The translations under genes and the position numbers were made by a program. The notes beneath the pieces were generated by a model that made no database searches, was not told the origin of the DNA, and saw only the letters and a program-made list of their open reading frames with translations. A stretch of 1,953 nt of DNA from Dictyostelium discoideum (lineage: Eukaryota). This document shows positions 1 to 1,953 of this stretch, one piece after another (position 1 is the stretch's first letter; each line of letters opens with the position of its first letter). The stretch spans positions 1-1,953 of the forward strand of contig CH709166.1 of assembly GCA_000004695.1 (NCBI GenBank). Reading direction: 5' to 3'.

Positions 1-96
1 CTCCATTGATTTCATTCTTAAATCAAAGGATTCAGCGCTATTAGAGGCAGAGGTACTACTACTAGAGGCATCATTATATTTAACAGTGGTAGACAT
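1..96 (-). CDS. 5' end (first 32 codons) of a gene running off the left window edge; Ser/Thr-rich N-terminus MSTTVKYNDASSSSTSASNSAESFDLRMKSME
   Basis: The reverse complement of 94-96 is ATG, preceded on the minus strand by caataaaatATG (an A-rich Kozak-like context) with an in-frame stop two codons upstream. The frame stays open for 32 codons to position 1. An AT-rich putative promoter lies upstream on the minus strand (97-215). It is absent from the ORF track, presumably because of the length cut-off. Confidence 0.35.
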   Translation of the reverse strand, partial: MSTTVKYNDASSSSTSASNSAESFDLRMKSME

Positions 97-184
97 ATTT
101 TATTGTTGATATCTAAAATTATAATATGAGAAAAATAATAATATTAAAAATTAATAAAGAGAAATAATTATTTGTATATTTTTT

Positions 185-196
185 GTGTGTGTGTGT
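185..196. repeat. (GT)6 dinucleotide microsatellite
   Basis: gtgtgtgtgtgt read directly. Confidence 0.9.
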
Positions 197-203
197 ATCT
201 TAA

Positions 204-212
204 ATATATATA
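204..212. repeat. (AT)4 microsatellite abutting the outer end of the left arm
   Basis: atatatata followed by ggagg, then the arm begins at 217. Confidence 0.8.
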
Positions 213-316
213 GGAGGAATTCCCAAATAAAATAAATCAAATTGTTTTAGTTTTTAGTGCCACTATTTATACGTTTTTATTTTCTTAAAAATTTCGCAAA
301 ACTCAAAAAAATAAGA

Positions 317-418
317 GTTTTCGACCCTTCACAACTTTGTGCATAGTGTCGGTTCGGAATTTTTCAGTTTTTCGACCTTGTGCAATGATCGCGTCATTGT
401 GCCGGTTCGAAATTTTTA
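317..418 (+). repeat. Diverged tandem duplication of about 50 bp inside the left arm
   Basis: The two units share gttttcgacc ... ttgtgca ... tgtg(t/c)cggttcg(g/a)aattttt. Confidence 0.7.
383..399 (+). other. Perfect 6-bp stem / 5-nt loop hairpin, caatga-tcgcg-tcattg, in the left arm
   Basis: Read directly. The homologous position in the right arm (about 1519-1545) is disrupted but carries a different palindrome, ttgcgcaa. Confidence 0.6.
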
Positions 419-451
419 CTTTTCTTTCGAAAATTTTTTTATTCTTCTCAT

Positions 452-466
452 GTTCTAGAACATTCT
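452..466 (+). promoter_or_regulatory. Three-unit heat-shock element (nTTCnnGAAnnTTCn) in the left arm, embedded in the 14-bp perfect palindrome atgttctagaacat (450-463)
   Basis: gTTCtaGAAcaTTCt matches the Pelham consensus CTnGAAnnTTCnAG at 13 of 14 positions. A TATA-like aaataaataaat lies about 30 bp further inward (497-508). Confidence 0.45.
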
Positions 467-518
467 AAAAAATTATCTTAAATATTTGGGAAATTCAAAT
501 AAATAAATGTTATTCATA

Positions 519-530
519 ATATATATATAT
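519..530. repeat. (AT)6 at the inner end of the left arm
   Basis: Read directly. The right-arm counterpart has 7 units. Confidence 0.85.
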
Positions 531-615
531 GATAATATGGATTCTGCTGCAAGATTTGATATTCTTTATTGAAATATCAGCGAGAATGATTGACAAAACG
601 CGGACGTTCAGTTTT

Positions 616-888
616 TTACTTTTCATGCTCTGCAGCATCCTTAATCTGGATGTGATTTTCATCACCGTGACGACCACAGAACACACCACGGGTTGCCATA
701 TAGTCGGCGAGCATGTTACCACAATGACCGGCATGACCTTTAACCCACTGCATGGTAAACCCAATCTTACGGTCTTTCATTAACTGTACTTTGTCAGTTA
801 ATGTAATCGACAGTTCTTTGTTAGATATGGATTCCCCATCACTCTTCTTCCTGTTGTTTGCTTTCCAACGGGGAAGATAACTCGTCAA
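616..888 (-). CDS. RNase HI-like protein, C-terminal portion only (TTG start in the track; probable gene fragment or degenerate homolog)
   Basis: The translation ...ANNRKK...[12 protein letters not shown]...[23 protein letters not shown] aligns with E. coli RNase HI ...TTNNRME...EVILSTDSQYV...[23 protein letters not shown]. The TD (D70 region) and HAGH...D (D134 region) motifs are present. The roughly 30-aa basic protrusion is shortened to 16 aa, and the N-terminal strands carrying D10 and E48 are absent. An in-frame stop lies 3 codons upstream of the TTG. Confidence 0.5.
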   Translation of the reverse strand: [90 protein letters not shown]

Positions 889-903
889 ACGTACTCAGAA
901 TCT

Positions 904-909
904 GAATAA
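904..909 (+). promoter_or_regulatory. AGGAGG Shine-Dalgarno-like hexamer with no canonical start codon at proper spacing
   Basis: ctaggaggc. The only start-like codon downstream is TTG at 922 (12-nt spacing), which opens a 23-codon hydrophobic ORF (922-993, LSIAISIPLKVAFNSATFLFTAN). Confidence 0.25.
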
Positions 910-1055
910 ACTAGGAGGCTTTACGCGTTCTTGTCGATAGCAATCTCAATTCCGCTTAAGGTTGCTTTCAACTCAGCTACGTTTTTATTTACAGCAAATT
1001 AATGCAGACTTTGGAGACATCTTAAATAACATCGTTATTGGCGATATGACTACAG

Positions 1056-1265
1056 ATGGAAAGTACTGGTGCCCTGAATACTTCCAGGCATCCGGCCGGA
1101 TCTGGCGAAGACAACACGGTTAAGATCTGGTTTTCTGATCCAGTCTTTGCCCTGAGCTACCCACGCTTTAAAATCCTGTTTGAACCATCAGTACATGTTG
1201 AAGATATCGATGTGCTGCACGAAGACTGTGTGACAGCAAAGCCGCTATTACTAAAGGGGATCTGA
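1056..1265 (+). CDS. Hypothetical 69-aa ORF of unknown function
   Basis: ATG-initiated ORF from the track. Codon usage resembles the RNase H-like ORF, but there is no recognisable motif and no ribosome-binding site. It lies divergent from the RNase H-like ORF with a 167-bp spacer. Confidence 0.2.
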   Translation: MESTGALNTSRHPAGSGEDNTVKIWFSDPVFALSYPRFKILFEPSVHVEDIDVLHEDCVTAKPLLLKGI

Positions 1266-1346
1266 CGACTCGTGATCATTGGTAATCTCCCGCAAACCAA
1301 CATTATTGATATGGCGTTTAAGGTCTATGATAAAGAAAACCCCACC

Positions 1347-1387
1347 AAATTAAAAATATATTTTATTAAATTATATTTTATATTAAA
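1347..1387 (+). repeat. 41-bp AT-rich segment X on the inner side of the right arm; inverted copy at 1734-1774
   Basis: The reverse complement of 1734-1774 equals 1347-1387 with 2 mismatches. Confidence 0.75.
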
Positions 1388-1388
1388 C

Positions 1389-1402
1389 ATATATATATAT
1401 AT
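1389..1402. repeat. (AT)7 at the inner end of the right arm
   Basis: Read directly. Confidence 0.85.
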
Positions 1403-1454
1403 TATGAATAACATTTATTTTTTTGAATTTCCCAAATATTTAAGATAATTTTTT

Positions 1455-1470
1455 AGAATGTTCTAGAACA
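1455..1470 (-). promoter_or_regulatory. Mirror-image heat-shock element in the right arm (aGAAtgTTCtaGAAca), with the same 14-bp palindrome at 1458-1471
   Basis: Same motif as the left arm. A TATA-like atttatt lies inward at about 1413-1424. Confidence 0.45.
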
Positions 1471-1496
1471 TGAGAAGAATAAAAAATTTTCGAAAG

Positions 1497-1600
1497 AAGA
1501 GTAAAAATTTCGAACCGGCACAATGACGCGATCTTTGCGCAAGGTTGAAAACATAAAAATTCCGAACCGACACAAGGCACGAATTTGAAGGGTCGAAAAC
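1497..1600 (-). repeat. Corresponding tandem sub-repeat inside the right arm
   Basis: aaaatttcgaaccggcaca ... aaggttgaaaaca is followed by aaaattccgaaccgacaca ... aagggtcgaaaaca. Confidence 0.7.
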
Positions 1601-1698
1601 ACTTATTTTTTGAGTTTTGCGAAATTTTTAAGAAAATAAAAATGTATAAATAGTGGCACTGAAAACTAAAACAATTTGATTTATAGAATTCCGACTTA

Positions 1699-1714
1699 GG
1701 GCGGGTGGGATGGG
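1699..1714 (+). other. Canonical G-quadruplex motif GGGcGGGtGGGatGGG (loops 1,1,2) immediately outside the right arm; begins with a single TTAGGG
   Basis: Read directly. It is an isolated G-rich island within sequence that is more than 85% AT. Confidence 0.6.
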
Positions 1715-1720
1715 ACTGAA

Positions 1721-1734
1721 ATATATATATATAT
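1721..1734. repeat. (AT)7 microsatellite
   Basis: Read directly. Confidence 0.85.
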
Positions 1735-1774
1735 TTAATATAAAATATAATTTAATAAATTAAATTTTTAATTT
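1734..1774 (-). repeat. Inverted copy X' of 1347-1387 on the outer side of the right arm
   Basis: See above. Together with the (AT)7 tracts at 1389-1402 and 1721-1734, it forms a palindrome of about 55 bp interrupted by the right arm plus a 28-nt GC-rich tail. Confidence 0.75.
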
Positions 1775-1896
1775 ATATTATAATATCACAACGATGAAAA
1801 TTACACCTTTTAAAGCAACTTTAAATTATATTAAAAGTGGATTTAAAGTCCTATAAAAAAGTCACTTAAAAATTAATTTAAAAGCAATTTTTTAAA

Positions 1897-1953
1897 TGAC
1901 CTTTAAAATGACCTTTAAAATGACCTTTAAAATGACCTTTAAAATGACATTTT
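1897..1953 (+). repeat. Tandem array of the 12-mer TGACCTTTAAAA (4 perfect copies plus a variant partial copy), truncated by the window end
   Basis: Unit copies lie at 1897-1908, 1909-1920, 1921-1932 and 1933-1944, with tgacatttt at 1945-1953. Degenerate relatives (aaagtcc, aaagtcac, aaagcaa with the same A/T spacing) extend leftward to about 1800. Confidence 0.85.

Follow-up and report, generated by a model that had tools for sequence, protein, structure and literature searches.

The question raised by this locus is what a block of foreign-looking DNA is doing between two inverted repeats in the nuclear genome of Dictyostelium discoideum. The window, i.e. the whole stretch of DNA analysed here, is an entire 1953-nt unplaced contig of strain AX4, on which the gene model DDB_G0294298 has been placed. 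The first-pass annotation had taken positions 217-1692 for a 1.48-kb unit in which two inverted repeats enclose an RNase H-like cargo, and had listed a long-terminal-inverted-repeat transposon, a DIRS-like retroelement, a captured bacterial fragment and a chimera among the possible explanations. We propose, with a probability of roughly 0.8, that the locus is a scrap of dead phage DNA lying between the outward-reading end repeats of two neighbouring copies of DIRS-1 (Dictyostelium intermediate repeat sequence 1), a tyrosine-recombinase retrotransposon of 4814 bp. The supposed 1.48-kb unit is the gap separating two DIRS-1 remnants in tandem orientation, and its content is not the cargo of a new mobile element but a small fossil left by DNA transfer from phage to amoeba.

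The two arms (226-538 and 1347-1690) are about 92 % identical and inverted relative to each other. An inverted-repeat search paired 232-530 with 1391-1684 in three collinear blocks, 91-98 % complementary, and a gapped alignment of arm against arm gave a mean identity of 92 % across about 305 nt, close to the repeat of about 315 bp and about 90 % identity described at first. The internal tandem sub-repeats (two units of about 50 nt in each arm, the left-arm pair at about 318-420) and the GAATTC sites at both outer arm ends (217-222 and 1686-1691, a C being the next base in each case) were likewise recovered. The terminal inverted motif GAATTCCCAAATA / TATTTGGGAAATTC, which had been ascribed to both arms, is clear only in the left arm, and the arms and flanks, said to be about 85 % AT, proved to be 73-80 % AT (20-27 % GC). 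On sequence grounds, both arms can be assigned to the LTRs of DIRS-1, in keeping with the earlier suggestion of a DIRS-like retroelement: they correspond to its inverted repeats of about 330 bp, they are 87-97 % identical to LTRs adjoining RVT_1 and Phage_integrase ORFs (loci L002-L004), and each contains the heat-shock element TTCTAGAACATTC (453-465 in the left arm, 1456-1468 in the right arm). No RNA gene or tRNA, as suggested by GGTTCGAA motifs, was detected in the arms by Rfam at E<=1 or by ARAGORN, and bacterial promoter and terminator scans returned matches that were no commoner than in shuffled sequence. A 33-mer of the arm had no match in IMG/VR, and text searches of papers for arm sequence or primers gave no matches.

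The orientation of the arms follows from what lies beyond them. Leftwards, the left LTR of copy A (226-538, minus strand; outer terminus at 538, assigned from the arm alignment and the ICR match) is followed by the 5'UTR and inner LTR region of the same copy (97-225, minus strand, EcoRI site 217-222 included; assigned by collinearity) and by the first 32 codons of DIRS-1 ORF1 (GAG; 1-96, minus strand; translation MSTTVKYNDASSSSTSASNSAESFDLRMKSME). This ORF1 start, read from 96 to 1, is 91 % identical to the D. discoideum proteins P0001-P0003 and matches the beginning of the 333-aa ORF1 in the L003 DIRS-1 copy, and positions 1-530 of the window are collinear with DIRS-1 5' ends at L002 (90 %), L003 (92 %) and L004 (19266-19806, 97 %). 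Copy A extends leftwards past the window edge. Rightwards, the right LTR of remnant B (1347-1690, minus strand, outer terminus at 1347) has at its inner end the EcoRI site 1686-1691 and a G-rich block GGGCGGGTGGGATGGGAC (together 1686-1720, minus strand), which are shared with the right LTR of L003, and it is preceded by an internal complementary region (ICR; 1721-1807, minus strand) recognised by alignment to the canonical ICR of L002 and L003. By definition, the ICR comprises 33 + 55 nt that are complementary to both termini of the element (PMC7192593). In remnant B, positions 1721-1774 are complementary to the LTR terminus at 1347-1400 (54 nt, 94 %), the predicted 54-bp stem having a z of -5.2, and positions 1775-1807 are a degenerate version of the half complementary to the left-LTR terminus. 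Furthermore, window positions 1347-1786 reverse-match L003 18256-17813 at 92 %, directly 3' of the tyrosine-recombinase ORF of that DIRS-1 copy.

The polarity of the LTRs was settled on L003, which is a better-ordered copy than L002. Because the DIRS-1 interior continues outward of the arms, the GAATTC sites lie at inner LTR ends, and each LTR turns its outer end, the true terminus (538 or 1347), towards the core. Both positions match end points of other DIRS-1 copies: an independent left LTR loses homology at 538, the terminal sequence ATATTATCATAT... of the left LTR equals the L half of the canonical ICR, and several LTR copies terminate in ...TTTTTAA(TTT), as at the right-LTR terminus. Positions 1347-1390 form a 44-nt terminal extension of the right end that has no counterpart in the left arm. 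Since the left LTR stops at 538 and the right LTR has this extension, the foreign block is 539-1346, a correction of the bounds initially drawn. The two LTRs are mutually inverted because DIRS-1 LTRs always are; here, they come from two different copies, A corresponding to about 1349-4636 of the reference and B to about 5014-5457. Copy A has undergone several internal deletions, and its surroundings are heavily rearranged.

The core itself (539-1346, 808 nt) has a GC content of 42.6 %, below the roughly 50 % first reported, a value reached at the peak of 100-nt windows (50-51 %). It contains remains of two genes. The first is a pseudogene fragment of a jumbo phage RNase HI (550-983, minus strand), covering aa 92-240 of a protein of about 506 aa whose N-terminal part is missing. 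The RNase H-like character noticed in the first-pass annotation was confirmed by Pfam PF00075 (56.1 bits for a cut-off of 25.8, profile positions 43-140 of 141), by PHROG 3265 (E 3.7e-31, positions 89-234 of 496) and by tblastn against Simmy50 gp150, the phage RNase HI (55-59 % identity, E 4e-36). The fragment is interrupted by three in-frame stops and one frameshift near 877-888, and with profile positions 1-42 absent (first Asp, N-terminal strand) and its frame broken, it does not represent an intact RNase H. The second is a pseudogene fragment of a virion structural protein (989-1346, plus strand; aa 98-228 of 437), with one frameshift near 1095-1102 and one stop at 1263-1265. It was recognised by tblastn against Simmy50 gp148 (45-58 % identity, E 2e-24), by PHROG 3293 (positions 98-221 of 436) and by blastn (67.7 % identity); no match to it was obtained in IMG/VR or in a word-indexed protein search. 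Between the two fragments lies a joint of 5 nt, TTTAT (984-988), at which about 1.12 kb of phage sequence is gone: the points at which homology ends are separated by 1118-1130 nt in 11 related phage loci and by 5 nt here.

By blastn, the core matches only Erwinia phages of the genus Agricanvirus (68-72 %), a member of Chimalliviridae; its nearest relatives are jumbo phages of Erwinia (Enterobacterales), whose amino-acid identity to it is only 55 %. Agricanvirus (Ea35-70-like) phages carry an RNase HI gene (about 506 aa), a small ORF and a virion structural protein gene (437 aa). Both genes are found in the window in the same order and the same divergent orientation as in the 11 phage loci, with 45-59 % amino-acid and 68-72 % nucleotide identity. 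Unlike the phage locus, only aa 92-240 and aa 98-228 are left, the deletion of about 1.12 kb having removed both N-termini and the middle ORF, and the sequence has four stops, two frameshifts and a GC content some points lower. Taken together, the homology and synteny identify the core as a genome fragment of a Chimalliviridae-type jumbo phage. The bacterial capture by horizontal transfer considered earlier was the best-supported of the proposed options as regards foreign DNA of prokaryote type, with a jumbo phage as donor in place of a bacterium. The retroelement ends were already known; the non-functional phage-derived relic between them was unreported before, and no mention of it was found in the literature searched.

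The core amounts to four in-frame stops and two frameshifts in total. Simulation at 0.10-0.15 substitutions per site gives four stops and a decrease in GC from 0.48 to about 0.44, and decay probably took place after transfer, at about 0.1-0.15 substitutions per site. At sites conserved among the phages, 36 GC-to-AT vs 15 AT-to-GC changes were counted in the window; some control phages have similar ratios, which makes this excess weak evidence. The core appears to be devoid of coding function, with known LTR promoters pointing away from it, and its reading frames, broken as judged from the sequence, would not make a functional horizontally transferred gene. The donor DNA probably came from phage-infected prey. 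A closer donor was sought by HMMER among 1.84 billion representative proteins (best 56 %), in IMG/VR (<=55 %) and JGI metagenomes (<=55 %), and in prokaryote genomes, where nothing was found; no donor phage above 55-59 % amino-acid identity was present in the proteins, IMG/VR, JGI metagenomes and prokaryote genomes searched. Because no donor is closer than 55-59 %, the direction and timing of the changes are not polarisable. No other phage-like pieces occur within 20.7 kb, and a large insertion later split by DIRS-1 therefore lacks local support. Exact-protein look-ups (five window ORFs, P0001/P0005) returned no record of other Dictyostelium copies or strains. The scope of the data is one sampled lineage, and the near-identical second assembly described below may share a laboratory lineage with the first.

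Two other explanations can be set against this reading. A composite foldback or long-TIR transposon, or a non-autonomous DIRS derivative, whose 315-bp repeats mobilise an RNase H-like cargo as a 1.48-kb element, would account for a unique core surrounded by inverted repeats of about 300 nt that are retroelement LTRs, and an lITR-insert-rITR cassette has been engineered (PMC4482531). We nonetheless consider this extremely unlikely: the LTRs are oriented the opposite way to those of any DIRS element or of the engineered cassette, with their inner ends outside and their outer termini facing inward; DIRS-1 homology goes on past both ends of the unit (1-216 and 1693-1807); the core consists of phage fragments only, in which Pfam and PHROG profile searches found no RT, tyrosine recombinase or transposase; and it forms a single protein cluster of two members (one per assembly) among the proteins searched. 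The window resembles DIRS-1 in its heat-shock element, its inner-end EcoRI site, an ORF1 start by the left LTR and an ICR by the right LTR. It differs in that the LTRs bound no single element, the order is right LTR - core - left LTR, B is reduced to ICR and LTR, A is internally deleted and no DIRS-1 sequence lies between the arms; the layout is inside-out, with the core outside both elements. In the engineered DIRS-1 ITR knock-down cassette (lITR - trigger - rITR; Friedrich et al. 2015, PMC4482531), inverted LTRs flank a foreign fragment of 0.4-0.8 kb, as here, but its promoters converge on the insert, whereas the reverse LTR order of the window makes them diverge from the core; its vector is moreover younger than the AX4 contig. 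An insertion of the core within the ICR of one element was tried as well and rejected, as the polarity of the right arm is wrong and the sequence to the left of the core is an entire left LTR and not a 33-nt stretch. Nor do we give more than marginal credence to an artefact of the 2005 AX4 shotgun assembly (a chimera formed during cloning or assembly, or contaminating bacterial or phage sequence fused to DIRS-1 reads), which the shortness of the unplaced contig, the repeats at its ends, the foreign composition of the core and the possible presence of food bacteria in Dictyostelium cultures might suggest. The window is not a chimera, because a second, separate assembly (GCA_054883475.1, L004) carries the identical structure within a 43.8-kb contig, covering the full window at 11303-9351 with 99.8 % identity and spanning both core junctions. 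None of the four mismatches falls in the core (539-1346), which is 100 % identical between both assemblies; the core ORF is 100 % identical to P0005, the D. discoideum AX4 model DDB_G0294298. The two junctions coincide exactly with DIRS-1 termini, the phage DNA of the core is not intact but internally deleted and decayed to a pseudogene, and a near-identical phage is absent from all databases searched. An E. coli- or Klebsiella-like contaminant, one of the origins initially envisaged, was rejected after megablast of the core gave 0 matches in 5,426 E. coli genomes, as was a bacterial plasmid or cloning vector, PLSDB having no match to the core (distant mode) or the arm (near mode).

We return to a phage relic between two DIRS-1 copies and to the manner in which it may have arisen. 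The window is part of a D. discoideum DIRS-1 retrotransposon cluster in which, on the minus strand, a solo 'ICR + right LTR' remnant with a canonical terminus (B) is followed by the 808 nt of foreign DNA and then by the internally deleted copy A, with its canonical left-LTR start, 5'UTR and ORF1. A bacteria-eating amoeba would have taken a phage fragment into its nucleus, and the fragment would then have lost about 1.12 kb internally and decayed via nonsense and frameshift mutations. Two routes could have brought it exactly between a right and a left terminus: DIRS-1 may have integrated on either side of a small phage piece, or phage DNA may have been captured at an existing head-to-tail DIRS-1 junction or circle junction. 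A sub-variant of this reading, in which a replication intermediate of DIRS-1 had phage DNA ligated between its right and left ends, or phage DNA was joined into a broken head-to-tail junction, leaving a rearranged, circularly permuted or tandem DIRS-1 whose joined ends were kept with an 808-nt filler, is in our opinion unlikely. The two termini, complete and canonical in sequence (...TTTTTAATTT - core - ATATTATCAT...), jointly recreate the two halves of the ICR or circle junction, B and A are complementary in permuted order, and the vicinity is free of other phage DNA. The base triplet left of the copy A terminus is TCC, which misfits the published idea of a trinucleotide shared by DIRS integration sites, so that the left junction lacks what ordinary recombinase-mediated integration would leave. 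DIRS-1 cDNA and circular intermediates have been documented, the circle junction itself having never been amplified (PMC7192593). However, the permutation is inexact (A ends at reference position 4636 and B begins near 5000), copy A has its deletions and the neighbourhood its rearrangements, the example is single, and the layout is accounted for just as well by two independent insertions in the same orientation (prior of about 1 in 4). That the genome here preserves a fossil of joined DIRS-1 ends, a circle or head-to-tail junction which trapped 808 bp of prey-phage DNA exactly between the termini, is a rather doubtful proposition. Quite improbable is a role as a small-RNA source, in which a read-through hairpin (stem of about 300 bp, loop of about 860 nt) would be processed by Dicer into LTR siRNAs that help to silence DIRS-1. 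The inverted LTRs are 92 % complementary, and LTR-derived small RNAs are symmetric and RrpC-independent and have been suggested to be Dicer products (PMC3950715). The known LTR promoters, which point inward in DIRS-1, nevertheless fire outward from the core here (PMC3950715, PMC4482531), and many other inverted DIRS-1 fragments in the clusters could serve equally.

The repeats are textbook DIRS-1 and bring nothing new; the core is a small, clean case in which the nuclear genome of a bacterivorous amoeba has preserved fossil DNA of a nucleus-forming jumbo phage. Bacterial genes have been horizontally transferred into Dictyostelium, and filler or organelle (NUMT-like) DNA is captured at chromosome breaks. 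The core resembles these cases as prokaryote-type DNA in the nuclear genome of a bacterivore and as a short non-coding relic in repeat-rich DNA, and it differs from them in its donor (a jumbo phage, not a bacterium or an organelle), in being a dead fragment and not a domesticated gene, and in having its junctions on retrotransposon termini. It fits the idea that phagotrophs acquire DNA from their food, and indicates that DIRS-1-rich, centromere-type regions can retain such DNA. As both junctions fall exactly on DIRS-1 termini, they form a natural non-DIRS junction pair that could inform on DIRS-1 integration or end joining. If the joined-ends fossil were true, it would be physical evidence for the long-postulated, never amplified circle-junction step of tyrosine-recombinase retrotransposition, and would point to a retroelement intermediate as a route for ingested foreign DNA into centromeric heterochromatin. 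In practice, DDB_G0294298 is best regarded as a pseudogene of phage origin, and not as an RNase H gene of Dictyostelium. At the other end of the window, DIRS-1 homology runs out near 1807, and a non-DIRS AT-rich repeat upstream of remnant B (1808-1953) carries a 12-nt satellite, TTTAAAATGACC, at 1890-1952.

The two arms of the window (left, 226-538; right, 1347-1690) are inverted copies of one sequence, as stated in the first-pass annotation, which had read positions 217-1692 as a 1.48-kb foldback unit with an RNase H-like cargo. The repeat search of the window recovered three collinear inverted blocks, 431-530/1391-1490 (98 % identity), 361-439/1481-1559 (91 %) and 232-310/1606-1684 (97 %), and gapped alignment of the left and right arms gave a mean identity of 92 % over about 305 nt. 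The GAATTC(C) motifs reported at the arm ends are indeed EcoRI sites, located at 217-222 and 1686-1691 and each followed by a C, and the internal sub-repeats were also recovered, two of about 50 nt per arm with the pattern TTTTCGACC...GGTTCGRAATTTTT. These LTR sub-repeats (318-420 and 1500-1605) contain GGTTCGAAATT / GGTTCGGAATT and resemble the tRNA B-box (GGTTCGAANCC); no tRNA was predicted there. The core (539-1346) does differ in GC content from the arms and flanks (42.6 % versus 20-27 %), more mildly than the roughly 50 % GC described, a level found at the peaks of 100-nt windows (50-51 %). Its RNase H-like reading frame was recognized by Pfam PF00075 with 56 bits (cut-off 25.8). The observation was thus confirmed and its interpretation only partly supported: taken as one unit, 217-1692 could be assigned neither to a DIRS element nor to a TIR/foldback transposon.

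The arms are DIRS-1 LTRs according to every test applied, and their mutual inversion reflects nothing more than the inverted arrangement inherent to DIRS-1 LTRs. Three loci were used for comparison (L002, L003 and L004, the last being a 43.8-kb contig of GCA_054883475.1 that contains the window), all of them DIRS-1 clusters that include RVT_1 and Phage_integrase ORFs. Their DIRS-1 5' ends (order LTR, 5'UTR, ORF1) run collinear with window 1-530 in reverse orientation, with identities of 90 % in L002, 92 % in L003 and 97 % in L004 (19266-19806). The minus strand carries 32 codons at 96->1 (MSTTVKYND...) that share 91 % identity with short D. discoideum proteins; their peptide also matches the beginning of ORF1 (333 aa) in a well-ordered DIRS-1 copy of L003. 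Downstream of the recombinase ORF of this copy, which terminates at 17801, positions 17813-18256 correspond to the reverse complement of window 1347-1786 (92 %). Together, the left-arm and right-arm matches establish the minus-strand order internal complementary region (ICR), right LTR (terminus 1347), core, left LTR (terminus 538), 5'UTR and ORF1.

Both termini were retrieved by LTR alignment: right-type LTRs, in several copies, terminate as ...AAATTTTTAA(TTT), i.e. at window 1347, and an independent left LTR has its terminus at window 538. The EcoRI sites and a G-rich block, also present in L003, are inner-LTR features, and with these termini the 'outer ends' of the first-pass annotation become the inner ends of LTRs. 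The canonical ICR of L002 and L003 reads ...TTCATAATATATATATATATGATAATAT|AAATTAAAAATTTAATTT..., i.e. the left-start complement followed directly by that of the right end; the literature likewise defines the ICR as 33 + 55 nt (PMC7192593). Its counterpart in the window comprises 1721-1774, complementary to 1347-1400 over 54 nt (94 %; predicted stem z = -5.2), and 1775-1807, in which the left-half complement survives in degenerate form. A perfect heat-shock element, TTCnnGAAnnTTC, is found in both arms.

Some left LTRs carry a right-end-type extension of 41-44 nt and others do not (L003 9519-9560 versus window 538, L002 4657 and L004 19806), a pattern that would follow if the right LTR sometimes served as template for renewing the left one. 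At L002 14435/14436, a DIRS-1 right-LTR terminus adjoins the reverse complement of the ICR left half and ORF3 end of another DIRS-1, which places the junction exactly at the ICR midpoint and hints at the circle-junction-like ICR being a target of recombination in its own right.

The core is a fragment of a Chimalliviridae genome and not an intact RNase H. Its blastn matches were restricted to Erwinia jumbo phages of the genus Agricanvirus, a member of this family (68-72 % identity), in the genes for RNase HI and a virion structural protein. In tblastn with phage Simmy50, 983-550 (minus strand) corresponds to residues 92-240 of the RNase HI gp150 (506 aa; 55-59 % identity, E 4e-36), and 989-1346 (plus strand) to residues 98-228 of the virion structural protein gp148 (437 aa; 45-58 %, E 2e-24). 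The former is interrupted by three in-frame stops and a frameshift, the latter by a single stop and a frameshift. Profile matches to PHROG 3265 and PHROG 3293 agree with these assignments. Both genes are divergent in 11 related phage loci, where the matched end points lie 1118-1130 nt apart, versus 5 nt in the window; the core thus derives from a single piece of phage genome that has lost about 1.12 kb internally, including the N-termini of both proteins and the small intervening ORF. No donor closer than 55-59 % amino-acid identity was found in 1.84 billion representative proteins, IMG/VR and JGI metagenomes, nor in prokaryote genomes, E. coli genomes and plasmids, and the 20.7 kb around the core yielded no further phage-like pieces. 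A 20-nt, 80 % complementarity between 651-670 (core) and 1786-1805 (degenerate ICR left half) is probably due to chance.

The D. discoideum AX4 gene model DDB_G0294298 (XP_628748.1/EAL60335.1) matches the RNase H-like ORF at 100 % identity and shares a protein cluster with P0006, a model from GCA_054883475.1. The window makes up an entire unplaced contig of AX4. The 43.8-kb contig of P0006 holds the entire window at 1949/1953 identity with an identical core, the differences lying only at 179-181 (TTT vs AAA) and 1949 (A vs C), all in AT-rich sequence outside the core. At the level of the two assemblies, this rules out a cloning or assembly chimera. Relative to the phage residues, the stops are single changes (TAY>TAA, TGG>TGA and GAA>TAA types). 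In a simple neutral simulation of phage homologues, about 4 stops arose after 0.10-0.15 substitutions per site, and when G/C sites were given three times the rate, GC fell from 0.48 to about 0.44 (0.431 in the window segments). This would fit a fragment long adrift in an AT-biased genome, a reading that depends on what the donor composition was. At phage-conserved columns, GC-to-AT changes outnumber AT-to-GC ones (36 versus 15), and some control phages have similar ratios.

Most likely, the core does nothing. Its coding capacity is destroyed and, given that LTR promoters fire into DIRS-1 (PMC3950715, PMC4482531), the left arm would fire leftwards and the right arm rightwards, both away from the core. 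The relic lies between two complete termini, one right and one left. DIRS-1 may have inserted itself on either side of a short stretch of phage DNA. In the 43.8-kb contig, remnant B comprises only the ICR and right LTR (about 460 nt), preceded by a non-DIRS AT-rich satellite, and copy A, which holds the left LTR, is an internally deleted 5' portion, after which inverted DIRS-1 pieces follow. Alternatively, phage DNA could have been trapped where DIRS-1 ends meet head to tail or at a circle junction, which we consider unlikely; one conceivable form is the insertion of a circle that had been linearised and permuted, as B (reference about 5014-5457) and A (about 1349-4636) complement each other as parts of a single element. 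The engineered lITR-insert-rITR cassette (PMC4482531) is superficially alike, but its LTR order is opposite to that of the window. The retrotransposon ends were already known, and the phage-to-eukaryote DNA fossil is a new small example; a text search retrieved no paper mentioning DDB_G0294298 or phage DNA in Dictyostelium DIRS clusters, which is absence of evidence only.

The surroundings are rich in repeats. A 12-nt satellite, TTTAAAATGACC, reaches 5.2 copies at the window edge (1890-1952) and 17.7 copies in the longer contig (L004 9203-9414), and the 9 kb upstream contain at least four further occurrences of related AT-rich repeats, 105 and 117 nt long (L004 338-601, 3888-4151, 4994-5187 and 6619-6882). 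A 57-nt tandem repeat (L004 2288-2434, 2.6 copies) carries a tRNA T-arm-like GGTTCGATTCCC motif. An ankyrin-repeat-like ORF of 70 aa (L004 6910-7122), located some 3 kb away from the phage relic in a 43-44 % GC island amid AT-rich repeats, could be another stranded gene fragment.

Follow-up and report, generated by a model that had tools for sequence, protein, structure and literature searches.

A Dictyostelium discoideum contig in which the ends of two DIRS-1 copies very probably enclose decayed jumbo-phage DNA and direct their promoters away from it

What kind of element places two inverted arms with heat-shock motifs around a centre of quite different base composition, and in which direction would such arms be transcribed? 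This question is raised by the window analyzed here, the complete 1953-bp sequence of an unplaced contig of D. discoideum AX4. Two inverted arms of about 300 bp (approximately 232–530 and 1391–1684), which are 94% identical to each other, enclose a centre of about 860 bp, and the GC content is 40–50% in the centre (42% in the core) against 8–25% in the flanks. An initial annotation likened the arms to the DIRS-1 inverted terminal repeats (ITRs) and proposed that their heat-shock elements (HSEs) drive transcription into the centre. Our analysis indicates that the window is very probably part of a D. discoideum DIRS-1 cluster, in which the ends of two copies lie tail-to-head with decayed jumbo-phage DNA between them, and in which the ITR promoters diverge. 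The apparent "inverted-repeat element with core" is in fact two retrotransposon ends placed back to back (Table 1).

The full window was reproduced in the independent assembly GCA_054883475.1, where it lies within a 43.8-kb contig and matches at 99.8% identity, with four mismatches and no gaps. The two sequences differ only by TTT (AX4) versus AAA at 179–181, adjoining a (GT)n run, and by A (AX4) versus C at 1949; no mismatch falls in the arms or in the core. Given that the same arrangement is found in GCA_054883475.1, the arrangement of the window represents real genomic DNA. Comparisons were carried out with 20.7 kb of the GCA_054883475.1 contig around the window (coordinates given as L013) and with further D. 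discoideum DNA (coordinates given as L014), together 35.7 kb, and with a 46-kb sample from the sister species D. firmibasis, D. citrinum, and D. dimigraforme.

Table 1 Features of the 1953-bp window. Copy A and stub B are the two DIRS-1 copies
Feature	Position	Strand	Remarks
DIRS-1 ORF1 (GAG) 5′ end, copy A	1–96	-	ATG at 96; ORF runs off the window
DIRS-1 left ITR, copy A	217–542	-	Outer terminus at 542, inner EcoRI end at 217–222; primers DM_133 and DM_132
TATAAATA box, left ITR	264–271	-	Reads toward ORF1, away from the core
HSE of left ITR	453–465	+	TTCTAGAACATTC, three perfect alternating nGAAn units
Core, jumbo-phage relic (805 bp)	543–1347 (L013 9957–10761)	.	Between two DIRS-1 termini
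Phage RNase HI pseudogene fragment	550–983	-	aa 92–240 of the 504-aa protein of Erwinia phage AH06; three in-frame stops, one frameshift
Junction of phage fragments	984–988	.	About 1.1 kb of colinear phage DNA missing: RNase H N-terminus, gp152, gp151 N-terminus
Phage "virion structural protein" pseudogene fragment	989–1347	+	aa 98–228 of the 437-aa AH06 gp151; frameshift and stop
DIRS-1 right ITR, stub B, including the right extension (about 1348–1390)	1348–1691	-	Inner EcoRI end at 1686–1691; primers DM_135 and DM_134
HSE of right ITR	1456–1468	-	TTCTAGAACATTC, three perfect units, identically dead fourth unit
TATAAATA box, right ITR	1645–1652	+	Reads toward the ICR, away from the core
DIRS-1 ICR (internal complementary region), stub B	1692–1786	-	Contains the circle-junction sequence TTTTTAATTTATATTAT
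Non-DIRS-1 AT-rich repeat	1787–1953	.	No match in full-length DIRS-1; copies of about 75% identity at several L013 sites
12-bp tandem unit TTTAAAATGACC, five copies	1890–1952	.	TRF; within the non-DIRS-1 AT-rich repeat

The ends of the ITRs were mapped with the published DIRS-1 cloning primers DM_132 to DM_135 (supplement of Friedrich et al. 2015, PMC4482531), and a primer site was found at every arm end. In the left ITR, DM_133 (inner end) lies on the plus strand at 217–232 and DM_132 (outer end) on the minus strand from 538 to 516, and in the right ITR, DM_134 (inner end) lies on the minus strand from 1691 to 1666 and DM_135 (outer end) on the plus strand at 1350–1380, where 29 of its 31 positions match. 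DM_135 also finds a complete match (31/31) in the ICR, on the minus strand from 1771 to 1741. A full-length DIRS-1 of 4820 bp in L014, consisting of a left ITR (6555–6879), ORF1, an ICR (10934–11028), and a right ITR (11029–11374), confirmed the left ITR, the GAG leader, the ICR, and the right ITR of the window. The left arm is 97% identical to the left ITRs of L013 and L014, and the right arm is 91–93% identical to the right ITRs of L014. Thus, the proposal that the arms are DIRS-1 inverted terminal repeats was borne out by alignment, with 91–97% identity to the ITRs of a full-length copy.

The neighbouring sequence is also that of DIRS-1 on both sides, with ORF1 after the left ITR, and with the ICR inside a right ITR that carries the right extension. 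Positions 1–216 are 97–99% identical to the matching segment of other DIRS-1 copies, and the GAG start in the window, MSTTVKYNDASSS..., extends in L013 as an ORF starting at 11208. When this extended ORF was used as a query, it retrieved 196 DIRS-1 ORF1 proteins, typically of 335 aa, at up to 97% identity. On the right, the ICR aligns with those of L014 along 95 bp at 94–96% identity, and no DIRS-1 match was found past 1786. DIRS-1 homology therefore ends there, and the right-hand copy is a stub of 437 bp (1786–1348). Read along the minus strand from 1953 to the GAG ATG at 96, the order is thus non-DIRS-1 repeat, ICR, right ITR with its extension, core, left ITR, and leader.

The AT-rich repeat next to the stub belongs to a family with further copies in L013, at 1–660, 3440–4200, 4900–5657, 6173–6929, and 9200–9520. 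Several copies of about 760 bp, located upstream in GCA_054883475.1, are 98–99% identical to one another, and the copy in the window is about 75% identical to them. L013 also contains a 660-bp direct duplication of DIRS-1 internal sequence (14852–15513 and 19806–20466, 98% identical), which brackets a 4.3-kb DIRS-1 copy with a left ITR and without a right ITR. This copy looks like an entry of DIRS-1 into DIRS-1 by homologous recombination, not by end-specific recombination.

Primer mapping further determined the orientation of the arms. The core is bordered by the outer ITR termini, and the inner (EcoRI) ends lie on the outside. The arms are not the ITR pair of one element but the right end of the 437-bp stub and the left end of another copy. 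Compared with an intact DIRS-1 (Tdd-1), to whose ITRs the arms correspond in sequence, they come from two tail-to-head copies and enclose inter-element DNA instead of the DIRS-1 body, which codes for GAG, a tyrosine recombinase, and RT/RNase H/methyltransferase. A single DIRS-1 bounded by these arms was not found in the window: besides the orientation of the termini, the core is unlike DIRS-1 and the arms differ in age. When the inner two thirds were compared with the D. discoideum ITR consensus, identity was 99.5% for the left arm and 92.0% for the right arm, and a direct comparison of the arms gave 91.5%. The ITR pair of the intact DIRS-1 in L014, by contrast, agrees at all 289 of 289 aligned positions and has a private G→T variant in common. 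This agreement is consistent with the replication model, which has a single template give rise to both ITRs of each new copy.

Between the arms, identity rises to 97.8% in the outer approximately 90 bp. Within this part, a private TC→GA double change in the fourth HSE unit (448–450 and 1471–1473) is common to both arms, and it occurs in none of six other D. discoideum ITRs. This pattern suggests that local gene conversion between the closely spaced, facing ITR ends homogenised the outer approximately 100 bp.

We then analyzed the core, which shows no similarity to full-length DIRS-1 at either the protein or the DNA level. At the DNA level it matches Erwinia Agricanvirus jumbo phages alone, with 68–76% identity to their RNase HI and virion structural genes. 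The RNase HI fragment was recognised by Pfam RNase_H (E = 4.6e-9), and tblastn gave 55–56% identity to phage AH06; the RNase H-like ORF on the minus strand at 616–888 is part of this fragment and is annotated as the D. discoideum gene DDB_G0294298, with 99% identity to the recorded protein, and another member of that protein's cluster is encoded on the 43.8-kb contig. Neither the RNase H-like ORF nor ORF 1056–1265 is a DIRS-1 gene; both are jumbo-phage pseudogene fragments without similarity to full-length DIRS-1. On the same ground, we rejected the core as DIRS-1's own RNase H.

Homologues of both fragments were found in phiKZ-like jumbo phages alone. The Ea35-70 group gave the best matches (50–54% amino acid identity), and the others included pEa_SNUABM_48, Salmonella SA002, Pseudomonas phiKZ relatives, Goslar, and the Serratia 2050HW group. 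We take these homologue-bearing phages to be nucleus-forming. In phage AH06, the genes for RNase H and gp151 are divergent neighbours with gp152 between them, and the window keeps the order and orientation of both genes. The same holds throughout the Agricanvirus phages (Ea35-70, RAY, Simmy50, and AH06), which resemble the window in both genes, in their order, and in their orientation, with 50–56% amino acid identity. In contrast to these phages, the window has only internal fragments of the two genes, from which about 1.1 kb has been lost and in which stops and frameshifts occur, and it resides in a eukaryotic chromosome. Neither gene survives as an intact coding sequence, the two pseudogenes together having at least four stops and at least two frameshifts.

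The base changes in the core show the same decay. At 368 sites where the phage homologues agree with one another, the window differs at 64, with 34 changes from GC to AT at 178 sites against 13 from AT to GC at 190 sites, and its GC content is 42%, compared with 46–53% in the phage loci. The stops, the frameshifts, and the AT-biased changes together point to long neutral decay in an AT-biased genome. No donor closer than approximately 55–59% amino acid identity was found among viral contigs, bacterial genomes, metagenomes, and a set of 5.8 billion proteins, and exact searches of viral contigs with a 31-mer of the arm and a 34-mer of the junction gave no match. A blastn search against E. coli genomes and plasmids also gave none, so the core is not an artefact of a cloning host or vector. 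Within the 20.7 kb of L013 (approximately ±10 kb), no phage homology was detected outside the core. Taken together, we hold with good confidence that the phage DNA is real, resident, and old. A literature search for DDB_G0294298, or for a transfer of RNase H from phage to Dictyostelium, found nothing relevant; the relic is apparently unreported, and it carries no sign of function.

Both arms contain the motif gTTCtaGAAcaTTCt, far above chance. The sequence TTCTAGAACATTC occurs just twice in the window, against 0.04 matches expected by chance, and sequences that differ from the Pelham box CTnGAAnnTTCnAG at a single position lie at 455–468 and 1453–1466, against 0.09 expected. Together with the 14-bp palindrome ATGTTCTAGAACAT at 450–463 and 1458–1471, these are the three-unit array, the 13-of-14 Pelham match, and the palindrome of the initial annotation, all of which are present in both arms as described. 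In the 35.7 kb of D. discoideum DNA, every perfect three-unit array lies in a DIRS-1 ITR (eight ITRs) and none elsewhere, with 0.33 expected per 20.7 kb, and a single unrelated match was found in the 46 kb of the three sister species. This distribution rules out chance occurrence in AT-rich DNA.

Each array consists of at least three contiguous alternating nGAAn/nTTCn units, as an HSF site does. The motif is the known DIRS-1 ITR heat-shock element, to which heat-shock factor trimers would be expected to bind at these copies. It belongs to DIRS-1 itself and was present in all D. discoideum ITRs examined. Their consensus comprises four perfect units, aGAAtgTTCtaGAAcaTTCg, of which the window arms retain three; the fourth unit of the left ITR (448–450) is inactivated by a change from GAA to TCA on the plus strand. 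The window arms thus differ from an intact DIRS-1 in being without the fourth HSE unit, as well as in the reduction of the right-hand copy to a stub. The HSE is positioned about 75 nt from the outer ITR terminus and about 190 bp upstream of the TATAAATA box. The array resembles the Pelham consensus of Drosophila hsp70 and its nGAAn arrays in having three perfect alternating units and 13 of 14 positions of CTnGAAnnTTCnAG. In hsp70 promoters the HSE lies within about 20–30 bp of the TATA box, whereas the window array is located about 190 bp upstream of the TATA box that it most likely serves.

Across species, the ITR keeps its outer approximately 75 nt and its TATA-proximal approximately 110 nt, whereas the segment between them has been exchanged or lost (the outer part is also kept in D. 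dimigraforme). The TATAAATAGTGGCACT sequence is retained in the ITRs of D. discoideum, D. firmibasis, and D. citrinum, and the corresponding box of D. dimigraforme is GTATAAAAGG. D. firmibasis has only a weak form of the HSE (GAAttTTCtgGAg), no HSE was found in D. citrinum, and D. dimigraforme lacks the whole stretch through a deletion, so that among the four species sampled a perfect array is specific to D. discoideum. Sequence conservation among these species does not support an importance of the HSE for DIRS-1, and it more strongly supports the TATA box and the termini.

The DIRS-1 ITR heat-shock elements and the promoter activity of both ITRs have been known since the 1980s and were re-examined in 2013–2015. 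The left ITR is represented only slightly in the DIRS-1 sense mRNA and the right ITR almost completely; GFP was expressed from the right ITR only in the forward orientation, with no GFP from the reversed right ITR when assayed without heat shock (PMC3950715). Heat shock induces a 900-nt antisense RNA from DIRS-1 (PMC3950715), and heat induction of DIRS-1 E1 RNA comes from earlier literature as cited there. Both ITRs act as strong promoters when their inner ends face a reporter, and opposed DIRS-1 ITRs with their inner ends toward an insert silence that insert (PMC4482531). Since the outer termini face the core in the window, the documented ITR promoters, if this published behaviour applies to these copies, would diverge from the core. 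The lITR-insert-rITR cassette of Friedrich et al. 2015 (PMC4482531) provides a close comparison. In both the cassette and the window, foreign sequence of a few hundred bp lies between opposed DIRS-1 ITRs, but in the cassette the inner (EcoRI) ends and the promoters are directed toward the insert, whereas in the window the outer termini are directed toward it and the promoters away.

The positions of the boxes agree with this direction. The only canonical TATAAATA boxes in the window are the two listed in Table 1, each about 190 bp from its HSE on the side away from the core, and both point outward, unlike the promoters of a convergent dsRNA cassette. The initial annotation had placed a TATA-like tract about 30 bp inward of the HSE; AAATAAATAAAT is indeed present at 497–508, but it is just generic AT-rich ITR terminus and not a canonical box. 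The terminus, including this tract, is conserved because it pairs with the ICR.

On this basis, each HSE would serve as an upstream enhancer for the promoter of its own ITR, with transcription initiating near the inner (EcoRI) end and reading into the DIRS-1 body. Transcription from the left arm would run leftwards and give sense GAG mRNA, and transcription from the right arm would run rightwards across the ICR and give an antisense RNA of the E1/lasDIRS type. The two promoters would then be divergent in the window, with the core behind both. An RNA crossing the whole region would fold into a nearly continuous ITR stem of about 310 bp with the core as its loop, and any hairpin dsRNA would therefore come from the ITRs and not from the core.

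Both junctions between DIRS-1 and phage DNA are sharp. The outer terminus of the right ITR, ...TTTTTAATT, ends at 1348 in the canonical form, as in three other copies, and the phage-derived sequence follows directly. The left ITR terminus is ATCCATATTATC, with ATC instead of the ATT of the canonical ATTTATATTATC, and the right end reads ...AATT. DIRS1-like elements start and end with ATT, which corresponds to the 3-bp circle junction, and they integrate at an identical target trinucleotide without target-site duplication (PMC3266345). The complete termini on both sides speak for integration events of the recombinase type and not for random breakage. The most economical, and most likely, history would be two DIRS-1 insertions of different ages into a phage tract that was once longer. 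Phage DNA would have been taken up by the bacterivorous amoeba and fixed as junk DNA, two DIRS-1 integrations at ATT sites, separate in time and each using the normal recombinase ends, would have followed, and later rearrangements, typical of the nested DIRS-1 cluster in L013, would have removed the remainder. No further phage DNA that would directly support a longer tract was found within ±10 kb.

Several other explanations were weighed against this reading. Two arms of about 300 bp that are 94% identical and surround a centre of about 860 bp are what would be expected if 217–1691 were one element, either a non-autonomous DIRS-1 with an internal deletion or a transposon of the foldback or MITE-like kind that has 300-bp repeats and a captured gene fragment. 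Such an element would have to carry its arms inside-out relative to DIRS-1, have DIRS-1 sequence extending past both of them (leftwards as the GAG leader, rightwards as the ICR), and hold a core without similarity to DIRS-1. Its inner arms would differ in age (99.5% versus 92.0% to the consensus), while the ITRs of one element are identical, and no second copy of the 217–1691 unit was found in 82 kb of Dictyostelium DNA. These data contradict the foldback element and the internally deleted DIRS-1, both of which we rejected, and the one-element explanation is so improbable that it can practically be set aside. Only slightly more credit is due to the core being an artefact, that is, a chimeric clone, a misassembly, or contamination of the AX4 shotgun reads by bacterial or phage DNA. 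An artefact would suit a small, unplaced contig whose core has a GC content sharply unlike that of its flanks. Against this stand the identical arrangement within the 43.8-kb contig of GCA_054883475.1, two sharp junctions that lie at complete DIRS-1 termini and not in low-complexity DNA, and the stops, frameshifts, and AT-biased decay in the phage genes; moreover, no phage, plasmid, E. coli, bacterial, or metagenomic sequence exceeded about 55–59% amino acid identity. An artefactual core is thus highly improbable, and we rejected an assembly chimera.

The remaining alternatives accept the DIRS-1 ends and the phage DNA, and they concern how the locus would be transcribed or how it arose. In the model of the initial annotation, both arms fire toward the centre, and transcripts induced by heat shock would converge and overlap, with dsRNA formed over the RNase H-like ORF as well as ORF 1056–1265. 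The HSE arrays are symmetric and can act either way, the TATA-like sequence at 497–508 and a (TA)7 run at 516–530, about 55 bp coreward, lie between HSE and core, and an insert is indeed silenced by opposed ITRs that are cloned in the reverse arrangement (PMC4482531). We nevertheless consider inward firing decidedly improbable, given that the outer ITR termini face the core, that the conserved TATAAATA boxes are on the far side and point away, that a reverse-oriented right ITR gave no reporter expression (PMC3950715; no heat shock used), and that the sequence from HSE to core is ITR terminus conserved for ICR pairing. The outward boxes and the silent reversed ITR, together with the orientation of the termini, speak directly against the convergent transcription into the core that had been proposed, though a cryptic heat-induced start between the HSE and the outer terminus may lead out of an ITR toward the core. 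With regard to origin, a single capture could have placed the phage fragment where a right end and a left end of DIRS-1 adjoin, in a circular intermediate or tandem dimer, with end-joining either at a break made by the recombinase or between the ends of linear cDNA. Such a capture would account for two complete ITR termini abutting phage DNA, the right end still with its ATT, and for the lack of phage DNA past the DIRS-1 pieces. It would also account for the private TC→GA change that both arms share and six other ITRs lack, since private variants can be common to both ITRs of one element. However, identity between the arms is only 91.5% in their inner two thirds, and these parts lie at unequal distances from the consensus, as expected of two copies of different age, in which case local gene conversion would explain the shared TC→GA; no precedent for such a capture was found in the literature consulted either. 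We regard a single capture as unlikely, and two insertions of different ages remain our preferred history.

The DDB_G0294298 relic is a rare clean trace of DNA transfer from phage to eukaryote in a bacterivore, situated exactly between DIRS-1 termini. If the phage fragment was captured in a single event after all, this would mean that recombination or cDNA intermediates of DIRS-1 can capture foreign DNA.

Follow-up and report, generated by a model that had tools for sequence, protein, structure and literature searches.

A decayed fragment of probable jumbo-phage origin between two DIRS-1 copies in the Dictyostelium discoideum genome

Prokaryote-to-Dictyostelium gene transfers and NUMT-like fossils are familiar cases of foreign DNA that has become fixed in a nuclear genome, and they fit the notion that, for an amoeba, "you are what you eat". 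The nuclear genome of D. discoideum has a G+C content of ~22%. Among its mobile elements, the one that bears on the locus described here is the tyrosine-recombinase retrotransposon DIRS-1, the right LTR of which carries a 27-nt terminal extension (PMC4482531) and the architecture of which includes an internal complementary region, or ICR (PMC7192593). Promoters are known in the DIRS-1 LTRs (PMC3950715, PMC4482531), and a trinucleotide model has been put forward for the integration of the element (PMC7192593). DIRS-1 clusters constitute the Dictyostelium centromeric regions (PMC3950715).

On the phage side, the closest arrangement is found in Agricanvirus, a member of the Chimalliviridae, where the gene for a ~505-aa RNase H and that for a 437-aa structural protein are divergently oriented with one small gene between them. 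The phages AH06 and Simmy50, as well as three uncultured relatives (the contigs L008, L009 and L010), likewise have the RNase H gene divergent from a structural gene of 437-445 aa, again with one small gene in between. The enzyme against which such RNase H proteins can be measured is E. coli RNase HI, with its catalytic carboxylates D10, E48, D70 and D134.

The window analysed here, a stretch of 1,953 nt, is in its entirety one unplaced contig of D. discoideum AX4 that carries the gene model DDB_G0294298. All of it is present, ungapped and at 99.8% identity, in the 43.8-kb contig JBTAPE010000006.1 (L007) of the assembly GCA_054883475.1; the four base differences lie at 179-181 and 1949, and none of them falls in the core between the repeats described below. 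Because this much longer contig of a second assembly holds the whole window, the window is real amoeba genomic DNA, and the lesions in its core are not sequencing errors. The two assemblies share identical cores and may go back to a common laboratory lineage. The core has a G+C content of 40-50% (42-44%), and its very A+T-rich flanks have 8-25%. It occurs once in 20.7 kb of context and is represented by one protein cluster in the databases, and the 10 kb to the left of the locus and the 10 kb to its right were found to contain no further phage DNA. A search of the sequence against Rfam (E≤1) and a tRNA scan gave no match, and a literature search returned no report of the locus. We consider it very probable that a decayed piece of jumbo-phage DNA, ~0.8 kb long, was horizontally acquired by the amoeba nuclear genome and is non-functional there, and that its longest open stretch is the ORF at the centre of this study. 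The features on which this reading draws are collected in Table 1.

Table 1. Features of the 1,953-nt window, in window coordinates
Feature	Position	Strand	Remarks
Start of first ORF, DIRS-1 copy A	1-106	(-)	ATG at 104-106; reads leftwards out of the window
Left LTR, DIRS-1 copy A	218-541	(-)	Outer 5' end at ~538-541 adjoins the core; inner end at EcoRI site 218
Gap between LTR end and last clearly phage-homologous base	542-565		~24 nt; possibly decayed phage sequence
RNase H pseudogene fragment (phage ~505-aa gene, PHROG 3265)	566-989	(-)	Phage residues ~92-240
Reported ORF, 90 codons, DDB_G0294298	616-888	(-)	Phage residues ~130-217; E. coli RNase HI ~78-155
Out-of-frame N-terminal RNase H remnant	889-989	(-)	E48 codon 972-974, D70 codon 900-902
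Virion structural protein pseudogene fragment (PHROG 3293)	989-1346	(+)	Phage residues 98-228
AAA (TTT in element orientation)	1347-1349	(-)	Right after the right-LTR terminus; DIRS-1 circle-junction trinucleotide
Right LTR, DIRS-1 copy B, 342 nt	1350-1691	(-)	Outer 3' end at 1350 adjoins the core
ICR (internal complementary region), DIRS-1 copy B	1717-1804	(-)	Just inside the right LTR

The reported ORF begins with a TTG codon; a stop lies two codons upstream of it and the first in-frame ATG is not reached before codon 37. In a protein search across a 5.8-billion-sequence collection its sole close match is DDB_G0294298 (annotated as "hypothetical protein, partial" in AX4), and the protein cluster to which it belongs holds only D. 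discoideum sequences, with a second model (KAM9950988.1) coming from another assembly. The exact protein products of the ORF variants have no database record. The ORF scores significantly against the Pfam RNase_H profile (PF00075; E=4.6e-9, 37 bits with a cut-off of 25.8 bits) and against the "ribonuclease" family PHROG 3265 (E=1.3e-19), and is hence a real RNase H homolog, as the initial annotation had proposed. It covers the Pfam profile at positions 76-140 of 141 only, and a complete domain is not found in this one frame. In an alignment of the ORF with its nearest homologue from a cultured phage and with E. coli RNase HI, H52 within the WVKGHAGH block is the counterpart of E. coli H124 (codon 733-735) and D62 that of D134 (codon 703-705); these two are the only active-site residues kept within it, and three of the four catalytic carboxylates (D10, E48 and D70) are not encoded by it. 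Because these three are missing, the 90-codon ORF is predicted to be devoid of RNase H activity and, judging from the alignment, could not be a DEDD-type nuclease.

The alignment also bears on several details of the initial annotation. The TTG start with a stop just upstream is present as described, and the WVKGHAGH block with the acidic residue that follows it is indeed kept. The "TD motif" which had been listed as a conserved RNase H1 feature is, on the other hand, part of a TLTD stretch that aligns with L107-D108 of the E. coli enzyme and not with the catalytic D70, and the start, which had been placed at the equivalent of about residue 40, falls at ~78. Nor is the basic protrusion replaced by a 16-aa segment: the region is present in the ORF, aligned opposite NWKKRGWKTADK of E. 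coli. The notion that the ORF is the RNase H domain of DIRS-1 itself was considered and rejected, as the DIRS-1 RNase H belongs to a different family (PF17917/PF17919); the synteny with the structural gene of the phages, described below, excludes it decisively.

Homology to the phage RNase H continues on both sides of the ORF. Upstream, the segment 889-989 read in another minus-strand frame gives NKNVAELKATLSGIEIAIDKNA, a stop codon and then SLLVYSDSEYV, which together match phage TNNVAELTATINGIDLALQQNTESLIIISDSKYV; tblastn with residues 92-123 of the phage protein AH06_153 finds the same stretch in L007. This N-terminal remnant contains an in-frame TAA (921-923), and a 10-nt deletion at ~887-890 shifts the frame between it and the ORF. 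Downstream, the homology runs past the ORF stop, with KTERPRFVNHSR, a stop codon and YF standing against phage KTERPRFVTHSRWYF. Where the phage has a Tyr codon, the ORF has its own stop (TAA, 616-618), and a phage Trp codon further on is likewise replaced by TGA (577-579). Taken together, the RNase H remnant has three stop codons and one frameshift. The alignment with phage AH06 fades at ~566, and the full-length phage RNase H with its ~290-aa C-terminal region is not present, homology being confined to residues ~92-240. At the other end the D10 region is deleted and absent beyond the junction at 989, where the remnant breaks off at the equivalent of E. coli residue ~44.

The initial annotation had seen no N-terminal remnant upstream in other frames and had taken the region of D10 and E48 to be missing. 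The remnant is there, and of the two residues only D10 is truly lost, whereas the codon for E48 survives in the second frame. That annotation had also allowed for a simple sequencing error, in which an intact full-length homolog would be recovered across a single frameshift. This is not what we find, because the remnant is incomplete and ends near residue 44, stop codons are present in addition to the frameshift, and the independent assembly is identical base for base. Between the two options that it had left, a gene fragment or pseudogene and a minimal non-catalytic module, the former is right because the remnant has three stops and a frameshift and adjoins a second broken phage gene; the latter falls away, the ORF being an open stretch in a longer remnant.

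This second gene is a virion structural protein gene on the opposite strand. Two separate pieces of it match PHROG 3293 (E=3.2e-5 and 8.4e-4), blastn aligns the fragment with Simmy50 and RAY (E=3e-6), and tblastn recovers it in pieces with E-values of 4e-12, 1.6e-14 and 7e-5. It is damaged by a frameshift that falls between 1085 and 1107 and by in-frame deletions, and a TGA stop stands at 1263-1265, which brings the two phage fragments together to four stop codons and two frameshifts. With the core as the query, blastn returns 17 Erwinia Agricanvirus records at 68-76% nucleotide identity, and the matches fall on two genes, namely those for the RNase H and for the "virion structural protein"; for the RNase H fragment the identity is 70-76%, with E-values down to 7e-27. 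The RNase H fragment by itself is 54% identical to Agricanvirus over 87 aa (tblastn, E=7e-27). The order and divergent orientation of the fragments in the core are the same as in AH06, Simmy50 and the three uncultured contigs. One of the latter, L008, is the closest relative of both fragments, which correspond to its positions 5705-5274 and 4141-3769 with 1132 bp missing in between; nucleotide identity to it is 67.7% over 568-986 and 66% over 988-1241, and the structural pieces are 62-73% identical in amino acids. The junction near 989 is clean, and what has dropped out there is ~1.1 kb of phage DNA, together with the small gene that separates the two in the phages. That both fragments are closest to this same contig argues for a single donor segment from which 1132 bp were deleted.

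The best-match distribution of the RNase H fragment is entirely phage-type. Every one of the 91 phage records matched by the ORF protein belongs to a jumbo phage; Agricanvirus ranks first, and phiKZ, PhiPA3 and Goslar are among the others. When 1.84 billion cluster representatives are searched exhaustively with phmmer, the query cluster comes back as a singleton and the next match is 55% identical; nearly all of the top matches are proteins of 490-520 aa that are hit at residues ~120-215. A search with the full phage protein adds uncultured relatives (P0011, P0015 and P0016) at 64-66% protein identity over 143 aa. In E. coli genomes and plasmids there is no DNA match to the core, and in IMG/VR, JGI metagenomes and GTDB genomes there is no close relative, the matches there being short (50-58% over 23-26 residues) or none. 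Hence, as far as homology and gene order can tell, the core (~542-1349) most likely comes from a nucleus-forming jumbo phage of the Chimalliviridae, near Agricanvirus. Its donor appears to be unsampled, given that the best relatives reach only ~67% nucleotide and 64-66% protein identity. The differences between the core and AH06 show no significant A/T bias (116 vs 93, p=0.13), and the core still has a G+C content of 42-44%; a long residence in the amoeba is therefore not demonstrated.

Inverted repeats of ~300 nt (232-530 and 1391-1684), 91-98% complementary to each other, lie on the two sides of the core. As markers for their ends we used the published cloning primers for the DIRS-1 LTRs, DM_132 to DM_135 (PMC4482531, S1 Table), and these map to all four LTR ends: DM_132 and DM_133 to 512-541(-) and 218-233, the latter reading GAATTCCCAAATAAAA, DM_135 to 1350-1380 with two substitutions, and DM_134 to 1666-1691(-) with one indel. 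A further idea, that the arms are the terminal inverted repeats of a DNA transposon of the thug, Tdd or DDT type or belong to a Dictyostelium plasmid, was dropped, the DIRS-1 primers being the ones that match. The left LTR and the inverted right LTR are 93% identical over 312 aligned columns, and the outer end of the right LTR has exactly 27 extra nt (1350-1376) that are absent from the left one. Inside the right LTR, the ICR is recognised by the 94% complementarity of 1721-1774 to 1347-1400 and by an exact match of DM_135 at 1741-1771(-); the part of it that matches the left-LTR end is recognisable for only ~15 nt. A 20-nt stretch at 651-670 is 80% complementary to the ICR, which we judge to be chance.

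The ORF of copy A continues in L007 to 684 aa and contains RVT_1 (E=1.5e-27) and RT_RNaseH domains. RT/RNase H ORFs are also the neighbours of the locus in L007, and a second copy of window positions 1-538 lies 8 kb away in the same contig at 96.9% identity. Both DIRS-1 copies are on the minus strand of the window and the outer termini of their LTRs face the core, while the first ORF of copy A and the ICR of copy B are on the far sides of the LTRs from it. The phage fragment is therefore located between two DIRS-1 copies, in a DIRS-1 mosaic, and not inside one element. This leaves half of the proposal that it is cargo within retroelement-like inverted repeats: the repeats exist, but they are the LTRs of two different copies with their outer ends turned inward. 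The promoters known in the LTRs are directed outward, away from the core.

In element orientation, the right side of the locus reads ATATTTTTAA-TTT-GGTGGGG, the last part being the core, and on the left side the core ends in GCAGAATCC, followed directly by ATATTATCAT. The ICR of copy B preserves, on the plus strand, the canonical circle junction AAATTTTTAA-TTT-ATATTATAATAT (in short, TTTTTAA-TTT-ATATTAT). The two DIRS-1 flanks of the core sum exactly to this junction, with nothing lost or duplicated. At the left LTR the canonical first TTT reads TCC, and the second copy in L007, which retains the TTT, has TTTATATTATCAT. The trinucleotide AAA at 1347-1349 aligns with a phage Lys codon (AAA vs AAG). 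Within the trinucleotide model of integration, the TTT at the right junction would be the pattern expected if DIRS-1 had integrated, at the trinucleotide that it prefers, into pre-existing phage-derived DNA.

The same junctions raise another possibility, namely that phage DNA was joined to a DIRS-1 intermediate, or to a head-to-tail junction, at the tyrosine-recombinase crossover site and that the composite then entered the cluster. The locus does read, from right LTR to left LTR, TTTTTAA-TTT-(core)-ATATTATCAT, with flanks that make up the exact junction recorded in the ICR; both copies have the same orientation, as they would in a circle or a tandem junction; and DIRS-1 is thought to integrate via a circular intermediate and a junction trinucleotide (PMC7192593). 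However, the AAA/TTT that aligns with the phage Lys codon could equally be target-derived from an ordinary insertion, at the left junction TCC stands in place of the TTT of a canonical insertion, copy B is apparently a 3' fragment with no DIRS-1 interior recognised to its right in L007, and a single locus affords no statistics. We regard such a capture as improbable, if worth keeping in mind; it is less likely but more interesting than integration into pre-existing phage DNA. If it were true, the DIRS-1 tyrosine recombinase, or the repair of a cleaved junction, would ligate ingested DNA into centromeric clusters, and this would give "you are what you eat" transfer in amoebae a definite molecular route.

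Under the preferred reading, in which DIRS-1 inserted into phage DNA already resident in the genome, the history would have begun with an amoeba that fed on phage particles or on phage-infected bacteria and thereby acquired phage DNA. A piece of at least ~1.9 kb of lytic jumbo-phage DNA, containing the divergent RNase H and structural genes, would have entered the nuclear genome and been joined to a chromosome via end-joining. Subsequently ~1.1 kb would have been lost from its middle and both ends cut down. DIRS-1 insertion may have trimmed the phage DNA further, the TTT at the right junction being as expected of recombinase-mediated integration, and the four stop codons and two frameshifts would have been gained along with neutral drift ever since. 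What would remain is the ~0.8 kb between the 3' end of copy B (ICR and right LTR) and the 5' end of copy A (left LTR and first ORF), with both flanking copies in the same orientation and the whole embedded in a DIRS-1-rich region.

It might alternatively be supposed that the core is a contaminant, or part of a chimera, that became fused to DIRS-1 sequence when the DNA was cloned or assembled. The AX4 record is indeed tiny (1953 bp) and unplaced, and the G+C content of the core is foreign to that of its flanks. Nevertheless, core and junctions are identical in the 43.8-kb contig of an independent assembly, the junctions lie exactly at LTR termini, broken genes are unexpected of a live contaminating phage, and no close match is found in phage, plasmid, E. 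coli, IMG/VR, JGI metagenome or GTDB collections, all of which makes this a very remote prospect. Slighter still is the chance that the ORF is a domesticated minimal non-catalytic RNase H-like module, for instance a hybrid-binding or regulatory peptide: although its 90 codons are open, include the family's most conserved block and were called as a gene by two annotation pipelines, it lacks D10, E48 and D70, to either side of it the rest of the same gene survives only in decayed form, out of frame or past stop codons, it has a TTG start with no ATG before codon 37 and no recognisable promoter (those of the LTRs pointing away), its protein cluster is restricted to D. discoideum, and the newer of the two gene models splices antisense and sense remnants together in an implausible way.

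As an acquired piece of foreign DNA that has decayed to a pseudogene, the locus is an instance of a known phenomenon, and as an RNase H it is an ordinary dead fragment. Both its donor, a lytic nucleus-forming jumbo phage, and its position in a DIRS-1 cluster are uncommon, and fossils that phage DNA has left in a eukaryotic genome, of which it is one, are rare. The locus is direct, physical evidence that the DNA of such a strictly lytic phage got into the germline-equivalent genome of an amoeba that feeds on bacteria and became fixed there. Because it is debris that was not under selection, and not a gene put to use by the host, it gives a view of the unfiltered inflow of foreign DNA. It also shows that DIRS-1 clusters tolerate, and perhaps attract, such DNA. 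On the practical side, the database gene models DDB_G0294298 and ACTFIT_009745 ought to be marked as remains of pseudogenes, and the unique 0.8-kb core is usable as a single-copy marker in a repetitive DIRS-1 cluster.

Placed against the systems it most resembles, the locus shares with DIRS-1 (GenBank M11339; PMC7192593, PMC3950715, PMC4482531) the left and right LTRs, the 27-nt extension, the ICR and an RT-containing ORF. It differs from an intact element in that its LTRs come from two truncated copies and the phage DNA occupies a flanking or target position. Closer in outward form is the DIRS-1 ITR knock-down cassette (Friedrich et al. 2015, PMC4482531), in which a foreign insert likewise sits between inverted left and right LTRs; as with that cassette, a read-through RNA from the locus would be predicted to fold into a stem of ~300 bp. 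In the cassette, however, the LTR promoters converge on the insert and siRNAs are made, whereas the locus is an inside-out version with its promoters directed outward, and a silencing RNA from the core would not be expected unless there were read-through. With E. coli RNase HI and the Pfam family PF00075, the ORF has in common the signature of the C-terminal half—the region of the basic protrusion, the WVKGHAGH block with H124, and N130 followed by D134—but unlike the E. coli enzyme it spans only the equivalent of residues ~78-155, with D10 absent and E48 and D70 out of frame behind a stop. The core parallels the gene pair of the Chimalliviridae (AH06, Ea35-70, RAY, Simmy50 and the contigs L008-L010) at 54-66% protein and 67-76% nucleotide identity in the conserved parts, and departs from it in retaining only residues ~92-240 and 98-228, in its stops and frameshifts, and in its eukaryotic host. 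Finally, whereas the known Dictyostelium transfers and NUMTs trace back to a bacterium or an organelle, the donor here would be a strictly lytic jumbo phage, and what it left behind is debris and not a domesticated gene.

The newer annotation of the second D. discoideum assembly (GCA_054883475.1) places a gene model, KAM9950988.1 (P0002, a 141-aa protein), on the phage remnants of L007, the locus that includes the whole window. Its predicted splicing links a fragment of the structural protein read in antisense (MLVCGRLPMITSRQ...) to the RNase H remnants, and the model is an artefact resting on pseudogene debris. In the jumbo-phage loci (L001, L008, L009 and L010), the "RNase H" proteins span about 500 aa, with the RNase H domain, which contains a poly-Lys insert, confined to the first ~220 residues; the conserved C-terminal ~290 residues of these proteins have no Pfam match. 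A 20-nt stretch within the RNase H ORF of the window shows 80% complementarity to that portion of DIRS-1 copy B's internal complementary region (ICR) that is expected to pair with the left-LTR end, a resemblance probably due to chance.

Features of the window and of L007
Feature	Location	Orientation	Remark
KAM9950988.1	L007 10001-10688
DIRS-1 copy A ORF	L007 11208-13262		extends leftwards from window 106
650-760-bp repeat copies	L007 1-648, 3440-4199, 4900-5657, 6173-6929	both	upstream of DIRS-1 copy B
RNase H ORF stretch	window 651-670		complementary to ICR stretch
ICR stretch	window 1786-1805
12-nt tandem repeat	window 1890-1952		reaches contig end
LTR palindrome	window 450-463, 1458-1471		one in each LTR
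LTR sub-repeats	window 330-440, 1480-1590		two per LTR
(GT)n run	window 185-197
Assembly differences	window 179-181, 1949

In DIRS-1 copy A, the ORF that opens at the ORF1 start codon passes straight into a reverse-transcriptase domain, located at residue 323, and contains no tyrosine-recombinase match. Together these features suggest that copy A has been internally deleted or rearranged. The 10 kb around this ORF form a mosaic of inverted DIRS-1 pieces. L007 also harbors a further repeat family, its 650-760-bp unit occurring in four copies of 98-99% identity.

The contig ends in a tandem repeat of the 12-nt unit TTTAAAATGACC (5.2 copies, 96% match), located in the expected 3' non-coding part of DIRS-1 copy B. 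The AX4 contig differs from the second assembly at only two places: TTT versus AAA beside the (GT)n run, and A versus C inside the terminal tandem repeat.

Both LTRs carry the perfect palindrome ATGTTCTAGAACAT, similar to the core of the heat-shock element (GAAnnTTC), and sub-repeats of ~60 nt, each ending in GGTTCGRAATTTTT. The palindrome and sub-repeats would fit the stress-inducible transcription reported from DIRS-1 (PMC3950715).
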